This document shows, piece by piece, positions 1 through 64,000 of a stretch of DNA of 64,000 nucleotides. A program made the position numbers and the translations under genes. The stretch lies in contig CAVANK010000001.1 in assembly GCA_963590075.1 (NCBI GenBank), forward strand, positions 5,394 through 69,393. Direction: 5' to 3'. Below the pieces are notes generated by a model that saw nothing but the letters and a program-made list of their open reading frames with translations, did no database searches and was not told the origin of the DNA. How positions within the stretch are numbered: the first letter of the stretch is position 1; each line of letters starts with the position of its first letter. Origin of the DNA: Eshraghiella crossota (GTDB taxonomy: Bacteria; Bacillota; Clostridia; Christensenellales; CAG-917).

Positions 1-67
1 GACGTCACTTGACGTCATTCCCATCGGTTTATCGATATTAACGAAACCTCTCATACGCGTCTAAAAA

Positions 68-1027
68 TTAAATCATTCTATCGCTTGCCAATCTGACAAG
101 TTTTTCTACTATGTCTTCAAAATATCCGTTGATACGGCAACCCGCGGCAAACTTATGTCCACCACCGCCGAAAACGTTTGCAATGTCGTAAGCGTCGATG
201 CCGTCTTTGGTGCGGATACTCAATTTGTAACTGTGCTCACCTACTTGCAAGAGCGAATACGCCACTTTGACCGTGTCGACGTCAAGCAAACCGCCGATTA
301 TCCCGTCGGCATCTTCACTGCTTGCGCCCAAGTCCGTCAAATCTTTCGTAGATACGTAAATCAACGCGATTTTGCCGTCTTCAAAAAATTTCGTTCTTGA
401 AAGCGCAAGATTTTTGAGTTTGAAACGAGCGACAGACGTCGATTTATATACTTGATATATAGTTTTTTGCGCGTCGAAGTCGAATTTCATCAACTCGCAC
501 GCGATTTCCATAGAACGTCTCGTGGAATTGTACTGCGCAAAGCACCCCGTATCCGTTACGATTGCGGAAAAAAGCAACTGCGCAATATCATTGTCCAAGG
601 CTTTCATATCCTTGACGAGCTCATAAACGATTTCACCGCATGCGCCCGCGTTCTCATCGACAAGACAAGTGGAAGCAAATCTCTTGAAAGATACGTGATG
701 GTCGATTGCAATCTGCTTTTTTGCGGACAAAAACGACTTCATACACTGTCCGAGCCTATCCAAATCGCTACAATCGAGGGATATTGCAAGCTCGTGCACT
801 CGTTTTTGCGGAAATATTACGTTTTCACTGCCGACAAGCACTTTAAGTCGCTCTGGAACGGGCGTATCGCAATACGCATACACGTTTTTCCCCTTATTTT
901 TGATAGCAAAATAAAGCGCGAGCATACTGCCAAGCGCATCGCAATCGGGGTTTGTATGACAAAAAAGCGCAATGTCCGTTGCGCGATTTATTTGTTTTTC
1001 TATTTCCGCAAAAATCGGATTAGTCAT
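68..1027 (-). CDS. nrnA: DHH/DHHA1-family phosphoesterase (bifunctional oligoribonuclease / pAp phosphatase NrnA-like)
   Basis: 319 aa. DHH-type N-terminus (CHTNPDCDALGS), DHHA1 GGGGH motif near the C-terminus. Sits just after rbfA with an 8-nt overlap. Confidence 0.85.
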   Translation of the reverse strand: MTNPIFAEIEKQINRATDIALFCHTNPDCDALGSMLALYFAIKNKGKNVYAYCDTPVPERLKVLVGSENVIFPQKRVHELAISLDCSDLDRLGQCMKSFLSAKKQIAIDHHVSFKRFASTCLVDENAGACGEIVYELVKDMKALDNDIAQLLFSAIVTDTGCFAQYNSTRRSMEIACELMKFDFDAQKTIYQVYKSTSVARFKLKNLALSRTKFFEDGKIALIYVSTKDLTDLGASSEDADGIIGGLLDVDTVKVAYSLLQVGEHSYKLSIRTKDGIDAYDIANVFGGGGHKFAAGCRINGYFEDIVEKLVRLASDRMI

Positions 1028-1415
1028 CGTTTTGTTCGGTATCCGTCGAAATGTGATTTTGCTCTTGCTCTTTCTTGATTTGATTGAGCAATCCGTCGAT
1101 TTTTATACTGTAATCGACGCTGTCGTCAATGAGAAAATTGAGCTCCGGCAACAAACGGATTTGCACGGTGTCTTTGAGCATATTGCGGATAAAATTGCGA
1201 GAGCGACATACCGTATGATATGCCTCTTGCACCTTCTCTTTGTCTTCCGCGTATATGGACAAATACACCTTTGCGTATTTCAAATCGGGCGTCGTATAAA
1301 CTTTGGTGACGCCGACGATCGCATTGCCGAGGCGCGGATCTTTCACGTTCTCGGCAATGATTTTGGTGATTTGTTTAGCCAATTCGGCGTTTACACGCTC
1401 GGTCTTAATCTTCAT
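1020..1415 (-). CDS. rbfA: ribosome-binding factor A
   Basis: 131 aa, typical RbfA N-terminus (RVNAELAKQITKII...DPRL...VTKV). Directly downstream of infB and overlapping it. Confidence 0.9.
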   Translation of the reverse strand: MKIKTERVNAELAKQITKIIAENVKDPRLGNAIVGVTKVYTTPDLKYAKVYLSIYAEDKEKVQEAYHTVCRSRNFIRNMLKDTVQIRLLPELNFLIDDSVDYSIKIDGLLNQIKKEQEQNHISTDTEQNDD

Positions 1416-4131
1416 TGGTTTTCTCCATAGTGAACGCTTCGATCACGTCGTCCACTTTGATGTCTTGGAAGTTGGAAAGCATTATACCGCAATCGAAGTT
1501 CCTTGCCATTTCCTTGACGTCGTCTTTGCCGTGGCGCAAAGATGCGATTTCACCCGTATACTCGACTTTACCGTTGCGGATAAGTCTTGCTTGCGCGCCT
1601 CTGACGATTTTACCGTCTGTGACGTGGCAACCGGCGATAGTGCCGACACCGCTGATTTTGAAGAGTTCACGAACGTCGGCAGAACCGAGAACGACCTCTT
1701 GGAACTTGGGATCGAGCATACCCTTGACCGCCTTTTCGATGTCTTCGATGGCGTTGTAAATGATGTTGTAGAAGCGGATATCGATCTTCTTTTGCGCTGC
1801 GAGTTGCTTTGCGTTGGTATCGGGACGCACGTTGAAGCCGATGATAATTGCGTTTGACGTTTCGGCAAGCAATACGTCGCTTTCCTTGATACCGCCGACC
1901 GCCGCGTGAATGATATCGATATTTACTTCCTCGTTGCCGAGTTTGGCAAGAGATTGTTTGACCGCCTCGACCGAGCCTTGAACGTCCGCTTTGATGATGA
2001 GTTTGACGGATTTAAGTTCACCCTTGGAGATCTTGTCGAACAAATCGTTGAGGGATACCGCCGTGGACTCGGTTTGACTTGCGGCAAGTTTGAGCTTACG
2101 CTCTTCGGCAAGTTCTCTTGCAAACTTCTCGTCAGCAACGACGTCGATTCTGTCGCCCGCTTCGGGAACGTCGTCCCAACCCGTAACCGATACCGGAGTG
2201 GACGGACCGGCCTTCTTGACTTTTCTGCCCTTGTCGTCAATCATCGCGCGGATCTTACCCGTGCAAGTGCCCGCCACGACGTTGTCTCCGACGTGCAAAG
2301 TACCCGTTTGAACAAGGATAGTTGCGATTTTGCCGAGTCCCTTATCGAGTTTTGCCTCGATAATCGTACCGCGAGCGTTGCGGTTGGGATTGGCGCGAAG
2401 TTCTTCAAATTCGGCACGAACGAGGATTTGTTCAAGCAATTCTTCAACGCCCATACCTGTCTTTGCAGACACTCTGACGACGGGAGTTTCTCCGCCCCAT
2501 TCTTCGGGCGTTACGCCGTTTTCGGCAAGTTGAGAAAGCACTCTGTCGGGATTTGCGCCCGCTCTGTCCATCTTGTTGAGAGCGACGATAATCGGCACGT
2601 TTGCTTGTCTTGCGTGGCTGATTGCTTCGAGCGTTTGAGGCATAATGCCGTCGTCCGCCGCAACTACCAAAATCGCAATATCCGTAACTTGCGCACCGCG
2701 AGCACGCATTGACGTAAACGCTTCGTGTCCCGGGGTGTCGAGGAAAGTAATCGGAGAGCCGTTGAGCGTAACGGTATAAGCACCGATGTGTTGCGTGATA
2801 CCGCCTGCTTCACCGCCGGTAACGTTGGTCTTTCTGATGTAGTCGAGCAAGGACGTTTTACCGTGGTCGACGTGTCCCATAATCGTAACAATAGGCGGAC
2901 GCGGAACGAGGTTGTCGAGTTCTTCCTCGTCGTCCACTTCGAGTTGCGCCGACAGCGTATCTTCGAGCGTTACGTCGGGTTTGTATTCCAGTTTGATGCC
3001 GAATTCATCCGCAACGAGTTCCGCAGTAGCAAAATCAATGCTGTCGTTGATTGTCTTCATAATGCCGAGGACGAACAATGTTTTGACGATTTCCGCAGCG
3101 GATTTGCCGATTTTTTCGCTCAAAGTCTTGATAGACACGGGATCGGTGGTGATAACCGCATTTTCTATAACGATTGTTGCACTGTTTCCGCCACCGCGGT
3201 TCTTGTTGACTTTGTAGTTGCGAACGACCATTTCGCCGTCTTCGTCGTAAGAAATTCTATCGTCAACGATATAACCTTTTTTGATAAGCGCGCGCTTATT
3301 CATAGTCGAGCGATCGTCAAACTTCTTGGAATTGGCGTTATTTGCGTTTTGTTTTCCGCCCTTGCCTTTTTGCCCTGCCGGTTTAGGAGGAAATTGCTGG
3401 GCAACGTTTGCAAGATTTTGAGAAGCGGACGGTCTGCGAATACCGCCTTGTTGTTGACCGTTTTGACCTTGCGGTCTTTGTTGATATCCGCCTTGTTGAC
3501 CTTGTTGACCTTGCGGTTTTTGTCCGCGCGGTGCTTGGTATCCGTTTTGACCGAATACGCGAGTTTGCACCTTCGGCTTCGGCGTCGGCGGAACGTAAAT
3601 ACGACGGACTTCGCCGTTGGGCAAAATCTCGGGGTTTTCTTGTGCGAGCTCAAAAGGCGTTTTAGGCGTAACCACGATATGCTGTTTTTCCTCTTTTTTG
3701 ACCTCTTGGACGGGCGTTTCGGCAGTCTTTTGTTGTGCTTTGGGAGCGTCCGCTTCTTTTTGAGAGGGCTTTTCGGGCTCAACTTTTTTGACTTCCTCGA
3801 CGATTTTTTCCGCCTTGACCTCTTTGGGTGCGGGCGTTTCCGCCTTCACTTCCGCTTTCTTTTCGGGTGCTTTGACTTCTTTTTCGACATTGACCTCTTC
3901 GACGTGTTTGGTTTCCGCTTCGACTTTGGATTTTGCCTCCGCTTTTTCCTTTGCTTCGTCTTCGGCTTTGGCAATCAAAGCGTCGCGTTTTGCCTTGATT
4001 GAAGCCATAATGACGTTTGCTCTCGATTTTTCACGAGAGATGTCACCGATAAGGTCGGCAAGTTTAGTTGCCTTGAAGTCACCGAGTTTTTTTACGGAAT
4101 CGACGTTTGTTTCTTTTTTGTTTTCAGGCAT
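1405..4131 (-). CDS. infB: translation initiation factor IF-2
   Basis: 908 aa. Low-complexity K/E/Q-rich N-terminus, then the GTPase core ([26 protein letters not shown]). nusA-ylxR-ylxQ-infB-rbfA synteny. Confidence 0.97.
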
Positions 4132-4134
4132 TAT

Positions 4135-4413
4135 TCACCTCAATAAACTAATAATTGCATTTGCAAGAGCCTCGTTTGACACCGCAATCGACTTTACGCC
4201 GTCGCGATGCAAAGCCTCGCAAAGATTATCCACTTCGAAGACGGGACAATCGGACATTTTTTTTGAGATTCTATCTCTATACTTGTCACCCGCAGTCGAG
4301 GACACGAGCACGACCTTTGCAAGACGTTTTTTCTCGCAAATTATGTCTTCGCCGTACAAAACGGCGTTTGCTCTTTGCGCAAGACCTATATATGCTTTGA
4401 TTTTGTCAGTCAT
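4135..4413 (-). CDS. ylxQ: L7Ae-family RNA-binding protein YlxQ
   Basis: 92 aa, between ylxR and infB as in Bacillus. Size and sequence fit an L7Ae-like protein. Confidence 0.75.
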   Translation of the reverse strand: MTDKIKAYIGLAQRANAVLYGEDIICEKKRLAKVVLVSSTAGDKYRDRISKKMSDCPVFEVDNLCEALHRDGVKSIAVSNEALANAIISLLR

Positions 4414-4663
4414 TTATCTTGTCGTATATATCGTCCGAGACGTTGGTTTTGAAGGCGGAATTGAGCATCTTCTTTTTGCAAACTTTTGCTTTGCAATCCT
4501 CGCTATCGTGCACCCATACGCCTCTGCCGTCCGCTTTTTTGCTCTCGTCGAGGAACACGCTTCCGTCCTTTTGCTTCACGAAACGAAGCATTTCGGACTT
4601 ATCGGAGTGTTCTCTGCAAGCGATACATTTGCGGGTGTCCTTGGGGTTTGACATTTTATTCAC
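4406..4663 (-). CDS. ylxR: YlxR-family (DUF448) RNA-binding protein
   Basis: 85 aa, CIACRE...LRFV motif typical of YlxR. Immediately downstream of nusA. Confidence 0.8.
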   Translation of the reverse strand: MNKMSNPKDTRKCIACREHSDKSEMLRFVKQKDGSVFLDESKKADGRGVWVHDSEDCKAKVCKKKMLNSAFKTNVSDDIYDKIND

Positions 4664-5723
4664 CTTGTTGTTGGTTTTCCGTGTTGAGAGAAGAATACGG
4701 TTTTACGTCAATCTTCCAGCCGGTGAGTTTTGCCGCAAGACGCGCGTTTTGACCGCTTCTGCCGATTGCGAGCGAAAGTTTCTCGTCGGGAACGATGACC
4801 TTTGCGTTCTTCTCTTCCTCATTGATGGATACCATAAGCACTTGTGCGGGGCTGAGTGCGCGAGCAATGTATTCGATAGGATCGTCGCAATATTCGATAA
4901 CGTCGATTTTTTCACCGCCGAGTTCCGCAACAACTGCGTTTACGCGGACGCCTTTGTTACCGATGCAACTGCCAACCGCGTCGACGTTGGGATCTTCACT
5001 GCTTACGGAAAGTTTGGTTCTGAAACCGGCTTCGCGAACGATACTGTTGATCTTCACGAGACCTGCCTTGATTTCGGGCACTTCGAGCTCGAACAATCTG
5101 CGAACGAAACCTGCGGAGCTTCTGGATACCACCACTTGTGCGCCGTGCGCCGTGTCGCGGATCTTCTTGACGTACACTTTGATAACGTCGTTGACGTTGT
5201 ACGTTTCGGTAGGAACTTGATCTTGTTGCATCATAACGCCTTCCATTTGCGTGCCCGTGATTTCCACATACACCGTGCCTGCTTCCTTACGTCTGACGAT
5301 TGCGCTGAGGATTTCACCGGTGCGCTCGCTCATCTCGTTGAGGACCATAGCTTTCTTCATATCGTTGATGCGTTGCAAAATGACTTGTTTTGCCGTTTGT
5401 GCGGCGATACGCGAAAAGTCCTTGGGCGTGATGTCTTCGATAACGACGTCACCGACTTTGTACTTTTTGTCGATATCTTGCGCGTCTTCGAGAGAGATTT
5501 GCGTTTCTTCGTCTTCGACTTCGTCAACGACGAGCTTGTGCGCGTAGACTTTGTAAGTCATTTTTTCTTCGTTAAGACGCACGGAAATGGGGCTTGCAAA
5601 GCCGTATTCCTTCTTGTAAGCGGACACAAGTCCTGCTTCGATTGATTCAATCATAGACTCTTTGGAGATGCGTTGTTCTCTTTCCAAATCGTCCAATGCT
5701 TGAAAGAACTCTTTGTTCATCAT
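4656..5723 (-). CDS. nusA: transcription termination/antitermination factor NusA
   Basis: 355 aa with an N-terminal domain, S1 and KH domains (GxxGxNxR-like IGRSGQNARLA). rimP-nusA synteny. Confidence 0.95.
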   Translation of the reverse strand: MMNKEFFQALDDLEREQRISKESMIESIEAGLVSAYKKEYGFASPISVRLNEEKMTYKVYAHKLVVDEVEDEETQISLEDAQDIDKKYKVGDVVIEDITPKDFSRIAAQTAKQVILQRINDMKKAMVLNEMSERTGEILSAIVRRKEAGTVYVEITGTQMEGVMMQQDQVPTETYNVNDVIKVYVKKIRDTAHGAQVVVSRSSAGFVRRLFELEVPEIKAGLVKINSIVREAGFRTKLSVSSEDPNVDAVGSCIGNKGVRVNAVVAELGGEKIDVIEYCDDPIEYIARALSPAQVLMVSINEEEKNAKVIVPDEKLSLAIGRSGQNARLAAKLTGWKIDVKPYSSLNTENQQQGE

Positions 5724-5736
5724 TTTTAGATTCCTC

Positions 5737-6219
5737 CTAAAACCTTACGTACGGTTGTACTTTTGTCAAATTTTTTCTTGTTAAAACTATATTTTGGGGC
5801 TTTTTGCCCTCGGTTTTCAAAGTGATATTTTCGCTGTCGTATGCAATTAGAATGCCGTGAGTTTTGTTTTTCGCGCCGTCGAAGCACTCTATCTCGGTGT
5901 CAAGCGCGCGTCTATAATCGTCATCGGACACGATTTTTCTGTCAAGTCCCGATGAGGACACGTTCAAGATGTAATCGTCCGCGAAATCATCCTCGATAGT
6001 GTCGAGCATACTCGAAAATACGTTGTGCACCGCTTCGCAATCGTTGAGAGATATACCCTCTTTCTTCCACAAAGACGCCTCGACGGTGAGTTTGCCGTAT
6101 TGCTTGTAGAAACTTACATCCACGAGTTCCACGCCATCGAAGTTTTGCACTGCTTTTTGCGCCATATCGCGCACTTCGTTCTCGACTTTTTCGGAAATCA
6201 ATTTTTTCTCGTCGCTCAT
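5737..6219 (-). CDS. rimP: ribosome maturation factor RimP
   Basis: 160 aa, immediately upstream of nusA. AAGAGG RBS 5-10 nt upstream of the ATG. Confidence 0.9.
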   Translation of the reverse strand: MSDEKKLISEKVENEVRDMAQKAVQNFDGVELVDVSFYKQYGKLTVEASLWKKEGISLNDCEAVHNVFSSMLDTIEDDFADDYILNVSSSGLDRKIVSDDDYRRALDTEIECFDGAKNKTHGILIAYDSENITLKTEGKKPQNIVLTRKNLTKVQPYVRF

Positions 6220-6230
6220 ATTGACCTCTT

Positions 6231-6261
6231 ACAAAACAAAGAGTGAGCCGACGCTCACTCT
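6231..6261 (-). terminator. intrinsic terminator/attenuator in the rimP-nusA leader
   Basis: On the minus strand: AGAGTGAGC-GTCG-GCTCACTCT followed by TTGTTTTGT, ending ~10 nt before the rimP RBS. Confidence 0.65.
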
Positions 6262-6284
6262 ATAATGTTTATTATAGTATCTAA

Positions 6285-6313
6285 AATATATCATATATAT
6301 GATAACATTGCAA
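6285..6313 (-). promoter_or_regulatory. candidate sigma-A promoter of the rimP-nusA-infB operon
   Basis: On the minus strand: TTGCAA, 17 nt, TATATT. It lies upstream of the leader hairpin. Confidence 0.45.
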
Positions 6314-6354
6314 GCGTTTTTCAAAAATAATGCAATATTATCGATTTTTCTTTC

Positions 6355-7968
6355 TCACATTCTTTGCGCGATGATTTTCAGTGCGCCTTCGGTTGCGAAA
6401 ACGTCGCTCATAGCGCGGTGTGCGTTCTCGTGCGAAATGCCGTACGCTTTGGATATCGTTTCCAGTTTACAGTTGGGAAGTTCCGTAAGATATCTTCTTG
6501 CAAGCAAAAGCGTATCGACGAGTTCATTGTCAAAATGATATCCCGATTTTTCCGCAATTCTGCTCAATATCGGATAATCGTACCCCGCAATATTGTGTCC
6601 GCAAAGTATAGTTCCGTGCGCAAACTTGAAAAAATCGGGAATTACACTTTCCACACTCGGCGCGTCAAGCACCATTGCGTTTGAAATGTGAGTAAGCTCG
6701 GTTATAACGGGAGATATCGTAGCCACGGGTTTAATAAGCGTTTGGAAGGTTTCCGTTTCTACGCCGTCGACGATTTTGAGCGCGGCAAGCTCGATAATCT
6801 CTGCCAAATCCGTTTTCAAATCCGTCGTTTCAAGGTCGAACACCACAAAGGTTTTGCCCTTGAAGTACGGATTGATTTCTTCGATTTTTCCTACATCTAA
6901 TAGGCTCTTTTGCGTCGTATCGACGTACGGCTCGGGTTTTATCGTCACGTATTTTTCGGGCACGGGCTTTACGGAAGTGAGATGAATACTGTCAAAGTTG
7001 ATGTCCGCCTCGAATATGGCGTTCACCGTAAAAGACCACGCTCCCGCGTATTGCGACCAACTCACTTTGCCCATACAAACGACCGTCGATTGCTCTTTGA
7101 GCGCAAGAATTTTGTCCACTTCCTCATCTTTGCCCGCAAAGCACACACTGTCTATCCTTGCCGTAGTATCGTCAAGTACGAATTTAACAAAAGGAAGCAT
7201 TTCGGAACCTGTTTTTGCATCGTCGGGATTATAACGCTTGTTTTTGTACGTTTTCTTCTCTATTTGCGAAATTTTTCCGCACAAAACTATGTTGTCGCAC
7301 GCGCCTTTTACGTCGATAATGTAGTTTGGCATTTGCGAAATTCCGTCGATTTTACCTCTCGAATACACTTTTGCGCCCGTTCTCGTCTCGACGAGGCGCA
7401 TATACGGATCGACTTTCACGGTCGTATCGATATGTATATCCTCCATTGCCTCTTCTTTTTTGAGAACATCCTCTTCGGTTACTATATCGATGTGTTGGTT
7501 GAACGAGCAGTCGAGGCAATCGTACAATCTATCGAGCAAATCACCAGCCATAAGCATTTTGTACGTAGGCGTATCGAAGGTCAATTTGACGTCGATATCG
7601 TTGTCGCCCACCTCTATATCGAGCGTTTCGTCGTTGATTCGTCTGAAGATCATTTGATTGGTGCGGTTAAAGAACTCCAACACCTTGTTTTTGACGACGT
7701 TGGCGTCCGCATACGTACGGATATATTGCACACTTACCGTTATTCCCGAAAACATCTCTTCGATTATGCTTTGCACTTTCTTTTTGCTTTCCTCGTCGAA
7801 AGCGCGCACCTCGAATGCGGAAATAATAAACTTAACAACCAACTCTCTTTGTTGCTTGTAGTAAGTTGCGGAATTCAATTTGAGCATAGGAAACTCGCCA
7901 TTGCTCTTTATCGTAAATTCTTCAAAAAACTTCGTAGTCATCAAAAACCTCTTATCTTTTGCCGTCAA
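6355..7968 (-). CDS. PolC-like N-terminal/OB-fold/DEDD 3'-5' exonuclease protein lacking PHP and polymerase domains
   Basis: 537 aa. The C-terminal ~170 aa carry DnaQ/epsilon motifs (VVFDLETTDL, GHNIAGYDYPIL, HRAMSDV). The middle part resembles the PolC OB fold. It occupies the polC position upstream of rimP. Confidence 0.7.
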   Translation of the reverse strand: MTAKDKRFLMTTKFFEEFTIKSNGEFPMLKLNSATYYKQQRELVVKFIISAFEVRAFDEESKKKVQSIIEEMFSGITVSVQYIRTYADANVVKNKVLEFFNRTNQMIFRRINDETLDIEVGDNDIDVKLTFDTPTYKMLMAGDLLDRLYDCLDCSFNQHIDIVTEEDVLKKEEAMEDIHIDTTVKVDPYMRLVETRTGAKVYSRGKIDGISQMPNYIIDVKGACDNIVLCGKISQIEKKTYKNKRYNPDDAKTGSEMLPFVKFVLDDTTARIDSVCFAGKDEEVDKILALKEQSTVVCMGKVSWSQYAGAWSFTVNAIFEADINFDSIHLTSVKPVPEKYVTIKPEPYVDTTQKSLLDVGKIEEINPYFKGKTFVVFDLETTDLKTDLAEIIELAALKIVDGVETETFQTLIKPVATISPVITELTHISNAMVLDAPSVESVIPDFFKFAHGTILCGHNIAGYDYPILSRIAEKSGYHFDNELVDTLLLARRYLTELPNCKLETISKAYGISHENAHRAMSDVFATEGALKIIAQRM

Positions 7969-7993
7969 ATTGCAAAAGTATTACAATATTTTG

Positions 7994-9058
7994 TCATTTT
8001 GATAATACTTCTTGCAATAATTTGTCAAATTCCTCCATCAAATCGGCACTATTCACCGTTTTTAGAATTTTGCCGTCTTTGAGTATGACGGACTTTTCTT
8101 TTCCGCCCGCTATGCCCAAATCGCTGTTTTCGCCCTCACCTATTCCGTTGAGCGGACAACCGAGTATTGAAATAGTCAGCGGTTTTTCAATGCCAGCACA
8201 CATCATTTCAACCTTGTTCGCAAGTCCTTCAACATCGATTTCAGTACGCGCGCAAGTGGGACAAGACACCACCTCGACTGCGTTTTTGCGTATACCGAGC
8301 GTTTGCAAAATCTTTTTACCTGCAAACACTTCTTCTCTTACGTCTGCCGAGAGCGACACTCTTATAGTATCGCCTATGCCTTCTTGAAGCAAAGTTCCTA
8401 TGCCTATTGCAGACTTAATAAGTCCGGTGCGAAGCGTTCCTGCCTCCGTCACGCCGATATGCAAGGGATAATCGCACTCTTTTGCAAGCAATCTGTTTGC
8501 TTCGACGTTTACTTGGGTATTCGACGCCTTGATTGCAATCACGATATCGCGCATACCTTGGCTTTCAAAGACGTTTGCGCACTCCAACGCGCTTTCGCAA
8601 AGCGCGCGTGCTTCGTCCATACCCTTAAACCTTGGATCGAGAGATCCGCCGTTTACGCCCACGCGCACGGGTACGTGCATATCGATAAGCCTTTGCGCAA
8701 GCGGTTTAATCTCGGTAAAATCGCGCATATTGCCGGGGTTCATTCTTATTTTCTTGGCTCCGTTGTCAAGCGCAAGATGTGCAAGTTTATAATTGTAATG
8801 TATGTCTGCAATAAGCGGAAGTCCGCATCTTTTTGCAATTTCACCGAATGCGTACGCCGATTGTTCGTCGGGTACTGCAAGTCTTATAAGGTCGCAACCG
8901 ACCTTTTTAAGTTCGTCGATTTGTTTTAGCGAGCCTTCGACGTCAACCGTTTTTGTATTGAGCATCGACTGCACCGTAATAGGCGCGTCACCGCTAATCG
9001 CTACGTCACCGACGAAAACTTTTCTCGTTTTTCTTCTTTCTATCATCGTTTTATCCAT
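7994..9058 (-). CDS. ispG: 4-hydroxy-3-methylbut-2-en-1-yl diphosphate synthase (flavodoxin)
   Basis: 354 aa. GcpE-type TIM-barrel N-terminus and C-terminal Cys cluster (SCPTCART...GCPLNGIGEG). Confidence 0.95.
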   Translation of the reverse strand: MDKTMIERRKTRKVFVGDVAISGDAPITVQSMLNTKTVDVEGSLKQIDELKKVGCDLIRLAVPDEQSAYAFGEIAKRCGLPLIADIHYNYKLAHLALDNGAKKIRMNPGNMRDFTEIKPLAQRLIDMHVPVRVGVNGGSLDPRFKGMDEARALCESALECANVFESQGMRDIVIAIKASNTQVNVEANRLLAKECDYPLHIGVTEAGTLRTGLIKSAIGIGTLLQEGIGDTIRVSLSADVREEVFAGKKILQTLGIRKNAVEVVSCPTCARTEIDVEGLANKVEMMCAGIEKPLTISILGCPLNGIGEGENSDLGIAGGKEKSVILKDGKILKTVNSADLMEEFDKLLQEVLSK

Positions 9059-9120
9059 ATCTCAACATGCGATTAACCGCATTAGATTATCGTTTTTGTT
9101 AAACAAGCAATACTTTCTGC

Positions 9121-10416
9121 TTATCCTTTTACGAGGTGGAATATATCGAGGAACACTGCAAGCACGATTAGTAGCACCAATCCCACCGTGTGTATAACCG
9201 CTTCAACTTTGCGGGGTACGGGCTTTTTGAATATCATTTCGATAAGCGTAAAGAACATACGACTTCCATCGAGCGCCGGGAAAGGCAACAAGTTCATAAC
9301 CGCAAGGTTTGCCGAGATAATCGCAACCACGTACAAGAAACTGTCAAATCCGAGCGCACTCACCTTTGCCATCATACCGATGGTGGTAATCGTTCCGCCC
9401 GCCGTTTCAATGCCCGCTTTGCCCGTTATAAGCGCGCCGAGCGACGCCAAAATCTTGAACACGATAAAGAAGCTAAATCCCCACGCTCTACCGAATGCAA
9501 GGAAGAACGGAAGTTTCACTCTTGCAAGCGTTCTCGTAAATCCAAAGCCGTGACTGTAAAAACCGCCTTCACCTTGGAGTACGAGCATAGTAGTTTGTTC
9601 GCAAATCTCACCGTTTTCGTCGTATCTAACGACGACGAGCGTCAATTGACCGTCCGTGTCGATATTTTCCGCCAATTGTTGATATGGATACGGCGTTTCC
9701 ACCTTTTCACCATTTACGGAGTATATCATATCGCCGTCTTCAAACGGGAAATAATCAAACTTATTTGCGGTGATTTTTACACGCTTTCCGTCACGCAATA
9801 CAGTAAACTGCGCACTGTCGCCAAGTCCCGAAAAAGCATTGTCGAGATCTTCTTGCAGCAAAATATTGACCTGTTTTCCGTTGATTGCAAGTATTGCGTC
9901 CCCATCCTCGAATACGCTTTGATAACTTGACGTAGACACCGTTTGCACGACGCTTGGCAAAATTTGTCCGTACGCCGTGAAATATATCGTGATGATGACG
10001 ATTGCGCTCAAAAAGTTCATAAATGCGCCGGCAAACAGCACGATAAGGCGTTTCCAAGGTTTTTGATTATTGAAAGCGTCGGGGTCTTTGACGACGTTGC
10101 CATTGGAGTCTTTTACGGGATTGCCGTCGGCATCGAGCAACGCTCCGTCCGCGTCTTCACCGTGAAAAGCGCAAAATCCGCCAATGGGAAAAGGACGCAA
10201 CGAAAATACTTCGCCCGTCTTTTTGTTCTTGCGCTTGAAAATTGCAGGCCCGAAACCGATCGAAAATTCGTCGATTTTGAAACCGAGCAGTTTTCCCGCC
10301 GTATAATGTCCGAGTTCGTGCACGACGATCATTGCCATAAGCGCAAGAAGCGCGACTATGACGTAACCTATATACGTAAACACCTCGGCGGCTGTAACTG
10401 CAATAATACCCGACAC
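9121..10416 (-). CDS. rseP: RIP metalloprotease RseP/RasP (site-2 protease)
   Basis: 431 aa, HELGHY zinc motif in TM1, central PDZ-like region, C-terminal TM segments. Downstream of dxr. Confidence 0.9.
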   Translation of the reverse strand: MSGIIAVTAAEVFTYIGYVIVALLALMAMIVVHELGHYTAGKLLGFKIDEFSIGFGPAIFKRKNKKTGEVFSLRPFPIGGFCAFHGEDADGALLDADGNPVKDSNGNVVKDPDAFNNQKPWKRLIVLFAGAFMNFLSAIVIITIYFTAYGQILPSVVQTVSTSSYQSVFEDGDAILAINGKQVNILLQEDLDNAFSGLGDSAQFTVLRDGKRVKITANKFDYFPFEDGDMIYSVNGEKVETPYPYQQLAENIDTDGQLTLVVVRYDENGEICEQTTMLVLQGEGGFYSHGFGFTRTLARVKLPFFLAFGRAWGFSFFIVFKILASLGALITGKAGIETAGGTITTIGMMAKVSALGFDSFLYVVAIISANLAVMNLLPFPALDGSRMFFTLIEMIFKKPVPRKVEAVIHTVGLVLLIVLAVFLDIFHLVKG

Positions 10417-10417
10417 C

Positions 10418-11569
10418 TTATTTGACTCCTATCATAGAATAAGTATATTTTCTTGCCTTCTCGTCTATGTCAATAATATCTTCAAGTTCCACGTCGCCGA
10501 CCTTTTTGAACTTGTTCAAAACCTTTGCCAACGTGTTAGAGATATCGTGATATTTGATTTTGCCCTTCAAAAATTCCTCGACAAGCACTTCGTCGCTTGC
10601 GGAAATTGCGATACACGCACCCTCACCCGCTTCTGCGGCGTCCATTGCGATTTTGAGGCACGGAAAACGGTCGAAATCGGGTGCGGAAAAGGTCAAAAGT
10701 CCCGTTTTTATCAAATCGAGAGGCGCAACCGAGTTATTTGCGTGCTCGGGATAGAAAAGCGCGGTATCAATCGAAAGGCGCATATCGGGCGTTGACAACA
10801 ACGCCTTCATTCCGCCGTCCGAGAACTCCACGAGCGAGTGGATAACGCTTTCTCTGTGCATAACCACTTTGACGTCCTTTGCCTTGACGTCGAAAAGTCG
10901 CATCGCTTCTATGACTTCCAGCCCTTTATTGAACAAAGTCGCCGAGTCGATTGTAACCTTTTTGCCCATATTCCATACGGGGTGTTTGAGAGCGTCCTCT
11001 GCCTTGACTTTTGCAAGTTGGCTCGTCGGCAAATCGCGAAGAGCACCACCGCTTGCCGTCAAAACGAGGCTTTTTACGTACTTTTTCTCCTCTCCGCGCA
11101 AGCACGCAAAGATTGCGGAATGTTCGGTATCGAGAGGCAAAATCTTCCCGCCGTACTTCTTTTCGAGCGCTTTGAGATGTCTGCCCGCGCAAACTATCGT
11201 TTCTTTGTTTGCAATAGCGAGTGTTCCTCCGCGCTTCAATGTTGCGACTGCCGCCCAAAGCCCCGCAATGCCGGTAACCGCCAATACGACGATATCCGAC
11301 GGAATTGAAGCCAATTCTTCAAGAGATGAAAGGCATTTAGAGGTTTTTTCGTCTTCGAGAAAGTCAAAAAGCGAACTTTGCACTTCAACCGCGCCACTCG
11401 GGAAATAATAATGTGTTGGATTGAATTTTTCGATTTGCTCTCTTAAAAGGCCTTCATTCGTATAAGCGGAAAGCCCGACGACCTTGAAAGCCTCGGGATG
11501 TTGAGAAATGGTAGCAAGCACTTGTCTTCCGACAGAGCCCGTACTGCCTAAAATCGTTATAGTTTTCAT
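10418..11569 (-). CDS. dxr: 1-deoxy-D-xylulose-5-phosphate reductoisomerase
   Basis: ILGSTGSVGRQ NADPH motif. Start trimmed to the ATG at 11569 (AAGGA RBS); the ORF track extends to 11629. Confidence 0.95.
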   Translation of the reverse strand: MKTITILGSTGSVGRQVLATISQHPEAFKVVGLSAYTNEGLLREQIEKFNPTHYYFPSGAVEVQSSLFDFLEDEKTSKCLSSLEELASIPSDIVVLAVTGIAGLWAAVATLKRGGTLAIANKETIVCAGRHLKALEKKYGGKILPLDTEHSAIFACLRGEEKKYVKSLVLTASGGALRDLPTSQLAKVKAEDALKHPVWNMGKKVTIDSATLFNKGLEVIEAMRLFDVKAKDVKVVMHRESVIHSLVEFSDGGMKALLSTPDMRLSIDTALFYPEHANNSVAPLDLIKTGLLTFSAPDFDRFPCLKIAMDAAEAGEGACIAISASDEVLVEEFLKGKIKYHDISNTLAKVLNKFKKVGDVELEDIIDIDEKARKYTYSMIGVK

Positions 11570-11677
11570 TTTATCCTTATAGACTTGCGTGCCACATAGG
11601 CGGAGATTTGAAGTCTTTTGCAAGTCCATATAAAAGCATTTTGCACCGCTTTGATTAAACTATTATGAAATAATCAA

Positions 11678-12661
11678 TCAAAACCGATATATACACGAGA
11701 ACGCAATGAGGAGTATGACAAGACAGTACATAACGCTGTCGATTCTGTCCATAAATCCGCCGTGTCCGGGGAAAATCTTGCCGTAGTCCTTTATGCCGAT
11801 CGCACGCTTGATACGCGACGCCGCGAGGTCTCCGAGTTCGCTTATAGCACCGCATACAAGTCCGATTGCAAGATATATGAGCGCGCTCTTCCATTGCCAA
11901 CCGACTACGTCGTGCGCAATAAAGTAGGTATATCCGCATTTTCCGATAAATACGGGATATTTGTCCGCGCAAAGCTCGAACACCACCCAAAAAACAATTG
12001 CAAACGCCATACCGCCGACGAGACCGCCAACACCGCCCGCTATCGTCTTTTTGGGGCTGATTTTTGGGCAAAGTTTCTTGCCTCCGATCATCGAGCCGAA
12101 CCAATATGCAAACGTATCGCTACCGAGAATGGGTACGAGAATTGCAAACAACACCGCAAAGAGCGCACTGTATTTGTAGCTGATTACCCACGCCGTCATA
12201 AGGAAAAGCATCGGATATACGAGCACGAATATGTTCGCGAGCAAATCTTTAAGTCCGCACGCGCCTTGCTCGTCTTTGATAACTTCACCGTTTTCGAGTG
12301 CGTTTTCAAAGTCTTTTTTGCTGTGTTTTGCGGGTTTGAAGGTAAAAATCGTAAGCGCAAGCATACTGCTCACGAGAAGCACGATAAGCAAACCCTGCAC
12401 GCCGAAAGTTGATTTCTCGTCGCCGACAAAGTGTTGCATCGTATAAAAAACGGGATACGCCGTCACGAGCATAAATGCGATAGGCGCAACAAACATCTTG
12501 TATCCCGCGTCCTTGAAGCACTTGTACATCTCGTACACTGCGCCTGCAAGGAATAGCAAAATGAGCATATCGATAAAAATCGGGCTTACGAAATATCCGC
12601 AGACCATAAAGCCTGCGACAAGCACCAAAAGCACGATTGCTGTGAGTGTTCTTTTCAACAT
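11678..12661 (-). CDS. cdsA: phosphatidate cytidylyltransferase
   Basis: 327 aa polytopic membrane protein with the C-terminal CTP-transferase signature (SxxKRxxGxKDxGxxxPGHGGxxDRxDS). Confidence 0.9.
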   Translation of the reverse strand: MLKRTLTAIVLLVLVAGFMVCGYFVSPIFIDMLILLFLAGAVYEMYKCFKDAGYKMFVAPIAFMLVTAYPVFYTMQHFVGDEKSTFGVQGLLIVLLVSSMLALTIFTFKPAKHSKKDFENALENGEVIKDEQGACGLKDLLANIFVLVYPMLFLMTAWVISYKYSALFAVLFAILVPILGSDTFAYWFGSMIGGKKLCPKISPKKTIAGGVGGLVGGMAFAIVFWVVFELCADKYPVFIGKCGYTYFIAHDVVGWQWKSALIYLAIGLVCGAISELGDLAASRIKRAIGIKDYGKIFPGHGGFMDRIDSVMYCLVILLIAFSCIYRF

Positions 12662-12690
12662 ACAAACCTCATTTGCGCACGATTTTTGCG

Positions 12691-12828
12691 TTTTTTAGCA
12701 TAATATTTAGCAATTTTTACGCATTTTAGCACAATATTTAGCGATTTTTGTGCATTAATTCACGATAATTGCGAATTGTTTTACGCTTTATTCGTGCAGT
12801 TTATTCACACGATAATTGCGCAATTGTT
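12691..12828. repeat. two pairs of ~31-bp direct repeats in the uppS-cdsA spacer
   Basis: R1: 12691-12723 / 12724-12754 (TTTTAGCAyAATATTTAGCrATTTTTryGCA). R2: 12759-12780 / 12804-12828 (TTCAC(AC)GATAATTGCG(C)AATTGTT). R2b contains the 12-bp palindrome AATTGCGCAATT. Confidence 0.8.
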
Positions 12829-12941
12829 CACAAGATTTTTTGCGTAACTTTATGCTTTTTTTTTGAAAATCTGCGCATTTTTACCGTCAAAAAACACGCA
12901 AAAAACCGCGTTTTTTTGCATATTTTTTAACAAAAATTATG

Positions 12942-13595
12942 TCACTTTCCGAACTTTCGATTGCGATTTTCAAACTCTTCGATTATCTTATCGACGTCAC
13001 TCTTGTCCATATCGGGCCAGAGTTTATCGAGGAAAATCAATTCCGCATAAGCACTCTCGTACAACATAAAGTTGGACAAACGCTTTTCTCCGCCCGTACG
13101 CACCACGGCGTCGAGAGGCGGTAAATGTGCGCTTGACAAATGACTTTCAAAAGTGTCCTCGATAAATTCACCGTGATCGTACGCAACCTTTGCCGCATGG
13201 ATAATGTCCGCTCTTCCGCCGTAATTGAATGCGATATTGAGCCACATACCGTTATTGTTTGCGGTGTTTTCTTCCACCGTCTCGATAGACGAGGCAAGTC
13301 CGTCGGGAAGCGACGCGATATCACCCATATAAGAGATTTTGTACTCGCCGTCGTAGGTAAGATTGAACTTTTGTACGACTTTTGCGATTGCGTTTATCTC
13401 CTCTTCGGGGCGTTGATTATTTTCCGTAGAAAACGCATAGACGGAAACCGCTTCCACTCCGCGCTCGCTACACCGTTTTGCCACCTTGTACAAGGCAACG
13501 AGACCGTAAGCGTAACCTTCGGCGCGGGGCATTGAACGCTGTTGCGCCCACCTACCGTTTCCGTCCATTATAAAACCAATATGTTTCGGTATCAT
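12942..13595 (-). CDS. uppS: isoprenyl transferase (undecaprenyl diphosphate synthase)
   Basis: 217 aa, IMDGNGRWA motif. Its start overlaps the frr stop codon by 1 nt. Confidence 0.93.
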   Translation of the reverse strand: MIPKHIGFIMDGNGRWAQQRSMPRAEGYAYGLVALYKVAKRCSERGVEAVSVYAFSTENNQRPEEEINAIAKVVQKFNLTYDGEYKISYMGDIASLPDGLASSIETVEENTANNNGMWLNIAFNYGGRADIIHAAKVAYDHGEFIEDTFESHLSSAHLPPLDAVVRTGGEKRLSNFMLYESAYAELIFLDKLWPDMDKSDVDKIIEEFENRNRKFGK

Positions 13596-14170
13596 CAGAT
13601 TGAGAGAATCTCTTGTTCTTTCTCTTTGAAGAGTTTGTCGACTTCATCCGTCTTCTTTGCAAGATTCTTATCGATATCTTCGGTAAAGTTTCTCAAATCG
13701 TCTTCCGTAATCGTGGAAGCCTTTTGGATCTTTTTGAGCTCGTCGATAGCGTCACGGCGTGCGTTACGCATAACGATTTTTGCCTCTTCCACAAGGTTTT
13801 TGGCTTCCTTGACGGTGGAACGTCTGCGCTCTTCGGTAAGTTCGGGGAAAACGAGACGGATAACTTGACCGTCGTTGTTGGGATTGATACCGATATTTGC
13901 GGCAAGAATGGCTCTTTCGATGCTCTTGAGTTGCGATTTATCCCAAGGCGCGATGACCAAAAGTCTTGCTTCGGGCACGGAAATGTTTGCCATATTGTTG
14001 ATGGGCGTGGGCGTTCCGTAATAATCTGCCACGACTTTGTCGAGGATATGCGGATTTGCTCTGCCCGCGCGAATACTGCGCAATTCCGAAATATAATTAT
14101 TCATAGTTTTGTCGATTTTGTCATTCATATCTTCAAAAATCAAATCGACTTCTTCAATACCGTATGCCAT
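13595..14170 (-). CDS. frr: ribosome recycling factor
   Basis: 191 aa, typical RRF sequence (RTGRANPxILD-like RAGRANPHILD). Confidence 0.95.
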   Translation of the reverse strand: MAYGIEEVDLIFEDMNDKIDKTMNNYISELRSIRAGRANPHILDKVVADYYGTPTPINNMANISVPEARLLVIAPWDKSQLKSIERAILAANIGINPNNDGQVIRLVFPELTEERRRSTVKEAKNLVEEAKIVMRNARRDAIDELKKIQKASTITEDDLRNFTEDIDKNLAKKTDEVDKLFKEKEQEILSI

Positions 14171-14279
14171 AAATGACCTCCGAGTTTTAATATGTAAATA
14201 TTATAACAAAAGTTATTATATAAATCAATACAAAAAAATGAATAAATGCTAGATGTTCTATTTTCAAATAGAGCACTAA

Positions 14280-14775
14280 AACTTCTCTAAATGCAACTTT
14301 CCCCCTTCCTCACGGTGTTTGGACTTCGGCGTTTGCGCACCGCAATCCGCCTCGTTCGCTTTGGCTACAACACATTCACCGAATGTGTTGCTTAACGCGT
14401 CGCGCCCATATTCCGTTCCCCCTCTGCACTTCGTTTGAGGGAACCCACGGAACTGCTCCGCAGGGGGACACGCGACGCGATTGACTTCGTAACAATCGCT
14501 ATTCCGTCGCTTCGCTCCTTACGGCACGCGCATAATAGGAACATTTCTCTCATTATGCCACTGCGCTTTGTGCGCCAGCTACGCAACGACACGGCGCAGT
14601 CGCTTGTACTAATCGTCGAGCTTGGCGCTCGATGCGGTCGGCGCTTTGCGCCTCCACGCTCCGAATAAGTTACGGCAACTTAAACTTCAATAAACGGATG
14701 AAGAGCAAGGAAACACCCACCCGATACAAAACCCAACGTACAAGTCGTACGTGATTTTGTAGCGGATGGGTGATA
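14280..14775. repeat. GC-rich cluster of nested and serial hairpins inserted between pyrH and frr
   Basis: Perfect 10-bp hairpin at 14368-14390. Long-range pair GCGTCGCG (14397-14404) / CGCGACGC (14471-14478). ~18-bp imperfect hairpin at 14714-14772. Many GGCGC-TTT-GCGCC-type stems. Confidence 0.7.
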
Positions 14776-14802
14776 ACACAGCTATTCGCCGTTTAGTGAA
14801 GT

Positions 14803-15540
14803 TTAAGATATTGTCGTGCCGACGGGAAGACCGCAGACAGCCTTAACCATACTCCCCTCTTGCATAAGTGCAAAGGCTACGACGGGGATATTGTTGTCCA
14901 TACACATCGTGATGGCGGTTGTGTCCATGGCTTTGAGACCGAGGGAGATAACTTGCATATAGGTGAGATGTTCAAACTTCTTGGCGTCCTTGTTCTTCTT
15001 GGGATCGCAATCATAGATGCCGTCCACGTTTTTGGCGCAAAGAAGAGCGTCCGCACCGATTTCGCAAGCGCGAAGTGCAGCACCCGTATCCGTAGAGAAA
15101 TAAGGATTGCCAGTTCCGCAAGCAAAAATCACGACTCTACCCTTTTCAAAATGGCGGATTGCCTTGCGCAAGATATACGGCTCGGCAACTTTGGTTATCG
15201 TAAGCGCAGTTTGCACTCTCACGGGCACACCGTGCTCTTCGAGTTTGTCTTGAAGTGCAAGAGCGTTCATAACCGTTGCAAGCATACCCATATAATCGGC
15301 GGTTGCACGGTTCATTTTGTCGGCGGCTTGCAGTCCTCTCCAAAAGTTTCCTCCGCCGATGACGATGCCGACGTCAACGCCAAGGTCCTTGACTGCGACG
15401 ATTTGTCTGCACACGAATTCAATTTTTTCATTGTCGATACCTGCGCCGTTTTCCTTTGCAAGCGCCTCACCCGATATCTTGATGATCACTCTTTTATACT
15501 TCACGGACGGATCAACCGTCTTTTGAATAGTTTCGCTCAT
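14803..15540 (-). CDS. pyrH: UMP kinase
   Basis: 245 aa, amino-acid-kinase fold motifs (KISGEAL, GGGNFWRG). Confidence 0.95.
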   Translation of the reverse strand: MSETIQKTVDPSVKYKRVIIKISGEALAKENGAGIDNEKIEFVCRQIVAVKDLGVDVGIVIGGGNFWRGLQAADKMNRATADYMGMLATVMNALALQDKLEEHGVPVRVQTALTITKVAEPYILRKAIRHFEKGRVVIFACGTGNPYFSTDTGAALRACEIGADALLCAKNVDGIYDCDPKKNKDAKKFEHLTYMQVISLGLKAMDTTAITMCMDNNIPVVAFALMQEGSMVKAVCGLPVGTTIS

Positions 15541-15672
15541 TTTGCACTCCTTTTCGAGTATCTAACACACTATTTTTATAATGCGTTTGCACTGATACAA
15601 GCACGATTAAATCTTTGTTGTCCAAAAAACCGTTCAAAAAAAGGAATGGAAAACCATTCCTTTTTCGATTGA

Positions 15673-16545
15673 TTATTTTGCCAAGTGGGCTTGCGCCATA
15701 ACTTCGCCGACGAAGTCGTCTTCTCTCTTTTGCAAACCTTCGCCCATTGCGTAACGGGTGAAGCGAATGACTTTGACGTCACCGTTTTGTTTGAGGTATT
15801 GAGAAATGGTCAAATCACCGTTCTTAACGAAAACTTGTTCGTTGAGGCAAACGTCTTTGTAGAATTTGTTAATTCTGCCGACGAGCATCTTTTCGATGAT
15901 TGCTTCGGGCTTCTTGCTGTCCTCGTTGAGCGCTTGTGCTTTGAGAATTTCTTTCTCGTGGTCAACTTCGGATTGAGGAACTTCTTCTCTGCAAACGTAT
16001 TGTGCGTTTGCCGCTGCGATTTGAAGTGCGACGTCGTGAACGACTTCTGCGCTTGCGCCTTGGGTAGCTTCGACCATAACGCCGATTTTACCGCCCATGT
16101 GGATATAGGTGTCAACGACGGTGTCGTTTGCTTGATACACGGTGAAACGACGGATGGAGAGTTTTTCACCCATCTTCATAACGTACTCGTTGGTGGTGTC
16201 TTGCATTGCTGCGACAACGTCTGCAACGGTAACGCCCTCGTTGTCGAGGATATAATCAGCAACTTTTGCAACGTACTCTTTGAATACCGGACCGCCGGCA
16301 ACGAAGTCAGACTCGCAGTTGACTTCCAAAAGGACGGATTTGCCGTTCTTGCTTGCCGCGAAAACGATACCTTCTGCCGCGATACGAGCTTCTTTCTTTG
16401 CTGCGGTTGCCATACCTTTTTCTCTCAAAAAGTCGATTGCAGCCTCCATATCACCGTCAGTTGCTACGAGAGCCTTTTTGCAATCCATCATACCGACACC
16501 GGTACGTTGGCGAAGTTCCATAACGTCTTTGCTTGTGAATGCCAT
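15673..16545 (-). CDS. tsf: elongation factor Ts
   Basis: UBA-like N-terminus ([19 protein letters not shown]). Start trimmed to the ATG at 16545 with a GGAGAA RBS; the ORF track extends to 16611. Confidence 0.95.
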
Positions 16546-16614
16546 ATATTTTCTCCTATTATTTTGTTTTGAAACCGCACGCAAGGGTTGGTTGCGTGCG
16601 GATAAAGTCAATAA

Positions 16615-17442
16615 TTATTCTTGTGCTTCTTTTTCTGCAATTGCTTTTTCAAGAGCTTCTTCGGGAGTGAGAGCCTTCTCTTCCACTACTTCTGCCTTGA
16701 CTTCTTCAACTGCGGGTGCCTCTTCATTTGCTTCCTCAACGGGAGCCGCGTGCAAAGATTCACCTTGTTTTGCTTCGATGACTGCGTCTGCCATCAAAGA
16801 TGCGAAGAGTTGGATTGCGCGGATAGCGTCGTCGTTGCCGGGAATGACGTAATCGACGAGATCGGGATCGCAGTTGGTATCGACTACCGCAACGATCGGG
16901 ATATTGAGCTTGCGAGCTTCTCTAACAGCGTTTTCTTCTTTTTTGAGGTCGACTACGAACAAGCAACCGGGCAAAGTACGCATATTCTTGATACCGCCGA
17001 GGTTCTTTTCGAGATCGTCACGCTCTTTTTTGAGGTGTGCGACTTCTTTCTTGGGGAGAAGTTCAAACTCACCGATAAGTTCCATTTGATTGATTTTGTT
17101 CAAACGGTCGATTCTTTGGCGAATGGTCTTGAAGTTGGTGAGAGTGCCACCGAGCCATCTTTGGTTGATGTAGAACATATCGCAACGTTCTGCCTCTTGT
17201 TTGATGGCGTCTTGTGCTTGTTTCTTCGTGCCGACGAAGAGAACGGATTTGCCTTCTGCTGCAACGCTCTTTACGAAGTTGTAAGCGGCTTCTACGTGAT
17301 CGACGGAGATTTGAAGGTCGATGATGTGAATGTCGTTTCTGGTTGCATAGATGTACTTGCCCATTTTCGGATTCCAACGTTTGGTTTGATGTCCGAAGTG
17401 TACGCCTGCTTCGAGCAGGGCTTTCATTGTTGTTACGGCCAT
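16615..17442 (-). CDS. rpsB: 30S ribosomal protein S2
   Basis: 275 aa, canonical S2 N-terminus ([19 protein letters not shown]). Acidic C-terminal extension. Confidence 0.97.
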
Positions 17443-17540
17443 TTTAATGGTCCTCCTATTGTTTTTTACCTCTCGCAGACTCGACGTCCGAACCTCCGAT
17501 GGAACAGAACGGACTCCTCTACGATGCAGCGTCGATTGGA

Positions 17541-17569
17541 ATTATATTATATATAAAATAATTTTGCAA
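17541..17569 (-). promoter_or_regulatory. sigma-A promoter of rpsB-tsf
   Basis: On the minus strand: TTGCAA, 17 nt, TATAAT. ~95 nt upstream of the rpsB ATG. Confidence 0.6.
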
Positions 17570-17757
17570 ATGAAATAAGGGTATTTTTGAGGAATTTTTT
17601 GATTTTTTCCAAATATTCATAAAAATTTTTATAAAAACTGCGATATTTAGATGAAGAACAAGAAAGAGCCGTCCGAGTGGCAACCCTAATTTACTAATCG
17701 TAAATGAGTTGACAATCGAACGGCTCTGCCGAAGTTATTCGCTAAATAGCGCAGTTT

Positions 17758-18108
17758 TTAGTGGTGGCAGCAAGAGCAATGCTCATCATCGCAACAATCG
17801 CAACCGCCTTCCATCTTCTCAACCTCTGCCATAAACTCGTCGAAAACGCGTTGGAGCAAATCTTCGTCCTCGATTGCGATAAAGACGTCGTTGCCTTCTT
17901 CGTTCTCACCGATTTCGTAAATAAGCACTTCGTCCTCTTCGATGTCGTCGAGTTTTTGGACGGGTTTCATAACGATAAACCATCTGTTGTCAACGTCGAG
18001 AGTCGCAAGATGATAAAATTCTTCGTCTTTGTCCGTTTCTTCGTTGTAAAGAGTGATGATATCGTCGTCTTCTTCCATATTGGTTTGGTCTTCAAAAAAA
18101 TCTGCCAT
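17758..18108 (-). CDS. DUF1292 (YrzB-like) protein with a Cys/His-rich C-terminal tail
   Basis: 116 aa. Acidic DUF1292 pattern (ITLYNEETDKDEEFYHLATLDVDNRWFIVMKPV). Downstream of ruvX as in the Bacillus yrrK-yrzB pair. Tail is GGCDCCDDEHCSCCHH. Confidence 0.75.
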   Translation of the reverse strand: MADFFEDQTNMEEDDDIITLYNEETDKDEEFYHLATLDVDNRWFIVMKPVQKLDDIEEDEVLIYEIGENEEGNDVFIAIEDEDLLQRVFDEFMAEVEKMEGGCDCCDDEHCSCCHH

Positions 18109-18214
18109 TGTAGTTCTCCTTTGGACGCTGGGCGTCTTTATACATTGATATTAACATATTTTGCGCAATTTGCAAGCAAAATATCTTCGTCTATGCAATT
18201 TAATCGCTTTTTAA

Positions 18215-18643
18215 TTATCTGCTATGCGAGTCGAGATAAGATTGCAAAATGATGGTGGCGGCAACCTTATCGATGACTTTTTTGCGTTTTTCACGGCGCA
18301 CGTCGGCGTCTATGAGCATACGCTCGGCGGATACCGTCGTAAGCCTTTCGTCTTGATAGAATATCGGAAGTCCGCTTGCTTCACCGAGTTTGTAACCGAA
18401 TTCTCTCGTGATTATCGCTCTATCTCCTTCCGTTCCGTCCATATTTTTGGGAAGTCCCAAAACGAACGCGTCGGCGTCTTCTTTTTTGGCGTATTCGCAA
18501 AAATACGCGATATCCGCGTCCATATCCCCTTTTTTGCGCACGTACGTTTCTCGCGGATTTGCGGTTATCCCGAGCAAATCGCTCACCGCAACGCCGATAC
18601 GCACGTCGCCTACGTCAAGTGCAATCTTGTGTTTTTGCATCAT
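18215..18643 (-). CDS. ruvX: Holliday junction resolvase-like nuclease RuvX (YqgF)
   Basis: 142 aa, YqgF motifs (ALDVGDVRIGVAVSD, DERLTT). Confidence 0.9.
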   Translation of the reverse strand: MMQKHKIALDVGDVRIGVAVSDLLGITANPRETYVRKKGDMDADIAYFCEYAKKEDADAFVLGLPKNMDGTEGDRAIITREFGYKLGEASGLPIFYQDERLTTVSAERMLIDADVRREKRKKVIDKVAATIILQSYLDSHSR

Positions 18644-18742
18644 TTTATCATTCCTCTGCGATTAAAATTTGATTTTGCGCGTTTTTCGAGCTTATTGATG
18701 CCGATGAGCACGCAATACGCTACTCCCTTGCTGTTTGTAGCG

Positions 18743-20035
18743 TCACTTTCTTTTTGACTGTCTTTCTTTTATTACTTTTTCAAAGCCGTTTTCCGTCGGC
18801 TCATAGAATACGGCGTCCTTTATCTCGTCGGGCAAATATTGTTGCTTCACCCAACCGCCGTACAAGTGCGGATATTTGTATCCGCTCACCTTTTCGTCAA
18901 CGCCTTTGTAGTTGGGATCGCGAAGATATAGAGGCACGGTCTCGTGCTTTATAGTCTTCACCGCGTTTTCCGCACCGTCGAGAGCCTCCACAACTTTGTT
19001 GGACTTGGGTGCTTCCGACACGTAAATAATACCCTCCGCAAGCGGTATTCTGCCCTCGGGCAAGCCGATTTTTTCAAAAGCTTGCACGCAAGAGGTTGCA
19101 ACTACGATTGCGTTGGGATCGGCAAGTCCCACGTCTTCGCACGCGTGTATCATTATTCTGCGTCCGATAAGCATAGGATCGCAACCCGCTTCAATAAGAC
19201 GTTCCGCCCAATAGAGCGCGGCGTTGCTATCACTGCCCCTCATACTCTTTATAAAGGCGGAAATCATATCGTAATACATATCTTCCGTCATGCTGAGTGC
19301 TTTTTGCTGTATGGACTGCTCCGCCTCTTCTTTGCCCACTCTTATAACGCCGTCGCTTCCCGCGTGCGTGGTGAGAGCCGCAAGTTCGAGAGCGTTGAGA
19401 GCCGTACGCATATCACCCGCGCTTGCCCACGCGAGATGCGCGATTGCCTCGTCGCTGACGACCAAATTCATATTGCCGAGCCCTCTTTCCTTGTCCTCGA
19501 CCGCTCTTTTGAGACCTTTTTTTATATCGTCTTCCGTGAGCCTCGAAAAATTGAAAATACGGCATCTCGACACAATAGCGCGCGTCATCGAAACGTACGG
19601 ATTTTCCGTGGTAGAGCCTATAAATATGATGTAGCCTTGCTCTATTGCTTGCAAAACGCTGTCGCTTTGCGCCTTATTCCAACGATGGCACTCGTCTAAA
19701 AGCAAATAGGTGCGTTTTCCGTACATACGGAGCAAATCTTTTGCCTCGTCTATAACCTTTTTTGCGTCGGCAACACCGCTCGTTACGGCGTTTAGCTTGA
19801 CGAAATTGGCGTTGGTGTTTTCCGCAATAATGTTGGCAAGAGTGGTCTTTCCAGTCCCCGGAGGTCCGTAAAAAATGCAACTTCCGAGCTTGTCGGCGGA
19901 TATCGCTCTACGAAGAAGCGAGCCTTCACCGACTATTCTTCCTTGCCCCAAAAACTCGTCAAGAGTGCGCGGACGCATTCTTTCGGCAAGCGGTGACATC
20001 GTCTTGATATTGTCTTGATAATCAAATAAATCCAT
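18743..20035 (-). CDS. rarA: replication-associated recombination protein A (AAA+ ATPase)
   Basis: 430 aa, Walker A GPPGTGKTT, Walker B LLLDECHR, MgsA C-terminal domain. Confidence 0.93.
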   Translation of the reverse strand: MDLFDYQDNIKTMSPLAERMRPRTLDEFLGQGRIVGEGSLLRRAISADKLGSCIFYGPPGTGKTTLANIIAENTNANFVKLNAVTSGVADAKKVIDEAKDLLRMYGKRTYLLLDECHRWNKAQSDSVLQAIEQGYIIFIGSTTENPYVSMTRAIVSRCRIFNFSRLTEDDIKKGLKRAVEDKERGLGNMNLVVSDEAIAHLAWASAGDMRTALNALELAALTTHAGSDGVIRVGKEEAEQSIQQKALSMTEDMYYDMISAFIKSMRGSDSNAALYWAERLIEAGCDPMLIGRRIMIHACEDVGLADPNAIVVATSCVQAFEKIGLPEGRIPLAEGIIYVSEAPKSNKVVEALDGAENAVKTIKHETVPLYLRDPNYKGVDEKVSGYKYPHLYGGWVKQQYLPDEIKDAVFYEPTENGFEKVIKERQSKRK

Positions 20036-20100
20036 AGCACAATTATAACAATCGGTCGCGTATTTGTAAAGACTACGACAAATTATTCATATAGTAAATT

Positions 20101-20769
20101 GTGCGCAAGTCCAAAAAACTCAACGGCGTAAAGCCAAAAATATTCCGAGTTGTGATAGCGATAACGGGATTTATCGCGATTTTTATATTCTGCACAGTGT
20201 ATTTTAGGGCAAATATCGTGCCTACGGTTATGGACAGTTCCGTCGCGCAAATGAGAGCGATTACCACCAACGCCGTCAATATCGCGGCAACGAGTGTGCT
20301 AAACGACGGACTTACCTACGACCAATTGTTCGAGATAGAAAAAGACAAAGACGGCAAAATCGCTATGATAAAAGCCAATTCTCCGCAAATCAACAAAATC
20401 GCGCGCGAAATTGCCAATTTGGCACAAGCCAATCTCGATAGTCTCGGCACGCAAGAAATTCAAATATCCGCGGGCACTTTTACGGGACTTGCACTGCTTA
20501 TGGGATTCGGTCCTAGCGTAACCATAAAAATCACGCCGATCGGCACCGCAACGTGCGATTTCGTGTCCTATTTTCAGTCCGCGGGCATCAATCAAACCTT
20601 GCATAAAATCTACATCGACGTATACGCGGACGTGAGCATAGTCACCCCTATCGACCAACCGACCATTCAAGTCAAAGCCGAAGTTCTCGTGTGCGAAAAT
20701 ATGATAGTCGGTGAAATCCCCGACACCTTTTTGAATATGAAAAGTTTGAGCGAGATGTATCCCTTGTAA
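20101..20769 (+). CDS. yunB: sporulation protein YunB
   Basis: 222 aa, N-terminal TM then YunB-type pattern (KDGKIAMIKANSPQINKI...GPSVTIKITPIG...VCENMIVGEIP). GTG start, no clear RBS. Confidence 0.75.
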   Translation: MRKSKKLNGVKPKIFRVVIAITGFIAIFIFCTVYFRANIVPTVMDSSVAQMRAITTNAVNIAATSVLNDGLTYDQLFEIEKDKDGKIAMIKANSPQINKIAREIANLAQANLDSLGTQEIQISAGTFTGLALLMGFGPSVTIKITPIGTATCDFVSYFQSAGINQTLHKIYIDVYADVSIVTPIDQPTIQVKAEVLVCENMIVGEIPDTFLNMKSLSEMYPL

Positions 20770-20775
20770 ATAATT

Positions 20776-21147
20776 TTATATTTTTTTAGTGCGCGAACGG
20801 GAGATAAGCCCGAAGACGAATCCGCAAACTATTACGGTGGTCAAGCCCGCCGATACCGCCGTCATTCCGCCCGTGATTGCGCCCAAAAATCCGTCCTTTT
20901 GCATGCCTTCGAGTGCGCCTTTGGCAAGGTTAGAGCCAAAACCCATAATGGGTATCGTCACGCCCGAACCCGCAAATTCCTTCATCGGTTCAAACGCTCC
21001 GCATACTTCCAGCACCACGCCTACGAGCATATACGTCACGAGTATACGTGCCGAGGACATTCTTGTTTTGTTGATGAGTATTTGTCCGAGCATACACACG
21101 AGACCGCCCACGGCAAACACTTTGAGATAATCGAGAAATATATCCAT
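20776..21147 (-). CDS. spoVAE: stage V sporulation protein AE
   Basis: 123 aa membrane protein, SpoVAE-like (GSGVTIPIMGFGSNLAKG). Confidence 0.85.
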   Translation of the reverse strand: MDIFLDYLKVFAVGGLVCMLGQILINKTRMSSARILVTYMLVGVVLEVCGAFEPMKEFAGSGVTIPIMGFGSNLAKGALEGMQKDGFLGAITGGMTAVSAGLTTVIVCGFVFGLISRSRTKKI

Positions 21148-21239
21148 AATTCACCTTATTTTGCTATTTTTTCCCAACTAGATTTCTGCATTTCATTATA
21201 TCTCTAACAAAAGTTTATAGCATTTACCCAAAAATCCAA

Positions 21240-21323
21240 TCTTCCTTATGTCATTGCGAGCGCAAGCGTGGCAGTAGACAATGGACTTGTGAGTTGTCTT
21301 TGCCATAGCGACGACTTTTGCTC
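21240..21323. repeat. mosaic intergenic repeat, locus B (modules shared with 23200-23680)
   Basis: CCTTATGTCATTGCGAG is the reverse complement of 23541-23557. The 50-nt module at 21266-21315 is the reverse complement (~85% by eye) of 23214-23263. Confidence 0.8.
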
Positions 21324-21373
21324 AATATCACTTGTGCTAGCACAAATATCACTGCACGAAGTGCAATATCACT
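21324..21373. repeat. array of 3 x AATATCACT separated by two unrelated perfect mini-hairpins
   Basis: AATATCACT-TGTGC.TA.GCACA-AATATCACT-GCAC.GAA.GTGC-AATATCACT. The last copy overlaps the spoVAD stop codon. Confidence 0.85.
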
Positions 21374-22565
21374 ATAACAATTGCTCAATCTCCAACGTTA
21401 CGGCATGCGCAATACCGGGGATCGTTTCCTTTTGAAGAGGCGTATCTTTGTTGAGCAATGCGCCCGTGGGCACGATAAGCACCCTTTTGAGTTCTCCGCG
21501 TTGCATTTTTTTGAGAATATAGCCGTTGAAAGCGGTATTTACGCACCCCGCACCCGATCCGCCTTGATACGTTTTTTGTTCGGGTGTAAAATAACTTGCA
21601 CCGCAATCCATATAGTATTTGGGCAAAATATACCCTTCTTTGGACAGCAAATATTCAAGCGTTTGCTTGCCGAAACGCCCCAAATCTCCCGTAAATATGC
21701 CGTCGTAATAGTCAAAGGAGCGTCCGCTTTCTTTGAAATGCGTAAGAATAGTATCGCAAGCGGCGGGAGCCATTGCCGCGCCCATATTTGCCTCGTCGTC
21801 TATACCGAGGTCTACGACTCGACCGAGCGTTCCGCCCGTGACTTTGACGCAGTAGGCGTTGGGTTTGAGATAGTCGTTGTTTTCCTTTTCAAAGTTGCTT
21901 TCTATGATATTTGACTTCTCTTTATTGATGATTTTCTTTTGTTTTTCAATGCTTTTCTTATATTTTTGGAGCGTTTTTTCGTCGATATTCATACCCTCGT
22001 CAATGGCAATGATATCGTCCTCGTACACTCTTTCGTTGATAAGCCTAGGTTTTTGACTGCTCAAAACAGTGCATCCCGCGCCCGTAACAGTCCATTGCGC
22101 GGTAGGCGTGCGTTGATTGCCGAGTTCAAGCGGAAAACGATATTGTCTTTCCGCCGAAGCAAAGTGGCTTGACGTCGAACATGTCACGTTATCGGCATAT
22201 CCGCCCGATATGAGCATTGCGCCGACGATTAAACTTTCGCTAAAAGTAGAGCAAGCGTTGTATAGTCCTAAAAACGCCGACGGAAAATTGCGCGCGGCAA
22301 GCGACGTTGCGGTCAATTCGTTGAGCAAGTCCCCGCCTAGCATTATGTCGATATCCTCTCTTTTAAGTCCCGCTTTTTTGATTGCACCGCTTACGGCGTC
22401 TCGTTGCATCTTGCTTTCGCACTTCTCGTAGGACTTTTCGCACCACAAATCGTTGTCGAGCACGATATCGAAACAATTGCCGAAATTGCCGTCACCCTCT
22501 TTCGGACCTACGATGGTAAATCCGCTCTTTATATACACGGGTTTTGAAATCTCAAAAGTTCGCAT
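21372..22565 (-). CDS. spoVAD: stage V sporulation protein AD (thiolase-like), with internal K/E/N-rich insert
   Basis: SpoVAD N-terminus (SGFTIVGPKEGDG). Start trimmed to the ATG at 22565, 9 nt after the spoVAC stop; the ORF track extends to 22667. Confidence 0.9.
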   Translation of the reverse strand: MRTFEISKPVYIKSGFTIVGPKEGDGNFGNCFDIVLDNDLWCEKSYEKCESKMQRDAVSGAIKKAGLKREDIDIMLGGDLLNELTATSLAARNFPSAFLGLYNACSTFSESLIVGAMLISGGYADNVTCSTSSHFASAERQYRFPLELGNQRTPTAQWTVTGAGCTVLSSQKPRLINERVYEDDIIAIDEGMNIDEKTLQKYKKSIEKQKKIINKEKSNIIESNFEKENNDYLKPNAYCVKVTGGTLGRVVDLGIDDEANMGAAMAPAACDTILTHFKESGRSFDYYDGIFTGDLGRFGKQTLEYLLSKEGYILPKYYMDCGASYFTPEQKTYQGGSGAGCVNTAFNGYILKKMQRGELKRVLIVPTGALLNKDTPLQKETIPGIAHAVTLEIEQLL

Positions 22566-22573
22566 TTTGCACC

Positions 22574-23014
22574 TCACATCACAAAATAGCCGATAAAGCC
22601 GACCACAAAACTTGCCACCTCGCCGAAAACGATAATAGGACCTGCGATGACGAACATCTTTGCGCATACACCGAAGAACACACCCTCACGGTTGTATTCC
22701 ATTGCGGGTGAAACCACGGAGTTTGCAAATCCCGTGATGGGGATAATCGAGCCACCGCCCGCGAAATGCCCCAGTTTGTCGTAAAATCCGAGCGCGGTGA
22801 AAAGGCTCCCGAGGAAAATCATTACGCAACTTTCCCACGTCGCGACGTCCTTTTTGCTCATATCCTCAAAAATGAGTTTGACGATATCTCCCACGCCCTC
22901 ACCGATACAACAAATAATTCCGCCCACGAGAAAAGCGGCGAACAGCGTGCGCACCATAGGAGACTTGGGAGCGTTGTCTTTTACGTACTTTTGATACTCT
23001 TTCCTATCTAACAT
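22574..23014 (-). CDS. spoVAC: stage V sporulation protein AC
   Basis: 146 aa, 4-TM SpoVAC pattern (GGSIIPITGFANSV). AGGA RBS. Confidence 0.9.
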   Translation of the reverse strand: MLDRKEYQKYVKDNAPKSPMVRTLFAAFLVGGIICCIGEGVGDIVKLIFEDMSKKDVATWESCVMIFLGSLFTALGFYDKLGHFAGGGSIIPITGFANSVVSPAMEYNREGVFFGVCAKMFVIAGPIIVFGEVASFVVGFIGYFVM

Positions 23015-23204
23015 ACATCGTCCTTTTTTGCGCCCTTATCGACCTTTTTAGCGGAATTTTCAACGTCGAAAAGAAGGTCTTGCCTTACCCCCTCAACGTT
23101 GGGATTATTCTTGAAATAAACCTCTTTATCTTCGACGTTTTTGGAAAAGAGCGCGTCCATACGGCATAATATTTGCCACAAATCGCGCTTTTTAATCATC
23201 TAAA

Positions 23205-23580
23205 CGAACAAATGACGTCGCTGTGGAAAAGACAACTCACCAGTTCATTGTCTAACGCCACGCTAGCCTTATTGTTCTTAACCAAGCAACCAGTTGCTCA
23301 AACGGCATCGCGGTGATGACAACAAACGCATTTGTTGCCATAAACCGCATTTGTTCTCGCAACTACTACCGCACAGCCAATCTTCGCTATCAGTTCAAGC
23401 AGGAATAAATAATCTTTCCACAGTTTCGCAAGATTGTCTGTTTGGTGTGAATTGGATAAAAACTTAATCCACAGTTTCGCTATATCGCTTGCTTGGTGTG
23501 TGCGCCTTCGGCTAGATTGCCACGTCGCAATATTCATTGCTCCTCGCAATGACATAAGGAAGATTGAAATATTCCGCAAC
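23205..23580. repeat. mosaic intergenic repeat, locus C (between sigF and spoVAC)
   Basis: Shares modules with loci B, D, E, F and G (see findings). Has an internal duplication of CCACAGTTTCGC...TTGGTG. Many short perfect hairpins. Confidence 0.8.
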
Positions 23581-23675
23581 TTGCGCCGACGGCGCAAATA
23601 TCACTTTTAGCCTTAGGCTAAAAATATCACTGTTGCGGTAGCAACAATATCACTTGCCGAATGGCAAATATCACT
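23581..23675. repeat. array of 4 hairpin + (A)ATATCACT units
   Basis: TTGCGCC.GAC.GGCGCAA-ATATCACT, TTTAGCC.TTA.GGCTAAA-AATATCACT, GTTGC.GGTA.GCAAC-AATATCACT, TGCC.GAAT.GGCA-AATATCACT. The array ends 6 nt from the sigF stop codon. Confidence 0.85.
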
Positions 23676-23681
23676 CTTAAT

Positions 23682-24398
23682 TTATTCTTGACTTAACTTT
23701 TCCTTCAACTTTTGCAACACTTTGCCCTCTATTCTGCTCACTTGCACTTGCGATACGCCAAGTTCCGTTGCAATCTCACTTTGCGTTTTGTCTCTGAAAT
23801 AGCGCATAATTATCACTTTTTTCTCACGCGGCGGAAGTTCCTTTATAAAATCGCGGAGCATAATCTTGTCCAAATCCTCGTCGGGAGAATTGTCTCCGAC
23901 GATTTTATCCCCGATTTGCCCCTCGTCGTCTCCGATTGGTTGCGACAAGGATATCAGATAATGCGTAGCATCCATTGCAAACACCACTTCTTGCGCCTCT
24001 ACGCCGAGTTCCGCGGCGATTTGCTCAACGTCGGGTTCGGGTTTTCCCGCCTTTACGGTCTCGTCGATATACACGTTTATGCGCATTGCAAGCGTTTTCG
24101 TCCATCTCGACACCTTGATTGCTCCGTCGTCGCGCAGAAAACGCTTGATTTCACCGCTTATCATGGGAACGGCGTACGTTGAAAATCTGACGCCGTACTC
24201 GACGTCAAAATTTTGCACCGCTTTGACGAGCCCCATCGCGCCCAACTGCATCAAATCGTCGTATTCCAAGCGCCCCTTAAAACGCTTTACGATAGATTTT
24301 ATAAGCGGAATATTTTCTTCTATCAATTTCTCTTTGGCGTCGTCGTCACCCTCTCTTGCGCGCTTGATAAGCGCAACGGTGGTTTGATGGTCTAACAT
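23682..24398 (-). CDS. sigF: RNA polymerase sporulation sigma factor SigF
   Basis: Sigma-70 regions 2-4 (FSTYAVPMISGEIKRFLRDDG, GVSQVQVSRIE). Third gene of the spoIIA operon. The start at 24398 is preferred over the ORF-track start at 24428. Confidence 0.9.
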   Translation of the reverse strand: MLDHQTTVALIKRAREGDDDAKEKLIEENIPLIKSIVKRFKGRLEYDDLMQLGAMGLVKAVQNFDVEYGVRFSTYAVPMISGEIKRFLRDDGAIKVSRWTKTLAMRINVYIDETVKAGKPEPDVEQIAAELGVEAQEVVFAMDATHYLISLSQPIGDDEGQIGDKIVGDNSPDEDLDKIMLRDFIKELPPREKKVIIMRYFRDKTQSEIATELGVSQVQVSRIEGKVLQKLKEKLSQE

Positions 24399-24817
24399 CC
24401 CTTTATAACCTTTTTCATACGCACGCACGTGCCTTCACCGACGGCTGAAGTTACGCTCATCTCGTCCATAAATGTCTCGATTATGGTAAATCCCATACCG
24501 CTACGCTCTTCGTCGGGCGCGGTGGTGAAAAACGGCTCGATTGCCTCTTTTACGTCGGCAATACCCTTTCCGAAGTCACGCACGACTACTTCAAGCACGT
24601 TATCTTCCGTTTTGCACTCGATTTGCACTACGCCGTCGCTACCCGAGTATGCATGCACGACGCAGTTGGTAACCGCTTCGCTAACGGCAGTCTTAATATC
24701 GTTGATTTCCTCTATCGTCGGGTTGCACTGCACCGCAAAACTCGCAACGACGTTTCGCGCAAACGCCTCGTTCTCGCTTGTGGCAAGCAATTTCATATCA
24801 AAATAGTTCATACTCAC
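24392..24817 (-). CDS. spoIIAB: anti-sigma F factor (serine kinase) SpoIIAB
   Basis: 141 aa, HATPase_c motifs (EAVTNCVVHAY, DFGKGI, SGMGFTI). Confidence 0.9.
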   Translation of the reverse strand: MSMNYFDMKLLATSENEAFARNVVASFAVQCNPTIEEINDIKTAVSEAVTNCVVHAYSGSDGVVQIECKTEDNVLEVVVRDFGKGIADVKEAIEPFFTTAPDEERSGMGFTIIETFMDEMSVTSAVGEGTCVRMKKVIKGC

Positions 24818-24820
24818 TCC

Positions 24821-25132
24821 TTATTCCGCAATAGGCACAAACCTATATATTCCGCTTGTGCTAAACACTTTGTCGACGGGCTTCGAAACGTTTGCAAGCA
24901 AAAGTTCCGCTCGTTTTGCTTTGAGTTTTTTATATCTTCCTATCACAAACCCAAGCCCCGTACTGTCTATAAAACTTACGTCGCTCATATCGAACGTCAC
25001 GCATTTAAGCCCGCGCGCATTGTCGATAATCTCGTCAATCTCGTCGCGCACGCCCTTTACGCTGTGCTCGTCCATTTCACCGTGAAAGACGATAAGCAAG
25101 TTTCCTTTTTCGTTTTTCAAGTTGATATTCAT
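24821..25132 (-). CDS. spoIIAA: anti-sigma F factor antagonist SpoIIAA (STAS)
   Basis: STAS domain with the phosphorylatable DSTGLG motif. Start trimmed to the ATG at 25132 (GGAGG RBS). Confidence 0.85.
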   Translation of the reverse strand: MNINLKNEKGNLLIVFHGEMDEHSVKGVRDEIDEIIDNARGLKCVTFDMSDVSFIDSTGLGFVIGRYKKLKAKRAELLLANVSKPVDKVFSTSGIYRFVPIAE

Positions 25133-25216
25133 ATCCGCCTCCGAAAAAAGGATAAACCGCACAAAGTTGCACAAAACGGCGTGTTTTGGCGCAAAAGACC
25201 GATAATAAAAAAAATA

Positions 25217-25223
25217 TGTCGAA
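25217..25223 (+). promoter_or_regulatory. candidate Spo0A box upstream of the spoIIA operon
   Basis: Exact TGTCGAA heptamer ~85-91 nt upstream of the spoIIAA ATG. A single site with no supporting sigma-H motifs recognised. Confidence 0.3.
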
Positions 25224-25251
25224 AATTTCTAAAAATCTCTTAAAAAAATCA

Positions 25252-25280
25252 TTGACAACGCCCAAAAATTATTGTATATT
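25252..25280 (+). promoter_or_regulatory. sigma-A-type promoter of the tRNA operon
   Basis: TTGACA (25252-25257), 17-nt spacer, TATATT (25275-25280), ~45 nt upstream of tRNA-Pro. Confidence 0.6.
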
Positions 25281-25325
25281 GTGAAAGTCGCAAACGAACA
25301 GCGATGCTTTCGATAGCGATGCTGT

Positions 25326-25403
25326 CGGGGTGTAGCGCAGTTTGGCTAGCGCGTCTGATTTGGGTTCAGAAGGTCGGGAGTTCGAATCTCTTCACCCCGA
25401 CCA
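25326..25403 (+). tRNA. tRNA-Pro (anticodon TGG)
   Basis: Cloverleaf read by eye: acceptor CGGGGTG/CACCCCG, anticodon loop TTTGGGT, T-loop GGTTCGAAT-like, encoded CCA. Confidence 0.9.
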
Positions 25404-25428
25404 CGAACACACTCACACACGATGATTC

Positions 25429-25505
25429 GGGCCTTTAGCTCAGTTGGTTAGAGCAGTCGGCTCATAACCGATCGGTCCGCGGTTCGAGTCCGTGAAGGCC
25501 CACCA
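25429..25505 (+). tRNA. tRNA with CAT anticodon (elongator Met or lysidine-modified Ile2)
   Basis: Acceptor GGGCCTT/AAGGCCC, anticodon loop CTCATAA, encoded CCA. I cannot distinguish Met from Ile2 by eye. Confidence 0.85.
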
Positions 25506-25524
25506 TAAATAAAAAAATTTGTTT

Positions 25525-25601
25525 GGCCCGGTAGTACAGTTGGTTAGTACGCCAGCCTGTCACGCTGGAGGTCAGGGGTTCGAGCCCCCTCCGGGTCGCC
25601 A
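25525..25601 (+). tRNA. tRNA-Asp (anticodon GTC)
   Basis: Acceptor GGCCCGG/CCGGGTC, anticodon loop CTGTCAC, encoded CCA. Confidence 0.9.
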
Positions 25602-25606
25602 TCCAA

Positions 25607-25640
25607 ATATGTGGCAGTGACAACCGTCACTGCCATATAT
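25607..25640 (+). other. strong hairpin in the spacer between tRNA-Asp and tRNA-Phe
   Basis: TGGCAGTGAC-AACC-GTCACTGCCA extended by A/T pairs. No T-run follows. Confidence 0.6.
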
Positions 25641-25677
25641 CTAAAAAAGGGATTTCTTCCCTACCAAGCTTTTATAT

Positions 25678-25753
25678 GCCTCGGTAGCTCAGGTGGTAGA
25701 GCAAGGGACTGAAAATCCCTGTGTCGGTGGTTCGAGTCCGCCCCGAGGCACCA
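25678..25753 (+). tRNA. tRNA-Phe (anticodon GAA)
   Basis: Acceptor GCCTCGG/CCGAGGC, anticodon loop CTGAAAA, encoded CCA. Confidence 0.9.
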
Positions 25754-25765
25754 ACAACTGAATAC

Positions 25766-25841
25766 GCTGGTGTAGCTCAATAGGCAGAGCAACTGATTTG
25801 TAATCAGTAGGTTGTTGGTTCGATTCCGATCACCAGCTCCA
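25766..25841 (+). tRNA. tRNA-Thr (anticodon TGT)
   Basis: Acceptor GCTGGTG/CACCAGC, anticodon loop TTTGTAA, encoded CCA. Confidence 0.9.
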
Positions 25842-25844
25842 TAC

Positions 25845-25929
<85 letters not shown>

Positions 25930-25931
25930 AG

Positions 25932-25965
25932 AAAATCCGTGTCGTTTGGCACGGATTTTCCTTTT
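25932..25965 (+). terminator. rho-independent terminator of the tRNA operon
   Basis: AAAATCCGTG / CACGGATTTT stem followed by CCTTTT. Confidence 0.8.
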
Positions 25966-25984
25966 GTCAAATCCTTTGCCTTTC

Positions 25985-26195
25985 GACAGTATTTTTTTGG
26001 TACTACCGCAAGCAAAGAGAGACGCAAGCGCGTAGCATTTGCGGAAATCGTGCGTAGCGGACATAGTAAACAAAAAAGACACGCAGTGTCCCGTGCAACG
26101 CACGGTGTGCGACAGCACTATTTGTTTGCGTAGACGGCACAACAATACCGCAATTTCGCAAGATTGTCTGTTTGGTGCGCCTTACGGCGTATTTT
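25985..26195. repeat. mosaic intergenic repeat, locus D (downstream of the tRNA operon)
   Basis: Starts with TACTACCGCA as in loci C and E. The 24 nt at 26154-26177 are identical to 23424-23447. Confidence 0.7.
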
Positions 26196-26227
26196 TAGGT
26201 GTTCCATATTTTATTACTTAAATATTA

Positions 26228-26258
26228 AAAAAAACACATCGAATTGATGTGCATAAAA
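26228..26258 (-). terminator. strong minus-strand rho-independent terminator with no annotated gene upstream
   Basis: On the minus strand: CACATC-AATTC-GATGTG followed by a run of 8 T. Confidence 0.6.
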
Positions 26259-26545
26259 CAGTTCAACGTTTCTTATTATCAAAGCAATTTATTAGGCGTT
26301 TGTTAAATTCACTTGGTTAGATATACGCTTTTCTTGGTTATGGCGTTTAATGTTTCCATCATTACGATCATCGACGAGGTATAAGCGAGTCGGGCAATCC
26401 GATGCTTATAAACGATAGATAGATTATCGCAAGCAAAGTCCGTACATATATTTCCAACCTTTCGTCGTGGAAATTTTAACATACTTGCACTCGTTTATCA
26501 ATAAGTTAAATAATAAATTTAATGTATCATACCATACGCTTAAGT

Positions 26546-26574
26546 TTGACATTGCGCGCGTATAGGCGCATAAT
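26546..26574 (+). promoter_or_regulatory. sigma-A-type promoter in front of the 40-aa ORF
   Basis: TTGACA (26546-26551), 17 nt, CATAAT (26569-26574). The -10 is part of the inverted repeat CATAATG-TGCG-CATTATG, which includes the ATG. Confidence 0.45.
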
Positions 26575-26583
26575 GTGCGCATT

Positions 26584-26706
26584 ATGAAGGAAAAATTCAC
26601 TGCTCGCTCGCTTATAGGTCTCGGACTTCTCACCGCGGGCATAGGCTTGATAATCTGTTTCATTCTATTATCCCAAAAGCATATCGTCCAACAGTCTGCA
26701 ACTTAA
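26584..26706 (+). CDS. candidate 40-aa hydrophobic peptide (MKEKFTARSLIGLGLLTAGIGLIICFILLSQKHIVQQSAT)
   Basis: Found by hand; it is below the ORF-track cutoff. One predicted TM. A TTGACA-17-CATAAT promoter ends 10 nt before the ATG and there is no SD, so it may be leaderless. Confidence 0.3.
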   Translation: MKEKFTARSLIGLGLLTAGIGLIICFILLSQKHIVQQSAT

Positions 26707-26830
26707 TCGCATCCTGTTTTTATATCTTTGATATCGATAAAATACAAAACCTTTCGTTTGCGTTTGCGTTCGTCAAAAGCCCGCAATCACTCCGATTTGC
26801 TTACAATTTTTGATATATTGCCAAGATATA

Positions 26831-26859
26831 TTGACGTTTTACGCATAGTTTGATACAAT
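26831..26859 (+). promoter_or_regulatory. sigma-A-type promoter of the recombinase gene
   Basis: TTGACG, 17 nt, TACAAT. The -35 overlaps the second of two GATATATTG direct repeats (26812-26820, 26825-26833). Confidence 0.5.
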
Positions 26860-26888
26860 TATCTTATCCAATCACGCGAGGAAAATTT

Positions 26889-27962
26889 ATGACAAACTAT
26901 TTCACCGAAAGGGACAAATACCTTGCAAAGCGTTTGCGCGTTTTGAGAGACCAACTTCCAGAGTTTTGCGAGGAGTTTTTTGTGGGTATCGAACCGCAGA
27001 CTTCACCGCTTACGAGGCTCAATTATGCGTACGATTTGCGCATATTCTTTGACTATTTGCTCAAAAACGTGCGTGCTTTCAGAGATTATAAGGACGTTTA
27101 CGATTTCGTCGTAGAGGATTTGTCAAAAATCACTCTCGGCAACTTGGAAGCATACGTGGAATACCTCTCTTATTACGAGTTTGAAGGCAAAGAATACACC
27201 AACGCCGAGAAAGGCAAAGCGCGCAAACTTTCCACTATCCGCACCTTTTTCAAGTACTATTTCAATCACGACCGTATTCCGTCCAACGTATCGGCAAAAC
27301 TCACTATGCCCAAACTTCACGACAAGGACATTATCCGCCTTGAAAAAAAGGAAGTCGAACGCATACTCGACGCGGCGGAAACGGGCAACGGTATGACGGA
27401 ACATCAGCGCAAAATTCAACGCAACACTCGTGCGCGCGATTACGCAATCGTGACGTTGCTTTTGGGTACGGGCATACGTGTCAGTGAGTGCGTGGGGCTC
27501 AATCTCAACGATATAGATTTTGAGACAAACGCCTTCACTGTCACTCGAAAAGGCGGAAATCAAGCCATTTTGTACTTCGGAGACGAAGTTCGCGACGCAC
27601 TTTTGACCTATATCGACACCGAGCGCAAGGCACTTATAGACAGATGTCAAAAGATAAACACGGGAGACAACGACGCGCTGTTCTTGTCGCTACAAGTCAA
27701 GCGTATTTGCGTGCGTGCGGTGGAAAACATCGTCAAAAAGTACGCTCAAACCGCCGCTCCGCTCAAAAAAATATCTCCGCACAAACTTCGTAGCACGTAC
27801 GGAACGAACCTATACCGCGCCACGGGTGATATATATCTCGTTGCCGACGTATTGGGACACCGAGACGTCAACACCACAAAAAAACACTACGCCGCAATCG
27901 AGGAAGATCACCGCAAACTTGCCGCAAAGGTAGTCAAACTTCGTAGCAACGACGACGATTAA
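26889..27962 (+). CDS. tyrosine site-specific recombinase (XerC/XerD/phage-integrase family)
   Basis: 357 aa from the ATG at 26889 (GAGGA RBS). N-terminal SAM-like domain. Catalytic R (TGIRVSE), HxxR (HKLRST), H...Y (GHRDVNTTKKHY). Confidence 0.85.
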   Translation: MTNYFTERDKYLAKRLRVLRDQLPEFCEEFFVGIEPQTSPLTRLNYAYDLRIFFDYLLKNVRAFRDYKDVYDFVVEDLSKITLGNLEAYVEYLSYYEFEGKEYTNAEKGKARKLSTIRTFFKYYFNHDRIPSNVSAKLTMPKLHDKDIIRLEKKEVERILDAAETGNGMTEHQRKIQRNTRARDYAIVTLLLGTGIRVSECVGLNLNDIDFETNAFTVTRKGGNQAILYFGDEVRDALLTYIDTERKALIDRCQKINTGDNDALFLSLQVKRICVRAVENIVKKYAQTAAPLKKISPHKLRSTYGTNLYRATGDIYLVADVLGHRDVNTTKKHYAAIEEDHRKLAAKVVKLRSNDDD

Positions 27963-28147
27963 AACCAATACCGTTAAATTTGCGATACTAAATCACAAAA
28001 TCGGCTCGTTTTACAGTCGCAATCGCAAAAAAATCGGCTCAAATTGCCGTGCTCAATCGAAAATAAACTTACTCGATTTGCAGTATGCCGTCGCAAAAAA
28101 CGGCTAACTTGCACGATAGGATTTGTATAATACACCGATTTCAACCA

Positions 28148-28180
28148 CCGACGGAATGCCATTCTGTCGGTTTTACTTTT
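28148..28180 (+). terminator. rho-independent terminator downstream of the recombinase gene
   Basis: ACCGACGGAATG / CATTCTGTCGGT stem (one G-T pair) followed by TTTTACTTTT. Confidence 0.6.
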
Positions 28181-28214
28181 ATATTTGACAAAATTCGCTA
28201 TTTTTCCAATATAA

Positions 28215-28258
28215 ACTATTATCTAATATTGACTATTTTATAATAGTTTGCTAAAATT
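28215..28258 (+). promoter_or_regulatory. promoter of the PadR-like gene with an overlapping inverted repeat (candidate autoregulatory operator)
   Basis: TTGACT (28230-28235), 17 nt, TAAAAT (28253-28258). A 9-bp inverted repeat AACTATTAT (28215-28223) / ATAATAGTT (28241-28249) brackets the -35. Confidence 0.55.
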
Positions 28259-28284
28259 ATTATATTAAATTTCGGAGCAACTAT

Positions 28285-30246
28285 ATGGATATTTCTTCGG
28301 TCAACAGCGACCTCATACGCGGTAACGTCACGACAATCATTCTCGGTTGTCTGTGGGAAGGCGACAAGTACGGCTATGAGATTATGAAAGAAATCGAGGA
28401 CAAGAGCAATTCGCAATACGTCCTCAAACAAGCCACTCTTTACAATCAGCTCAAACGACTTGAAAAGCAAGGGCTCGTTTCCTCATACGACGGCAATCCC
28501 GACGATACCGGCGGTGGCAAACGCAGATACTATTCCCTCACGGGCGAAGGCAAAGCCTATCTCAAAAAGGAAAAGAGCGAATACGAGTATTCGCGCACCA
28601 TTTTGGACAAACTCGTTTCGGCGCAAGAGTACGACTTCACCGCGCCTATTCCCTTCGATGCGAGCGAATTGCGCCCCTACGCCAAACGCGACACCGAAGA
28701 CAAGCCCAAAGTGGTTTATAAGGAAAAACTCGTCGAGAAAAAAGTTTTCTTTGACCGCTACGGCAACGAAGTGAGCGAAGAGGACGCCGACGCACTCAAA
28801 GAAAAGGCACTTGCCGACGACGAGCAAGCACGCCTCACCGAAGAACAACTCAAAAAAGCGGAAGACGACGCCCGCCAAAAGGACGAGCAACTTCGCTTGA
28901 AAGAGGAGCAAGCTCAAGAAAATGCCGAAAAATTGCGTCAACAAGAGGAAGAAGCTCGCCAAAAGGACGAGCAATTGCGCCAAACGGAAGAGCAATTGAG
29001 AAAGTCCGAAGAAGACCGCCAATTCGTCAAATCTATGCTCCGTCAAATGGAAGAAGAAAAGATGCGTGCCGAAGAGCAAAAGCGTCTTGAAGAAGAGGAA
29101 CGCAAGCGCAAAGAGGAAGAAGAGCAAAAACGCCTTGCCGAAGAAGCGGAGCGCAAACGCCAAGAGCAAGCAAAACCCGCTCAAACTCTTGAAGAAATGT
29201 TTGCCAAACTCGATGCGGAGAGCGAATACAATCGTGGCGAACAACCTCTTCATGTATATCACTACGACAACGTTCAGCCTCAAGAGCATACATACCTCAA
29301 CGGCTACAACGCTCAACCCGAACAAACCACGGGACGCGCGCAAACGTCGCTCAAAGACATTTTCAAGCAACTTGACGAAAAAGAGGCTCAAATAGACGAC
29401 AAACTTGCCAAAGAGCAAGAGGAGCAACAAGCTATCGAGGCGCAACGCATTGCCGAGCAACGAGCGATGCAAACCGCACAAGAGCAAGCTTACGCCCCCA
29501 CCCCGCAATCCGACGCGCACTATATGCCTGCCGAGATCGAAACTCGCAATCAAGCGTACGACGAACCGAGCGATAAAGGCAAATTCGTGACGTCCGCGGT
29601 CGTCAATCGTCAAGAAGGCGGATTTGAATACGAAAAAGACGACGTCAACTATCGCGAATTCTTCGTATCTCTTGCCGACCAAAATCAAAAAGAAGAGGTC
29701 AAAGAGGAAAAACCGCAACAACAAGAGTATTCCGACAGCGACATCAAGACGAGATTGTATGCAAAGGGCTTCAAAATCCGCCCGTACGACAGAGGCAACA
29801 CCTCGGAGTACTACACGTTCAACTTCATACAATCCAATCGTCTCAACCGCGATACTTTCCTCATCATTCTTGCGTTCTTCGTCGCAGAAGTCGCAATTAT
29901 GTGGCTATCGCTGTTTTCAAGAATAAGCTACGCTTATTTCTTGCCGATTTTGCTCGTGGGAAGCGCGCTTTGCCTCATTCCGACGGTTATCTATATGATG
30001 AACCCGACAAGGCGCAAACGTGCCAATTTCAATTTCAAACTGTCAATTCTCAACCGCACGATGTTGTTTATAGAATTGACCGTGGTATGTATCCTCATCG
30101 GCTTCTTCGGACTCGGAGCAAACGTCAACGATATGGATCTCATTCTTATGTCGATAATACTTCCGATGGTGCTCCTCACCAACCTCCCGTTGAGCTCTCT
30201 CATCTACTGGTTGCTTTACAGAACCAGAAAATACCATACTGCATAG
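28285..30246 (+). CDS. PadR-family winged-helix domain fused to a long E/K/Q coiled-coil region and a C-terminal 4-TM anchor
   Basis: 653 aa. N-terminal ~100 aa are PadR-like (GYEIMKEI...ATLYNQLKRLEKQGLV...RRYYSLTGEG). aa ~170-330 are heptad-like EEQLR/ARQKDEQLR repeats. The last ~115 aa have four hydrophobic helices. Confidence 0.75.
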   Translation: MDISSVNSDLIRGNVTTIILGCLWEGDKYGYEIMKEIEDKSNSQYVLKQATLYNQLKRLEKQGLVSSYDGNPDDTGGGKRRYYSLTGEGKAYLKKEKSEYEYSRTILDKLVSAQEYDFTAPIPFDASELRPYAKRDTEDKPKVVYKEKLVEKKVFFDRYGNEVSEEDADALKEKALADDEQARLTEEQLKKAEDDARQKDEQLRLKEEQAQENAEKLRQQEEEARQKDEQLRQTEEQLRKSEEDRQFVKSMLRQMEEEKMRAEEQKRLEEEERKRKEEEEQKRLAEEAERKRQEQAKPAQTLEEMFAKLDAESEYNRGEQPLHVYHYDNVQPQEHTYLNGYNAQPEQTTGRAQTSLKDIFKQLDEKEAQIDDKLAKEQEEQQAIEAQRIAEQRAMQTAQEQAYAPTPQSDAHYMPAEIETRNQAYDEPSDKGKFVTSAVVNRQEGGFEYEKDDVNYREFFVSLADQNQKEEVKEEKPQQQEYSDSDIKTRLYAKGFKIRPYDRGNTSEYYTFNFIQSNRLNRDTFLIILAFFVAEVAIMWLSLFSRISYAYFLPILLVGSALCLIPTVIYMMNPTRRKRANFNFKLSILNRTMLFIELTVVCILIGFFGLGANVNDMDLILMSIILPMVLLTNLPLSSLIYWLLYRTRKYHTA

Positions 30247-30309
30247 CAAAAATCGTCGAAGTGGCAATGGCAACACGCACTCGTGCGTATTGCCAATAGC
30301 CACTCTTGA

Positions 30310-30525
30310 TTTATTGCTCTACTACCGCGCAACCGATACACGCTATCAGTTCGTGCAAGGATAAAACTCCCGCCACAGTTGCGCTATATCGCTTGCTTGG
30401 TGTTTCGGCTACCGCCTAAATTGCCACGCTACCGCTCGCAATGATATGGAATATTCCACTTGTCATTCCGAGGAGCAACGATAGTTGCACCGTGGGAATC
30501 CAGCGTAGCGCAAAAAATATCACTA
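30310..30525. repeat. mosaic intergenic repeat, locus E (upstream of the tRNA-Trp promoter)
   Basis: Collinear with 23360-23560. The 31 nt at 30373-30403 match 23469-23499 with 1 mismatch. Long hairpin at 30435-30472 around the palindrome GGAATATTCC. Ends with a single AATATCACT (30516-30524). Confidence 0.8.
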
Positions 30526-30561
30526 TATGATGACAAAGTAAAACTAATTGGGCTCAAATTA

Positions 30562-30590
30562 TTGACTAAAATAAATACAGTTGATATAAT
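30562..30590 (+). promoter_or_regulatory. consensus-like sigma-A promoter of tRNA-Trp
   Basis: TTGACT, 17 nt, TATAAT, ~22 nt upstream of the tRNA 5' end. Confidence 0.7.
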
Positions 30591-30612
30591 ATTTAAGCAT
30601 TAAATCTCACAA

Positions 30613-30687
30613 AGGGGAGTGGCTCAACGGTAGAGCAACGGTCTCCAAAACCGTTGGTTGCGTGTTCGAATCGCGTCTCCCCTGCCA
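30613..30687 (+). tRNA. tRNA-Trp (anticodon CCA)
   Basis: Acceptor AGGGGAG/CTCCCCT, anticodon loop CTCCAAA, T-loop TTCGAAT, encoded CCA. Confidence 0.9.
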
Positions 30688-31093
30688 CGAAGAAGTACTT
30701 TGGTACTTCTTCTTTTTTTGCAGTCTTTCCGCGATTAGAACACGCAACGCATACGCGACGGAACTACACTCCTTGCGTCTGCGGTTTCGTGTGACATTTC
30801 GTTTTGCAAATTACATTTGCACACTCCATTATTCCAGTCGCCTTGCGACCTCACGAATCGCGTCTCCCCTGCCACGAAGAAGTACTTTGGTACTTCTTCT
30901 TTTTTTGCAGTCTTTCCGCGATTAGAACACGCAACGCATACGCGACGGAACTACACTCCTTGCGTCTGCGGTTTCGTGTGACATTTCGTTTTGCAAATTA
31001 CATTTGCACACTCCATTATTCCAGTCGCCTTGCGACCTCACGAATCGCGTCTCCCCTGCCACGAAGAAGTACTTTGGTGCTTCTTCTTTTTTA
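30667..31093 (+). repeat. 187-bp tandem repeat (2 full identical units plus a ~50-bp third start), each beginning with the last 21 nt of tRNA-Trp
   Basis: Unit starts at 30667, 30854 and 31041. Units 1 and 2 matched at every base when compared by eye. Confidence 0.9.
30689..30719 (+). terminator. rho-independent terminator of tRNA-Trp (first of three copies)
   Basis: GAAGAAGTAC-TTTG-GTACTTCTTC followed by T7. Repeated at 30876-30906 and, with one stem change, at 31063-31093. Confidence 0.85.
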
Positions 31094-31108
31094 TATTTAA
31101 TATCTTTC

Positions 31109-31137
31109 TTGCAAACTTCCGCAATATTGTGTACAAT
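31109..31137 (+). promoter_or_regulatory. promoter of rnhA ending 6 nt before the start codon (possible leaderless mRNA)
   Basis: TTGCAA (31109-31114), 17 nt ending in TGTG, TACAAT (31132-31137). ATG at 31144, no SD. Confidence 0.5.
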
Positions 31138-31143
31138 GTAAAT

Positions 31144-31626
31144 ATGAAAAAGAAAGTTGAAATCTACACTGACGGTGCGTGTTCGGGCAATCCGGGCATT
31201 GGAGGCTGGGGTTGCGTTATGCTCTACAAAAGCCACAAAAAAGAGGCAAGCGGAGCGGAACAATCCACCACCAACAACCGCATGGAACTCACCGCCATCA
31301 TACAAGGGCTCAAAATGCTCAAAGAACCGTGCATCGTCACCGTATACAGTGACAGTGCCTATTCCGTCGAACCGTTTTTGCAAGGCTGGATAAACGGTTG
31401 GATTATGCGCGGTTGGCGCACGGCAAGCAAGGACGAAGTCAAAAACGTCGATTTGTGGAAGGAACTTCTCTCTCTTATGCAAATTCACGAGGTCAGTTTC
31501 GTCAAGGTCAAAGGACACGCCGACAACGAGCTCAACAACCGTTGCGACTACCTTGCCCGCACCGCGATTAAGGATTTGCAAAAGACTCTGCCGACCACCC
31601 TTCCGTCTATTCCAGACGGCATTTAA
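31144..31626 (+). CDS. rnhA: ribonuclease HI
   Basis: 160 aa, RNase H motifs (IYTDGACSGNPG, NNRMELTA, SDSAY, GHADNELNNRCD). Start trimmed from the ORF-track 30991, which reads through the repeat. Confidence 0.9.
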   Translation: MKKKVEIYTDGACSGNPGIGGWGCVMLYKSHKKEASGAEQSTTNNRMELTAIIQGLKMLKEPCIVTVYSDSAYSVEPFLQGWINGWIMRGWRTASKDEVKNVDLWKELLSLMQIHEVSFVKVKGHADNELNNRCDYLARTAIKDLQKTLPTTLPSIPDGI

Positions 31627-31683
31627 TACGATTAGATGTCGCAAAAAACGACAAATACCACTCAGAAACCAAGGAGGCACAAT

Positions 31684-32166
31684 ATGAAAAAATTCAACGT
31701 AAAACATTTGTATTGGATGATTCCCACACTTGTTATTGCCATCGTTTTGCTCGTGCTTGAATGCCTTCCCAACGGCGTAGAAATGAAATTTATGTGGCCT
31801 ACTGACGGCGATACGTTTGCATCGAAAACCGATTATTATCCGTATTTTAACGATATGCCCTTCGGATACGGCAATTTCGCGCCGATATTTATCGGAATAT
31901 TTACGATTGCGGTCATAATACTTTGTATAACCAATATATTTGTTTACAAAAAAGGCATAGATATCGCAATCGTAGTTTTGAACGCACTCAAACTTATCGG
32001 AAGCGCAGTTGAATTTATCTTCTCTCGCACTGCAATAAACTGGGCGGTATTTGCACTCTCAATCGTGTTTACGGTTTATAGTTCGGTTGAGCTTGCGTTT
32101 AGGATAAAGTCCGAAAAGTCCACCGCTTCCCCGACCGATACGCCGATTGACGTGCCACAAGACTAA
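31684..32166 (+). CDS. hypothetical 4-TM membrane protein
   Basis: 160 aa from the ATG at 31684 (AAGGAGG RBS). Hydrophobic helices, no family recognised. Confidence 0.55.
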   Translation: MKKFNVKHLYWMIPTLVIAIVLLVLECLPNGVEMKFMWPTDGDTFASKTDYYPYFNDMPFGYGNFAPIFIGIFTIAVIILCITNIFVYKKGIDIAIVVLNALKLIGSAVEFIFSRTAINWAVFALSIVFTVYSSVELAFRIKSEKSTASPTDTPIDVPQD

Positions 32167-32275
32167 ATCTTATAATTGAAAATCTAAATATCTATTATAG
32201 ACTACATAAGTCATTAAATTGCGCGTAGCAAGGCTATACATATTATTATGTGACATATAATGCTTTGTATATTAT

Positions 32276-32300
32276 AAAACCGCCGACAAACGGCGGTTTT
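32276..32300. terminator. bidirectional rho-independent terminator between convergent genes
   Basis: AAAACCGCCG-ACAAA-CGGCGGTTTT: an A-run before and a T-run after. Confidence 0.75.
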
Positions 32301-32351
32301 AATACATCTCGCTCAGTTTTATAATTATTGATGAGCTAATTTTACATACGT

Positions 32352-32385
32352 AAAAGCGTCGCATTTTGCGACGCTTTCGTTTTTA
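32352..32385. terminator. second terminator hairpin between convergent genes
   Basis: AAAGCGTCGCA / TGCGACGCTTT stem, flanked by AAAA and CGTTTTT. 20 nt downstream of the ispH/rpsA stop. Confidence 0.65.
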
Positions 32386-32405
32386 TTTATTAAGGATTTT
32401 TCAAA

Positions 32406-34748
32406 TTATTCAGCGGGTTCTTCAACTTTTTTCTTGCGAGTGGTCTTTTTTGCAGGAGCTGCTTCTTCGACTACTTCGTCTTCAAGATTGAGGTTGAGGT
32501 TCTTGAACAAATCACCGAGTGTTGCGGAAGAACTGCCGGAAACCCATTCCTTAGGCTCGTTGGAAGATTCTTTCTTCGCACTGCGACGTTCACGCTTGTT
32601 CTCACCGTCTGCAACTTTTTGCTCGAACTTCTTGACTCTGGAGCTTCTCTTTGCAGCCTTCTCTTCGTCGGATGCTTCTTCTTGTCCGTCGTTTTGAGCG
32701 TTGGTCGCTTCGGGTGCGGGAAGCAATTCCTTGATGGAAAGAGTGATGCGGTTGTCATCGAAACCGATGATCTTTGCTTCGACTTCTTGACCTACGGTCA
32801 ATGCTTCGTTTGCGTCCTTGATCCAGTTGTGAGAAATTTGAGATACGTGTACGAGTCCGTCTACGCCGTCATCGATGGATACGAATGCACCGTAGGGGAA
32901 GATTCTTTCAACTTTGCCCTTGATGACCGTACCGACGGGGAACTTCTCTGCCGCAACTTCGTAAGGTTTCTTTTGGAGTTGTTTGTAGCCGAGAGAAATT
33001 TTGCCCGTTTCTCTATCCATTTTGAGGACTACGAAGTCGTAGCTTTCTCCGATCGTGAGAACGGTGGAAGGATCGGTGATCTTGTTCCAAGAAAGCTCGG
33101 AGATGTGTGCGAGGCAATCGAAACCGCGAACGTTTACGAATGCGCCGAATTGAGTGAATCTCTTAACTTTACCGGTTACGATATCGTGTACGTGGATATT
33201 ATTCCAGAACAAATCTTCTTTCTCTTTCTTCTCTCTTTCGAGGATAATGCGTTGAGATGCGAAGAGGTATCTCGATTTCTTTTGCGGTTTATCTTCCGTT
33301 GCTTCTGCGTTTTCTTCACCCTCTGCAACGGTGTTTTCTTTTTCCTTCGGAGGCATAAGCGTCAAGCGGAGCGTTTTGCCCTTGTAGTCTTCGAGGTTGG
33401 AAACATAGCCCATTCTGATTTGGCTTGCGGGAACGAAAATGGTGTATTGACCAAGTCTTCCTCTCAAACCGCCCTTGACTACTTCCGTCATCGTCAAAGA
33501 GAATTCGCCTTGTGCGAGAGCCTTTTCGGCCTCAGCTTCTTCTTGGCGCACTGCGTCTACGTCTTTCTTGGAGAGAGACACGTACTCTTTGTTGACTGCC
33601 AAAATGGTTGCTTGAACCTCGTCGCCCTCTTTGTAGTCGGCGGGATTGTAGTTGCCGTCCAAAGATGCTTCGCTCTTATCAATAAAACCATCTTTCTTAC
33701 CGCCGATAGCGACGTAAATTCCGTTTTCACCTGCGCTGATAACTTTACCTTTGATGCGTTTGCCAACTTTGTAGTTGGTGTAACCAACGGAGTTTGCAGA
33801 CTTCATAAGGTCAGCCATTGTGGTGGGTTCTTTTTCTTGCTCTTGAAGCGTTGCCTCGTTTTTCACTTCATTCTCTGCTGTTTCGACAGCGTTCTTTTGA
33901 GTTTCACTCATAAGTTTTGTTACCTCCTGTATCAACCACGGCGGAGTTGACGCTCCTGCGACAATCGATACACTTTGAAAATCCTTGAATATATTTTGCA
34001 TTGACAAGACTTCGTTTACGCAAGTTGCGAAATACGTATCGGGATTGACCTCTTTTGCCACCTCGAACAAACGTCTTGTGTTTGCGCTTGTGTGACTTCC
34101 GAGCACCAAAACCGCGTCGGTTTTTTGCGCCGTTGCGCGCGCTTCATCTTGTTTTACTTTTGTAGTATAACAAATCGTATTAAAAGTGACAACTAATTTG
34201 TTGTGATTTTTTTCAAAATTCTTTGTATTTTTCTCGATTTTTTCAAATTTTTCGGGCAAAATCGTAGTTTGGAACAAAATCGAGGTGGATTTATCGCCGA
34301 TCGGTAAGGTTTCATTGTCGCTCACGACCACTGCGTCGTCACCCGCGTAGGACAACACTCCTTGCACCTCGTCGTGATTTTTATCACCTACGATAATCAC
34401 TCGATCGCCCGTGTTTGCCCTCTCCTCGGCAAGTCGTTGATTGCGCTTTACCACGGGACAAGTGGCGTCAAACAACACGACGCCCCTATCTCTCAATTCT
34501 TGCTCTAATTGCTTTGGCACGCCGTGCGCCCTAATAAGCGCAACGTCACCCGCCTTCAAATTTTTAGCCTCGTCGAGAGATATGCAAACCGCGCCTCTTT
34601 CGCGCAAATATTCCGTCACGAGTTCGTTGTGTACTAGTTCTCCCAACGTGAAAATCTTGCCGTGCTTTTCGGCAAGTTCGATTGCGGTATCCACCGCATT
34701 TTTCACGCCTTTACAAAAGCCTGCGTTTTTTGCAAGCACGACTTTCAT
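32406..34748 (-). CDS. ispH: bifunctional 4-hydroxy-3-methylbut-2-enyl diphosphate reductase (IspH/LytB) / ribosomal protein S1-domain protein
   Basis: 780 aa. N-terminal ~280 aa are LytB (GFCKGV, ATCPVV). Four S1 repeats and a basic/acidic tail follow. This fusion architecture is known in Clostridia. Confidence 0.9.
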   Translation of the reverse strand: MKVVLAKNAGFCKGVKNAVDTAIELAEKHGKIFTLGELVHNELVTEYLRERGAVCISLDEAKNLKAGDVALIRAHGVPKQLEQELRDRGVVLFDATCPVVKRNQRLAEERANTGDRVIIVGDKNHDEVQGVLSYAGDDAVVVSDNETLPIGDKSTSILFQTTILPEKFEKIEKNTKNFEKNHNKLVVTFNTICYTTKVKQDEARATAQKTDAVLVLGSHTSANTRRLFEVAKEVNPDTYFATCVNEVLSMQNIFKDFQSVSIVAGASTPPWLIQEVTKLMSETQKNAVETAENEVKNEATLQEQEKEPTTMADLMKSANSVGYTNYKVGKRIKGKVISAGENGIYVAIGGKKDGFIDKSEASLDGNYNPADYKEGDEVQATILAVNKEYVSLSKKDVDAVRQEEAEAEKALAQGEFSLTMTEVVKGGLRGRLGQYTIFVPASQIRMGYVSNLEDYKGKTLRLTLMPPKEKENTVAEGEENAEATEDKPQKKSRYLFASQRIILEREKKEKEDLFWNNIHVHDIVTGKVKRFTQFGAFVNVRGFDCLAHISELSWNKITDPSTVLTIGESYDFVVLKMDRETGKISLGYKQLQKKPYEVAAEKFPVGTVIKGKVERIFPYGAFVSIDDGVDGLVHVSQISHNWIKDANEALTVGQEVEAKIIGFDDNRITLSIKELLPAPEATNAQNDGQEEASDEEKAAKRSSRVKKFEQKVADGENKRERRSAKKESSNEPKEWVSGSSSATLGDLFKNLNLNLEDEVVEEAAPAKKTTRKKKVEEPAE

Positions 34749-34760
34749 ATTTTGCCCTCG

Positions 34761-36200
34761 TTATTTCTTGCTTGGTTTCTTGTTTTCCTTGCCGTACTTC
34801 TTGCTGTGCGCTTCCACGTACTCGTTGCAAAGACGGCGCGTTTCGTCCATTTTTTGACGTATCAATTCGGTTGCATTGTGATTGTCTTCGGGTGTGCGTG
34901 CGCCGTAAAACTCTTCGAGTGTAAACGGTTCGCCCACGTACAACCAATTCTTTCTGAACGTCTTTGGCGAATGATAATAAATCATCGGAACGACGGGAAC
35001 TTTGGTCTTGATTGCAAAGCGTGCCGTGCCCGTTTTGAATTCCGCCATTTCTTGAGTATCTTCTTTGTTGCGTGTGCCTTCGGGGAAAATGAGCAATTGC
35101 TTGCCGTCTTTTAGCACTTTGAGCACTTGTTTGACGGACTCTATATCCGCCTCTCCTCTGCGTACGGGGATTGCGCCCATCTTGTGCAAGAACCACCCCG
35201 CAATCGGATTTTGGAAAAGTTCGTATTTCGCAAGCGCGTGCGCCTCTTTTTTGAACAAAACGAAGTACGGAATGAGTGAATCGAGCTTGGAATAGTGATT
35301 GCAAGTGAACATCGCACCTTTCACTTTCTTTGCGTTCTTTGCGTTGATTACTTTCGTAGGCCAAAAAATCATTTGAATAGGACGCAAAATCACTCTCAAA
35401 AAGCGGTATGTCGCAAAGCTCTTTTCGGGTTTGTAATACGTCTTGATTCTCTCAAGCGTTTTGGGATCCATCTCACTGCTCGGAATAATCGTACTTGCGT
35501 GTTTTTCGGCATTCTGTTCAGCCGTTTCCGCTTTTTTCGTCTTGATGTGAACAACCTCTTTCACATGCGCGACGACGTCCTCGATAGCCATCGAAGTTGT
35601 GTCGACATAGTCGGCGTCGTCCGCCTTTTTGAGCGGTGCTACTTCTCTGTGCGAGTCGTTGTAATCACGTTGTTTTATATCCGCCAAAAGCGTGTCGTAA
35701 TCCACGGTTTCACCCTTTTGCACGAGCTCGGCATAACGTCTGTGCGCGCGCTCTTCGGGCGTTGCGTCGAGATAAAATTTGCAGTTTGCGTTTGGCAAAA
35801 CGAAAGTTCCTATATCTCTTCCGTCCAAAACGACGTCGTGTTTCTCGGCAAAATCGCGTTGCAAATCCACCATTTTGTATCTGACCACGGGCAACGCAGA
35901 GATATCGCTTGCGGCTTTGGACATATAGTGCTCGCGAAGATACGGCGTGGCGTTTATGCCGTTGACGTATATTTGTTGCGCGCCGGTTTCGTCGTATTTT
36001 ATGTCCATTTCAAGCGTTTTGAGCATTTCACCGACTTTTTCTTCGTCTTTTACGTCAATTCCGTTGCTCAAAGCGAGATACGCCGTGGCACGATACATTG
36101 CACCGGTATCGAGATAAATTATGCCAAGGTCTTTTGCCACCGCTTTGGCGATTGTGCTTTTGCCCGCTCCCGCAGGTCCGTCGATTGCGATATTTATCAT
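34761..36200 (-). CDS. cmk: fusion of cytidylate kinase (N-terminal) and 1-acyl-sn-glycerol-3-phosphate acyltransferase-like domain (C-terminal)
   Basis: 479 aa. Cmk P-loop IAIDGPAGAGKST. C-terminal half has LPLAT motifs NHYSKLD and FPEGTRN. Confidence 0.85.
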   Translation of the reverse strand: MINIAIDGPAGAGKSTIAKAVAKDLGIIYLDTGAMYRATAYLALSNGIDVKDEEKVGEMLKTLEMDIKYDETGAQQIYVNGINATPYLREHYMSKAASDISALPVVRYKMVDLQRDFAEKHDVVLDGRDIGTFVLPNANCKFYLDATPEERAHRRYAELVQKGETVDYDTLLADIKQRDYNDSHREVAPLKKADDADYVDTTSMAIEDVVAHVKEVVHIKTKKAETAEQNAEKHASTIIPSSEMDPKTLERIKTYYKPEKSFATYRFLRVILRPIQMIFWPTKVINAKNAKKVKGAMFTCNHYSKLDSLIPYFVLFKKEAHALAKYELFQNPIAGWFLHKMGAIPVRRGEADIESVKQVLKVLKDGKQLLIFPEGTRNKEDTQEMAEFKTGTARFAIKTKVPVVPMIYYHSPKTFRKNWLYVGEPFTLEEFYGARTPEDNHNATELIRQKMDETRRLCNEYVEAHSKKYGKENKKPSKK

Positions 36201-36284
36201 ATTCCCTCCGAAAATCAGATGAGATTTATTTCAGTAGTTTTTAAGCGCGTTATTTAGCGCGTCTTTCGTTTTTTGATATGCCTT

Positions 36285-37511
36285 TTAGCATGTCATATAT
36301 TTTTTCAACGCGTCTTTTGCTGCGCATACGCCCGTAGCGAACGCAAGTTGCAAGTTAAATCCGCCCGTAAGCGCGTCTATATCGATAGTCTCACCCACAA
36401 AATACAACCCCTCGACATCTCTACATTCGCACGTCGGTTTGAGTCCTTTTAGGTCAACTCCGCCCGACGTCACCACCGCTTCCGTAAACGGCGCAAGCGA
36501 AGTCACGTCAAAGGTGAGATTTTTGAGCGTATTCACGAGTTTTGCACGCTCTTCTTTGGTGATTTCGTTCACTTTTTTGCTTTCCGCAATTCCCGCTCTT
36601 TTAAGCACGTAGGAGTTAAGCCTATCGGGCAAAAGCGCGCGAGTCACGTTCTTTATATCTTGGTTTTTGCGCTCTTCAAAATCGCGCAAAATACGTCTAT
36701 CCAGTGTGTTTTTGTCAAGTGCGGGCTTCAAATCGAGCGACAGCGTAACCTTGTTTTTTCTATTCACGTACGATGATATCGTAAGCACGATAGGACCTGA
36801 TATTCCCCGCCTCGTGAACAGCATTTCTCCAAATTCGCTTGCCTCCGTCTTTCCACTCTCGTCGTAAGCGGTAAGTTCCACGTTTTTGAGGGAAATTCCT
36901 TCCAGCATAGACACGTTTTGCGCAAGCAAAAGTCCCGCAAGCGCTTGCTTCGGCTCGACTATATTCAGTCCGAATTCTTTTGCAAACTTGTATCCGTCCC
37001 CCGTCGAACCCGTCGAGGCGTAGCTTATTCCGCCCGTCGCGACTATCACGACGTCGCAATCGATATTGCCGGAAGCCGTAACGACGCAAAATCCGTTATG
37101 CATCTTTTTTATATCCTCAACCTCTCGATTGAGCATAACTTTCACACCGCTTTGGCGCATACCCCATTCCAATGCCTTAATAACGTCGTTGGACTTTTGC
37201 GAGAGCGGAAAAACCCTATTCCCTCTCTCCACGACGAGTTTAAGCCCCAAGTCCTCAAAAAACGCCATAGTGTCTTGCGGTGTAAATCCGTACAGCGACG
37301 AGCGCAAAAATTTCTCCCCGCGCACGATATTTTTGGAAAATTCCTGCATATCGCAATCGTTGGTAACGTTGCATCTGCCTTTGCCCGTAATGTACAGTTT
37401 TTTGCCCGTTTTCTCGTTTTTTTCGAGCAACACGACTTGTGCACCTCCGCGAGCAAGGAAAATCGATGCAATCATACCCGATGCACCAGCGCCTACAACA
37501 CACGCTTTCAT
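36285..37511 (-). CDS. NAD(P)/FAD-dependent oxidoreductase, HI0933/YhiN/BaiN family
   Basis: 408 aa, GAGASG dinucleotide motif, KLYITGKGRCNVTN signature typical of the family. Confidence 0.85.
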   Translation of the reverse strand: MKACVVGAGASGMIASIFLARGGAQVVLLEKNEKTGKKLYITGKGRCNVTNDCDMQEFSKNIVRGEKFLRSSLYGFTPQDTMAFFEDLGLKLVVERGNRVFPLSQKSNDVIKALEWGMRQSGVKVMLNREVEDIKKMHNGFCVVTASGNIDCDVVIVATGGISYASTGSTGDGYKFAKEFGLNIVEPKQALAGLLLAQNVSMLEGISLKNVELTAYDESGKTEASEFGEMLFTRRGISGPIVLTISSYVNRKNKVTLSLDLKPALDKNTLDRRILRDFEERKNQDIKNVTRALLPDRLNSYVLKRAGIAESKKVNEITKEERAKLVNTLKNLTFDVTSLAPFTEAVVTSGGVDLKGLKPTCECRDVEGLYFVGETIDIDALTGGFNLQLAFATGVCAAKDALKKYMTC

Positions 37512-38269
37512 AGCTCGAACTCCGCATTTTTAAGCTCTCCCACCGTTTCGTGGTCGGTTGAGAGCATTTGCACAGGCGTAACCGTGATAAAGCCTCTGTC
37601 GAGTTGATAGCAATCTCCGCCCTTTATCTCGTCATCGTGCTTGTAGGCGTGTCCGTCGACGTAAAATACGTCGCGACCGCTCTCGTCGGGCTTGCTATAA
37701 TATTTTTCGTCGTACGGTTGATACGCCACGGGCGCGATTTTCACGCCTTTTATATCCTCTTTTTTGGCGCAAGGAACGTTGAGATTTATCGTAACGTTTT
37801 CCTTTGCGTAGCTCAAAAGCGTCGTCAAATTCCTTGCGACGAAATCGGCGGTAAACTCGTAATCGCTCACACCGTGAGTGCGCAAAGATACCGCAAGAGA
37901 CGGAATACGATGGAACGTGCCCTCTTGCGCCGCTCCGAACGTGCCCGAGTAAATAATGTCGCTACCGGCGTTTAGGCACGTGTTTATACCCGAAATTACG
38001 GCGTCGATTTTGACGTCTTTCAAGAGGTATTTTACGCCGAAAAGCACGCAATCGGCGGGCGATCCGCTCACTGCATAAGTCCTTACGCCCTCGACGTAGC
38101 CCTTGTCCTCGTACGTGATACCGCTAAAAAAGCTCACCGAGTGCGACGTCCCCGAACGCTCGGACATAGGCGCAACCACGACTATGTCGTGTTCTACGCT
38201 CAATCTCTTTGCCAGAGCGATTATACCGGGTGCAAAATACCCGTCGTCGTTTGAAATCAATATCTTCAT
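37508..38269 (-). CDS. surE: 5'/3'-nucleotidase SurE
   Basis: 253 aa, N-terminal ILISNDDG motif. Confidence 0.92.
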   Translation of the reverse strand: MKILISNDDGYFAPGIIALAKRLSVEHDIVVVAPMSERSGTSHSVSFFSGITYEDKGYVEGVRTYAVSGSPADCVLFGVKYLLKDVKIDAVISGINTCLNAGSDIIYSGTFGAAQEGTFHRIPSLAVSLRTHGVSDYEFTADFVARNLTTLLSYAKENVTINLNVPCAKKEDIKGVKIAPVAYQPYDEKYYSKPDESGRDVFYVDGHAYKHDDEIKGGDCYQLDRGFITVTPVQMLSTDHETVGELKNAEFEL

Positions 38270-38373
38270 TTTTCCACCGATTTATCGCAAAATTTGCGTA
38301 TTTACCGCAAATTCGCATTTATACGAACTATTGCAAAACAATTGCACGATTATTTACCGAATTTTGGCACGAT

Positions 38374-39297
38374 TTATTGAATTTTGTCACACAAATCCAA
38401 CAGATACGCCACTTCCATATCGTTGAGCGGTCTATACGCACCGCGCGCAAGTCCGCCGAGGCGAAGTTCTCCGATAGCGACGCGCTTCAAAAAAACGACT
38501 TTCTTTTCCACCGCCTCGAACATACGGCGTATTTCTCTGTTTTTGCCCTCGAAAATTATCACTTCGAGGCGCGTATAAACGTTGCTCGTATCGTCGGACG
38601 TCTCGATAGCCTCTTTTGCAAGGGTATCTTTGGGATTGATGGTTGCCTTTTTGCTCTCTCCCACCTTTTCGATGCCCGTAATTTTGACTTTGCTTCTTCC
38701 GTATTTCACGCCGTCAACCGTCACGCCTTTGCGGAGCGCGGCAAGGTCGCTTTCGTCAATCGTACCCTCGATTTTGACGACATACGTCTTGGGAATTTCG
38801 CTCGACGGGTGCGTCAATTTGTAGGTAAGATTGCCGTCGTTGGTGAGCAAAAGCAAACCTTCGCTGTCGTAATCCAGTCTTCCGACGGGATAAAGACGCT
38901 TGTTTTTATAATCGTCACCGATATAATCGGTGATTATCTTTCTCGGCTTTGAATGTTCCTTTTGTTCCTCGACGATGCCTTGCTTTGCAAGTTTTTCGGC
39001 ACGGTTCTTGATTTCCTCAAGTTCCGCGTCCGTCTTTTTGCGACCGCTCTTGTTGTCTTTGTCCTCGTTGAGAGTGGTCACGCATCCCTTCGGCTTGTAG
39101 AACAAAAGATAATCGTAGTGCGTCACTCTCACCACTTTTTTGCCGTCGACGTAAACGACGTCTTTGGTTTCGTCAACGTCCGTTCCGACCTCTCTGACGA
39201 CCTTTTTATTGACGCTTACACGTCCTTCTTTCACAAGTTCGTCGGCTTTACGACGAGAGCATACGCCACATTCCGCGAGATATTTGTTTATACGCAT
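38374..39297 (-). CDS. rluB: RsuA/RluB-family pseudouridine synthase with S4 domain
   Basis: S4 N-terminus (RINKYLAECGVCSRRKA), catalytic GRLDYDSEGLLLLTNDG. Start trimmed to 39297 (GGAGAA RBS). A ~40-aa charged insert lies between the S4 domain and the catalytic core. Confidence 0.88.
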   Translation of the reverse strand: MRINKYLAECGVCSRRKADELVKEGRVSVNKKVVREVGTDVDETKDVVYVDGKKVVRVTHYDYLLFYKPKGCVTTLNEDKDNKSGRKKTDAELEEIKNRAEKLAKQGIVEEQKEHSKPRKIITDYIGDDYKNKRLYPVGRLDYDSEGLLLLTNDGNLTYKLTHPSSEIPKTYVVKIEGTIDESDLAALRKGVTVDGVKYGRSKVKITGIEKVGESKKATINPKDTLAKEAIETSDDTSNVYTRLEVIIFEGKNREIRRMFEAVEKKVVFLKRVAIGELRLGGLARGAYRPLNDMEVAYLLDLCDKIQ

Positions 39298-39558
39298 ATT
39301 TTCTCCGCGCGCCCAGACGAGCGCAAATTTACTAAAGCAATTATACATAAAAACTTTATTAGAGGCAAGCAATTGTGCCGAGCAAATATCAAAATAGCAC
39401 AAAAAAAGACGGACAATCCGCCTTTTTGCCAAATCGGTTTATTCGCAGTTTTGCGATATGCAACCTAATCCCTATCGATTTTTCGCATAATTTGCAGTTG
39501 ATTTTTTATCGTTTTTTGCTCATAATCGCACAAATTTTACGTCGAATTTATGCCATTT

Positions 39559-40617
39559 TCAAACGCTTTCCACCACCAATCTTTCGCTTCCGTCCTTTTT
39601 GAGAGGATAGCCCGAATCGTGCCAATTTTCGGTCACGTTTTGCTTTACTTCCACTTTAATTTCCTTTTCACCGCTCGTGAGTATTGCCTTGTCAAACGGA
39701 CACATATAGTAGTTGTCAAAGGCAAAATTGAGCATTCTAATTGTGTCGTTCCACATATCAGAGTGATTTAACACCACGCCGATAACTTGCATACCGTCGC
39801 GCTTTGCACCCGACACAAGACATCTTCCGCTCTTTTTGGTAAATCCCGTTTTTACGCCGTTTGCGCCGTCGTACAAGTGCAACAGTTTGTTTTTGTTGCC
39901 GATATAACGCACCTCGTCGTCAACGGTGATTTTTGCCTTGCTCGTACTTACGATTTTGCAAAATTCCTCGTTTTCGTACGCTTTTGCGCAGATTAGAGCC
40001 AAATCGTACGCCGTCGTATAGTGCATTTCGTCGTGTAAGCCGTGCGGATTTACAAAGTTTGAGCCAACCGCACCGCACTTTTTAGCCGTTTCGTTCATAA
40101 GATCGGCAAAATTTGGAATATTTCCGCTCGTTGCAACGGCAAGCGTTACGGCGGCGTCGTTTCCGCTTCGTAACATAAGTCCGTAAAGCAAATCTCTTAC
40201 GGATATCTTTTGCCCCGCTTGAAGATATATTGACGAGCCTTCAACGCCTTCCGCCTCTTTGGGTACTGTGATTATTTTATCGAGTGGCAACTTTTCAAGT
40301 ACGCACAGGGCAGTAAGCACTTTTGTCGTGCTTGCGGGATAGCACCTCTCATTCATCCCCTCGTCGTATAACACTCTTTTGCTCGACTGTTCGATGACCA
40401 CCGCTCCGCGACTTTGCTTTTTAAGTGGTAGTATTTCTATTTGCTTTGTCGTTTCAATCGTGTCATTTTGCGAAATATTACTCTCGTTTTTGATGTTTTT
40501 TAGAATACTTTTGACGGAAAATTGCGTTTTTGACATTAAAATAGAACTGATTAACGCCATAGTCAAACACACGACACAAACTGCCATTATCAAAATTTTC
40601 TTGGTATTTTCACCCAT
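39559..40617 (-). CDS. D-alanyl-D-alanine carboxypeptidase (S11, PBP5-type)
   Basis: SxxK (ASTTK), SxN (SGND), KTG motifs. N-terminal TM/signal. Start trimmed to 40617 (GAGGG RBS). Confidence 0.85.
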   Translation of the reverse strand: MGENTKKILIMAVCVVCLTMALISSILMSKTQFSVKSILKNIKNESNISQNDTIETTKQIEILPLKKQSRGAVVIEQSSKRVLYDEGMNERCYPASTTKVLTALCVLEKLPLDKIITVPKEAEGVEGSSIYLQAGQKISVRDLLYGLMLRSGNDAAVTLAVATSGNIPNFADLMNETAKKCGAVGSNFVNPHGLHDEMHYTTAYDLALICAKAYENEEFCKIVSTSKAKITVDDEVRYIGNKNKLLHLYDGANGVKTGFTKKSGRCLVSGAKRDGMQVIGVVLNHSDMWNDTIRMLNFAFDNYYMCPFDKAILTSGEKEIKVEVKQNVTENWHDSGYPLKKDGSERLVVESV

Positions 40618-40628
40618 ATTCCGCCCTC

Positions 40629-40970
40629 TCAATCGTCTTTTTTCAAGACGTTTGCAACGCTTTTGGCAAGGTCGAGCCACTTGTTTTCCTCTTCCTTGTC
40701 CACTCTAACAAACTTCTTTTGCGCTCCGCAAATCAAAAATCCGAGCGGGGTTACACTTATGCCTCCACCGCCCACACCCGTGGGTGATTTGAGATTTTTG
40801 CCGTTTTCAACGTCCGCGCTTCCGCCGACGAACCCTATACTTATTTTACTCACGGGCAAAATTATCGTTCCGTCACCGTTCACTATCGGCTTGCCGATAA
40901 TGTCGTTGCTTTGAAGCGATTGTTTGATACTGTCTATCGTTTGTTTCAATACGTCATCGAAGTTTTGCAT
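40629..40970 (-). CDS. ytfJ: sporulation protein YtfJ (GerW family)
   Basis: 113 aa. IIGKPIVNGDGTIILPVSKISIGFVGG and GGGGISVTPLGFLI match the YtfJ pattern. Confidence 0.85.
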   Translation of the reverse strand: MQNFDDVLKQTIDSIKQSLQSNDIIGKPIVNGDGTIILPVSKISIGFVGGSADVENGKNLKSPTGVGGGGISVTPLGFLICGAQKKFVRVDKEEENKWLDLAKSVANVLKKDD

Positions 40971-41451
40971 CTTTTCCCTTTTCTTTTATCAAACGCGCAA
41001 TATTAAGTATTTGCATTATGTTGATTTTGATTTCCACTGCGCAATCGGCGTCAAATCTATCCCCACCGCATTGATATACGCTTATTCCAAGCGGTAGCAA
41101 CGCCAAAATCGCACACAATATTGCGCTGTTTTTTGCGTCGTCAAGCGCAAACAGAGCAATTATATTGTAATATTTGAGCAATTTTTGCTCTCTTGCGTAG
41201 TCGATTGCGCCTTTCACGGCGTCTACGGATATTGAGTTATCTTTTATCTTCGCTTTTTTGCCGTTTATTTGCAAATACGGCTCTTTTGCGAGATTTCCGC
41301 GCAATCTTACGATAGGAATTTTGAGCACGCTCAAATTGAGTTGTAGCGACTTTCTATCAAGCGACGCGTGCGCTTTCACATTGATTTTTATCGGAAAAAG
41401 CACGATCATTAGCACGGCTTCTATCAAGATAACGACAATACCCCACGCCAT
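40954..41451 (-). CDS. DUF2953 (YtfI-like) membrane protein
   Basis: Called from its position upstream of ytfJ, an N-terminal TM and its size. Weak sequence recognition. Start chosen at 41451. Confidence 0.5.
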   Translation of the reverse strand: MAWGIVVILIEAVLMIVLFPIKINVKAHASLDRKSLQLNLSVLKIPIVRLRGNLAKEPYLQINGKKAKIKDNSISVDAVKGAIDYAREQKLLKYYNIIALFALDDAKNSAILCAILALLPLGISVYQCGGDRFDADCAVEIKINIMQILNIARLIKEKGKDAKLR

Positions 41452-41669
41452 ACGTATATATTGTGCAATGCATATGATTTTATTTATAAATATTACAAAA
41501 AACGAATATCTAATGCGCCAAAAAATGCAAATTAGTGCCAATAATTACAACTCAAATCAATCGTAAATATTTATTCAACCGCACCTAATCGTTAAAATTA
41601 TTGTTCGTTTTCGACGAAAAAAAACGACCTTGCAAAAGCAAAGTCGTTATTATATCGTTTTGATTGTTA

Positions 41670-42368
41670 TCAGTCAAACACCTCGAATTGCTCGCCTTCG
41701 AGGAATTCGGGGATTTCGTCGTCCGCAGTATCGTCCACGGTGTCTGCCGCCGCTTCTTCGATGGTATGCTCTTCAACGACGTTTCCGTCCTCGTCCATAA
41801 TGGTTCTGGTATGGAACAAGGTTTCTTGCGTGGGCGCGTTGATAAGCATAAGTTTTTCAAGCACTTCGTCGTAGTCGGGCAATTCTTCGAGGCTTGAAAT
41901 TTGGAATTTCTTCAAAAACTCGTCCGTAGTGCCGTAAAGCAAAGGTCTGCCGACGGTTTCCTTGCGTCCCACCGCTTCGATAAGTCCCGCTTTCAAAAGA
42001 CCGGAAAGCGCGTATTCGGAGTTGACGTTGCTTCTCATTTCGTCCACTTCGAGACGAGTGATAGGTTGTTTATACGCAATCGTCGCAAGCACTTCGAGGA
42101 GCGTTTTGGTGAGCTCCTTTTCGCGCAAAGGCGTCAAAACGTCGGCAACGGTGTCTCCGTACTTGGGATTGGACATAAATTGCAACTTGCCGTTGAACTC
42201 GGCAAGCACGATGCCCGACGTATCGCTATATCTTTTTTGCAAAGATTTCACAATCGAATTGAGCTTTTGCGTGGTAAGTTCAGGCACTTTTTCGCAAATA
42301 TCGCTTTTGAGAATAGGCGAACCGCTCGCAAAGATTATCGCTTCCACAACGTTCTCAATATTTTCCAT
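41670..42368 (-). CDS. scpB: segregation and condensation protein B
   Basis: ScpB winged-helix pattern (VEAIIFASGSPI). Overlaps the scpA stop. Acidic C-terminal extension. Confidence 0.9.
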   Translation of the reverse strand: MENIENVVEAIIFASGSPILKSDICEKVPELTTQKLNSIVKSLQKRYSDTSGIVLAEFNGKLQFMSNPKYGDTVADVLTPLREKELTKTLLEVLATIAYKQPITRLEVDEMRSNVNSEYALSGLLKAGLIEAVGRKETVGRPLLYGTTDEFLKKFQISSLEELPDYDEVLEKLMLINAPTQETLFHTRTIMDEDGNVVEEHTIEEAAADTVDDTADDEIPEFLEGEQFEVFD

Positions 42369-43248
42369 CGTCACCCTCCTCAAACACAATCGGCTCTTCC
42401 GACGTGCCTTCAACCGCAAATATGGTTATTTCACCAAACACTTCGTCTTGCTCGGCGCGAAGTCTGCCGTACTTCAACAATTCGAGCATTGCAAGGAACG
42501 TCGTCACGATGTCCCCCTTGTCGTAGTCCGGCTCGAATAAATCCGTAAATTTCATACGCCCTCGCACACTTATCATCAAGCGGATATTTTCCATCTGCTC
42601 GTGCACGGAAAAGCGGTCTTTGACGACTTTTTTGGGGATAATCTCTTTTTCGTGAATAGCGGCGTTTGCAAGCACTCTCGCATAGGCTTCGACAAGTTTC
42701 GGGAGCGAGAAATTGACGAGCGCAACACGGTAGTCCTTGTCCGTAAACACGGGCGCGCGGTAAAATCTGTTGACAGTCTCGATTTCACGCAACTTTTTGC
42801 TTTGCTCCACGAGCAAGGCGTATTCCTTGATCTTGTTGATAAGGAGCATACGCTCGTATTCGGGATCGTCTTCTGTGATTTCCTCGTCCTCTTTGGGAAG
42901 CGTGCGGATAGATTTAAGATACACAAGTTCTGCCGCCATCGTGATAAACTCGCCCGCGTAATCGAAGTCAAGCTCTTCCTTCGGCGTATTTTTGATGATT
43001 TGCACGTATTGGCTGGTAACTTCCGAAATGAAAATATCCTCGATCTCGATTTTCGCGCTCTTGATAAGCTCGTAAAGGAGCGGTATCGGTCCGTCAAAAT
43101 CACCGATATGGTATCTTATTTCGGGTTTGGCAATGACAAAATCGCCCTCGATAGTCTCGGGCTCAACGATCTCTGCGGCAAGGATTGCGTCGTCTTGCAA
43201 TACCTCGTCTTGCATTTCGTCTCGTGTCAAAATTTCGTCAGTCATCAA
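42355..43248 (-). CDS. scpA: segregation and condensation protein A
   Basis: 297 aa, kleisin pattern (FDGPIPLLYELIKSAKIEIEDIFISEVT). Confidence 0.9.
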   Translation of the reverse strand: MMTDEILTRDEMQDEVLQDDAILAAEIVEPETIEGDFVIAKPEIRYHIGDFDGPIPLLYELIKSAKIEIEDIFISEVTSQYVQIIKNTPKEELDFDYAGEFITMAAELVYLKSIRTLPKEDEEITEDDPEYERMLLINKIKEYALLVEQSKKLREIETVNRFYRAPVFTDKDYRVALVNFSLPKLVEAYARVLANAAIHEKEIIPKKVVKDRFSVHEQMENIRLMISVRGRMKFTDLFEPDYDKGDIVTTFLAMLELLKYGRLRAEQDEVFGEITIFAVEGTSEEPIVFEEGDDGKY

Positions 43249-43392
43249 AAATTATCCTTGCATAAATCAATACCCATAGATATTAACACACGCGCGCAAA
43301 AAAGTCAAAATAAATAATAAATAACGCCTTTTATATGCAAAGAAAGCGAGTTTTTACTCTCGCTTTCCTCGATTATTCGTTTTATATCGCTT

Positions 43393-44598
43393 TTATTTAG
43401 CAGTGTTCCACTCTTTTGCGATTTCGTTTATCGCGTCAAAGAAACTCATTCTTCCCGCGTCTTCGTTTGCAACGAGCACTGCCGTATCGACCACTTCACC
43501 GTTCTTTACAAGATACGCTTTGCCGACCGCATCGCCCTTTTTGACGGGTGCTTTTACACTTGACGGCAAATCGAATTTCACGTCGTACTTTGCAGTGTCT
43601 TCACGCGATACGAACCTCGTCAAATCTCTATCCGCGCACATGCCGATATCCGACTGTTTGCCGCCCGACACCGCGACTCTTACGCCGATATCTTCACCCG
43701 CTTTTAGCATGGTTTTGTTTGAAAAGTTTGCAAAAGCATAGTCAAACATATTGCTCACCGCGGCATTGCGCACTTTGGAACTATCAGCCCCGATGACCAC
43801 CGCAACAACGCGCATACCGTTCTTTTTCGCAGTTGCGCAAAGGCAGAATTTCGCCTCGCTCGTAAAGCCCGTTTTACCGCCGTCGCAACCCTCGTAGAAG
43901 CGCACGAGTTTGTTGGTGTTGGTGATAGTCGTAGTCCTTCCGTCGGGGTGCTTGTAATCTTCGAGCCACACGTGCGCATATTCAAAGAATACGGGATGTT
44001 TGATAAGCTCGCGGAACATTATAGATACGTCCCTTGCGCTCGAAAAACTCTCGGCGGCAGGAAGTCCCGTGCAATTTTTGAAAACGGTGTCCGTCATACC
44101 GAGTTGTTTTGCCTTGGCGTTCATTCTCGCGACGAAGCCCTCAACGCTTCCGTCGATATGCTCGGCAAGCGCAACGCAAGAATCGTTTGCGGACGCAACG
44201 ATGACCGTTTTGAGCAAATCACCCGCTTTGTGCGTGGTGCCCGCGTCCAAAAACACTTGCGATCCGCCCATACTTGCGGCGTTTTCACTCACTCGAACGT
44301 CGTCATCGAGCGAAAGGCGCCCGCCATCCACCTCTTCGAGCGTGAGCAACGCGGTCATAATCTTCACCATACTCGCAATAGGCAATCTTTCCTTCTCGTT
44401 GCGCGAATATAGCACCGTGCCCGTCGCAATGTCCACCAAAAAGCCCGATTTGCCAACGGTTTTGAAATCAACCGCCCCGTTTGCAATCTTCGTCTCGAAT
44501 ACCGACGATACGCACATCGTGCATATAAACGTCGCAATCAACACGACCACTGCCACGTAAGCGACTATTTTGTATTTATTGATTTTGAGATTTTGCAT
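43393..44598 (-). CDS. D-alanyl-D-alanine carboxypeptidase (S11, DacA/DacF-like)
   Basis: SxxK (SMVK), SxN (SAND), KTG. Has the C-terminal PBP5 beta-domain. Start trimmed to 44598 (GAGG RBS). Confidence 0.85.
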   Translation of the reverse strand: MQNLKINKYKIVAYVAVVVLIATFICTMCVSSVFETKIANGAVDFKTVGKSGFLVDIATGTVLYSRNEKERLPIASMVKIMTALLTLEEVDGGRLSLDDDVRVSENAASMGGSQVFLDAGTTHKAGDLLKTVIVASANDSCVALAEHIDGSVEGFVARMNAKAKQLGMTDTVFKNCTGLPAAESFSSARDVSIMFRELIKHPVFFEYAHVWLEDYKHPDGRTTTITNTNKLVRFYEGCDGGKTGFTSEAKFCLCATAKKNGMRVVAVVIGADSSKVRNAAVSNMFDYAFANFSNKTMLKAGEDIGVRVAVSGGKQSDIGMCADRDLTRFVSREDTAKYDVKFDLPSSVKAPVKKGDAVGKAYLVKNGEVVDTAVLVANEDAGRMSFFDAINEIAKEWNTAK

Positions 44599-44775
44599 AA
44601 TTACCTCACGCTTTTCTTTTAGCGTGCGGAACTTTGCAAAAATTATACCATCAATACCTTGCAACGCCAAAACGGCATTGACATAAAACCGCACCGAACT
44701 ATCTTACGTAGCACCTCCAACCGTCGTGGCGTAAAATATGATATGAATATGATTGAACCGATGCGGTATTTACGC

Positions 44776-45369
44776 TCAATACACCGTCACGATAATGACG
44801 CCGTATATAGAGCCAATCAGCACGAATAGGACAAAACTTATCCCGACGTTTATTCCGAAAAGTTTGAGTGTGTCCACAAAAGATGACTTTAGATTGCCAC
44901 TTATTGCGGTTTTAGAGCAATCGACGTTCATTACCGCAACCGTTGATAATATGAAGCAAACTAACGTGCAAATAAAGAACGGCGTATACGCAAACACGAG
45001 ATTTGCAATGCCGAGCGATCCGAACCTACCCACCAAAGCCGCCAAGTACCGTCCGAAGAAAAATCCGAGCAAAAAGACGGGAATTATTGACAAAAACACG
45101 GTTTTGTTGTTTATTCCCGACACCAAAATCACACCGTAACATCCGACAAGCGCAAGCGTTGAGAAGAAAAACACCCTTGCACCGCCCGTATCCGCGTCCT
45201 TTGGCAAAACTTCTTCGAATTCACCGCCCACCGCGCGCCACGCCGACACCGCTCCGACGATAATTCCCAAAACGAAAACTGTCAATGAGCAAATAACAAT
45301 CTTTTTATGCTTGCTCAAAAAACTTTTAAGTGCTGATTTGAAAGCGCATAAACGAGAGGAATTCGTCAT
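44776..45369 (-). CDS. spoIIM: stage II sporulation protein M-like polytopic membrane protein
   Basis: 197 aa, ~5 TM. The N-terminal helix pattern resembles SpoIIM and the neighbours are sporulation genes. The family call is tentative. Confidence 0.5.
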   Translation of the reverse strand: MTNSSRLCAFKSALKSFLSKHKKIVICSLTVFVLGIIVGAVSAWRAVGGEFEEVLPKDADTGGARVFFFSTLALVGCYGVILVSGINNKTVFLSIIPVFLLGFFFGRYLAALVGRFGSLGIANLVFAYTPFFICTLVCFILSTVAVMNVDCSKTAISGNLKSSFVDTLKLFGINVGISFVLFVLIGSIYGVIIVTVY

Positions 45370-45400
45370 ACTTTACTTATATTTTCATTTAGCGTCGTTT

Positions 45401-45817
45401 ATGACAAATAAAATCAAAATCAGATACCATACACCGCTTTTTGCCAAATATCATTCGCAAAAAGCGTATAAAATCGAACTCGTGAAAGAGAACGAAGTAA
45501 AAGCAAAAAAATATCTGTTGCAACTTGGGTTTCAACCCAATCTCAAAGGCTATCACCTTCTTGCAAGGCTCATCGGTTACGCCCTCGACGGTGAGGACGT
45601 TCTTCCGCTCAAATACGGCGGATACGTCAAACTGTCCCAAGATTTTGACGTTGACGTGCAAAGCATAGAAAAGGATATCCAAAACGCAATTTCGTCGGCG
45701 TGGCTACGAGGCGACGTGGATATTCTGTATAAAGAATTCGGTGAAACGCTTGACGAAAACAAGGGTAAACCCACCAACAAACAATTTGTTATGACCGCCC
45801 TCGAACGCATAAAATAA
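45401..45817 (+). CDS. Spo0A C-terminal (effector/DNA-binding) domain protein without a receiver domain
   Basis: 138 aa from the ATG at 45401. It aligns by eye to Spo0A_C (LKGY...SIEKDIQNAISSAWLRGDVDIL..FG....KGKPTNKQFVMTALERI). No SD seen. Confidence 0.7.
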   Translation: MTNKIKIRYHTPLFAKYHSQKAYKIELVKENEVKAKKYLLQLGFQPNLKGYHLLARLIGYALDGEDVLPLKYGGYVKLSQDFDVDVQSIEKDIQNAISSAWLRGDVDILYKEFGETLDENKGKPTNKQFVMTALERIK

Positions 45818-46090
45818 CCGTTTAGATTGCTTGTTATTGCATTTATATAATGATAATTGCGATGTAATAGCGATAATAGACGTGATAAAAAAGTTGCACC
45901 TTTGTTTGACGCATCAAAACAGCAATATACACAAAAAAATACATAAAAGTTGCGAGGGCAATTGCCCTCGCTATATCCACGCACGCAAAAGGTATATTTA
46001 TATACTTTTGCTTTCGGTTCACTCATTTTGAATTTGTATTTCATTAAAAATTTTTGATTTTTAACGATACTCCATCGATTTGCATTGAGA

Positions 46091-47266
46091 TTAGGCGGCT
46101 ATTTGCTCGTTTTCGACCTCGATATTTGCCGTAACGTTGTTTGCGTAATCGTACATAAATCTCGAATGGACGGCATATCCCCTCGTGGGATCTTGGATAA
46201 AAACGTGCGTAACGGCACCTATCAATATGCCGTTTTGCACGATCGGACTTCCACTCATACCTTGAACGATACCGCCCGTTTTTTCGAGCAATTCTTTATC
46301 TCTTACGAGTATAACCATACCTTTTTCCCCGACTTCGCTTTGTGAAACAACCTTTACTATGTCGATATCATAGAATTTTGGCATCGAGCCGTCAACGGTG
46401 GTGAGCACTTGCGCTTTGCCTATTTTTGCTTCGCCTTTGGTGGCAATTCTGTATAAATCCCCTTTAATTTCTCCCGAATACACGCCGTATAAGCCGATAT
46501 TGGTGTTTTCTTTTATCTCACCTACGCTTTTTGACAAGCGATTGACTTCCGCAACGAGTCCTCCCGCCTTGCCTTTTTCGCCCTTTATCACACCGCCGAC
46601 GGTCGCATTATAGATATTGCCCTGATTGAGTTCATCGCCCAATCCGCTTTCAGCATCGAGAATATGGTGTCCGAGAGCCGCAAAATGTCCGTCGCGGGTG
46701 ACGAAAGTCATAGTCCCCACGCCTCCGACGTCCTCTTTGAGCGCAAGACCGAGTTTATATTGTCCGAGATTGTCCTTTACGGCACTCACTTTGACGTCGA
46801 TAACATTATTTCCTCTCTTGACTTTCAAAAGAAAGGTCGGCGAATTTGCCTCATTCAATATATTTTTGAGTTTATATACGGATTTCGTTTGATTTCCGTT
46901 GACGCTCAAAATCACGTCACCTTTGCGAATATCGACGCGCGCGCTCGGAAAAACTTCTCCGTCTTTTGTCGATACGGCACATTTGTCAACCACGATAAGC
47001 CCGTCGGCGCTTATTGCAATGCCTATGGGATTTCCGCCTATATGCACGTAATTTCGTCCGTCGCTCGTGCATAACTCCAATTTCGGTTTTTCCGCTTTTT
47101 CTTGATTTTTGCTTGAAAAATCTTCAAATGTATTCTCATATTTTGCGTTTTTTATAGCACTTATATTGCAAATCACTGCACAAAACGTACAAAACAATAT
47201 TGACACTATCAAAACCGTCAATATCTTTTTGAAGATTATATTCAAATTCTTTTCGTCAGTTTGCAT
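46091..47266 (-). CDS. spoIVB: SpoIVB peptidase (S55)
   Basis: 391 aa. N-terminal TM, PDZ region, catalytic region with GTMTFV...AALGH and GMSGSPIVQNG. Confidence 0.9.
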   Translation of the reverse strand: MQTDEKNLNIIFKKILTVLIVSILFCTFCAVICNISAIKNAKYENTFEDFSSKNQEKAEKPKLELCTSDGRNYVHIGGNPIGIAISADGLIVVDKCAVSTKDGEVFPSARVDIRKGDVILSVNGNQTKSVYKLKNILNEANSPTFLLKVKRGNNVIDVKVSAVKDNLGQYKLGLALKEDVGGVGTMTFVTRDGHFAALGHHILDAESGLGDELNQGNIYNATVGGVIKGEKGKAGGLVAEVNRLSKSVGEIKENTNIGLYGVYSGEIKGDLYRIATKGEAKIGKAQVLTTVDGSMPKFYDIDIVKVVSQSEVGEKGMVILVRDKELLEKTGGIVQGMSGSPIVQNGILIGAVTHVFIQDPTRGYAVHSRFMYDYANNVTANIEVENEQIAA

Positions 47267-47315
47267 ACTTTTATCGTGTGCGCAAACGCGATAAATCGAG
47301 ATGTAAATTTATGTA

Positions 47316-47342
47316 AAAGAAAAAGCGGACTTCACCGCTTTC
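47316..47342 (-). terminator. rho-independent terminator downstream of the FAD-protein gene
   Basis: On the minus strand: AAGCGG-TGAAGT-CCGCTT followed by TTTTTCTTTT. Confidence 0.7.
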
Positions 47343-47406
47343 TCAAAAATTGTATTTGGTTTATAATCGAATTTTTTTGTCGGTCAAAATAAACCGTGTG
47401 CCACCC

Positions 47407-48816
47407 TTACTTTTCTTGTTCGAGGATATTGCGCGCCATATACACGCCCATAACGGAAGCCATCATAAGACCTCTCGTCCAACCGCTACTGTCGCCGAGG
47501 CAATGCAGACCGTGAATTGACGTGTTGAGATGCTCGTCCATCTTGATTTTGTTGCTGTAAAATTTGAGTTCGGGGCTATAAAGCAACGTCTCGTATCCCG
47601 CAAAACCGGGAACAACCTTGTCAACCGCTTGTATAAAGTTGATGATATTGAGCATTGCTCTATAAGGCATACCCGCCGTTATATCGCCCGCAACCGCGTC
47701 TTTGAGCGTGGGACGAACGTTGGAAAAACTGAGTTCGCGTTGCCAAGTGCGCTTGCCGTTGAGGATATCGCCGTATCTTTGCACCATAATCTTGCCTGCG
47801 CCGAGCATATTGGTGAGTTCACCAACCCTTTGAGCATACTCGATAGGTTGCTTAAACGGCTCGGTAAAGGAGTGCGAGCAAAGAATTGCAAGGTTGGTAT
47901 TGTCGCTCTTCTTTTCCTTGTAACTGTGTCCGTTGACGACTGCGAGGTCGTTGTCGTAGTTCTCTTGCGACACGAAACCGCCGGGGTTTTGGCAGAAAAT
48001 ACGCACTTTGTTCTTGAACGGCTCGGGATAACCGATGAGTTTGCTCTCGTAAAGCACGTCGTTGACTTCTTCCATAATCTCGTTGCGCACCTCAACGCGC
48101 ACGCCGATATCGACGACGCCGGGTGCATGTGCGATGTTATGCTCCGCACAAATCTTTTCAAGCCACTCCGCACCGCGTCTTCCCGTTGCGATAATAGTTC
48201 TGTCCGCAAGGATTTCTTCTTGATTTTCACCTTTGGAGTCTTCGATATACACGCCCTTGCACGTATCTCCGTCAAGTATGATATTGTCGCATTGCTTGCC
48301 GAAAATGAGATCTACGCCGTTATTGCGGAGATAATTCTCGATTGCAAGATACAAATCGTGCGCCTTTTCAGTGCCGAGGTGACGAATAGGACAATCCACG
48401 AGTTTGAGCCCCGCTTGGATTGCTTTTCTGCGGATATCCTTGACTTTATCCTCGTTGCCGAGACCTTCGATATGCTCGTCCGCGCCGAATTCAAGATAAA
48501 TGGTATCCGTATAATCGATAAGGCTTTGCGCAAGATCCGCGCCTATGAGTTGCGGAAGTTCACCGCCCACCTCGTAGGAAAGCGAAAGTTTGCCGTCGGA
48601 AAAAGCACCCGCGCCCGAAAAGCCCGTCGTGATGTGGCAATAAGGCTTGCAATTCTTGCACTCACTGCCAAAAGTCTTGGGACAAACGCGTTTTTCCACG
48701 GGTTGACCTTTCTCGATAATGCACATTTTCTTCTTGCTTCCGTTGCGAAGAAGTTCGATTGCGGTAAAGATACCTGCAGGACCTGCGCCGACGATACAAA
48801 TATCGTATTTTTTCAT
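47407..48816 (-). CDS. FAD-dependent protein (COG2509-like NAD(FAD)-utilising dehydrogenase)
   Basis: 469 aa, GAGPAG Rossmann motif, Cys-rich segment CPKTFGSECKNCKPYC. Confidence 0.8.
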   Translation of the reverse strand: MKKYDICIVGAGPAGIFTAIELLRNGSKKKMCIIEKGQPVEKRVCPKTFGSECKNCKPYCHITTGFSGAGAFSDGKLSLSYEVGGELPQLIGADLAQSLIDYTDTIYLEFGADEHIEGLGNEDKVKDIRRKAIQAGLKLVDCPIRHLGTEKAHDLYLAIENYLRNNGVDLIFGKQCDNIILDGDTCKGVYIEDSKGENQEEILADRTIIATGRRGAEWLEKICAEHNIAHAPGVVDIGVRVEVRNEIMEEVNDVLYESKLIGYPEPFKNKVRIFCQNPGGFVSQENYDNDLAVVNGHSYKEKKSDNTNLAILCSHSFTEPFKQPIEYAQRVGELTNMLGAGKIMVQRYGDILNGKRTWQRELSFSNVRPTLKDAVAGDITAGMPYRAMLNIINFIQAVDKVVPGFAGYETLLYSPELKFYSNKIKMDEHLNTSIHGLHCLGDSSGWTRGLMMASVMGVYMARNILEQEK

Positions 48817-49035
48817 TTAACACCTCTCGTGTCGTGATTAAAATAATTATATTATTTTAGCCGTATACTGTCAATCGCAAAAGTTTTGCACCCCCGCGAC
48901 CTATGGGATTATAATGCCAAACAGACAATCTGTCAACTCATTGCGACAAAGAAAAAAATTGTTTTTTACACAAAGTCGATTATTGTCAATTTTTGGAAGC
49001 GCGCACCATAAAATATACAACCGGAGGGGTTGTTA

Positions 49036-49731
49036 ATGGCTTTGGAAAGTTTGCTCGCGCTTTTGAAAAATCTCATCATATTTTCTTCCTACGTGACTGA
49101 AAAGAGTTCCTTTCCAAAGCCTCTCTCTAAGGAAAAAGAAAAAGAATATCTCGAAAAATCCGCCCAAGGCGACAAAGAAGCAAAGGAAATCCTCGTCAAG
49201 CACAATTTGCGACTAGTGGCGCATATCGCAAAGAAATATTCCAACTACGGAGACAACGACGAGCTTATATCAATCGGCTCAATCGGACTTATCAAGGCAA
49301 TCGAGAGTTTCAAGCCCGACAAAGGCACTCAACTTGCCACGTATGCGTCCCGTTGCATTGAAAACGAGATATTGATGACTATGCGCACAAGCAAAAAACA
49401 TCGCTCCAACGTCTCTCTCAACGAGCCGATAGGCGTCGATAAGGACGGCAACGAACTTGTCATTATGGATATGCTTTGCGACAATTGTTCCGTCATAGAG
49501 GACGTCGAAAACTCCATAATGATGGAAAAACTGCTTCGCATCACCAAAGCGATTTTGGACGAGCGCGAATATGAAATTATACGTCTTCGTTACGGTCTCG
49601 GCGGTTGCGGTGCGCTCACGCAACGAGAAGTGGCAAAAAAATTCGATATTTCCCGCTCTTACGTGTCGAGAATAGAGAAAAAAGCCCTTGAAAAAATCAA
49701 ACGCTCGGTCAATAAGGAAGATTTGATGTAA
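49036..49731 (+). CDS. sigK: RNA polymerase sporulation sigma factor SigK (pro-sigma-K), uninterrupted
   Basis: Pro-sequence plus SYV..K.SFPKPLS, HNLRLVAHIAKKY, ATYASRCIENEILM, ISRSYVSRIEKKAL. GGAGGGG RBS 6 nt before the ATG at 49036. Confidence 0.9.
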   Translation: MALESLLALLKNLIIFSSYVTEKSSFPKPLSKEKEKEYLEKSAQGDKEAKEILVKHNLRLVAHIAKKYSNYGDNDELISIGSIGLIKAIESFKPDKGTQLATYASRCIENEILMTMRTSKKHRSNVSLNEPIGVDKDGNELVIMDMLCDNCSVIEDVENSIMMEKLLRITKAILDEREYEIIRLRYGLGGCGALTQREVAKKFDISRSYVSRIEKKALEKIKRSVNKEDLM

Positions 49732-49784
49732 TCTCCCTTTGCCGAGCGCATAAATATATTGATACTTTTTCGTTTTACCGCATT

Positions 49785-51452
49785 TTATAAAATGCTCACC
49801 GACAGTGCACAGAACACCATAAGCGAGAGCGCGTCCACGATTGTCGTGATAAAGGGCGACGCAACGACGGCGGGATCGAGTTTTATCTTCTTTGCAATCA
49901 TAGGAAGCGTGCAACCTATGAGTTTTGCCATAATTACGGTGACGAACATCGACATGGCCACCACTGCGCTTCTTATAAACGTATAATCGGCGTATCCGAA
50001 GAGCAAATTGTCTATAAGTTGCAATTTCGCAAAGCACGCAACCGCAAGACACAATCCGAGCATTATCGACACTCGCATCTCTTTCCACAGCACTTTGAGG
50101 ATATCCTTTGTGCCGACTTCGGCAAGTGCTAGCGAGCGGATAATCGTGACGGAGGATTGCGAGCCCGCATTTCCGCCCGTATCCATAAGCATAGGCACGC
50201 ACGCCATCAAAACGGTGCTGATTGAGTTCAATCTTGCCTCGTATTTGTTGATGATAAGCCCCGTAAACGTTGCACTGACCATAAGCACCAAAAGCCACGG
50301 CAAGCGGTTTTTGAATATGGTAAACACGCTCGTTTTTAGGTACGGCTTGTCCGATGGTTTTGTTGCCGCGATTTTGGAGATATCCTCGGTATTTTCCGAT
50401 TGCAAAACGTCGATAGCGTCGTCTATCGTGACTATTCCGACAAGTCTCTTCTCGTCGTCAACGACCGGCATTGACAAAAATCCGTACTCGGACAACTTGC
50501 GCGCCGTGTCTTCTCTGTCGTCGAGCGTGTGCGCGTAGATGACGTTTTTGTGCATAATCTCGTCGATAGAGGCATCGTCGCGTGCAAGCAACAACTCTTT
50601 CATCGTCGTAACGCCGATAAGATGGTTGGTCTCGTCGGTGATATAGCACGTATAAATGGTCTCTTTGTCGATCGCCGTCACTCTGATTTTGTCAAAAGCG
50701 TCCGCAACCGTCAACTTTTGCGACAACGAAACAAACTCGGGCGTCATTATGCTTCCCGTGCTGTTTTGCGGATATTTCAAAATCTCGTTGACGTACTTCC
50801 TCGTTTGAGCGTCCGTTTGCGCAAGCAATCTTTTTACCACGGACGCGGGCATTTCCTCGATAAGATCGACGGTGTCGTCGATAAACATATCATCCATAAC
50901 GCCTTTAAGTTCCTTATCCGAGAACTTTGCGATCAAATCCGATTGAACATCCGACGACATCTCGACAAAAGCGTCTGCCGCCATATCTTTTTGCAACAAA
51001 CGGAACGCTACTATGCGCTCTTCACTGTCAAGATCCTCAAAAACTTCCGCAATATCAACGCAGTTCATATTGCAAAGCAACTCTTTGAGGCTCTTGAATC
51101 TCTTGTCGGATATCATCTTCTTGATTTCGTCGGTTTCCGCAACTCTGCTTGCAACTTCCGAAGGAAGATTGCCGATAATGTCAACCGTTTTTTCAACGGA
51201 AATGTTGTCCATTACGTCGGCAAGTTTGTTGTCGCGAAGCCCCGAAACGATAGTTTCTTGCTCGTCTGCAGTCATTTGAGGCAAAAGGGACGCAAGTCTG
51301 TCCTCGTCCATATCGGAACAAACGCGCAACAAATCGTTGTCGGCAAGTTCCGACAACACTGCAAGAGCTTCTTGATCGTCCGCTTGCGATAGCGCAAGCG
51401 CAAGTTCTTCGTACCTCTCGGCGCGAAGCAAAACGTCAAATTTCTTTTCCAT
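49785..51452 (-). CDS. mgtE: magnesium transporter MgtE
   Basis: 555 aa. MgtE N domain, tandem CBS, 5-TM C-terminal domain (PWLLVLMVSATFTG, DTGGNAGSQS). Confidence 0.92.
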   Translation of the reverse strand: MEKKFDVLLRAERYEELALALSQADDQEALAVLSELADNDLLRVCSDMDEDRLASLLPQMTADEQETIVSGLRDNKLADVMDNISVEKTVDIIGNLPSEVASRVAETDEIKKMISDKRFKSLKELLCNMNCVDIAEVFEDLDSEERIVAFRLLQKDMAADAFVEMSSDVQSDLIAKFSDKELKGVMDDMFIDDTVDLIEEMPASVVKRLLAQTDAQTRKYVNEILKYPQNSTGSIMTPEFVSLSQKLTVADAFDKIRVTAIDKETIYTCYITDETNHLIGVTTMKELLLARDDASIDEIMHKNVIYAHTLDDREDTARKLSEYGFLSMPVVDDEKRLVGIVTIDDAIDVLQSENTEDISKIAATKPSDKPYLKTSVFTIFKNRLPWLLVLMVSATFTGLIINKYEARLNSISTVLMACVPMLMDTGGNAGSQSSVTIIRSLALAEVGTKDILKVLWKEMRVSIMLGLCLAVACFAKLQLIDNLLFGYADYTFIRSAVVAMSMFVTVIMAKLIGCTLPMIAKKIKLDPAVVASPFITTIVDALSLMVFCALSVSIL

Positions 51453-51593
51453 TACAAAATTAAGTCAACAGACAAAATGACAATGGGAAAAAATCAGTAA
51501 ACGGCACAAGCCGTCTTAAGACTTCGGCCCGATAAATCATTGTCACCTATGTGATTATCCACGACTTGTACCTCCTTTAATTTTTACACTTCG

Positions 51594-51622
51594 ATTATAA
51601 TTTGCCGATTTGCACTTGTCAA
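51594..51622 (-). promoter_or_regulatory. perfect-consensus sigma-A promoter of the mgtE leader
   Basis: On the minus strand: TTGACA, 17 nt, TATAAT. ~140 nt upstream of the mgtE ATG. Confidence 0.7.
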
Positions 51623-51764
51623 CCAATCGAGCGATTTTGCAAAAATCTTAAATTTGCCGTTTGTCGCATATCGCATTTAAGACTCTGTTTTATCGTATTT
51701 GCAAAGCACAACCGCACTATGTCGGCATATCGTTTGTCGTCATTCGCACCCCTTTTTAAGGATA

Positions 51765-51797
51765 TGAAAAATCACGCGAAATGCGTGATTTTTCTTT
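51765..51797. terminator. bidirectional terminator hairpin between nrdR and the mgtE promoter
   Basis: AAAAATCACGC-GAAA-TGCGTGATTTTT, with A/T runs on both sides. Confidence 0.65.
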
Positions 51798-51974
51798 AGT
51801 ACTTCTACGTTTTATCTTTTGTGTTTTTATAAATTATCTTTTGCGTTTTCGCTTGATCGTGCCTTTTGCAAAGAATATATTCTCTTATGCAAAATGCTAT
51901 CGAGCGTCTTTTGTAAAAACCTTATATTTTGATTTTTCAACGGCTTATTAAGCATTTTCGACATTCTATCGAAC

Positions 51975-52451
51975 TCAATTTTTCTTGGTCATCTCTTCTT
52001 TGAGTTTTACAAGGTTTTCGATCTCGTCAAGCAAAGTGTTGATGTCTTTGAATTGACGGTGAACGGACGCGTATCTTACATATGCAACCTCGTCAATACT
52101 CTTCAACCCTTCCATAACCATATCACCGAGTGCCGTGGATGAAATCTCTTGGTCGAGCGTGTTGAGCACTTTGCGTTGAATGTCGTTGACAAGACGGTCA
52201 ATGGACGACATCGAAATCGGGCGCTTTTCGCATGCTTTCATTATGCCGATTTTGATTTTGTTGATATCGAAGGCTTGGCGAGAGCCGTCCTTTTTGATGA
52301 CCATAATCGGAGTGCTTTCAACCGTTTCGTAAGTGGTAAAGCGTTTTCCGCAAACGATGCACTCTCTACGACGACGGATTGAAGTGCCGTCTTCGTTCTG
52401 TCTGGAATCAACCACCTTGCTGTCCATACTTCCGCAATAAATACATTTCAT
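51975..52451 (-). CDS. nrdR: transcriptional repressor NrdR
   Basis: Zinc ribbon MKCIYCGS...CIVCGKRFTTYE plus an ATP-cone. Start trimmed to 52451 (GAGG RBS). Confidence 0.93.
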   Translation of the reverse strand: MKCIYCGSMDSKVVDSRQNEDGTSIRRRRECIVCGKRFTTYETVESTPIMVIKKDGSRQAFDINKIKIGIMKACEKRPISMSSIDRLVNDIQRKVLNTLDQEISSTALGDMVMEGLKSIDEVAYVRYASVHRQFKDINTLLDEIENLVKLKEEMTKKN

Positions 52452-52578
52452 ACCGATACCTCGACAATTTATGCGGTTATTATACAATATATTGTGAAAA
52501 AAGTAAAGTTTTATATAAAAAAATACAACATTTAGTACACACTTTAATCTAAAATTATCATTTCCACCATACAAAATA

Positions 52579-52880
52579 CTCCGCAACTGCGCCGTCGGCG
52601 CACAAACCGAGCAAGAGATATATCAAGACTTGTGTAAAAGTATCGTGAAATATTCCATCAGCGCACGCAGTGCGCCTAACGGCTCTCGTAGACAGGCGGA
52701 GCCGTAGTTTATAACTCCACAAAGAGTTGTTGTGAGCATCAACTTTCTATCCGAGCAACCGCCGAGCCGTCTCAAAGTTGCGAGACCTTACGCACAAAAG
52801 CAATGCTCCGATTGCTTTTGTGTAGGACGTTTGCGCCTAAATATGTGTCAAGTTATCTCGTAGAGATAAGTGACACGTGT
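52579..52880. repeat. mosaic intergenic repeat / hairpin cluster, locus G (between nrdR and ylmC)
   Basis: CTCCGCAACTGCGCCGTCGGCGCA resembles 23571-23597. Perfect hairpins at 52588-52602, 52661-52675, 52679-52705 and 52794-52821 (11-bp stem), and an imperfect one at 52845-52876. Confidence 0.7.
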
Positions 52881-52935
52881 TTAGCACTCGGCGCAATTCT
52901 TATCATAAAATACGCGCGCGCGAATAAAATATGGT

Positions 52936-53301
52936 ATGAACGGTATGAACAATCGGCAATATTCCTTTCAAGAATTAAGCAAAAAGACGGTGGTAAACGT
53001 TGCCGACGGCAAAGAACTCGGACACGTTTGCGATATGATTTTCAATGCGTGCGGAAACGTAACCGGCATCGTCGTGCCGGGGAAAAAGAGTATCTTTAAG
53101 AGCATTACAAGCCCGGATAGCATATATGTTCCCTACAACCGAATTATCAAAATCGGTCAAGACGCAATTCTCGTGGAAATGGTCGGCGCAACGGTTTGCG
53201 CACTTGACACGAACTCCGAAAATGAGGCGCAACAAAATTATAGTCAAAATCAAAATCCGTACAATCAAAGTCAATCACCATACAATCAACCGAAAAATTA
53301 G
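52936..53301 (+). CDS. ylmC: YlmC/YmxH-family sporulation protein (PRC-barrel)
   Basis: 121 aa. The core matches YlmC (VVNVADGKELGHVCDM...YVPYNRIIKIGQDAILVE). Q/N-rich tail. Confidence 0.85.
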   Translation: MNGMNNRQYSFQELSKKTVVNVADGKELGHVCDMIFNACGNVTGIVVPGKKSIFKSITSPDSIYVPYNRIIKIGQDAILVEMVGATVCALDTNSENEAQQNYSQNQNPYNQSQSPYNQPKN

Positions 53302-53651
53302 CGCAGAGCCGATTGAAAAAGCAATAACTTCAATTGTTAAAACTGAAAACCAATCGTGTGTTGACATCAGTAAAATCACCCGCATACCACTCAAAAAATG
53401 ACATAATTTTTATCAAAAAAACGCATAAAAACGCCAAAAAAATGGCATTTTTTAATGGTAATTTTGATATAAAATCAATTGTTGCACCCTCGTTATTATT
53501 GTTGTTGGTTACATTCAAAATCTAATATCCGCTTTTGGCTTGCGACAATGACACTCAACAAAATCTATTATCCGTTCTTACTTTTCAATGATGTCCAACA
53601 TCAAAATCAGTTCTTTCCGGTTTTGATTTTCGCCAATGATAATCAATACAA

Positions 53652-54422
53652 TCAATTCATAGCACTTTTGATTTTTGACAAGGCGGATTTTTCAAGCCTC
53701 GATACTTGCGCTTGCGATATGCCTACTATTTGGCTTATTTCTATTTGCGTTTTTCCGTCAAAATAGCGGAGTTTTATCACTTGCAATTCCCTCTCGGGTA
53801 CGAGTTTCAAAGCCTCGTGCAGAGCGATTTTTTCCGTCCAATTTTCACTGTTTTCCTTTTTGTCGGCAAGTTGGTCGATGAGTTCCATCCCCTCTTCGCC
53901 GTCATTGTATGCGGGTTCGAAAAAGGATACCGGTTCGCTTACCGCATCGAGAGCGCAAGCCACTTCTTTGAGCGGAATTCCGATTTCTTCGGCAATTTCC
54001 GTCATCGTGGGATCGTTGGCGTTGTTTTTGGACATATTTTCGCGTGCTTTAAGCGCTTTATATGCCGTATCGCGCATACTTCTTGACACTTTTATGGTTG
54101 TTCTATCTCGTATCGCTCGGCGCATTTCACCGATTATCATAGGCACGGCATAGGTGGAAAAGCGCACGTTGAGATTGATATCGAAGTTTTCAAGAGCCTT
54201 CAAAAGTCCGACCATACCCACTTGGAACAAGTCGTCCGCGCTCTCACCCGCTTTTGAAAATCTACCGACGCACGACAAGACGAGGCGCATATTTGCTCTC
54301 AAAAACAAATCTCTTGCATCGTTATCACCTTTTTTTATGCGCTTCAACAACTCGTCGCACTCGGTGCAGTTTATCTTCGGCAACATCGCGGTGTCTATTC
54401 CGCAAATTTCAACTCTGCCCAT
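53652..54422 (-). CDS. sigG: RNA polymerase sporulation sigma factor SigG
   Basis: 256 aa. VEICGIDT..LP N-terminus, FSTYAVPMIIGEMRR, GISQAQVSRLEK. Downstream of sigE. Confidence 0.93.
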   Translation of the reverse strand: MGRVEICGIDTAMLPKINCTECDELLKRIKKGDNDARDLFLRANMRLVLSCVGRFSKAGESADDLFQVGMVGLLKALENFDINLNVRFSTYAVPMIIGEMRRAIRDRTTIKVSRSMRDTAYKALKARENMSKNNANDPTMTEIAEEIGIPLKEVACALDAVSEPVSFFEPAYNDGEEGMELIDQLADKKENSENWTEKIALHEALKLVPERELQVIKLRYFDGKTQIEISQIVGISQAQVSRLEKSALSKIKSAMN

Positions 54423-54676
54423 ACAAGCAACCTCCTTTGGTGTATGTACCGGCAGAATAATTGACCTGTTTATGTACCGCTATAACACGATTTTCCGCAT
54501 CAAATTATTATCAAACCATAAATATAGTGTGTTAGAATAACGAAAATATGCACGACACTTTAATATTCTATCTCCTTATTGTGTTTTTTGTTTTCTCGTA
54601 AAGATATACTAACATTGTGGACAAATATATTTGTTTTACTTCTATGTTGTCGAGATTTATATGATTGCTTGTCTAA

Positions 54677-55390
54677 TCAACCGAGTTTTTGCATATCCTT
54701 TTTCAAGTTTTCCACAATTTTCTTTTCAAGGCGGGATATATACGATTGCGATATTCCCATCATATCGGCAATTTCTTTTTGCGTCATCTCGTCCTTGCCG
54801 TATAGCCCGAAGCGCAAAGACAATATCTGCCTCTCTCTCGGCGGGAGTTTTTCAAACGTGTTGCGGAGTATTCTGCACTCGTCGGAGGACTCCACGTCGT
54901 TGTAAACGCAATCGGCGTCCGTGCCCAAAATATCGCTCAAAAGCAACGTATTCCCTTCCCAATCGACGTTGAGAGGCTCGTCAAGCGATATTTCCGAGCG
55001 AGTTTTACTGGTCTTGCGCAAGTGCATCAATATCTCGTTCTCGATGCAACGAGACGCAAACGTGGCAAGCTTGATATTCTTGTCGGGATTGTAGCTTCCA
55101 ACCGCCTTGATAAGTCCTATCGTGCCGATGGACACCAAATCGTCCATATCTACGCCCGTGTTGTCAAACTTCTTTGCGATATACACCACGAGGCGCAAGT
55201 TGTGCTCGATGAGTTTTAGACGAGCGTCCTCGTCTCCGTCAAGAAACTTGCGCACGGTGGACTGTTCTTCTTCGAGTGTGAGAGGCGTCGGCAACGAACC
55301 CGTCTGCGATATGTAATTGACGTAGGACGACTCTTTTATGCCGAGCCACTCCAAAAGTTTTTGAAACAATGCTCTCAATTTTCCTTTCAT
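54677..55390 (-). CDS. sigE: RNA polymerase sporulation sigma factor SigE (pro-sigma-E)
   Basis: 237 aa. Pro-sequence then YI..SGSLPTPL, HNLRLVVYIAKKF, ISQSYISRLEKK. Downstream of spoIIGA. Confidence 0.93.
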   Translation of the reverse strand: MKGKLRALFQKLLEWLGIKESSYVNYISQTGSLPTPLTLEEEQSTVRKFLDGDEDARLKLIEHNLRLVVYIAKKFDNTGVDMDDLVSIGTIGLIKAVGSYNPDKNIKLATFASRCIENEILMHLRKTSKTRSEISLDEPLNVDWEGNTLLLSDILGTDADCVYNDVESSDECRILRNTFEKLPPRERQILSLRFGLYGKDEMTQKEIADMMGISQSYISRLEKKIVENLKKDMQKLG

Positions 55391-55522
55391 ATATACTCTC
55401 CGTTGATATAGATTTTTATACGCTTTTGCGCCTTGCGCAAGAAATCGTTACGTCTTGATTTTGCAATATTTTATCGAGTTTAGATAACGTTTTGCAAAAT
55501 TATAAAAGTGCATTTCATATCG

Positions 55523-56284
55523 TTAGAACATCGAATTTTGCAATATAATATCGTAATTTGCAAATTTCCGTTCACTGATTGCGCCGATTGCCTTTTTATG
55601 TATTTGGTCGACTTGCACGTCGCAAAGAGGTACAATCGGCAACAAACTTTCTCCGCCCACCGTGGATACGTTGATGTATCCGTCTATTGACATCTTCCCC
55701 AACTTATCGGCGGTATCGGACGAAAGTATCACGACGGGCAACCCGCTCACGTCGTCCACGAGCGAATTTCCGCTGTCGCAAAGTGCGCACACCACTATTG
55801 TTTTGCCGTTGGCGCAAAGAGTTACGCTTTTGGTTGCACACGCACTTTTGGACTTCTTGACGGCAACGCACCTTGCGCATATAAGCACCAGTGCGATTGC
55901 AAGAGCAATAATGCCCTCTATCGCGTAAGAGTTGACGTCGACGCCAATTGCGTAAGATACGCCATATATCACGCCTCCCGTAAGATACGTATAACAGACG
56001 AAGCACGCAAGCGATTTGAGATAATCGAGCAAGACCGCCCTTTTGTTTTCACCGCCGTATTTGTCGAATATCAAAGCCATAAGCGGTGCGAGCAAAATCT
56101 TGATAATGATAGTTGCCCATTTGGGTGCGACTGCGTATATAGTTGAGCACACCGCACCGAGCAACGTGGCAAGCGCAATGCGCAATTTGTACGCCTTGCG
56201 TCGTCTCGTCGTTTGCACGGCGCAAATGAGCATCAAATCGATTGCAAGATTGTTGAATATAACGAGTTCTACGTACAAGCTCAT
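55523..56284 (-). CDS. spoIIGA: sigma-E processing peptidase SpoIIGA
   Basis: Polytopic N-terminal half, C-terminal aspartic-protease-like DSGN motif (ALCDSGNSLVD). Start chosen at 56284, no clear SD. Confidence 0.85.
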   Translation of the reverse strand: MSLYVELVIFNNLAIDLMLICAVQTTRRRKAYKLRIALATLLGAVCSTIYAVAPKWATIIIKILLAPLMALIFDKYGGENKRAVLLDYLKSLACFVCYTYLTGGVIYGVSYAIGVDVNSYAIEGIIALAIALVLICARCVAVKKSKSACATKSVTLCANGKTIVVCALCDSGNSLVDDVSGLPVVILSSDTADKLGKMSIDGYINVSTVGGESLLPIVPLCDVQVDQIHKKAIGAISERKFANYDIILQNSMF

Positions 56285-56336
56285 CGTATAAAGAATAAAC
56301 TTTTGAGTGTGGAAAAACTTTCCTTTGATGTCGAGC

Positions 56337-56373
56337 AAAAAAATATAACCCTCGCAAAAATGCAAGGGTTATA
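56337..56373 (-). terminator. rho-independent terminator after ftsZ
   Basis: On the minus strand: TATAACCCT...AGGGTTATA stem followed by T7. Confidence 0.75.
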
Positions 56374-56474
56374 AAAGTCAAATTCTTATTATTTCAATAT
56401 TCTAAATCAGCAATTTGTAATTATAGATTTCAATAATTAAGCCGTTTAGAATATCGATTTTGAGTGATTTGCAA

Positions 56475-57914
56475 TCAATCTCTGTCCTTTCTCAATCTGC
56501 GCAAGAAAATCGGAACCTGTCTGGAAGACACGTCGATTCTTGAAGATTGAACGCCGTTTTGAGGCTCTTGGACGGGTTGTTGCGGTTGCGCTTGAACGGG
56601 TTGCACGGGTTGAACGACGGGTTGTGCGGGTTCAACGGGCGCTTGCGGTCTTTGCGAGTTGAAAACGGGACGATTTGCGAAGATGTCGGGATTGTAGACG
56701 GGGGCTTCGACTTCGGGTTGAACTTCCTCTTCCTTTTCCGTTTCGACGTTTGCCGCCGCTTGTGCGAACGCACTGGAAAGCGGTCTTGCGGGTTGCGGAG
56801 CACTGCTTCTTGCGGGTGCGACGTTTCTATCGACGAAACCGGTTGCAATGATGGTGATCTCGATATCTTTCTTGTCGGGAACGAACGCCGTGCCGAGAAT
56901 GATGTTTGCACTGGGATCGACGACTTGTTTTACGATGTCGCAAGCCTCGGTAACTTCGCCGAGCAACATATCTTCACCGCCGGTGATGTTGACGATGATA
57001 CCGGTTGCGCCTTCGATATCCGTTTCAAGCAACGGACTGAAAACCGCACCGCGAACCGCTTCAATAACTCTCTTCTCGCCCTTGCCGTAGCCGATACCCA
57101 TATGAGCAAGACCTTTGTTGGAAAGGATTGTGCGCACGTCCGCAAAGTCGAGGTTGATAAGCTCGGGGTTTGCGATAACGTCGCTCACGCCTTGAACGCC
57201 TTGACGCAATACGTCGTCGGCAATCTCGAATGCGCGTTTGAAAGAGATGTTCTTATCAAGCACTTCGATGAGTTTTTGGTTGGGGATAACCAAAAGCGTA
57301 TCTACGAAATTTTTGAGGTTTTTGATGCCTTCTTCCGCGTTTCTTTGGCGTTGTGCGCCCTCGAAATTGAACGGTTTGGTGACGACTGCGACGGTGAGAA
57401 TGCCCATAGATTTTGCAATCTCTGCGATGACGGGTGCCGCGCCCGTGCCCGTGCCACCGCCCATACCTGCGGTTATGAAGAGCAAATCGATGTCTTTGAG
57501 TGCGGCTTTGATGCGCTCACGAGATTCTTCCGCGGCTTTTCTGCCAACTTCGGGATCAGAACCTGCACCGAGACCGCCCGTCATATTTGCACCGAGTTGA
57601 ATTTTGCAATGCGGAGCGACCAATGACATATTGAGTGCCTGCATATCCGTGTTCATAACAACGAAACTTGCACTCTTGATACCCGCACGAATCATGTTGT
57701 TGACGGCGTTGTTTCCGCCACCACCCACGCCGACGACGACGATATTTGCTTTGCCCGGCTTCTTTTGGGATACGGGTTGATACTCGTGCTCCTCTTCTTG
57801 TACGGGTTGGACGTCCTCGACTTCTTGAACGACTTCCTCTTCTTGTGCGGGTTCTTCTACTTGTTCGGCATTCTCGTCTTGGGGATTCCAGCCGAATTTT
57901 TCAAAATCTATCAT
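56475..57914 (-). CDS. ftsZ: cell division protein FtsZ with acidic N-terminal extension
   Basis: 479 aa. GVGGGGNNAVN, GGTGTGAAPVIA tubulin signature. Long P/Q-rich linker and a basic C-terminal peptide. Confidence 0.95.
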   Translation of the reverse strand: MIDFEKFGWNPQDENAEQVEEPAQEEEVVQEVEDVQPVQEEEHEYQPVSQKKPGKANIVVVGVGGGGNNAVNNMIRAGIKSASFVVMNTDMQALNMSLVAPHCKIQLGANMTGGLGAGSDPEVGRKAAEESRERIKAALKDIDLLFITAGMGGGTGTGAAPVIAEIAKSMGILTVAVVTKPFNFEGAQRQRNAEEGIKNLKNFVDTLLVIPNQKLIEVLDKNISFKRAFEIADDVLRQGVQGVSDVIANPELINLDFADVRTILSNKGLAHMGIGYGKGEKRVIEAVRGAVFSPLLETDIEGATGIIVNITGGEDMLLGEVTEACDIVKQVVDPSANIILGTAFVPDKKDIEITIIATGFVDRNVAPARSSAPQPARPLSSAFAQAAANVETEKEEEVQPEVEAPVYNPDIFANRPVFNSQRPQAPVEPAQPVVQPVQPVQAQPQQPVQEPQNGVQSSRIDVSSRQVPIFLRRLRKDRD

Positions 57915-59080
57915 TTTTTACCTCCGTTGAATATCTTTTTTATAAACGCACCGAAATTGAATTTGGAAAGATTGTCAGCCATAACCAAAAGCGAAGCTTT
58001 TGAACAATCGTCGGGCTTGACGAATCCGGGTAGTTTCGGTGTGACGATTTCTATATTTTTGCCGAGCTGTTCGCTCAAATACTTCTTTGCTCCGCGCATC
58101 GAAGCGACGCCTTCTCCCGTGAGATACACGGGCATATACGAGGGGGCGTCTTCCTCTATTTCCTTGAAAATGTCGGATATCACGTCCGCAAAAACGTCAA
58201 GACGATTTTTGGCAATCTCGCAAGCGTCGGTGGCGTAAACCACGTTTTCTCCGTCACCCACGAGCACTGCTTCGTCGTTGTAATTGAGGTTGATATCCAC
58301 GAGGCGTTTTGCCTCTTCCGCCATATCGAAAGGCACTTCCAAAGCCTCGTAAATGTCGGCGCAAATATGCGCACCGCCCATCGAGAAGGACTTCATTTCC
58401 AAAATGCCTTCGCCTTTTGCAATGCATACGGACGAGGAAAGATATCCGATGTCGATAAGCATATACACGTTGTCGCGTTGCTCTTTTTCCAAAAGAGTCA
58501 TACACTCCGCCCAGCAAGTGGCAACGTATCTGACGTCCGTAAATCCGAGCGAGGAAGCAACCTCGTCAAACGTATTGACGAAACTTCTTTCGCAAAGCAT
58601 ATACGACACGCAAGCGTCAACTCTCGTCGCTTCCATATCGCGAACGTCGCTGAATATCTTCTCGTCTCCGTTGACTGAATAATATATTGCGGACGTGTTG
58701 ATTGTCAAGTATTTGTCAGTGTCGAAATCGTCGCCCTTTTTGAGCAAATAATCTATATCGTCGTCGATGACGCGTCTTTGTCTGTCGAGACGAATACCGA
58801 CCTCTTTGGTTACCACAGTAACGAACTCGGCGGGAACGCCGATAAAAAGTTTTTTGGTGCGAGAATCGGCAGATTTCATTGCGTCGAGAAGGACGGATTT
58901 TGCGATATCGACCGTATCTTCTTTGTCGAACCATTCACCGTTTTCGTAGCCTTGATGTTGCTTTTCTACAAGCGACTTAATGCCAAAAACGCTCTGCGCC
59001 CTCTTTGAGCCGACGATGGCACTTATAAGGCGAGAGTTGACGTCGAGAACGGCGATGTCTTTGGTGAATAACGAACCCAT
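57911..59080 (-). CDS. ftsA: cell division protein FtsA (actin-like ATPase)
   Basis: 389 aa from the ATG at 59080 (GAGGAG RBS). Actin-fold pattern, C-terminal amphipathic helix (FGAFIKKIFNGG). ATGA overlap with ftsZ. Confidence 0.85.
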   Translation of the reverse strand: MGSLFTKDIAVLDVNSRLISAIVGSKRAQSVFGIKSLVEKQHQGYENGEWFDKEDTVDIAKSVLLDAMKSADSRTKKLFIGVPAEFVTVVTKEVGIRLDRQRRVIDDDIDYLLKKGDDFDTDKYLTINTSAIYYSVNGDEKIFSDVRDMEATRVDACVSYMLCERSFVNTFDEVASSLGFTDVRYVATCWAECMTLLEKEQRDNVYMLIDIGYLSSSVCIAKGEGILEMKSFSMGGAHICADIYEALEVPFDMAEEAKRLVDINLNYNDEAVLVGDGENVVYATDACEIAKNRLDVFADVISDIFKEIEEDAPSYMPVYLTGEGVASMRGAKKYLSEQLGKNIEIVTPKLPGFVKPDDCSKASLLVMADNLSKFNFGAFIKKIFNGGKK

Positions 59081-59243
59081 ATTACTCCTCAAATTTCTAA
59101 CGCGCAAGCGCGCGTACTACGCGAATTATTTATAATAATATTATATATAAAATACTTATCGTGTCAATGCATTTTGCGTAAAAATTTTTATTAATATGCA
59201 AATTTTTGTCAAATACGCTCGTTTATTGCGTTATTTGGATATC

Positions 59244-60515
59244 TTATCCCTCATTTTTGCGACGAACGCTACCGCCGAGAGCGCAAAACACGTCCTCGAT
59301 ACGCTCGTATCCGCGGTCTACGTACCCAGTTCCGAACACCCTCGTTTCCCCTTTTGCTTTCAGCCCCGCAATTATAAGCCCCGCTCCCCCGCGCAAGTCT
59401 TTTGCAATCAAAGTCCTCGGCGTATCTCGGTGCAAATCGGCAAGTTTGGGATTGCCGTCGATTATCGCACCGCCCGAGTGGATATAAATATCCGCACCCA
59501 GTTTTTTGAGTTCCTCGACGTGGGCAAAGCGGTTTTCAAACACCGTTTCGCAAATCTCGCTTACACCGTCCGCAAAGCACGAGAGCGCAAGAATTTGCGG
59601 TTGCATATCCGTGGGAAAAAGCGGATAAGGCGCAGTGGATATTCTGACTGGGTGTACTCTGCCCGTCGAGGTTATACGCATAGAGTTTTCATCGCTTACG
59701 ATTTTGCAATCTTTGGAGCGCAAAGCATCGCAAACCGTGCCGAGCAATCTCTCGTTCGCACCGTCGATTCTTACGTCTCCGCCGCAAAGCGCAACAGCGC
59801 AAAGCACCGTGCCCGCAACTATCCTATCGAATACGGGCGTGATTGCGCAACCGCCGAGTTTGTCTACGCCCTCAACTCGTATGACGGGCGTGCCTTCACC
59901 TTGCACGCGCGCACCCATTGCGCGCAAACCGCGTGCGAGAGATACGATTTCAGGTTCGCGGGCGCAGTTTATAAGTGTGGTTTTGCCTTTGGCAAGAGTG
60001 GCGCACATAAGCAGATTTTCCGTCGCGCCCACGCTCGGATATTTCAAGAGTATATCCGCGCCGTGCAAACCGTCGGCATAGCAATGCAAGCCTTGCTCGG
60101 TATATTCCACAGTTGCGCCCATTTTGCGCAGTCCGTCCACGTGGATATCGAGAGGTCGACTGCCTATTTTGCACCCGCCCGGGAACGAAATTTCCGCTTC
60201 ACCCAAAGAAGCCAAAAGCGCGCCGAGCATAAACATAGACGAGCGCATATCTTTGCAAAGCGTTTCGCTCGCGCGTGCGCGCACGGCTTTGCCGTGCACG
60301 CTTATGCGCCTACCCTCGCACTCTACGCGCGCGCCCAAGTCGCAAAGCAAATCGCACATTACGTCAACGTCGCTTATGTAAGGACAATCGTCTATCGTCA
60401 CCGTTTCTTCACTTAAAATACCCGTTGCAAGCAAAGGCAAAACGGCGTTCTTCGCGCCGTGTACCGTCGTGCGCCCGAATAGACTTTCTCCGCCGATAAT
60501 CTCAAAATATTCCAT
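59244..60515 (-). CDS. murA: UDP-N-acetylglucosamine 1-carboxyvinyltransferase
   Basis: 423 aa from the ATG at 60515. Active-site Cys context FPGGCKIGSRPLDIH. The ORF track extends spuriously to 60812. Confidence 0.93.
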   Translation of the reverse strand: MEYFEIIGGESLFGRTTVHGAKNAVLPLLATGILSEETVTIDDCPYISDVDVMCDLLCDLGARVECEGRRISVHGKAVRARASETLCKDMRSSMFMLGALLASLGEAEISFPGGCKIGSRPLDIHVDGLRKMGATVEYTEQGLHCYADGLHGADILLKYPSVGATENLLMCATLAKGKTTLINCAREPEIVSLARGLRAMGARVQGEGTPVIRVEGVDKLGGCAITPVFDRIVAGTVLCAVALCGGDVRIDGANERLLGTVCDALRSKDCKIVSDENSMRITSTGRVHPVRISTAPYPLFPTDMQPQILALSCFADGVSEICETVFENRFAHVEELKKLGADIYIHSGGAIIDGNPKLADLHRDTPRTLIAKDLRGGAGLIIAGLKAKGETRVFGTGYVDRGYERIEDVFCALGGSVRRKNEG

Positions 60516-60517
60516 AC

Positions 60518-61861
60518 TCACCCTACGTCTTTTCTTTTTGATTTTTGCGTGATTTTGAAGGAGTCCGTACGCAAATACGGCGTTCCGTTTCTTGCAATCG
60601 ACAACAATACGCCAGTCGCGCCGAGATACGCCACGAGCGAACTTCCGCCCGCACTCATAAACGGCAAAGGCAACCCCGTCGGCGGGATAGCACCGCACAC
60701 CACCGCGACGTTGAGCAATGATTGTATGCCCGTAACCGCGGTTATGCCGAGTGCCAAATAGCAAGAAAATCTGTCGCTTGCTTGTCTTGCTATGCGTATG
60801 CCTCTCACGCAAAACGCCACGAACAATCCGACGATTGCGACTACGCCGAATAGCCCCGTTTCCTCACCTATCACCGACAAAATGAAGTCGCTTTCCGCAA
60901 AGGGCAAGAACAAATACTTTTGCCGAGATTGGAACAGTCCCACTCCGAACAATCCACCGCTTCCGAGCGCGTAGTATGATTGAATGAGTTGATAGCCTTC
61001 TTCGAGAGGAGAATCCCACGGATTGAGGAACGCGGCAAGGCGTTGAAGTCGGTACGGCTCTAACAGTACGAGCGCAACCGCTCCGACCACCGCGGGTATT
61101 GCCAAAAGCAACAAATGAAGAGGTTTTGCACCGCTTGCAAAGAGCATAAGAAAAAGCGTGCCCGCAACGCATATAGTTATGGACATATTGGGTTCGAGCA
61201 TCAAAAGCACGCACACCGCACCGCCGATTGCAAGCACGGAAAGCACGTTGCGAAATTTGCGCATATCCGACTTGCTTGCAAAGGACGCTATTGCCATAAC
61301 CATAAAAAATTTGGCGTATTCGGACGGTTGAATGGTGAAAAATCCGAGATTGAGCCAACGCTTTGCGCCGTAGCTTTCGACGCCTACCACGGGCAAAAAC
61401 ACCATACTCAAAAGCGCAAGTCCGATTATGTACGAAACGGGCGCGAACTTTTGAAGCTTCGAGGCGTCCGAAAACGCAATAAGTGTCATTGCAAATACGC
61501 CGATTACGAGCGCGACCGCTTGCGTTTTGACGTAGTGAAAGGAGTCTCCGAATTGGATATTCGCACCGTACGAAGACGCCGAATATATGAACAAAAGTCC
61601 GAGCAACGACAGCGTGAGCGCGATTGCCAAAAGCGGATAATCGATTTTGCCGTAGCCGAGCAAGCCTTTACTCTCACGCGTGCTTGCGTAAGCGTGTGCA
61701 CTCGATTGCGCGCGCCCTCTTGCGCCGAGGCGCACGCGCGACAACGTACCCGCGCCCACGCCCGCATTATCCGCGGGCATATACGCGCGTCTGTCAACGA
61801 TTACGCCGTTTTGCACGAGTTCACCGCTTTGATTGAATTTTTCCAAAGAGCGGTTTTTCAT
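60518..61861 (-). CDS. ftsW: SEDS-family peptidoglycan glycosyltransferase (FtsW/SpoVE)
   Basis: 447 aa, ~10 TM, FtsW/RodA signature near the C-terminus (GLPLPFMSAGGSS). ~70-aa soluble N-terminal extension. ATGA overlap with murD. Confidence 0.88.
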   Translation of the reverse strand: MKNRSLEKFNQSGELVQNGVIVDRRAYMPADNAGVGAGTLSRVRLGARGRAQSSAHAYASTRESKGLLGYGKIDYPLLAIALTLSLLGLLFIYSASSYGANIQFGDSFHYVKTQAVALVIGVFAMTLIAFSDASKLQKFAPVSYIIGLALLSMVFLPVVGVESYGAKRWLNLGFFTIQPSEYAKFFMVMAIASFASKSDMRKFRNVLSVLAIGGAVCVLLMLEPNMSITICVAGTLFLMLFASGAKPLHLLLLAIPAVVGAVALVLLEPYRLQRLAAFLNPWDSPLEEGYQLIQSYYALGSGGLFGVGLFQSRQKYLFLPFAESDFILSVIGEETGLFGVVAIVGLFVAFCVRGIRIARQASDRFSCYLALGITAVTGIQSLLNVAVVCGAIPPTGLPLPFMSAGGSSLVAYLGATGVLLSIARNGTPYLRTDSFKITQKSKRKDVG

Positions 61862-63153
61862 CTCGAAAGTTTTTGCGCGATTGCGTCGAACACTCTTCCG
61901 CGCTCTTCAAAATTTTTGTATTTGTCAAAGCTCTTGCTTGCGGGGGAAAACAGTACGCTTTTTGCGCCTACTTCCCTTGCTTTGGTCAACGCGCAATCGA
62001 GAGCGTCCGTAAGATTTTCTCTCACCGATACGTCGTAGCCGTGCGCTTTGCCTTTTTCGAAAATCAAATCCGCGTTCTCTCCGCAAGCGACGAAACCTTT
62101 GACGTTTGAGGGCATATTTGCAAACAACTCGTCAAAGTCCTCTTGCCCCTTTTGTCCGCCGAGAATAAGCACGCAATCTTCCACGCTTTCGCACGCACAC
62201 AGGCACGCGGACACGTTGGTGGCTTTGCTGTCGTCGTACACGTCGACGCCGTTGATTTTGCGTGTGAATTGTCTGCGATATTTGGGTTTTGCAAAGTCCG
62301 TGATTGCGGAAGCGATGCAAAATTCCGACACCCCTTTTTGCATACAAACGGCAATGCTCGCAAGCACGTTTTGTATTTCTTTGCCCTTGAAATCGATATC
62401 TTCGAGAGCGACGATAGGTCTGCCCTTGTAGCACGCAAAACCCGACGAGAGATACGCGCCGTCCGGCTCGATATGCTCGATTGAAAACGGCACTTTTTTG
62501 GCGGTGATTTGCGGAATTAATTCGCTTATATACTCGTCGTCGGCATTATATACGGCAACGTCTTGCTCGCTTTGCGCACGGAAGACATTTGCCTTGGCGT
62601 TGACGTAATTTTGCATAGTTTTGTGTCTCGACAAGTGGTCGGGCGCGATATTGAGAAGCACTGCGATATCTGGTGCGAAATCGGGACTGTTTTCAAGCTG
62701 AAAACTGCTTGCTTCTATAACCGCCGTTTCCGTTGCGTCGAGTTTGTCGGCAATGGAGCAAAACGGCACGCCGATATTGCCCACCGCGTGAGAATGTAGT
62801 CCCGCGCGTTTGAGTATATGGTCGATAAGCATCGTCGTCGTGGTCTTGCCGTTCGTACCCGTAACCGCGATTTGCTCCGCGTCGCAAAGTTTGGAAGCGA
62901 GCGAAAGTTCGCTTATAACCGTCGTATTGTCGAGGCGCGCGTCAAGCAAAAAATCTTTGTTTGCCTCAACCCCGGGGCTCAATACGATTATATCCGCACC
63001 GTCGAATACGCCCGTGCTGTTAGTGGCGTGTTCCGCCTTTGCGTCGTCATCGTAAATTATGGCTTTTGCGCCCTTTTCTCTCACCAATTCGTATGCTGCC
63101 AAACCGCTTATGCCCGCGCCGTATATCACGACGTTTTTGCCGACAAATCTCAT
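61858..63153 (-). CDS. murD: UDP-N-acetylmuramoyl-L-alanine--D-glutamate ligase
   Basis: 431 aa from the ATG at 63153 (ATGA overlap with the mraY stop). GAGISG, GTNGKTTT motifs. Confidence 0.93.
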   Translation of the reverse strand: MRFVGKNVVIYGAGISGLAAYELVREKGAKAIIYDDDAKAEHATNSTGVFDGADIIVLSPGVEANKDFLLDARLDNTTVISELSLASKLCDAEQIAVTGTNGKTTTTMLIDHILKRAGLHSHAVGNIGVPFCSIADKLDATETAVIEASSFQLENSPDFAPDIAVLLNIAPDHLSRHKTMQNYVNAKANVFRAQSEQDVAVYNADDEYISELIPQITAKKVPFSIEHIEPDGAYLSSGFACYKGRPIVALEDIDFKGKEIQNVLASIAVCMQKGVSEFCIASAITDFAKPKYRRQFTRKINGVDVYDDSKATNVSACLCACESVEDCVLILGGQKGQEDFDELFANMPSNVKGFVACGENADLIFEKGKAHGYDVSVRENLTDALDCALTKAREVGAKSVLFSPASKSFDKYKNFEERGRVFDAIAQKLSR

Positions 63154-64000
63154 ATCGTCCTCGCAAATATCAAAGTCAGCGCACCCCCTATCATACTCAC
63201 GACGAAGTATATCGTGACGATTTTCGACTCGTGCAATCCTTTCATTTCTAGATGATGATGGAAAGGAGACATAAGGAAAATGCGTTTTTTGGCGAGTTTG
63301 AAAGAGGTCACCTGCAATATAACTGATATGCTTGACCAAACGTACATTATGCCTGACGTGACGATTAAAAGCGGATTTTTGATAAATACCGCAACGCACG
63401 CGCACGCGCTTCCGAGCGCGAGAGAGCCCGTGTCCCCCATCATAATCTTGGCGGGAAAGCCGTTGAATACGAGATATCCCAGCACTCCGCCGAGCATAGA
63501 CACGCAAAAAACGCCGATGGACAAAAGTTGCTTTGCGTACTCCGTATCGCCAATCGATACGGCGTCGTTATATTCAAAGAATATAAGCATCGCGAACCAC
63601 AAAAAATACGCCACCGACGTATAGCCCGCAAGCCCGTCCAGCCCGTCCGTAAGATTGACGGAATTGGTGGTTGCGATATATACGAGCATAACGAAAGGAA
63701 TTATGCCCCATTTCATATCGAGCATATAGTCGGCGAAAGGCAAACTTATAGCACTGCCTATATGCGACGAGGCGTACACAAAATAGCCCGCCGCAAGACC
63801 GAGCCCAACTTGTCCGATTATCTTTTGATAGGGTTTCAAACCGAGATTGCGCGAATAGCGGATTTTGATGAAATCGTCCAAAAATCCGAGTATGCAAAAG
63901 CCGACGGTTATCACTGCCGCCACGATTGAAAACCACTGAAATTCCACCAGCGAAAACACCAGCGCGGGTATAAGAAAAATAAATCCGCCCATCGTCGGCG
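63150..64000 (-). CDS. mraY: phospho-N-acetylmuramoyl-pentapeptide transferase, C-terminal part (5' end beyond the window)
   Basis: MraY motifs (NLTDGLDGLA, MGDTGSLALG, PFHHHLE). The reading frame runs off the window edge. Confidence 0.9.
   Translation of the reverse strand, partial: PTMGGFIFLIPALVFSLVEFQWFSIVAAVITVGFCILGFLDDFIKIRYSRNLGLKPYQKIIGQVGLGLAAGYFVYASSHIGSAISLPFADYMLDMKWGIIPFVMLVYIATTNSVNLTDGLDGLAGYTSVAYFLWFAMLIFFEYNDAVSIGDTEYAKQLLSIGVFCVSMLGGVLGYLVFNGFPAKIMMGDTGSLALGSACACVAVFIKNPLLIVTSGIMYVWSSISVILQVTSFKLAKKRIFLMSPFHHHLEMKGLHESKIVTIYFVVSMIGGALTLIFARTI

Follow-up and report, generated by a model that had tools for sequence, protein, structure and literature searches.

A Gut-1-type mini-hairpin array at the spoVAD stop codon of Eshraghiella crossota suggests a dispersed, modular DNA repeat

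The window analyzed in this study, by which the whole stretch of DNA is meant, comprises 64,000 nt of Eshraghiella crossota (GCA_963590075.1 CAVANK010000001.1:5394-69393). Its minus strand harbors, in order, spoIIAA, spoIIAB, sigF, a small open reading frame (ORF), spoVAC, spoVAD, and spoVAE(B), as assigned by Pfam, with sigF located at positions 23682-24428, SpoVAC at 22574-23014, the 397-aa spoVAD coding sequence at 21372..22565 (Pfam PF07451, E 1.6e-125), and SpoVAE(B) at 20776-21147. Between spoVAD and spoVAE lies a 224-bp spacer (21148..21371), which is composed of a hairpin array (array 1), two repeat modules designated M_B and M_A, and an AT-rich stretch, and in which the minus-strand ribosome-binding site of spoVAE, AAGGTGAA (21150..21157; start codon ATG at 21145-21147), has been retained; the ribosome-binding sequence GGTGAATTATG is likewise present in the relatives L120 and L124. 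No convincing sigma-70-type promoter for spoVAE was detected within the spoVAD-spoVAE insert.

Array 1 (21324..21373, minus strand), which was delineated by sequence and by its Rfam match, consists of three AGTGATATT joints and two mini-hairpins. On the plus strand, it reads AATATCACT, T-TGTGC-TA-GCACA-A, AATATCACT, T-GCAC-GAA-GTGC-A, and AATATCACT, with the 8-mer cores starting at 21325, 21346, and 21366, the two hairpins occupying 21332..21345 and 21353..21365, respectively, and the GAA loop of the second hairpin being found on the plus strand. Every stem is lengthened by one pair, to which each 9-mer contributes its final T and the following 9-mer its initial A. The spoVAD stop codon (21372..21374, minus strand), a TAG in which TA is completed by a G from the first joint, shares 2 nt with the last 9-mer, and the hairpins begin 9 nt past this stop and are devoid of U-tracts. 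An earlier note on this DNA had described the same layout and core positions, with which the sequence agrees in every detail, and had further claimed that the last 9-mer copy supplies the spoVAD stop, that a gap of ~225 bp separates spoVAD from spoVAE, and that both arrays of the window present AGUGAUAU and the hairpins on the mRNA strand at or next to a stop codon; all three claims were borne out, the ORF ending at 21372 where that of the relative L124 ends differently, the gap measuring 224 bp, as opposed to 17-19 bp in three array-less relatives, and the two arrays being co-oriented. The 9-mer AATATCACT occurs nine times in the 64-kb window, compared to an expectation of 0.35 and with none of 100 shuffles reaching nine copies, and seven of the nine fall within arrays 1 and 2. 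As the folding energy of array 1 as RNA is no better than that of shuffled sequence (z -0.19), the case for its structure rests on the comparison with its family.

The second array (array 2; 23568..23675, minus strand, delineated by sequence) represents a complete arm, in which four hairpins and four AGTGATAT joints are capped by the terminal module GTTGCGGAATATT, the four 9-mer copies being located at 23597-23675. It lies 6 nt beyond the TAA stop codon of sigF (23682..23684, minus strand; placed by ORF end, sequence, and Pfam), folds better as RNA than shuffled sequence (z -5.4, with four hairpins in the centroid), and shares 96.6% identity in its terminal part with locus L053. Outside the arrays, one solitary AATATCACT copy (5821..5829, minus strand) displays no visible hairpin context, and another (30516..30524, plus strand) is situated beside M_C and M_A-like modules upstream of a tRNA gene. 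Module M_B (21265..21313), which was identified by sequence comparison and is fused directly to the truncated array 1, shares 88% identity with positions 23216-23264 in the opposite orientation and also follows complete arms in L259 and L271. Module M_A (21237..21260; cttccttatgtcattgcgag…), identified in the same manner, is identical at 24 of 24 positions to 23543-23566 in the opposite orientation and resembles 30422-30444; M_A-like modules also come after many metagenome arms. All three modules accompany arms in metagenomes of close relatives and are absent from the 118 genome loci listed.

Array 1 is genuine and belongs, as a sub-threshold member, to a known though uncharacterized family, the Gut-1 RNA motif, described by Weinberg et al. 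in 2010 (PMC2864571) and rated there and by Rfam (RF01706) as a probable RNA with covariation. Both arrays align to the RF01706 model, array 1 at 21320-21388(-) with 39.1 bits (E 4e-4 for the whole window) and array 2 at 23593-23676(-) with 41.5 bits (E 1e-4 for the whole window), in each case below the gathering cut-off of 50 bits. Sister copies of the window type from metagenomes pass this cut-off (50.2-60.6 bits), matches above it were obtained in 8 of 18 genome loci tested, and other loci score 52-74 bits. By the operational rule of Rfam, the window arrays would, therefore, be classed as sub-threshold relatives of Gut-1. Gut-1 is characterized by at least three short hairpins with AU…GU bases and a 3-nt GAW junction, an architecture which that of the window matches; in the model alignment and across 41 arms, at least three consecutive AU…GU hairpins joined by GUGAWAU were found, and the A-U and U·G base pairs are invariant in the 41 aligned arms. 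The habitat, gut Clostridia, is likewise shared. The window joint, however, contains GAU as opposed to the GAA of the Gut-1 consensus, although the published Gut-1 alignment already holds versions with a GUGAUAU joint (PMC2864571). Moreover, members of the family often possess an inverted second arm which falls outside the Rfam model and which is visible, unannotated, in the flank of the published alignment (PMC2864571). A literature search for the 9-mer returned unrelated primer matches only, and one for Gut-1 returned the 2010 Weinberg paper only. By comparison with longer copies, array 1 is an arm of a Gut-1-type repeat truncated at its far end, which accounts for the presence of just two hairpins: its two units correspond to the first two units of the full arm in L244, it is devoid of the far units and the terminal module, and its third joint is fused to M_B (compare L259). 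The T-GCAC-GAA-GTGC-A unit recurs identically in L128 and L244, and the L128 homolog of the T-TGTGC-TA-GCACA-A unit exhibits a compensatory change from a T-A to a C-G pair.

The history of the spoVA locus was reconstructed from its relatives. The exact SpoVAD of the window is present on seven public contigs, all carrying an identical array; the window and L131-L136 thus share the 224-bp spacer and the 2-unit truncated arm fused to M_B (L136 ending inside the array). The array is absent from L124 (98.7% SpoVAD protein and 89% spoVAD DNA identity to the window), L120 (96% protein identity), and L125 (94% protein identity), in which the corresponding spacers measure 19, 18, and 17 bp, respectively, and no Gut-1 match was found around spoVAD in 34 kb across four other relatives (L120-L123). 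This comparison of spacing, which the earlier note had proposed, identifies the array as an insertion. In L124, the nearest array-less relative, spoVAD ends in …ctt ttg caa aac TAA, its product being two residues longer (…LLQN*), and together with the empty sites this implies that the element was inserted and supplies the stop. Array 1, therefore, cut off the last two codons of spoVAD, with its first bases creating a new TAG. Relative to L124, the junction falls between ttg and caa, at the center of the 10-bp palindrome TTTTGCAAAA (TTTTG^CAAAA), with no duplication; the old end of spoVAD persists as caaaaaTAG at the right junction, and spoVAE has been moved ~200 bp downstream.

A different picture is presented by L127, L128, and L130, whose spoVAD shares 93.4% DNA identity with that of the window and is followed by a full arm of 4-5 units with a terminal module; the spoVAD-spoVAE spacer of L127-L130 measures 190-216 bp and is unlike that of the window in content. 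The arrays of L127 and L128 differ by one unit at 99.75% spoVAD identity, and between L127 and L130 (98.5% identity) three of five hairpins differ, partly via compensatory pair changes; array content thus changes far faster than the flanks. Array 2 at sigF is present only in the window's own lineage and represents a second, later insertion. The sigF-spoVAC spacer (window 23200-23596; compared in L124, L127, L132, L137, and L139) forms a graded series among the relatives, with lengths of 11, ~105, ~180, and ~440-470 nt, is built from M_A, M_B, and M_C, and always displays the right junction …gtttagatgat-TAA; it represents an intergenic site that accumulated successive insertions. The spoVAD insertion is bordered by TAG on either side and the sigF spacer by TAA, and the inserts are mosaics; these repeated trinucleotides are no more than suggestive of target duplication, and no clear terminal inverted repeats or target duplications were evident at the window insertions.

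The dispersal of the family was assessed by searching a single genome of each species for triplets of ATATCACT with spacings of 8-22 nt, which identified at least 118 loci, those listed deriving almost entirely from genome bins of gut Clostridia (Acutalibacteraceae, Oscillospiraceae, Christensenellaceae, and others). An array lies within 250 nt of a contig end in 32 of the 118 loci listed, as opposed to 4.7 expected, and eight independent Logan contigs carrying spoVAD (L136 and L137-L143) stop 45-48 nt after its stop codon, at the same joint inside the array. A metagenome scan for window-type arms (two joints followed by GTTGYGGAATA) yielded 72 loci; seven arms fitting this strict pattern reside on a single 183.6-kb contig, with ~22 arms in ~1.2 Mb of contigs from the same assembly, and the Rfam model finds extra copies overlooked by the pattern. 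Left flanks are mostly unrelated (39 clusters among 44), and right flanks are conserved (28 clusters among 45). The 61 unique metagenome arms contain 220 units drawn from only 36 distinct stems, the most common being TCGCAC (30), TCTCGC (23), TGCGAC (18), TTTTGGC (17), and TGTTGC (15). Stem order varies; arms nearly always finish with a TCGCAC or T(T)GCGCC unit, after which comes the palindrome GTTGTGGAATATTCCAC. With these properties, the family has the appearance of a dispersed, modular DNA repeat and not of a single sRNA gene. When the three-copy pattern was applied to viral contigs as a control, 75 of 81 arrays proved to be ordinary tandem repeats without palindromic spacers. Carriage by phage was rejected, as only 1 of 82 viral matches was of the hairpin type; this sole genuine array lies on L148 (IMG/VR, 1478-1533; AAAACC-GAAA-GGTTTT and others), the other 81 pattern matches being ordinary tandem repeats, many of them in giant-virus bins.

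Within the family, short perfect hairpins of 4-9 bp with 3-4 nt loops are strung together into an arm by a conserved 8-nt joint which reads AGTGATAT on one strand and ATATCACT on the other, and in full copies the arm closes with the palindromic module GTTGYGGAATATTCC. The repeat period is 20-26 bp, the spacers between joints are palindromes of 8-18 nt, and with few exceptions each spacer of the genome loci forms a distinct, perfect hairpin. Across 235 unique spacers read in a simple symmetric register, 93% of positions pair; when 41 arms were formally aligned, pairing was seen in 94.8% of cells and double-sided changes in 17 of 26 pairs, such changes affecting 196 cells, compared to 57 in shuffles, and one-sided (wobble) changes affecting only 3. 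G·T mismatches, at 20 of 1418, are as rare as A·C mismatches, at 15. That wobble pairs are almost missing is more in line with pairing of the DNA type than with that of the RNA type.

The loops are strand asymmetric, GAA, GCA, GTA, GCAA, GTAA, and GAAA being found on the ATATCACT strand, such that the stable GNA/GNRA loops and tandem G·A mismatches occur on the strand opposite to the Rfam Gut-1 orientation. This asymmetry counts against a plain double-stranded palindrome, which would not show it. In the Rfam orientation, on the other hand, the joints provide each stem with extra A-U and U·G pairs, and computed RNA energy is lower (-6.74 versus -6.04 kcal/mol; 184 of 225 units). The criteria for a functional strand, therefore, conflict: wobble counts are symmetric, loop identity favors the ATATCACT strand, and nearest-neighbor energies favor the AGUGAUAU strand as RNA and neither strand as DNA. 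Because GC skew on the plus strand of the window is negative throughout and ~45 of 57 ORFs are located on the minus strand, the AGTGATAT strand would correspond to the lagging-strand template and the GNA-loop strand to the leading-strand template.

Many genomes contain composite copies in which two arms are arranged in inverted orientation, most commonly as four AGTNNTAT joints followed by four ATANNACT joints; the reverse order was never seen. Among the genome loci, full four-plus-four pairs account for 33 of 138 clusters, and about half carry both arms. The composites span ~175 bp, many are preceded at a distance of 0-1 nt by a long hairpin or terminator, several are followed within a few nucleotides of the last joint by a -35/-10-like pair, and many copies are inverted pairs located between a terminator and a promoter. 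Their left end, GTTNTATTCGCC, is complementary to the center, GGCGAATAN'AAY (e.g., L031 3505-3681 and L039 2323-2497), and the variable position of this long-range helix is A/T in 18 cases, C/G in 14, T/A in 8, and G/T in 1, i.e., compatible in 41 of 41. The helix competes with the first local hairpin and falls outside the Rfam model; in composites of other genera, a 12-nt inverted repeat bounds the left arm. The window arrays, which are solo arms, contain no counterpart of this helix. Pairing between left-arm and right-arm joints was considered and dropped, as the joint variants do not match.

From the position of two arrays relative to stop codons, the earlier note had argued for targeted insertion or a function at gene 3' ends. 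Insertion as such is upheld by the empty sites, whereas stop-codon targeting does not hold as a rule for the family: when arrays with at least three copies were counted as stop adjacent if their outer end lay no more than 15 nt from a convergent stop codon, only 5 of 111 qualified, including the window's own two. Among 61 metagenome arms of the window-type subfamily, 16 share their strand with the upstream gene and 21 are opposite to it (p = 0.51), with 8 of the 16 same-strand cases beginning within 15 nt of a stop. Solo arms in genome bins are co-oriented with the upstream gene in 21 cases and opposite in 5, a count which includes the window's own two arrays, relies on crude ORF calls, and probably repeats orthologous loci. 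Given the 5 of 111 arrays and the lack of strand bias, two arrays in one operon do not establish stop targeting or a 3'-end function. The joint itself holds TGA in one frame and gives TAG when placed after TA, by which a copy landing in the last codons of a gene readily closes the frame, and such end-of-gene insertions may be those likely to be tolerated.

We favor, with moderate confidence, the interpretation of these arrays as a non-autonomous DNA repeat which spreads and recombines at its joints and whose effects on spoVA are incidental. Under this proposal, the family would multiply and rearrange at the DNA level, with the joints providing the common sequence through which copies acquire, lose, and trade units. 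The hairpins, which stay exact Watson-Crick palindromes, would matter, or would be corrected, in single-stranded or cruciform DNA, such intermediates presumably being acted upon by a joint-specific enzyme; as a guess only, the mobilizer may be a single-strand DNA enzyme which recognizes hairpins, similar to the REP mover. At the locus studied here, comparison with the relatives shows that one arm entered between a Leu codon and the last two codons of spoVAD, creating the new TAG. Any consequence for the operon is assumed to be incidental, the hairpins on the spoVAC-D message perhaps impeding 3'-exonucleases or termination-coupled events. Searches for a mobilizing gene identified no recurrent transposase-like family in the flanks of 115 loci, none in ten window ORFs scanned, and none between duplicated arrays, the sole recombinase near the window arrays being an ordinary tyrosine recombinase 3 kb away. 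That some copies in other genera keep a fixed, complex layout, with three Watson-Crick variants of the long-range helix (41 of 41) and conserved right flanks, is easier to reconcile with a selected function than with a purely selfish repeat, and the conservation of the 8-nt joint across several Clostridia families implies a conserved reader, be it protein or RNA.

A functional structured RNA, i.e., a 3'-untranslated or intercistronic element transcribed with spoVAC-D and sigF which stabilizes the upstream message or whose joints bind a protein, is the alternative which survives best, and we nonetheless regard it as rather unlikely. It would be in keeping with the published rating of the motif, the placement of both window arrays on the mRNA strand right after stop codons, the joint-derived A-U and U·G pairs with the lower energy of 184 of 225 units, the G·U pair in which the long-range helix of composites ends in the Rfam orientation, and the 21-to-5 co-orientation of solo arms in genome bins. 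An RNA helix would, however, be unusual in having wobble pairs almost absent from its variable stems; the stable GNA/GNRA loops are on the other strand, inverted pairs place one arm of each orientation in any transcript, the window-type subfamily is without strand bias (16 versus 21), copies often begin right after the T-run of a terminator, the spoVAD array folds no better than shuffles, and close relatives do without it. The pairing statistics and the strand-symmetric placement, in particular, argue against an RNA-only role.

More specifically, Gut-1 arrays may represent a previously unrecognized kind of repeat, rather than an sRNA, in which mini-hairpin units are gained, dropped, and swapped at the conserved 8-nt joint by an enzyme acting on single-stranded hairpin DNA. 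We put this forward as a doubtful, speculative extension of the DNA-repeat interpretation; it would explain the Watson-Crick-only stems, the occurrence of DNA-stable GNA loops on one strand, the small, shuffled vocabulary of stems, and the fast divergence between near-identical genomes.

An array of host DNA sites, in which the 8-mer binds a nucleoid protein, a topoisomerase, or a regulator and acts as an insulator between transcription units, appears improbable. Periods of 20-26 bp (about two helical turns), the strict conservation of the joint across families, arms inverted around a center, and composites which exactly fill the space from a terminator to the next -35 box would suit such sites, and the binding of gyrase and IHF by BIMEs provides a parallel; the spacing varies, however, and the sites are thus not phased, binding to double-stranded DNA requires neither exact palindromes nor asymmetric loops, no candidate protein was found, and the window copies are located inside operons and not between them. 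Chance or slippage, a CRISPR-like array, and tandem intrinsic terminators are hardly credible: the 9-mer count is far above chance and the spacers are distinct palindromes rather than mutual copies; the alternation of repeats and spacers resembles CRISPR only superficially, the 8-9 nt repeats and 8-18 nt palindromic spacers contrasting with the 23-47 bp repeats and 26-72 bp non-palindromic spacers that CRISPR needs, with no cas genes among the ORFs examined; and the three array hairpins that a simple scan weakly flagged as terminator-like, on account of their T-rich joints, are followed by AGUGAUAUU, which is no real U-tract, and would have to be read through for spoVAE.

Among known repeat systems, the DNA repeat proposed here invites comparison with the REP/BIME elements of Enterobacteria and Pseudomonas (including REPINs, which are moved by RAYT), with which it shares short extragenic palindromic units, a conserved flanking oligonucleotide, clustering, often as inverted pairs, placement after genes and inside operons, and many copies. 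Many copies and inverted pairs are found in the family as a whole, the window itself containing only solo arms. Sequence similarity to REP is, however, absent, as is GTAG: a REP is an imperfect palindrome of ~35 nt with a 5' GTAG, whereas the units here are perfect palindromes of 12-18 nt flanked by AGTGATAT. In addition, the joint is conserved and the hairpins vary, while the REP hairpin itself is conserved within a genome; copy number is in the tens, as opposed to hundreds for REP; and no RAYT-like gene was found in the window ORFs scanned or in the flanks of 115 loci. REPs stabilize upstream mRNA, and those near stop codons reportedly lower translation; a similar stabilizing or translation-damping effect on the spoVA operon is possible. 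The pneumococcal BOX element (boxA-(boxB)n-boxC) is likewise a modular intergenic repeat with variable internal units, a fixed terminal module, strong secondary structure, and a unit number that differs between strains, yet the present family has far smaller units (20-26 bp), lacks a 5' module resembling boxA, and uses a stem vocabulary of at least 36 types. Similar to MITE/Correia elements (CREE), the arrays are small, non-autonomous intergenic insertions which can alter neighboring gene ends and transcripts, but the window arms, which open with AGTGATAT and either close with GTTGCGGAATATT or are cut short, have no matching ends that would form terminal inverted repeats, and contain an internal hairpin array rather than one long inverted repeat.

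Since 2010, Rfam has listed Gut-1 as an orphan "sRNA", with gut metagenomes as its only known source. The Rfam entry describes a stand-alone sRNA gene without an assigned function, whereas the element encountered here behaves as a multicopy, inserted, and shuffled repeat; the spoVAD locus and its relatives, through a dated insertion, empty sites, unit turnover, and copy numbers, speak for a dispersed DNA repeat and not for a gene. The locus represents a well-controlled example suggesting that the "Gut-1 RNA" behaves as a mobile, shuffled hairpin-array repeat, a reading which changes how Gut-1 should be annotated and studied. Such arrays break metagenome assemblies and can rewrite gene ends, as evidenced by the last two codons and stop of spoVAD and by the 200-bp wedge in the spoVA operon. 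If unit shuffling does have an enzyme of its own, a new mechanism of mobile DNA would be at hand.

Several further features of the window and of related loci were recorded. In a region at 25326-31092, the tyrosine recombinase gene (26850-27962), assigned to Phage_integrase by Pfam, is accompanied by a PadR-like ORF of 653 aa (28285-30246), both sitting between a tRNA cluster and a tRNA gene at 30613; M_C copies flank the recombinase region on both sides (26135-26179 and 30360-30404), and a tRNA 3' part with its terminator is tandemly triplicated at 30667-31092 in units of 187 bp. This region may represent a small integrated island. A weak match to the SAM_alpha riboswitch model (23027-23107, minus strand; 22.7 bits, E 0.04-0.8), which is located inside the small ORF upstream of spoVAC, is probably due to chance. 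The SpoVAD of the window's clade measures ~397 aa and matches Pfam in two stretches, and this split match, together with the greater length relative to the usual ~338-aa form, suggests that the protein carries an internal insertion. Finally, in L044, L046, L103, and L005, composites immediately precede the promoter of a small gene that starts MSNSILRDKAKEF…, the product of which may resemble four-helix-bundle ('23S rRNA intervening sequence') proteins.

Follow-up and report, generated by a model that had tools for sequence, protein, structure and literature searches.

Among the closest described systems is Gut-1, a motif of the human gut that was published without host, genomic context or function (PMC2864571) and that is classed by Rfam as an sRNA with covariation (RF01706). 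A search of the literature on "Gut-1 RNA" returned nothing past this 2010 paper.

Several families of bacterial repeats resemble the present locus in other respects. The BIMEs of enterobacteria, built of REP (PU) sequences, are extragenic mosaics of palindromic units with short linkers which lie after genes inside transcription units; their unit number varies between strains, and they act as RNA 3'-end hairpins and as protein-binding sites. BOX (boxA-boxB(n)-boxC, Streptococcus pneumoniae), ERIC and Correia elements are modular, transcribed with their neighbours, folded as RNA and free of a transposase, and those of the Correia and ERIC type have terminal inverted repeats and target duplications. 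The attC sites of integrons are recombination sites defined by structure, with inverse cores (RYYYAAC...GTTRRRY), beside small gene cassettes. Intervening sequences (IVS) of rRNA are inserted in helix 25 or 45 of the 23S rRNA. Those with an S23p ORF (Coxiella, Leptospira) are selfish, horizontally moved and excised by RNase III, and the Coxiella IVS contains tandem heptamer repeats, variable in number, just upstream of the S23p gene (PMC4990558).

Module content of the window

The sequence-only reading of the window (the whole 64-kb stretch of DNA that was analysed) had described a non-coding, hairpin-dense, modular family of intergenic repeats. This description was borne out: a mosaic repeat family is confirmed, and its modules occur in more than one order and orientation. 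The mosaic comprises at least four module types with sharp, reusable edges, namely X-Mc, Y, the palindromic junction GGAATATTCC and hairpin/linker arrays. The features, with the evidence for each, are the following.

21237..21262, plus strand: Y hairpin fragment (AATCTTCCTTATGTCATTGCGAG...); 24/24 with the reverse complement of 23543-23566, nhmmer Y match at 21238-21260
21261..21323, minus strand: X hairpin copy (5' domain of X-Mc); nhmmer X, 84-88% against the reverse complement of 23206-23267
21320..21388, minus strand: Gut-1-type array with three GUGAUAU linkers and two hairpins; RF01706 39.1 bits, E 1.7e-5, cut-off 50
23205..23291, plus strand: X hairpin (helices P1-P4 of X-Mc); sharp pile-up edges at 23205 and 23291, nhmmer, covarying pairs
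23293..23362, plus strand: Ma, a second, divergent X-type hairpin; pile-up edges, Ma and X models matching the same hairpins in L132/L144
23363..23449, plus strand: Mc, the second X-Mc domain, with a long-range closing helix; ~90 aligned copies in related loci
23454..23524, plus strand: duplicated 3' half of Mc and a short-hairpin remnant; repeat search, nhmmer
23525..23566, minus strand: Y hairpin, reading CCTTATGTCATTGCGAGGAGCAATGAATATTGCGACGTGGCAATC on the minus strand; sequence, covarying outer stem
23566..23580, unstranded: palindromic junction GAAATATTCC plus GCAAC, on the minus strand the array tail GTTGCGGAATATTTC; sequence
23581..23676, minus strand: Gut-1-type array with four GUGAUAU linkers and four hairpins; RF01706 41.5 bits (23593-23676), E 4e-6, cut-off 50
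26137..26181, plus strand: solo 3' half of Mc, downstream of a six-tRNA cluster; 24/24 against 23424-23447, nhmmer
30245..30402, plus strand: X-Mc, the only complete copy of the window; nhmmer, a row in the X-Mc alignment
30403..30457, plus strand: short hairpin, then a reverse-reading Y (GATTGCCACG...CTCGCAATGA), then GGAATATTCC; sequence, repeat search
30461..30501, plus strand: Y-type hairpin, ATTCC/GGAAT variant (TGTCATTCCGAGGAGCAACGATAGTTGCACCGTGGGAATCC); sequence, nhmmer Y match at 30450-30488
52579..52602, minus strand: solo terminal array hairpin and tail, reading TGCGCCGACGGCGCA GTTGCGGAG on the minus strand; sequence, 15-nt match to 23582-23596
52646..52897, plus strand: further modules, i.e., GAAATATTCC, 'Z' (AGCGCACGCAGTGCGCCTAACG...GTAGACAGGCGGAGCC) and a reversed 3' module seen after X-Mc elsewhere; common to up to 21 non-syntenic loci

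The pairwise similarities behind the earlier description were searched again with blastn-short against the 64-kb window. Here 21265-21313 matched the reverse complement of 23216-23264 (88% over 49 nt, E 1e-8), and the arms of this inverted match grow to 62 nt at 84% in the repeat search, while the reverse complement of 23543-23566 is identical to 21237-21260 (24/24, E 5e-8), which exceeds the 17 nt first listed. Positions 23469-23499 and 30373-30403 agree at 97% over 31 nt (E 1e-9), and the proposed collinearity of ~23360-23560 with 30319-30445 is real because nhmmer sets a whole Mc at both 23366-23447 and 30322-30402. The identity of 26154-26177 with 23424-23447 (24/24) was found as claimed, as was the internal duplication of locus C (23405-23449 vs 23456-23500, 76% in the repeat search), and GAAATATTCC / GGAATATTCC was found at 23566-23575, 30448-30457 and 52647, with the junction motif present again in related loci. 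The 15-nt palindrome shared by 23582-23596 and 52588-52602 is also present and, taken alone, marginal (E 0.02); its context lets it be understood as the terminal hairpin and GTTGCGG tail of a hairpin array.

Seven intervals of the window are common to at least three non-syntenic related loci, and five of the seven (21262-21373, 23205-23678, 26147-26188, 30243-30513 and 52646-52897) hold modules that had been named before. The most regular feature had been overlooked: AATATCACT has nine copies in the window against 0.35 expected, and these copies are the linkers of the short hairpins at 21320-21388 and 23581-23676, just past the point where the sequence-only reading had ended the region.

Several features are placed precisely with respect to genes or to each other. 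In the array at 21320..21388 the linkers occupy 21325-31, 21346-52 and 21366-72, and the first of them overlaps the spoVAD stop codon (TA[G]TGATAT); the array at 23581..23676, the only chain in the window according to a generic hairpin-chain detector, begins 7 nt past the sigF stop codon. The X copy at 21261..21323 lies directly 3' of the array on the minus strand, with the Mc domain absent and the junction [GTGATAT]TGAGCAAAAGTCG, and the Y fragment next to it (21237..21262) is joined to X via the common CGTGGCA. The first bases of the complete X-Mc at 30245..30402, which has orthologues in L141 and L137, overlap the TAG stop codon of the upstream PadR-like gene (offset +1). The text of 52646..52897 also adjoins X-type hairpins in L083 and L132.

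As for coding potential, the translated modules had been taken as spurious, and ORF 23298-23597(-) is consistent with this: it has no Pfam domain, and a search of 5.8 billion proteins gave only 15 relatives, all unnamed. A coding reading of the region was rejected on these grounds.

Structure and strand of the modules

X-Mc is an element of ~165-190 nt with a conserved two-domain fold. In its alignment, 53 pairs were scored and 91.4% of the cells were paired, compared with 82.3% after shuffling and 31-41% in slid controls; double changes were seen at 37 of the 53 pairs vs 20.4 expected, a value reached by 0 of 500 shuffles, these statistics being taken on copies that are related and on a structure derived from that same alignment. 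One compensatory change in Mc is CGATA/TATCG vs CAATCTT/AAGATTG. X-Mc is thus a well-supported candidate for a structured non-coding RNA, with compensatory changes beyond the controls. The outer stem of Y covaries across copies as well (ATTGC/GCAAT, ATTCC/GGAAT, ATTTC/GAAAT). Rfam searches of loci A/C, E and F at permissive E-values left X-Mc, Y and Z without a credible match; matches to SAM_alpha, RAGATH-32, a snoRNA and an miRNA were rejected, as they lie far under their cut-offs, and a literature search with the Y core strings returned only primers.

The reverse complement of X-Mc folds about equally well, and G-U cells number 106 vs 68 A-C cells, with one invariant pair giving 43 of the G-U cells, so neither folding energy nor these counts are decisive for the functional strand. 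A case for RNA based on UUCG tetraloops was rejected, since inspection showed UUC/GAA triloops with C-G closing pairs. The X-Mc of locus C is antisense to the sigF-spoVA genes. On the 5' side, alignments of X-Mc paralogues break off at position 0±3, on the 3' side at several points. Terminal inverted repeats are absent from X-Mc, which begins with the base of helix P1 and ends in a variable module.

Distribution, insertion sites and neighbours

A degenerate 30-nt Mc pattern searched against 185,579 species genomes gave 78 loci, all in 12 related assemblies of gut Clostridia ('Christensenella sp.' UBA7571/UBA767/UBA7588, UMGS and Hadza MAGs, CAG:475), one MAG alone having about 15 loci or more. 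The X and Mc models matched no other lineage among 102 loci with the four-helix-bundle gene described below. The sequence-only reading suggested that text of the CATTGCGAG...GCCACG kind may be common in many anaerobes; the protein search gave only the 15 relatives mentioned above.

The elements begin at, or a few bases from, the stop codons of unrelated genes, and with orthologous sites collapsed, 44 are co-oriented with the upstream gene vs 18 that are not (p = 0.0013). Several composites lie between a stop codon and an intrinsic terminator, e.g., after an ACP-like gene in L136/L110. The claim that composites generally precede terminators was dropped, the result of the simple detector being too weak: this crude tool found a terminator downstream in only 12 of 47 sense copies without an intervening terminator.

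Orthologous copies are kept across genomes ~83-95% identical, and array length and module content vary between genomes ~93% identical. Filled and short versions of orthologous spacers measure 451 vs 55 nt and 712 vs 53-55 nt. In the two filled/short pairs compared (window vs L146; L135 vs L080 and L133) the spacer as a whole has been replaced or rearranged, and base-by-base reading, with one of the two pairs aligned, shows no flanking direct repeat between these genomes of 82-93% identity. Clean insertion junctions and target duplications were not found at filled vs short spacers, and older insertion events may be blurred because of the 82-93% identity of the compared genomes. An exact look-up of the adjacent 63-aa protein gave two contigs only, one of which ends before the spacer; in the near-identical assembly GCA_963613715.1 the spacer is about equally long (483 nt).

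A Pfam search of the window ORFs of at least 120 aa returned no transposase or RAYT, as had been stated earlier, and no reverse transcriptase, and the only recombinase of the window is a tyrosine recombinase (26850-27962). Among the 132 genes flanking the 78 loci neither these nor other mobility genes recur, Y1 transposases and RAYT are absent from these genes and from the 64-kb window, and an autonomous parent with the same ends was not found in 645 kb of related loci. A recurrent neighbour acting as the mobiliser was rejected, the neighbours being housekeeping genes only (Spo0A, GAPDH, PEPCK, ArgRS, RuvC and others).

Gut-1-type arrays and the S23p gene

The sequence-only reading could name no described family and held that identity with a known Rfam ncRNA would count against it; this has to be corrected for one module set, including the 15-nt palindrome pair, which is Rfam RF01706 (Gut-1). 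The two window arrays score 41.5 and 39.1 bits, under the curated gathering score of 50, and 11 arrays in related loci lie above it (51.1-59.7 bits). Because these 11 clade homologues pass the cut-off, the array type can be assigned to Gut-1, in which the window copies rank as degenerate or short members. The RF01706 alignment of the 23593-23676 array spans model positions 1-77 of 77, and 23566-23676, with four linkers, four hairpins and GTTGCGGAATATTTC, has the Gut-1 format of at least three tandem hairpins, GUGAAAU-like linkers between them and a GUUGCGG-like tail. The GUGAUAU linker variant is present in the original Gut-1 seed alignment, in which some seeds then carry an inverse array.

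The arrays draw on a repertoire of about a dozen hairpin types, which recur in shuffled order and are set apart by identical linkers of 7-9 nt. Their palindromes measure 12-19 nt and share a single orientation per array, and in most arrays the number of linkers is fixed at four. A fairly constant hairpin followed by GTTGYGGAATATTCC forms the end; the tail GTTGCGGAATATTTC comes after the last hairpin in most arrays, and the junction motif is found also 3' of X-Mc. In orthologous spacers, two hairpins in the window correspond to five in L146, and the last hairpin is common to both. The results suggest that part of the apparent covariation of Gut-1 comes from shuffling of a small set of palindromes. 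A link of the elements to phages is rejected: a viral scan for GTGATATT triplets gave 76 loci, of which 75 are ordinary tandem repeats, mostly in giant-virus bins, and one (L005), 3' of a phage gene stop codon, is a true array.

In 16 of 45 lineages, Gut-1-type arrays lie at most 190 nt from a four-helix-bundle gene (PF05635, 23S-rRNA-intervening-sequence protein, S23p), often as inverted pairs, and further from the PF05635 genes no hairpin chain was found in 48.8 kb. The association was also seen in the L084 cassette and in 3 of 3 homologue lineages; eight arrays beside S23p genes exceed the Gut-1 curated score, and one of the original Gut-1 seeds lies directly upstream of a PF05635 gene. In L084/L173/L174, L226, L235 and L157 the gene is enclosed by inverted sequences that are able to pair into a stem, and folds pair the forward with the inverse linkers. 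Five different complementary linker pairs were found, i.e., the linkers are complementary on both arms while they change between lineages. Many S23p homologues are on contigs of less than 3 kb.

The window itself has no PF05635 gene (tblastn) and no paired arrays, both of its arrays being solo, and for this reason the link between the cassette and the window copies rests on array homology. Of the 38 arrays counted across 645 kb of the clade, just one pair has an S23p gene between its members. Common hot spots of insertion, for instance the 3' flanks of tRNA genes, could also account for the association of arrays with S23p, in place of a functional unit.

Discussion

With Gut-1 (PMC2864571) the locus shares the tandem short hairpins, the GUGAAAU/GUGAUAU linker, the GUUGCGG end and the human-gut origin; unlike it, the window copies score below the cut-off, one has two hairpins only, and the arrays here are one arm of a larger modular system in which hairpins are shuffled cassettes. 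BIMEs are likewise extragenic palindrome/linker mosaics after genes with variable unit number, but here constant linkers join palindromes of many types, which is the reverse of BIMEs, there is no GTAG-headed REP of ~35 nt, no RAYT was found, and larger structured modules (X-Mc) are included. BOX, ERIC and Correia elements are short, non-coding, modular repeats with a variable number of internal modules as well, although no sequence similarity exists, module order is looser here, and neither terminal repeats nor target duplications were found. A possible likeness to attC lies in CCRCAAC...GTTGYGG vs the attC inverse cores, both being folded and accompanying small genes; however, no integron integrase was seen, GTTGCGG misfits GTTRRRY, and there are no cassette arrays. 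The small PF05635 gene within inverted pairing sequences (L084, L226, L235, L157) is shared with IVS, whereas the cassettes here follow tRNA or protein-coding genes instead of lying in rRNA, neither the window nor the related loci analysed have an rRNA gene, the arms are hairpin/linker arrays and not plain inverted repeats, and the window has no S23p gene.

On balance, the region is probably a pile-up of non-coding structured modules from a non-autonomous system of intergenic repeats that is restricted to one small clade of gut Clostridia. The preferred reading takes them for structured repeats, co-transcribed and non-autonomous, that belong to a family of IVS-like selfish cassettes. The arrays would be the inverted arms of such a cassette, with an S23p gene, nothing, or a module such as X-Mc as cargo, and the window would keep only solo arms and cargo fragments. 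The mosaic may arise by recombination or template switching at short common strings (the linkers, GGAATATTCC and CGTGGCA). The elements would be transcribed in the 3' UTR of the upstream gene or in inter-cistronic RNA, where their hairpins may be tolerated or may stabilise the transcript, and paired arms could form a branched stem, a possible RNase III substrate as in rRNA intervening sequences. Transcription, and any role at the level of RNA, is deduced solely from where the elements lie and how they are oriented.

It has been considered whether X-Mc is instead a multi-copy trans-acting or protein-binding RNA and the Gut-1 arrays multivalent decoys in which clamping hairpins expose GUGAUAU to an RNA-binding protein, i.e., independent functional small-RNA genes whose clustering is secondary. 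The strong structural covariation of X-Mc, the Rfam class of Gut-1 as an sRNA with covariation, the four-linker format fixed in most arrays and the retention of orthologous copies across ~83-95% identical genomes agree with this, but it seems unlikely: no conserved promoter lies 5' of X-Mc or the arrays, whose 5' flanks vary by copy, an intrinsic terminator is not directly 3', many copies are truncated, duplicated or fused, a single MAG holds about 15 or more loci, starts coincide with stop codons of unrelated genes, and the array hairpins are shuffled cassettes, not position-specific helices. REP/REPIN or IS200/IS605-type elements (PATEs), moved by an HUH transposase (RAYT/TnpA) that is encoded elsewhere and recognises ssDNA hairpins, would also be hairpin-based, extragenic and free of terminal inverted repeats and target duplications; additionally, structure is equally conserved on both DNA strands here, and the short GTGATAT motif adjoins each hairpin, loosely like the GTAG head of REP. 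Yet no Y1 transposase or RAYT is present in the window or beside the 78 loci, a dozen hairpin types per array is hard to square with sequence-specific hairpin recognition, no constant tetranucleotide target exists at the X-Mc 5' junction, and HUH elements follow the replication direction and would not predict an orientation bias linked to transcription, so that we regard this origin as quite unlikely.

The sequence-only reading had itself proposed a REP/BIME- or MITE-like family with modular shuffling. The modular shuffling stands; the REP hallmarks, i.e., a conserved palindrome of ~35 nt with a GTAG head in alternating orientation and, in the window and the related loci, a RAYT, are absent, and the MITE features sought (terminal inverted repeats, target-site duplications, an autonomous parent) were not found. 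Classical MITEs, as deletion derivatives of a DDE-transposase IS moved in trans by cut-and-paste, are small, multi-copy and variably present between close relatives, as seen here, and the inverted arrays resemble multi-site transposon ends; this idea, already weakened, is highly improbable, since X-Mc has no terminal inverted repeats, filled vs short sites show no target-site duplication and a wholly replaced spacer, the autonomous partner is not seen in related loci, and conservation within the array arms extends over only 7-9 nt. Chance, an assembly artefact or protein-coding remnants can be considered refuted: the 15-nt palindrome pair is marginal by itself (E 0.02) and the source is probably a metagenome-assembled genome, but E-values within the window go down to 1e-9, the same modules occur in 12 independent assemblies, GCA_963613715.1 has the 483-nt spacer too, the ORF has no domain and only 15 relatives, and compensatory changes contradict a coding constraint.

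Returning to the preferred IVS-like cassette family, a more far-reaching and rather doubtful hypothesis is that Gut-1 arrays, instead of being a free-standing sRNA, form the two paired arms of an IVS-like selfish cassette that is widespread and usually has S23p, the pentameric four-helix-bundle protein, as its cargo. The linkers of 7 nt, whose changes keep step between the two arms and with the lineage of the gene, would be recognition or pairing elements, either bound by S23p or located in a branched RNase III stem, and the solo arrays and X-Mc of the window would be non-autonomous derivatives that settle exactly 3' of stop codons.

As to what this means, Gut-1, so far an orphan motif, gains hosts and a fixed genomic context, and a recurrent, co-varying partner sequence makes the function of S23p directly testable. 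X-Mc is a new structured-RNA candidate absent from Rfam. The modules generate spurious ORFs and probably break assemblies, and models of them would clean the annotation of an abundant group of gut Clostridia.

Repeat loci and their genomic setting

The window is core chromosome (46% G+C) of a spore-forming, Clostridia-type organism, and its gene content includes rimP, infB, rbfA, dxr, rseP, ispG, frr and tsf, the sporulation genes spoIIAA-spoIIAB-sigF followed by spoVAC-spoVAD-spoVAEb, the spoIIGA-sigE-sigG region and ftsA-ftsZ. The repeats lie in intergenic loci (A, C, E and F) and consist of the modules X, Ma, Mc and Y and of arrays of short hairpins; the genes flanking loci A and C (sigF, the 63-aa gene, spoVAD and spoVAEb) are all on the minus strand. 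When blastn matches from 78 related loci were piled up, the module edges in locus C were sharp.

Repeat features of the window (module edges in locus C from the blastn pile-up)
21148-21371: locus A, between spoVAD and spoVAEb; X alone
23200-23681: locus C, between the sigF stop codon and the start of the 63-aa gene heading the spoVA genes; X + Ma + Mc + half-Mc
23205-23291: X
23293-23362: Ma
23363-23449: Mc
23454-23524: repeated 3' half of Mc
about 23525-23566: Y
23566-23678: array with tail
26137-26181: half-Mc alone
30245-30402: complete X-Mc unit, locus E

When each locus was compared with the whole window by blastn-short, the similarities listed in the sequence-only reading were recovered: an inverted hairpin module (21265-21313 against the reverse complement of 23216-23264, 88% over 49 nt, E 1e-8) and a second inverted match (21237-21260 against the reverse complement of 23543-23566, 24/24), the collinearity of loci C and E (23469-23499 and 30373-30403, 97% over 31 nt), an identical string (23424-23447 and 26154-26177, 24/24) and, at a marginal E of 0.02, a 15-nt palindrome (23582-23596 and 52588-52602). 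The GAAATATTCC/GGAATATTCC motif was found where it had been reported, and a repeat search returned the internal duplication of locus C along with the listed pairs. The most regular feature was absent from that list: AATATCACT, with 9 occurrences in the window (0.35 expected), separates the short perfect hairpins found at 21320-21388 and 23581-23676.

Several other features of the window were observed. The longest ORF of spoVAD (21372-22667, minus strand) is 431 aa, it is annotated as 397 aa in a near-identical record, and two stretches of it match the Pfam SpoVAD model (329 positions), which suggests an internal insertion or N-terminal extension. The solo half-Mc sits between a six-tRNA cluster (25326-25929) and a tyrosine recombinase gene (26850-27962; Phage_integrase, 4.7e-33) about 0.9 kb downstream of it; the interval 26136-26831 measures 695 nt here and 1859 nt in the closest relative (L141; L-numbers denote loci outside the window), and is therefore a variable spot. 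At 30667-31092 a 187-nt unit is repeated 2.3 times with 98-100% identity, every copy opening with the last ~20 nt of tRNA-Trp (30613-30687) and the terminator hairpin GAAGAAGTACTTTGGTACTTCTTC, which looks like repeated duplication or integration scars at the tRNA 3' end. The stretches 14300-14789 and 17628-17758, common to ~20 non-syntenic loci of related MAGs and distinct from X, Mc, Y and Gut-1, both contain GATGAAGA(G/A)CAAG(G/A)AA, lie upstream of plus-strand ORFs without a Pfam domain and gave no match in an Rfam search; they may be another multi-copy leader or repeat. The longest inverted repeat of the window (49248-49451 and 54951-55154, 204 nt, 70%) was rejected as a repeat element, being part of two paralogous genes for sporulation-type sigma factors, one on each strand (49030-49731, plus; 54677-55390, minus).

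The family in related genomes and the X-Mc element

A scan with a 30-nt degenerate pattern of the most repeated module (CCRCARTTKCGCNANATNGNNTGNTTGGTG; ~0.03 chance matches estimated) returned 78 loci, all in 12 related assemblies of uncultured gut Clostridia ('Christensenella sp.' UBA7571, UBA767 and UBA7588; UMGS1366, 1170, 1043 and 1042; HGM11462; two Hadza MAGs; CAG:475; CM_BacCAG2167). Over syntenic stretches the window is ~95% identical to UBA7571 and ~93% to UMGS1366, while GCA_963613715.1 carries an identical 63-aa gene and a spacer of about equal length (483 nt). Seven window intervals are common to at least three non-syntenic related loci.

Iterated nhmmer models gave 46 full units with the canonical order X, directly Mc, then a short hairpin. 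The alignment of 45 units predicts a two-domain fold, in which domain 1 is a long irregular hairpin (P1-P4) and domain 2 an internal hairpin closed by a 16-pair long-range helix; two variants noticed earlier, GCTATATCGCTTGC and GCAAGATTGTCTG, are compensated on the other strand by CGATA versus CAATCTT. Altogether 91.4% of cells pair (82.3% after shuffling), slid partners pair at 31-41%, and double changes occur in 37 of 53 pairs against 20.4 expected, a value reached by 0/500 shuffles, with the copies being phylogenetically related so that the shuffle statistics overstate independence. Rfam, searched with E up to 10, matched none of X-Mc, Y and the locus F modules. Since the X-Mc models match only same-clade sequences among 102 further loci, X-Mc is clade-restricted. 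The repeat system is a clade-restricted, multi-module, structured and non-coding one.

Gut-1 arrays and mosaic assembly

Both window arrays match the full model of Rfam RF01706 (Gut-1) on the minus strand, with 41.5 bits (E 4e-6) and 39.1 bits (E 1.7e-5), below the cut-off of 50, which is passed by 11 arrays in related loci (51-60 bits); the seed alignment already includes members with GUGAUAU linkers and then inverse AUAUCAC arrays. The hairpin/linker arrays are Gut-1 members. The motif's description reports it from metagenomes of the human gut, in none of the sequenced organisms, and takes it to be a probable non-coding RNA (PMC2864571). In 645 kb of this clade the census counted 38 arrays, of which 22 have exactly four linkers. 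Their hairpins are drawn from about a dozen types, whose order is shuffled in the first positions (commonest 5' stem arms CTCGC 16, GTTGC 11, TGCGC 10, TTGGC 10, TTGCC 9, GCGAC 6 and TTTGC 6), the final one usually being TCGCAC-NNN-GTGCGA, then GTTGYGGAATATTCC. Between spoVAD and spoVAEb the window has 2 hairpins and UMGS1366 has 5, with only the last in common. The system changes rapidly as units are gained, lost and shuffled. Among 2.9 million viral contigs, the sole true GTGATAT hairpin array (L005:1250-1800, IMGVR_UViG_3300018495_002688) begins 14 nt past the stop codon of a gene resembling, by eye, a phage structural gene, and is followed by degenerate inverse units, with no four-helix-bundle gene nearby.

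Y is a small hairpin whose outer stem covaries (ATTGC/GCAAT, ATTCC/GGAAT, ATTTC/GAAAT) and flanks GAG...(inner hairpin)...CGTGG, and the palindrome GGAATATTCC terminates arrays and X-Mc units alike. Module junctions occur at strings common to both modules: in locus A, Y joins X via CGTGGCA, and there, as in L136, L110 and L092, a linker runs straight into the X stem, which replaces an ordinary hairpin. Read on the minus strand, locus A runs stop codon, 2-hairpin array, X without Mc and a Y remnant, and locus C runs stop codon, 4-hairpin array, tail, Y and antisense X-Ma-Mc-halfMc; on the plus strand locus C is the recurrent arrangement X-Mc, Y, GGAATATTCC, inverse array (5 cases). An AT-rich run of TTATTAATT repeats (AATTATTAATTATTAATTCTTAATTATTAATTAG) after GGAATATTCC, 3' of X-Mc in L084, L128 and L092, may be another mosaic module.

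Association with S23p genes

In L084 (UBA7571) a 117-aa gene with its ribosome-binding site is enclosed by a forward array ending GTTGAGGAATATT and an inverse array beginning AGTATTCCACAAC. The protein matches PF05635 (23S rRNA-intervening-sequence protein, S23p; 9e-28) and TIGR02436 (four helix bundle protein; 7e-31), with 2RLD as the closest solved structure, and belongs to a large family (E < 1e-10, at least 8000 clusters), with many of its members on short contigs. Arrays stand beside or around the gene in all three homologue lineages retrieved by exact look-up, and a metagenome scan with the family alignment added 80 more loci. A generic chain detector (at least 3 perfect hairpins, linkers of 5-11 nt having a 5-mer in common), which in the 64-kb window returns the locus C array only, found a chain within 190 nt of the four-helix-bundle gene in 16 of 45 gene lineages and none elsewhere in the gene-bearing loci (38.5 kb near the gene, 48.8 kb further away). 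Tested at 17 loci, the Gut-1 model scores above its cut-off beside the gene in 8 (57-68 bits). Six of the 17 (L183, L222, L216, L239, L246 and L243) have tRNA genes directly upstream, with the Gut-1 double array and the gene coming straight after them and their terminator, which suggests a hot spot or target at the tRNA flank.

Two layouts recur: forward array, gene, inverse array; or a tRNA or gene with terminator, forward array, centre of 15-20 nt, inverse array, a TTTACA-N17-TATAAT-like promoter and then the gene. Linkers vary by lineage, and those of the two arms are always complementary.

Linker pairs (forward; inverse)
GTGATAT; ATATCAC
TGATGT; ACATCA
TTTAG; CTAAA
GCTAAAT; ATTTAGC
AGTTATATT; AATATAACT

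Gut-1-type arrays are associated with S23p genes, and complementary linkers change together. In the predicted minimum-energy folds forward linkers pair with inverse ones and the hairpins remain side branches. In the commonest lineage (L183, 33 loci) the upstream region is, with a few mismatches, the Gut-1 seed BAAZ01025322.1, a contig that ended just before the four-helix-bundle gene. By comparison, the 23S rRNA intervening sequence (IVS) of Coxiella has been described as a selfish element of 428 nt that carries an S23p ORF, is cut out by RNase III and has tandem heptamer repeats in variable number just upstream of the gene; Xanthomonas S23p is noted there as a homopentamer (PMC4990558).

Interpretation

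Presence/absence variation is clear, as locus C has 451 nt where UMGS1366 has 55 nt, and a second spacer has 712 nt against 53-55 nt in two relatives. Classical MITEs would account for filled and short sites, yet they are very improbable here: at both sites the whole spacer is replaced, with no visible target duplication or terminal inverted repeat, and paralogue alignments stop sharply at the X 5' end and have several alternative 3' end points. Hairpins of REP/PATE type, mobilised by an HUH enzyme, would fit short stem-rich units and are quite unlikely; as had been claimed from the sequence, no transposase or RAYT, and also no reverse transcriptase, occurs among window ORFs of at least 120 aa, where the tyrosine recombinase is the sole recombinase, and no mobility family recurs beside the 78 related loci, whose neighbours, on crude gene maps based on longest ORFs, are housekeeping genes. 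In the 712-nt spacer, the ~300 nt that immediately precede the downstream gene (L135:4900-5050, …GGTGGGAGAAATACCGGCG…) look like a structured leader or riboswitch, and L245 has two tandem c-di-GMP-I riboswitches.

Independent sRNA genes are unlikely. The position of X-Mc is informative. Among the 73 sites left once orthologues are collapsed, the upstream gene shares the orientation of X-Mc at 44 and opposes it at 18 (p = 0.0013); in 22 of 46 units the end of a long ORF falls -40 to +9 nt from the first X-Mc bases, in nine the X-Mc start and the stop codon overlap (TAGCAAAA, TGAGCAAAA, TAAGCAAAA; locus E included), and ~9 further units have only the short pre-hairpin TTGCGCCGAATGCGA between stop codon and element. 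Both window arrays are sense relative to the preceding gene, one beginning 7 nt past the sigF stop codon and the other overlapping that of spoVAD by one base. Placement is stop-codon-adjacent and co-oriented with the upstream gene. Sequence cues favour neither strand of X-Mc decisively: G-U cells number 106 against 68 A-C cells, but a single invariant pair supplies 43 of the former, and folding is about as good for the reverse complement. An artefact or coding sequence, set against the paired double changes of X-Mc, has a negligible chance of being correct.

We lean, with moderate confidence, towards a joint reading of IVS-like cassette arms, solo arms and cargo in the window, a string-mediated mosaic and transcription in 3' UTRs or between cistrons; its S23p part reaches the window solely via the homology of the window arrays. 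The arrays would be arms of an IVS-like selfish cassette, the paired arms may be RNase III substrates, and the window would hold solo arms and cargo fragments. The mosaic would come about through template switching or recombination at the short strings that modules share. The modules would travel with the RNA of the upstream gene, either in its 3' UTR or between cistrons, where the hairpins may be neutral or stabilising.

Follow-up and report, generated by a model that had tools for sequence, protein, structure and literature searches.

A candidate divergent member of the Gut-1 hairpin-array family downstream of sigF in a gut Clostridia genome

The array of short hairpins that follows sigF in Eshraghiella crossota is best described, by its sequence and structure, as a divergent single-array copy of a dispersed hairpin-array repeat of the Gut-1 type, with a score below the curated one. 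It lies on contig CAVANK010000001.1 (assembly GCA_963590075.1), of which a stretch of 64,000 nt, here called the window, was analysed as a whole. The explanation favoured, with moderate confidence, is an insertion-polymorphic structured intergenic repeat similar to the REP/BIME elements, which is co-transcribed at this locus and whose hairpins probably form a barrier, stabilising the upstream mRNA or uncoupling it. The initial annotation had assigned the architecture to no described repeat class. This claim fails because the architecture is described both in Rfam, where Gut-1 (RF01706) matches the arrays, and by Weinberg et al., 2010 (PMC2864571). According to that study, Gut-1 was known from human-gut environmental sequence with 43 representatives, was regarded as a probable non-coding RNA (ncRNA) on the basis of covariation, and was present in no sequenced organism. 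Searches of the literature for the 9-mer of the array or for Clostridial hairpin repeats returned nothing relevant besides this work.

Since its description in 2010, Gut-1 has remained an orphan motif. The present locus and its relatives place it in Acutalibacteraceae, Oscillospiraceae, Christensenellaceae and related gut metagenome-assembled genomes (MAGs) of human and animal origin, and its core turns out to be one half of a larger, highly ordered element. The host range, the bipartite element, the bias towards gene ends and the strain-level turnover suggest that the name Gut-1 stands for a family of repeats and not for one RNA gene. To the best of the authors' knowledge, the assignment of hosts to Gut-1, the bipartite element with its closing helix, the orientation bias at gene ends, and the gain, loss and replacement of hairpins between strains are new.

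On the plus strand, the array (23581–23675) reads as a hairpin followed by the 9-mer AATATCACT, four times in succession (Table 1). The 8-mer cores of the linkers start at 23598, 23624, 23647 and 23668, the core-to-core periods are 26, 23 and 21, and all four segments separating the 9-mers are perfect palindromes, exactly as first annotated. The distance of 6 nt between the end of the last 9-mer (23675) and the sigF stop codon (23682–23684) was likewise correct; the sigF ORF extends from 23682 to 24428 on the minus strand. It is preceded by spoIIAA and spoIIAB and followed by spoVAC, spoVAD, spoVAE and yunB, all named by NCBIfam, which classifies the sigF product as a SigF/SigG-family sigma factor. 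In the second array of the window, the first linker is overlapped by the spoVAD stop codon TAG (21372–21374). The sequence ATATCACT occurs ten times in the window against 0.89 expected copies (0 of 100 shuffles), more than chance allows, and seven of the ten lie within the two arrays. The hairpin 15-mer at 23582–23596 is found again at 52588–52602, where its loop is flipped.

Table 1. Coordinates of the array components and of related repeat features in the window.
Feature	Position	Strand	Remark
Hairpin TGCGCC-GAC-GGCGCA	23582–23596	−	Fourth hairpin in sigF sense
Hairpin TTTAGCC-TTA-GGCTAAA	23606–23622	−	Perfect palindrome
Hairpin GTTGC-GGTA-GCAAC	23632–23645	−	Perfect palindrome
Hairpin TGCC-GAAT-GGCA	23655–23666	−	First hairpin past sigF stop
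Linker AATATCACT	23597–23605	−	AGUGAUAUU in sigF sense
Linker AATATCACT	23623–23631	−	Exact 9-mer
Linker AATATCACT	23646–23654	−	Exact 9-mer
Linker AATATCACT	23667–23675	−	6 nt from sigF stop codon
Terminal motif of single-array subfamily	23568–23581	−	AGTTGCGGAATATT on minus strand; distal array end in sigF sense
Second array, three AATATCACT linkers	21324–21373	−	Spacers TGTGCTAGCACA and GCACGAAGTGC
Hairpin TGTGC-TA-GCACA of second array	21333–21344	−	
Hairpin GCAC-GAA-GTGC of second array	21354–21364	−	
Mosaic insertion of about 488 nt	23194–23681	−	Between sigF stop and small ORF plus spoVAC; carries hairpin array and other short repeat modules
Mosaic insertion of about 209 nt	21163–21371	−	Between spoVAD and spoVAE
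Solitary AATATCACT	30516–30524	+	End of related mosaic block 30373–30524, upstream of tRNA-Trp

At the Rfam gathering thresholds, tRNAs are the only matches in the window; the Gut-1 matches came from an E-value search. The full model aligns to the sigF array with 41.5 bits (23593–23676, minus strand; E = 4.8e-6 in a 3-kb search and 1e-4 over the whole window) and to the spoVAD array with 39.1 bits (21320–21388, minus strand; E = 4e-4 over the whole window). Both matches fall under the Gut-1 gathering score of 50 bits and lie on the gene-sense strand, and the cmscan alignment of the window array spans model positions 1–77. Related arrays pass the gathering score: 74 bits in L026, 54.4 in L009, 52.7 in L044 and 50.9 in L073. 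The model comprises three hairpins whose base pairs run into the RUGAnAU linkers and leave 3-nt connectors. The sigF array has the same structure, at least three consecutive hairpins with RUGAnAU linkers and AU...GU stem bases, and shares with Gut-1 the covarying hairpins, the A-U and U.G extension of the stems, the 3-nt connectors and the origin from gut Clostridia. In addition, the published seed alignment contains members with GUGAUAUU linkers and flanking AAUAUCAC arrays. The window copy differs from the model in having four hairpins and a terminal AGUUGCGGAAUAUU instead of three hairpins. The window copies stand in an operon directly after stop codons. The published description gives no function, host or genomic behaviour; the position of the element between terminator and promoter is likewise an addition of the present analysis. 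The end AGTTGYGGAATATT after the fourth hairpin is also found in L040, L044 and L105; since these share the four units and the terminal AGTTGCGGAATATT, the sigF array is a complete member of a single-array subfamily.

In other genomes, the family takes the form of a canonical element of about 173 nt (169–179 nt). Its order is always (AGTGATATT-hairpin)x4, a centre and (AATATCACT-hairpin)x3–4, and the reverse order was never seen. The two halves are thus divergent arrays, which the Gut-1 model matches on opposite strands, whereas the window holds single-array copies. The centre, AGTT...GGCGAATAT, is the counterpart of the terminal motif of the window. It contains TATAAT, TAGAAT or TAAAAT, and by inspection none of these has a usable −35 hexamer, so that a promoter in the centre was rejected. 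A K-turn, a box C/D motif and an anti-Shine-Dalgarno pairing of the linker were dismissed as well, as the sequence gives them no support. Between exact 9-mers, 175 of 243 distinct spacers (72%) are perfect hairpins, defined as end-to-end with a loop of at most 5 nt, against 0.8% in shuffled sequence. C-G closes 153 of the 175, and the loops on the AATATCACT strand are mostly GAA, GCA, GTA, GAAA, GCAA and GTAA.

An alignment of 42 related full elements shows linkers that are invariant or nearly so. Each hairpin position keeps its own identity across species with compensatory changes, for example GAAACC/GGTTTC versus GAAGCC/GGCTTC. In this alignment, 97.5% of the cells are paired and 22 of 43 pairs change on both sides; none of 500 shuffles reached the observed values, and the slid controls were 36–54% paired. 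Such position-specific hairpin identity points to real functional constraint rather than junk. The initial notion that structure is kept without conservation of stem sequence is borne out by this covariation and by the strain differences, which lie mostly in loops. The related statement that the stems share no sequence is true within the sigF array, but in the family as a whole a set of stem types recurs, each tied to its position. The left half is closed by a long-range helix of 12 bp (GUUNUAUUCGCC with GGCGAAUAN'AAU), which is in competition with the outermost local hairpin. Among 50 elements, the variable pair of this helix is A-T (25), T-A (12), C-G (10) or a wobble (3) and never a mismatch; because the three pair states track subfamilies, few independent changes underlie this covariation. 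A rod of stacked four-way junctions formed by pairing between left and right 9-mers, with AGTTATATT halves facing AATATCACT halves, was rejected; the variant positions of the nested partners gave 52 mismatches, 1 Watson–Crick pair and 2 G.U pairs.

The distribution of the family was surveyed in one genome per species by searching for three AATATCACT copies spaced 8–24 nt apart. At least 118 stretches carry three exact copies. Among the matches listed, 117 are MAGs of gut Clostridia, including Acutalibacteraceae, Oscillospiraceae, Christensenellaceae, Faecousia and Ruminococcus from humans, ruminants and deer, and the remaining one is an unrelated tandem repeat in Arcicella. The family is thus widely distributed across species. 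The flanks of the seeded loci contain about 16 further arrays per Mb. The same pattern gave 29 matches in viral contigs, of which 23 were listed with at least two spacers and six were not listed; the listed loci comprise one hairpin array (L129), 21 ordinary tandem repeats and the non-palindromic pairs L141 and L146. As the viral matches listed are almost all plain tandem repeats, hairpin arrays are a property of the gut Clostridia group and not of the search pattern. A blastn search of plasmids for the arrays gave no match, and a phage or plasmid origin was rejected on these two results.

Within genomes, the family usually follows a gene 3' end or a terminator. When elements were oriented by the half bearing the 7-nt GCGAAGC hairpin, 40 of 44 had an upstream gene ending towards them; the gene on the downstream side was co-directional in 21 and convergent in 16, and divergent genes surrounded only one element. 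The canonical copies inspected follow a terminator or a tRNA, and their right end abuts a good −35/−10 promoter or even supplies its first T. A canonical array placed after a terminator may therefore seldom be part of the upstream mRNA, which speaks against the barrier function.

A relative with 96% SpoVAD identity (L120) lacks both arrays; its sigF stop codon is 31 nt from the small ORF preceding spoVAC, and the spoVAD–spoVAE spacer measures 18 nt in this strain and in L121. The sigF–spoVA junction is thus normally tight, as had been assumed, and the comparison of orthologous sigF–spoVAC spacers that the initial annotation called for reveals gain or loss of the array between relatives. Relative to L120, the window has about 488 and about 209 extra nt at the two sites, and more distant relatives (83–88% SpoVAD identity) also have no arrays there. 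Modules of the 23194–23681 insertion are found again at 21237–21313, 26154–26177 and 30373–30478. The sigF array does not belong to the ancestral spoIIA–spoVA junction; it came in as a mosaic insertion directly past the sigF stop codon, together with other short repeat modules, and a second insertion follows spoVAD.

Closer relatives show how the arrays change. The 98% relative L159 has an array at the identical spoVAD site, with the stop codon TAG again overlapping a linker, yet its hairpins are TGCCTTCTGCA and CTCGCTATGCGAG versus GCACTTCGTGC and TGTGCTAGCACA in the window; these hairpin types are found again in other arrays of the single-array subfamily. Four assemblies whose SigF is identical share the sigF array and have no linker change; what sets them apart are three substitutions in loops and one C>T in a stem. 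The latter, in the 23582–23596 hairpin of L160, produces a T.G on the sense strand, and L162 has substitutions confined to the loop in the hairpins at 23606–23622 and 23632–23645. In L161, the distal mosaic module of the sigF insertion has been replaced. Tandem duplications of units occur in L096, L013 and L104. A metagenome scan with a 21-mer from the sigF 3' end contributed nothing further, as its three matches were chance matches in unrelated DNA.

The favoured mechanism starts from transcription. Since no terminator precedes it, the array is presumably transcribed with sigF, and the second array with spoVAD, barring a cryptic terminator. The RNA would form four consecutive stable stem-loops, extended into the linkers by A-U, U.G and U-A pairs, with 3-nt GAU connectors left between them. 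Such hairpins would block 3'-to-5' exonucleases, and the single-stranded AU-rich linkers could be open to endonucleases. In both cases the expected result is a more stable upstream sigF (or spoVAD) segment that is uncoupled from the cistrons behind it, by analogy with REP elements in E. coli operons. A role in the protection or processing of RNA 3' ends, one of the functions first proposed, is therefore plausible, given the sense orientation after the upstream gene and the better folding on that strand. Slippage or recombination involving the identical 9-nt linkers may be what changes the arrays, and the perfection of the stems may reflect selection on structure or, alternatively, correction of palindromes by template switching. 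The invariance of the linker suggests a putative trans-acting reader, which could be a nuclease or transposase or an RNA-binding protein.

The sense strand of the sigF array folds at −44.5 kcal/mol (z = −5.4) and the antisense strand at −36.2 kcal/mol (z = −4.4), a difference of 8 kcal/mol in favour of sense, and the centroid fold of the sense strand consists of four hairpins extended into the linkers. It is the AGUGAUAUU strand that gains the A-U, U.G and U-A stem extensions. The C-GNA-G and GNRA loops are best on the AATATCACT strand, opposite to sense. The strand evidence thus conflicts: linker extension and folding energy favour the AGUGAUAUU strand, and the loops favour the other. Single mispairs on the AATATCACT strand have no clear strand preference (G.T 32 versus A.C 19), so that a role of single-stranded or cruciform DNA keeps some probability. 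A consensus scan found no promoter or terminator specific to the window arrays. It flagged three units as terminator-like (23670–23651, 23649–23628 and 21368–21350), whose tails, AUAUUG, AUAUUU and similar, begin after GUG, so that any U-tract is weak.

Among known systems, the REP/BIME elements of Enterobacteria and Pseudomonas are comparable in behaviour. REP elements stabilise upstream mRNA inside operons. Like the present family, they consist of small extragenic palindromes rich in GC, arranged as mosaics in which linker motifs are conserved and located at gene 3' ends between tandem or convergent genes, and they are multi-copy and strain-variable. The differences are that the palindrome is conserved and alternates in orientation in REP, whereas the family here conserves a 9-nt linker while the stems differ, and that no association with RAYT was found here over 1.2 Mb of loci. 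The initial annotation had called the array the inverse of REP logic. This is overstated, as the canonical positions keep covarying hairpin identity. BOX elements of Streptococcus pneumoniae, likewise comparable in behaviour, and Correia/NEMIS elements of Neisseria are also modular, structured, non-coding intergenic repeats with a variable number of internal modules. Their transcripts are shared with neighbouring genes, and promoters or terminators can lie within or next to them. They have no sequence similarity to the arrays, and their modules are conserved over 45–60 nt, in contrast to a 9-nt linker with hairpins of free sequence.

CRISPR arrays also alternate a short constant sequence with variable segments, and their content differs between close strains. 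Here, however, the constant part is unstructured and measures 9 nt instead of 23–50 nt, the variable parts are self-complementary hairpins of 7–17 nt from a small recurring repertoire, the arrays have 3–4 units, and neither cas genes nor any other protein family recur nearby; a CRISPR was therefore rejected. For integron attC sites (CALIN), the outer motifs AGTTATATT and AATATCACTAACT misfit R'' (RYYYAAC) and R' (GTTRRRY), the GTT/AAC order being reversed by inspection, and no IntI was seen near the elements. Small-gene cassettes in L073 offer a loose analogy to integrons, nothing closer. A type III toxin–antitoxin RNA was discarded too: the units differ and measure 16–26 nt, where identical tandem repeats of about 34–36 nt and a toxin gene behind them would be expected, and the downstream genes are spoVAC and spoVAE.

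Of the alternatives to a REP/BIME-like, co-transcribed repeat, the strongest, of low probability yet a live rival, is an element that acts at the DNA level in single-stranded or cruciform form, each unit being the substrate of an HUH/Y1-like nuclease or transposase and the array growing by insertion at the linker. The loops argue for it: C-GNA-G and GNNA loops, including GCGAAGC, occur on the AATATCACT strand in both halves, and such loops make very stable DNA mini-hairpins. Perfect palindromes make up 72% of the stems, and the loop of the 52588 copy is flipped. Hairpin types recur in differing orders, and between 98% relatives they differ at one site while linker and position are kept. Assemblies break at the arrays: among the matches listed, many AATATCACT arrays lie at contig ends, and the L159 contig ends inside its spoVAD-site array. 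Against this, no linked transposase was found in 1.2 Mb of loci. A co-occurring gene of the HUH, RAYT or IS200 type had been suggested, and a tblastn search of these loci with sequences of IS200, IS608 and RAYT yielded one match, a RAYT-like gene in L050 (207–437), 7 kb away from the array and accompanied by REPs of another, GTAG type. Within these loci, a RAYT or IS200 transposase is thus an unlikely mobiliser of the arrays, and no other mobilising gene was found. All-against-all clustering of 668 flanking ORFs revealed no protein family that recurs beside the arrays, and a linked protein gene was rejected accordingly. No clear target-site duplication was seen at the insertions, and the position-specific hairpins of the 173-nt elements across species speak against free shuffling of units. 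The initial annotation had also considered footprints of hairpin opening; the stems are unrelated to their flanks, contrary to what is expected of P-nucleotides. A more specific proposal is speculative and has a low probability: the Gut-1 RNA would be half of the bipartite 173-nt element, located between transcription units, and a dedicated enzyme reading hairpin and linker would add units singly at the linker motif and so exchange the hairpin content at a fixed site between near-identical strains. If true, it would amount to a new mode of DNA mobility or array formation.

It is also improbable that the arrays are stand-alone genes for a trans-acting small RNA, as the Rfam entry would have it, with the single-stranded linkers between the hairpins serving as a sponge or platform for an RNA-binding protein. 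Covariation led Weinberg et al., 2010 (PMC2864571) to class Gut-1 as a likely ncRNA, which agrees with this reading, as do the covarying stems and 12-bp long-range helix and the constant element length of 169–179 nt. The window copies, however, lie 0–6 nt past stop codons within an operon and have no promoter or terminator of their own, and by inspection the canonical elements have no consistent promoter. A single RNA gene would also sit poorly with two halves that match the model on opposite strands and with many copies per genome that are gained and lost between close relatives.

A third alternative takes the 9-mers as iteron-like, double-stranded operators for a repressor or partition-type protein that controls an adjacent promoter, a possibility already raised for the sigF array and now regarded as very unlikely. 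The omega protein of pSM19035 reads WATCACW heptads, and TATCACT fits this pattern. The 9-mer is invariant while the intervening DNA varies, two arrays face each other in inverted orientation, and strong promoters have their −35 hexamers directly beside the right array. The centre-to-centre spacing of 16–26 bp, however, is set by hairpin length and has no helical phasing, which counts against double-stranded iterons in general; omega-type heptad operators in particular were rejected because the sites are neither contiguous nor helically phased. Operator arrays have no need of palindromic intervening DNA, which is selected here, the window copies follow stop codons rather than promoters, and linker variants (AATATAACT, and AACATCATT/AACGATGTT in L073) coexist within one genome.

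The least tenable reading makes the array a module dedicated to the sporulation operon, regulating in cis when, or in what ratio, sigF and spoVA are expressed. This reading is largely refuted because the orthologous sites are empty: in spite of its presence at two junctions of the spoIIA–spoVA cluster and its conservation in four SigF-identical strains, the array is absent from relatives at 96% and 83–88% SpoVAD identity, and members of the family lie beside tRNAs and a wide range of unrelated genes in more than 100 species. For annotation, this is a warning that the sigF–spoVA spacer should not be read as sporulation regulation. Repeat sites of this kind are also the reason for assembly breaks in genomes that carry the family.

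Besides the hairpin arrays, the mosaic blocks of the window contain a second module type, in which a variable internal hairpin lies between constant flanks, (A/T)AGCGTGGC-[hairpin]-GCCATAGCGACGAC. In the window copies, this internal hairpin is AGACAA...TTGTCT, and at the corresponding place in L161, a strain with an identical SigF, it is TTGGCAATACACA-TAA-GTGTGTGTTGCCA. A hairpin of the sigF array itself recurs elsewhere in the window as TGCGCC-GTC-GGCGCA. This copy is preceded by ...CTCCGCAAC, as at the sigF array, but its loop is inverted relative to that flank, reading GTC against GAC at 23588-23590.

Coordinates of the modules, genes and repeats described in the text
Feature	Sequence	Position
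Second module type	Window	21237-21313, 23216-23264, 23543-23566
Second module type	L161	about 1880-1960
Module CTTCCTTATGTCATTGCGAG with two ATTGC/GCAAT hairpins	Window	21237-21260, 23543-23566, 30461-30478
Copy of sigF-array hairpin	Window	52588-52602
SpoVAD	Window	21372-22565
Small ORF overlapping spoVAC start	Window	23008-23199
tRNA gene cluster	Window	25326-25929
XerC/D/S-like tyrosine recombinase	Window	26850-27962
tRNA-Trp	Window	30613-30687
Small protein family beside element	L005	6128-6532
Small protein family beside element	L036	2583-2966
Small protein family beside element	L011	449-835
Small protein family beside element	L084	2316-2666
Small protein family beside element	L115	3344-3700
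Small-gene run (minus strand)	L073	3400-7700
RAYT-like ORF	L050	18-470
GTAG-prefixed REPs	L050	96-120, 1005-1050

Six clustered tRNA genes (Pro, Met, Asp, Phe, Thr, Tyr) adjoin the spoIIA operon, and a XerC/D/S-like tyrosine recombinase is encoded near the tRNA genes. Upstream of the tRNA-Trp gene lies a related mosaic block.

SpoVAD matches its family models in two separate stretches. Between them lies an insertion of some 70 residues, rich in Lys, Glu and Asn (about residues 174-250), which appears to be kept in relatives, since their SpoVAD proteins are 396-400 aa long. The small ORF overlapping the start of spoVAC, called at 42-63 aa in relatives, has no family match. Its longest start codon (23199) falls within the final nucleotides of the mosaic insertion, and the real start is therefore probably further downstream.

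In the Gut-1 seed alignment of Weinberg 2010 (PMC2864571), one contig (BAAZ01000130.1, 1864-3060) carries four members spaced 240 nt apart, so whole elements can amplify in tandem.

Locus L073, from another genome, carries a series of small unrelated genes encoding 94-265 aa, several of whose products are membrane- or lipoprotein-like. Successive genes are separated by one kind of intergenic block, which starts with a conserved 3' tail (GAAAATCCTCGGTTTTC...) and continues with a terminator, then a hairpin array, and lastly a promoter with the RBS AGGCGGTGA. Some blocks contain linkers of other families (AACATCATT then AACGATGTT, or AACATCACT), and in one the order of array types is the reverse of that in the AATATCACT family.

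Locus L050 encodes a 150-aa RAYT-like (IS200/Y1-type) ORF, within and downstream of which lie classical GTAG-prefixed REPs, GGGCGAAC-NNNN-GTTCGCCC. These constitute a repeat family separate from the AATATCACT arrays of the same MAG.

In five loci, the element is immediately adjoined by a gene for a member of a family of small proteins, about 115-135 aa long and with an N-terminus like MSNSILRDKAKDFAKNIV.... These proteins may resemble the four-helix-bundle proteins of 23S rRNA intervening sequences.

Follow-up and report, generated by a model that had tools for sequence, protein, structure and literature searches.

Tandem 178-bp repeats at tyrT of E. coli, together with the RtT RNA, have been described for decades, and we know of no accepted function for them. 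RtT is a stable RNA that is set free when the transcript of the tRNA operon is processed. The tRNA 3' external-transcribed-spacer (3'ETS) RNAs also come from tRNA transcripts, and one of them, 3'ETS-leuZ of E. coli, is an sRNA sponge. Integrases that target tRNA genes generate a direct repeat that runs from the T-loop through CCA.

The E. coli comparison was run on NC_000913.3, where RtT corresponds to rttR (Rfam RF00391). The tyrT/tyrV locus contained a 178-bp unit in 3.1 copies, and the units open with the 3' 19 nt of tRNA-Tyr. The Rfam RtT model, used on this locus as a positive control, matched 4 units with 133-138 bits. The annotated rttR ends precisely with the fragment's CCA and carries inside it a reverse complement of the T-arm (19/22), with the mismatches in the T-loop. 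In the Rfam consensus structure of RtT, the helix formed by this complement and the fragment closes the RNA and leaves ...CCACCA free.

A tandem array behind a tRNA-Trp gene was analysed here in the window, by which we mean the whole stretch of DNA under study (64,000 nt). The first-pass annotation of this DNA had offered precedents for the array and had left out the closest one, the 178-bp tyrT repeats of E. coli with their RtT RNA. We lean slightly towards reading the array as a conserved, tRNA-Trp-linked non-coding module, which would produce by read-through an RtT-like RNA with a tRNA-like 3' end.

Anatomy of the repeat array and its surroundings

As shown in Table 1, the array lies between an intact tRNA-Trp gene and rnhA. 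Tandem Repeats Finder reported a 187-bp period at 30667-31092 with 2.3 copies (2.28), 99% matches, 0 indels and a score of 845, in agreement with the exact period and the unit starts (30667, 30854 and 31041) of the first-pass annotation. Its statement that the first two units are identical was borne out at 187/187 positions (30667-30853 against 30854-31040). Unit comparison likewise confirmed that the third unit is cut off past its terminator: it was the same as unit 1 over 52 nt except for an A to G change in the terminator stem (GGTAC to GGTGC), after which it diverged into the rnhA promoter. In three other assemblies the T-run of unit 3 is one T longer.

The first base of the repeat is C56, which belongs to the T-loop of tRNA-Trp as placed at 30613-30687 by ARAGORN and the Rfam tRNA model. 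Each unit contains the last 21 nt of tRNA-Trp (F), an intrinsic terminator and a 134-nt element, here called X. A 76-nt piece of the non-tRNA part occurred exactly twice in the window, with 0 occurrences expected by chance, and no further copies of X beyond the two were found inside the window. All three array terminators were detected by the terminator scan. The fold z of the whole unit was -5.2, and the long hairpin per unit that had been noticed earlier was present in the predicted minimum-free-energy fold.

Table 1. Features of the tRNA-Trp repeat locus, numbered from the first letter of the window.
Feature	Position	Strand	Basis or remark
tRNA-Trp promoter, TTGACT-17-TATAAT, TG before the -10	30562..30590	+	11/12 consensus positions; hexamers conserved in relatives
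Intact tRNA-Trp, CCA anticodon, encoded CCA end	30613..30687	+	ARAGORN; Rfam tRNA 66.8 bits
F1, C56 (T-loop) to CCA of the real tRNA, first 21-nt copy	30667..30687	+	Repeat comparison
Terminator 1, 10-bp stem, 4-nt loop, T7	30689..30719	+	Terminator scan
X copy 1, conserved non-coding, 134 nt	30720..30853	+	Homologs in at least 16 distinct sequences
F' of X copy 1, reverse complement of tRNA-Trp 47-65, 18/19	30730..30748	+	Sequence comparison
Long imperfect hairpin in X copy 1, tip GGA/UCC invariant	30740..30792	+	Predicted fold
Palindrome TGCAAAT-TAC-ATTTGCA	30805..30821, also 30992-31008	+	Overlaps the '-35' of the first-pass annotation
F2, 21-nt tRNA 3' copy ending in CCA	30854..30874	+	Repeat comparison
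Terminator 2, same as terminator 1	30876..30906	+	Terminator scan
X copy 2, same as copy 1; its F' at 30917-30935	30907..31040	+	Repeat comparison
F3, third copy of the 21-nt tRNA 3' end	31041..31061	+	Repeat comparison
Terminator 3, A to G in the stem making a G-U pair, T6; unmutated in other assemblies	31063..31092	+	Terminator scan
rnhA promoter TTGCAA-17-TACAAT; flank, outside the unit	31109..31137	+	Promoter scan
rnhA, ribonuclease HI; flank	31144..31626	+	NF001236, 206 bits

The three-core array was also present in two independent MAG assemblies (L001 and L002), in which the third terminator was unmutated. The contig of assembly L003 stopped 2 nt short of a unit start, the kind of break to be expected where an assembler runs into a repeat. 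The copy number has some independent support, but it rests on short-read assemblies, all of which are MAGs.

The tRNA-Trp cassette (promoter, tRNA, terminator and X) sits between the PadR-like gene and rnhA, and its orientation there differs from species to species. It was co-directional with rnhA in the window, L004, L008, L009, L013, L022, L026, L027 and L092, and opposite to rnhA in L005-L007, L010-L012, L014-L016, L018, L019, L024, L089 and L091. The orientation differed even among genomes with 98-99% identical RnhA, and since the flanks of the cassette differ, this is not a simple in-place flip. Among the loci inspected, the rnhA promoter TTGCAA-17-TACAAT occurred in the co-directional form only. 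There are 6 nt between its -10 (TACAAT, 31132-31137) and the ATG at 31144, with no recognisable Shine-Dalgarno sequence, and the rnhA mRNA may be leaderless. The MAG contig L025 (1569-2727) carried two convergent tRNA-Trp genes (1933-2007 on the plus strand and 2513-2587 on the minus strand), between which lies a second copy, 70% identical, of the 3' end of the PadR gene; either a true duplication or a chimera assembled from both orientations of the cassette could explain this arrangement. Past the PadR-like gene, about 150 nt of intergenic DNA (30247-30410) were about 80% conserved in relatives and contained a strong hairpin (GAAGUGGCAAUGGCAACACGCAC...GUGCGUAUUGCCAAUAGCCACUC) with a fold z of -3.4 and no Rfam match. 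An imperfect 51-bp tandem repeat at 29071-29170 (2 copies, 80% matches) sits in the Glu/Lys/Gln-rich centre of a 653-aa PadR-domain membrane protein.

Conservation and copy number in related genomes

The neighbourhoods of rnhA were taken from 80 species-representative genomes. The gene order PadR-like gene, tRNA-Trp, rnhA was common to a clade of gut Christensenellales MAGs, and in many of these X was found 3' of tRNA-Trp with 71-87% identity. The search of relatives for the non-tRNA part that the first-pass annotation had proposed thus recovered X in at least 16 distinct related Christensenellales sequences, in every case bound to the PadR-tRNA-Trp-rnhA locus. When a metagenome collection was scanned with an X-specific pattern, 14 loci were obtained, and 14/14 lay directly 3' of tRNA-Trp in the locus of the PadR-like gene and rnhA. 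The X unit had no blastn match in phage and plasmid collections. Three pattern matches in viral contigs were judged to be chance, as they fell within coding sequence, had no tRNA and showed no nhmmer similarity. An origin as a MITE or small IS derivative was rejected because X occurs at a single locus only and the direct repeat is 52 bp long and tRNA-derived.

X had a mean identity of 77%, against 58% at the four-fold sites of rnhA in the same genomes (78 pairs), and it was more conserved than these sites in 71 of the 78 genome pairs. X evolves more slowly than synonymous sites and is therefore constrained. After removal of the tRNA-derived F', X was still 79% identical, and the first 10 nt past the T-run, an internal near-neutral comparator, showed about 50% identity. 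X was missing or truncated in L004, L005, L007, L008, L022 (a long-read MAG), L026 and L015; its loss or truncation in several lineages means that X is dispensable. The comparison of loci indicates that the module has been inherited together with tRNA-Trp across related Christensenellales.

The 16 sequences shared one order, namely tRNA, terminator, X, F (21 nt) and terminator, often followed by a partial further X. In each species F and the terminator tracked the variant of the species' own tRNA, either CGAATC with a GTAC stem or CGAGTC with a GTCC stem, and substitutions in F were seen in 4/16 sequences. Because F and the terminator match the own tRNA variant, the 52-bp direct repeats have been homogenised within genomes, that is, they show concerted evolution. 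The tRNA-Trp/rnhA junction, which the first-pass annotation had proposed to compare among relatives, did vary in copy number, with 0, about 1.3 or 2.3 units. There were zero units in L004 (RnhA 99% identical), L005 and L007, one unit in L092 (RnhA 98.75%) and L006, and two full units only in the window, L001 and L002. Tandem duplication in itself is ordinary. Since the units are 100% identical and close relatives have 0 or 1, the best explanation for the second full unit is that the 52-bp direct repeats underwent an unequal crossover in the recent past, and the zero-copy genomes can probably be accounted for by the reciprocal deletion. The plain duplication considered in the first-pass annotation therefore fits the step from one unit to two, with its identical copies and relatives at 0 or 1, and does not account for the conserved unit itself.

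The contigs of L003, L011, L016, L017 and L019 end in the tRNA-Trp 3' end, within about 25 nt past it, or 2 nt before a unit start. These contig ends fit unresolved repeats or copy-number heterogeneity in the samples concerned, and tandem units may be more frequent than they look in the assemblies. In L014, an exact loop inversion distinguishes terminator 1 from terminator 2 (GTCCTAAAAGGAC versus GTCCTTTTAGGAC). Hairpin-mediated template switching, or flipping, between the inverted tRNA-derived segments on either side of terminator 1 may lie behind this difference.

In two distant species, L042 and L051, RnhA shares about 60% identity with that of the window. Their order was tRNA-Trp, terminator, reverse complement of the tRNA 3' third (21/23 and 14/16 in L042 and L051, respectively), a middle of 100-150 nt, the last 18-19 nt of the tRNA, and a different terminator. 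The covariance model of X (R1) barely recognised these middles or did not recognise them: L051 scored 18.8 bits (E about 0.03), and in L042 only the tRNA-derived part was matched. On this weak evidence, the modules of L042 and L051 appear to be analogous to X, and at best remote homologs. As the fragment is followed there by an unrelated terminator, the repeat consists of the tRNA part only, and the plan resembles that of a transcription unit whose 3' end is tRNA-like, and not a passive copy of the flank.

Predicted RNA, its proposed synthesis and alternative explanations

The single mismatch of F' to tRNA-Trp 47-65 (18/19) falls in the T-loop. Across species the flanks of F' were invariant, and three positions opposite T-loop 57-59 varied freely. 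When the sequence was folded from the tRNA end to the next CCA, the predicted closing helices were CGCGAUU:AAUCGCG (F' with F) and GCAG:CUGC, with UCUCCC in an internal loop and CCA at the terminus. The F':F helix was predicted in 14/16 homologs, each of which was folded independently. The long-range model adds CGCA:UGCG and GCGRC:GYCGC; 97.8% of its cells were paired, and one pair switched from A-U (8 sequences) to G-C (7). In a model with the local long hairpin, 92.6% of cells were paired, with one compensatory cell and an outer stem that was not conserved, and this model appears to fit nearly as well as the long-range one. With nearly every paired column invariant, covariation is unable to confirm the closing helix; a blind search for covarying columns in the 16 sequences was too noisy, since these come from few clades. 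In two lineages GCAG had changed to GCGG, which keeps the pairing with CUGC only as G-U and on the tRNA-sense strand, and the C to U change in column 11 is another one-sided change that pairs only as G-U on that strand. Such changes give mild support to a plus-strand RNA. The predicted fold of X with F is plausible, and pairing of F' with F would be automatic if F' were merely a decayed inverted copy of the tRNA.

The GCAAAT and TTTGC motifs of the palindrome were kept in all X homologs with a spacer of 2-4 nt, the 3' half being misaligned by one column between two groups of homologs. The palindrome, in which no covariation is possible, may act as an RNA hairpin or be bound by a protein.

From the observed anatomy, conservation, concerted evolution and copy-number change we infer how such a module may be transcribed, processed and folded. 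RNA polymerase from the strong tRNA-Trp promoter would pass terminator 1, transcribe X and F, and halt at the next terminator. F' would then pair with F through the two predicted closing helices, closing the RNA and exposing the pyrimidine-rich acceptor strand and CCA. Its 3' end would resemble that of the tRNA itself and would be trimmed by the same enzymes, and the resulting RNA would display the acceptor strand of tRNA-Trp with CCA. Terminator 1 looks strong (10-bp stem, T7), and read-through may therefore be low. The RNA may be a decoy for a factor that binds tRNA 3' ends, may modulate the maturation of tRNA-Trp, or may be a by-product that the cell tolerates. The tRNA-Trp 3'-end mimic suggested in the first-pass annotation would live on in spirit, as a predicted RNA of about 155 nt composed of X plus the fragment, and not as an RNA of about 70 nt from an internal promoter.

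That shorter RNA would come from an independent sRNA gene in every unit, driven by TTGCAA-17-CATTAT and made of a T-arm-like hairpin, the acceptor 3' strand with CCA, and the terminator, a reading that we regard as very unlikely. The motif was present where the first-pass annotation had located it, 21 nt upstream of each fragment, and a small hairpin, GUCGC-CUU-GCGAC, precedes the fragment. However, the motif matched only 8/12 consensus positions and was not reported by the promoter scan of the window. Its first hexamer was not conserved, being TCGCAA, GCGCAA or GTGCAA in other species with a spacing of 16 to 19 by eye; what is conserved there is the GCAAAT...ATTTGC palindrome. Conservation moreover spans all of X, including the 5' F', which a transcript of about 70 nt would lack. 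The possibility that the two full units are an assembly artefact, so that the unit is real and its true number different, is also improbable. The same three-core array was obtained from three assemblies (the window, L001 and L002), and the window cannot simply be a copy of L001 and L002, since its distal terminator is unlike theirs. The points in favour of an artefact are that the identical stretch of 239 bp exceeds short reads, that the L003 contig breaks off just before a unit start, that contigs of L011, L016, L017 and L019 terminate in the tRNA 3' end or the terminator, and that every supporting assembly is a MAG.

Insertion of an integrase at the T-loop, which would once have duplicated the core from T-loop to CCA and left X as fused att arms in a scar or in tandem copies, is highly improbable. 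This origin would fit a direct repeat that begins in the T-loop (C56) and extends through CCA, as well as L004, the closest relative, which resembles an empty site; recombination between the 52-bp repeats, however, yields empty sites equally well. The sole nearby recombinase (26850-27962, 2.7 kb upstream) is Xer-like, scored under every equivalog cut-off, and is present with 82-98% aa identity in genomes with 0, 1 or 2 units. X was absent from the phages, plasmids and viral contigs searched, its metagenome matches lay in one locus, and it is constrained relative to synonymous sites. The unrelated terminator behind the fragment in L042 and L051 also speaks against an integrated element. The tiny integrative element, or its scars, proposed in the first-pass annotation was thus not supported, the recombinase being a syntenic Xer-like core gene and X being locus-bound and constrained. 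For annotation, the lesson is that repetition of a tRNA 3' fragment behind a tRNA gene need not be the footprint of an integrase. In the main rival, which we consider unlikely, X has no role as an RNA. It would be a decayed tRNA-Trp pseudogene in inverted orientation, together with a spacer, and would persist for a DNA-level reason while the repeats are homogenised passively. The reason could be the need for a back-up terminator after a very strong tRNA promoter, or for a site such as the invariant palindrome. By eye, the first ~53 nt of X read as reverse-complement tRNA-Trp with an internal deletion (F', CGACGG, CACTCC); the conserved columns are mostly invariant and not covarying, X is dispensable in several lineages, and each unit adds one terminator. 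Yet a back-up terminator need not have 134 nt at 79% conservation, and the F'...F-CCA design is found again, around unrelated middles, both in L042 and L051 and in RtT of E. coli, where a stable RNA is annotated.

Other readings of the unit were rejected. Plus-strand ORFs over the units depend on the tandem junction, and a minus-strand ORF, whose ATG is complementary to CATTAT (30827-30832), is lost elsewhere, where the site is CGTTAT or TGTTAT. The F' region (30738-30749 and 30925-30936) was 11/12 complementary to 31173-31184, codons 10-13 of rnhA. F' as an antisense regulator of rnhA was rejected because the site encodes a conserved DGACSG motif and the synonymous Ala position has not stayed complementary in 8/13 species; the energies of the F'/rnhA duplex exceeded internal controls in some species only. 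The match was judged to be coincidental, DGACSG resembling the tRNA T-arm through coding constraint.

Comparison with known systems

The read-through RNA proposed for X, like the 3'ETS RNAs, would be a functional RNA from a tRNA 3' trailer that ends at an intrinsic terminator. The 3'ETS RNAs differ in that they sit before the first terminator and have no tRNA 3' fragment, no anti-T-arm and no tandem repeats. The array shares with att core duplications the direct repeat from the T-loop to the 3' end and the empty sites in relatives. In contrast to these, it has neither an element-borne integrase nor cargo, and X is confined to a single locus, constrained and vertically inherited.

The closest likeness is to RtT of E. 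coli. In both cases the unit lies on the same strand directly 3' of a tRNA gene, in tandem (178 bp in 3.1 copies in E. coli, 187 bp in 2.3 copies in the window), and begins in the T-loop with the last 19-21 nt of the tRNA including CCA. Both also carry a reverse complement of the T-arm with mismatches in the T-loop (19/22 in RtT, 18/19 in the window). In RtT, and by prediction in the window, this complement pairs with the fragment and closes the RNA, leaving ...CCA single-stranded. A search of 29500-32000 with Rfam at E<=1 returned tRNA only and no RtT match, and model R1 had no match on the E. coli tyrT locus. As each model misses the locus of the other, the module in the window is an analogue of RtT and not a member of that family.

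It is possible, although rather doubtful, that RtT and the Christensenellales module belong to one general, unnamed class of tRNA-distal RNAs that are closed by pairing of a T-arm complement with a copy of the tRNA 3' end. If so, such an RNA would be a tRNA-specific mimic of the acceptor strand plus CCA and could act as a decoy or sensor for readers of tRNA 3' ends, among them processing RNases, the CCA-adding enzyme, the synthetase and toxins directed at tRNA. Another possibility is that the 19-nt anti-T-arm pairs with unfolded pre-tRNA. Tandem amplification would then tune the dosage. The shared construction consists of the 3'-end copy, the T-arm complement with free T-loop positions, the closing helix and the change in copy number. 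Its occurrence in a non-homologous module, with another tRNA, in a distant phylum and under purifying selection suggests that the design itself is selected. The second case provides a comparative handle on the role of this design and a defined search pattern for further examples.

The two systems differ in their tRNA, which is tRNA-Trp in the window and tRNA-Tyr for RtT, and in their hosts, which are gut Clostridia of the Bacillota (Christensenellales) and Enterobacteria, respectively. In the window a strong intrinsic terminator follows every CCA, whereas no such hairpin with T-run is seen in the sequence of the E. coli units; unlike the E. coli locus, the module in the window has no conserved tpr-like ORF. 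Judged by the arrangement of its parts, the module in the window is RtT-like by construction, and this parallel across phyla appears to be new.
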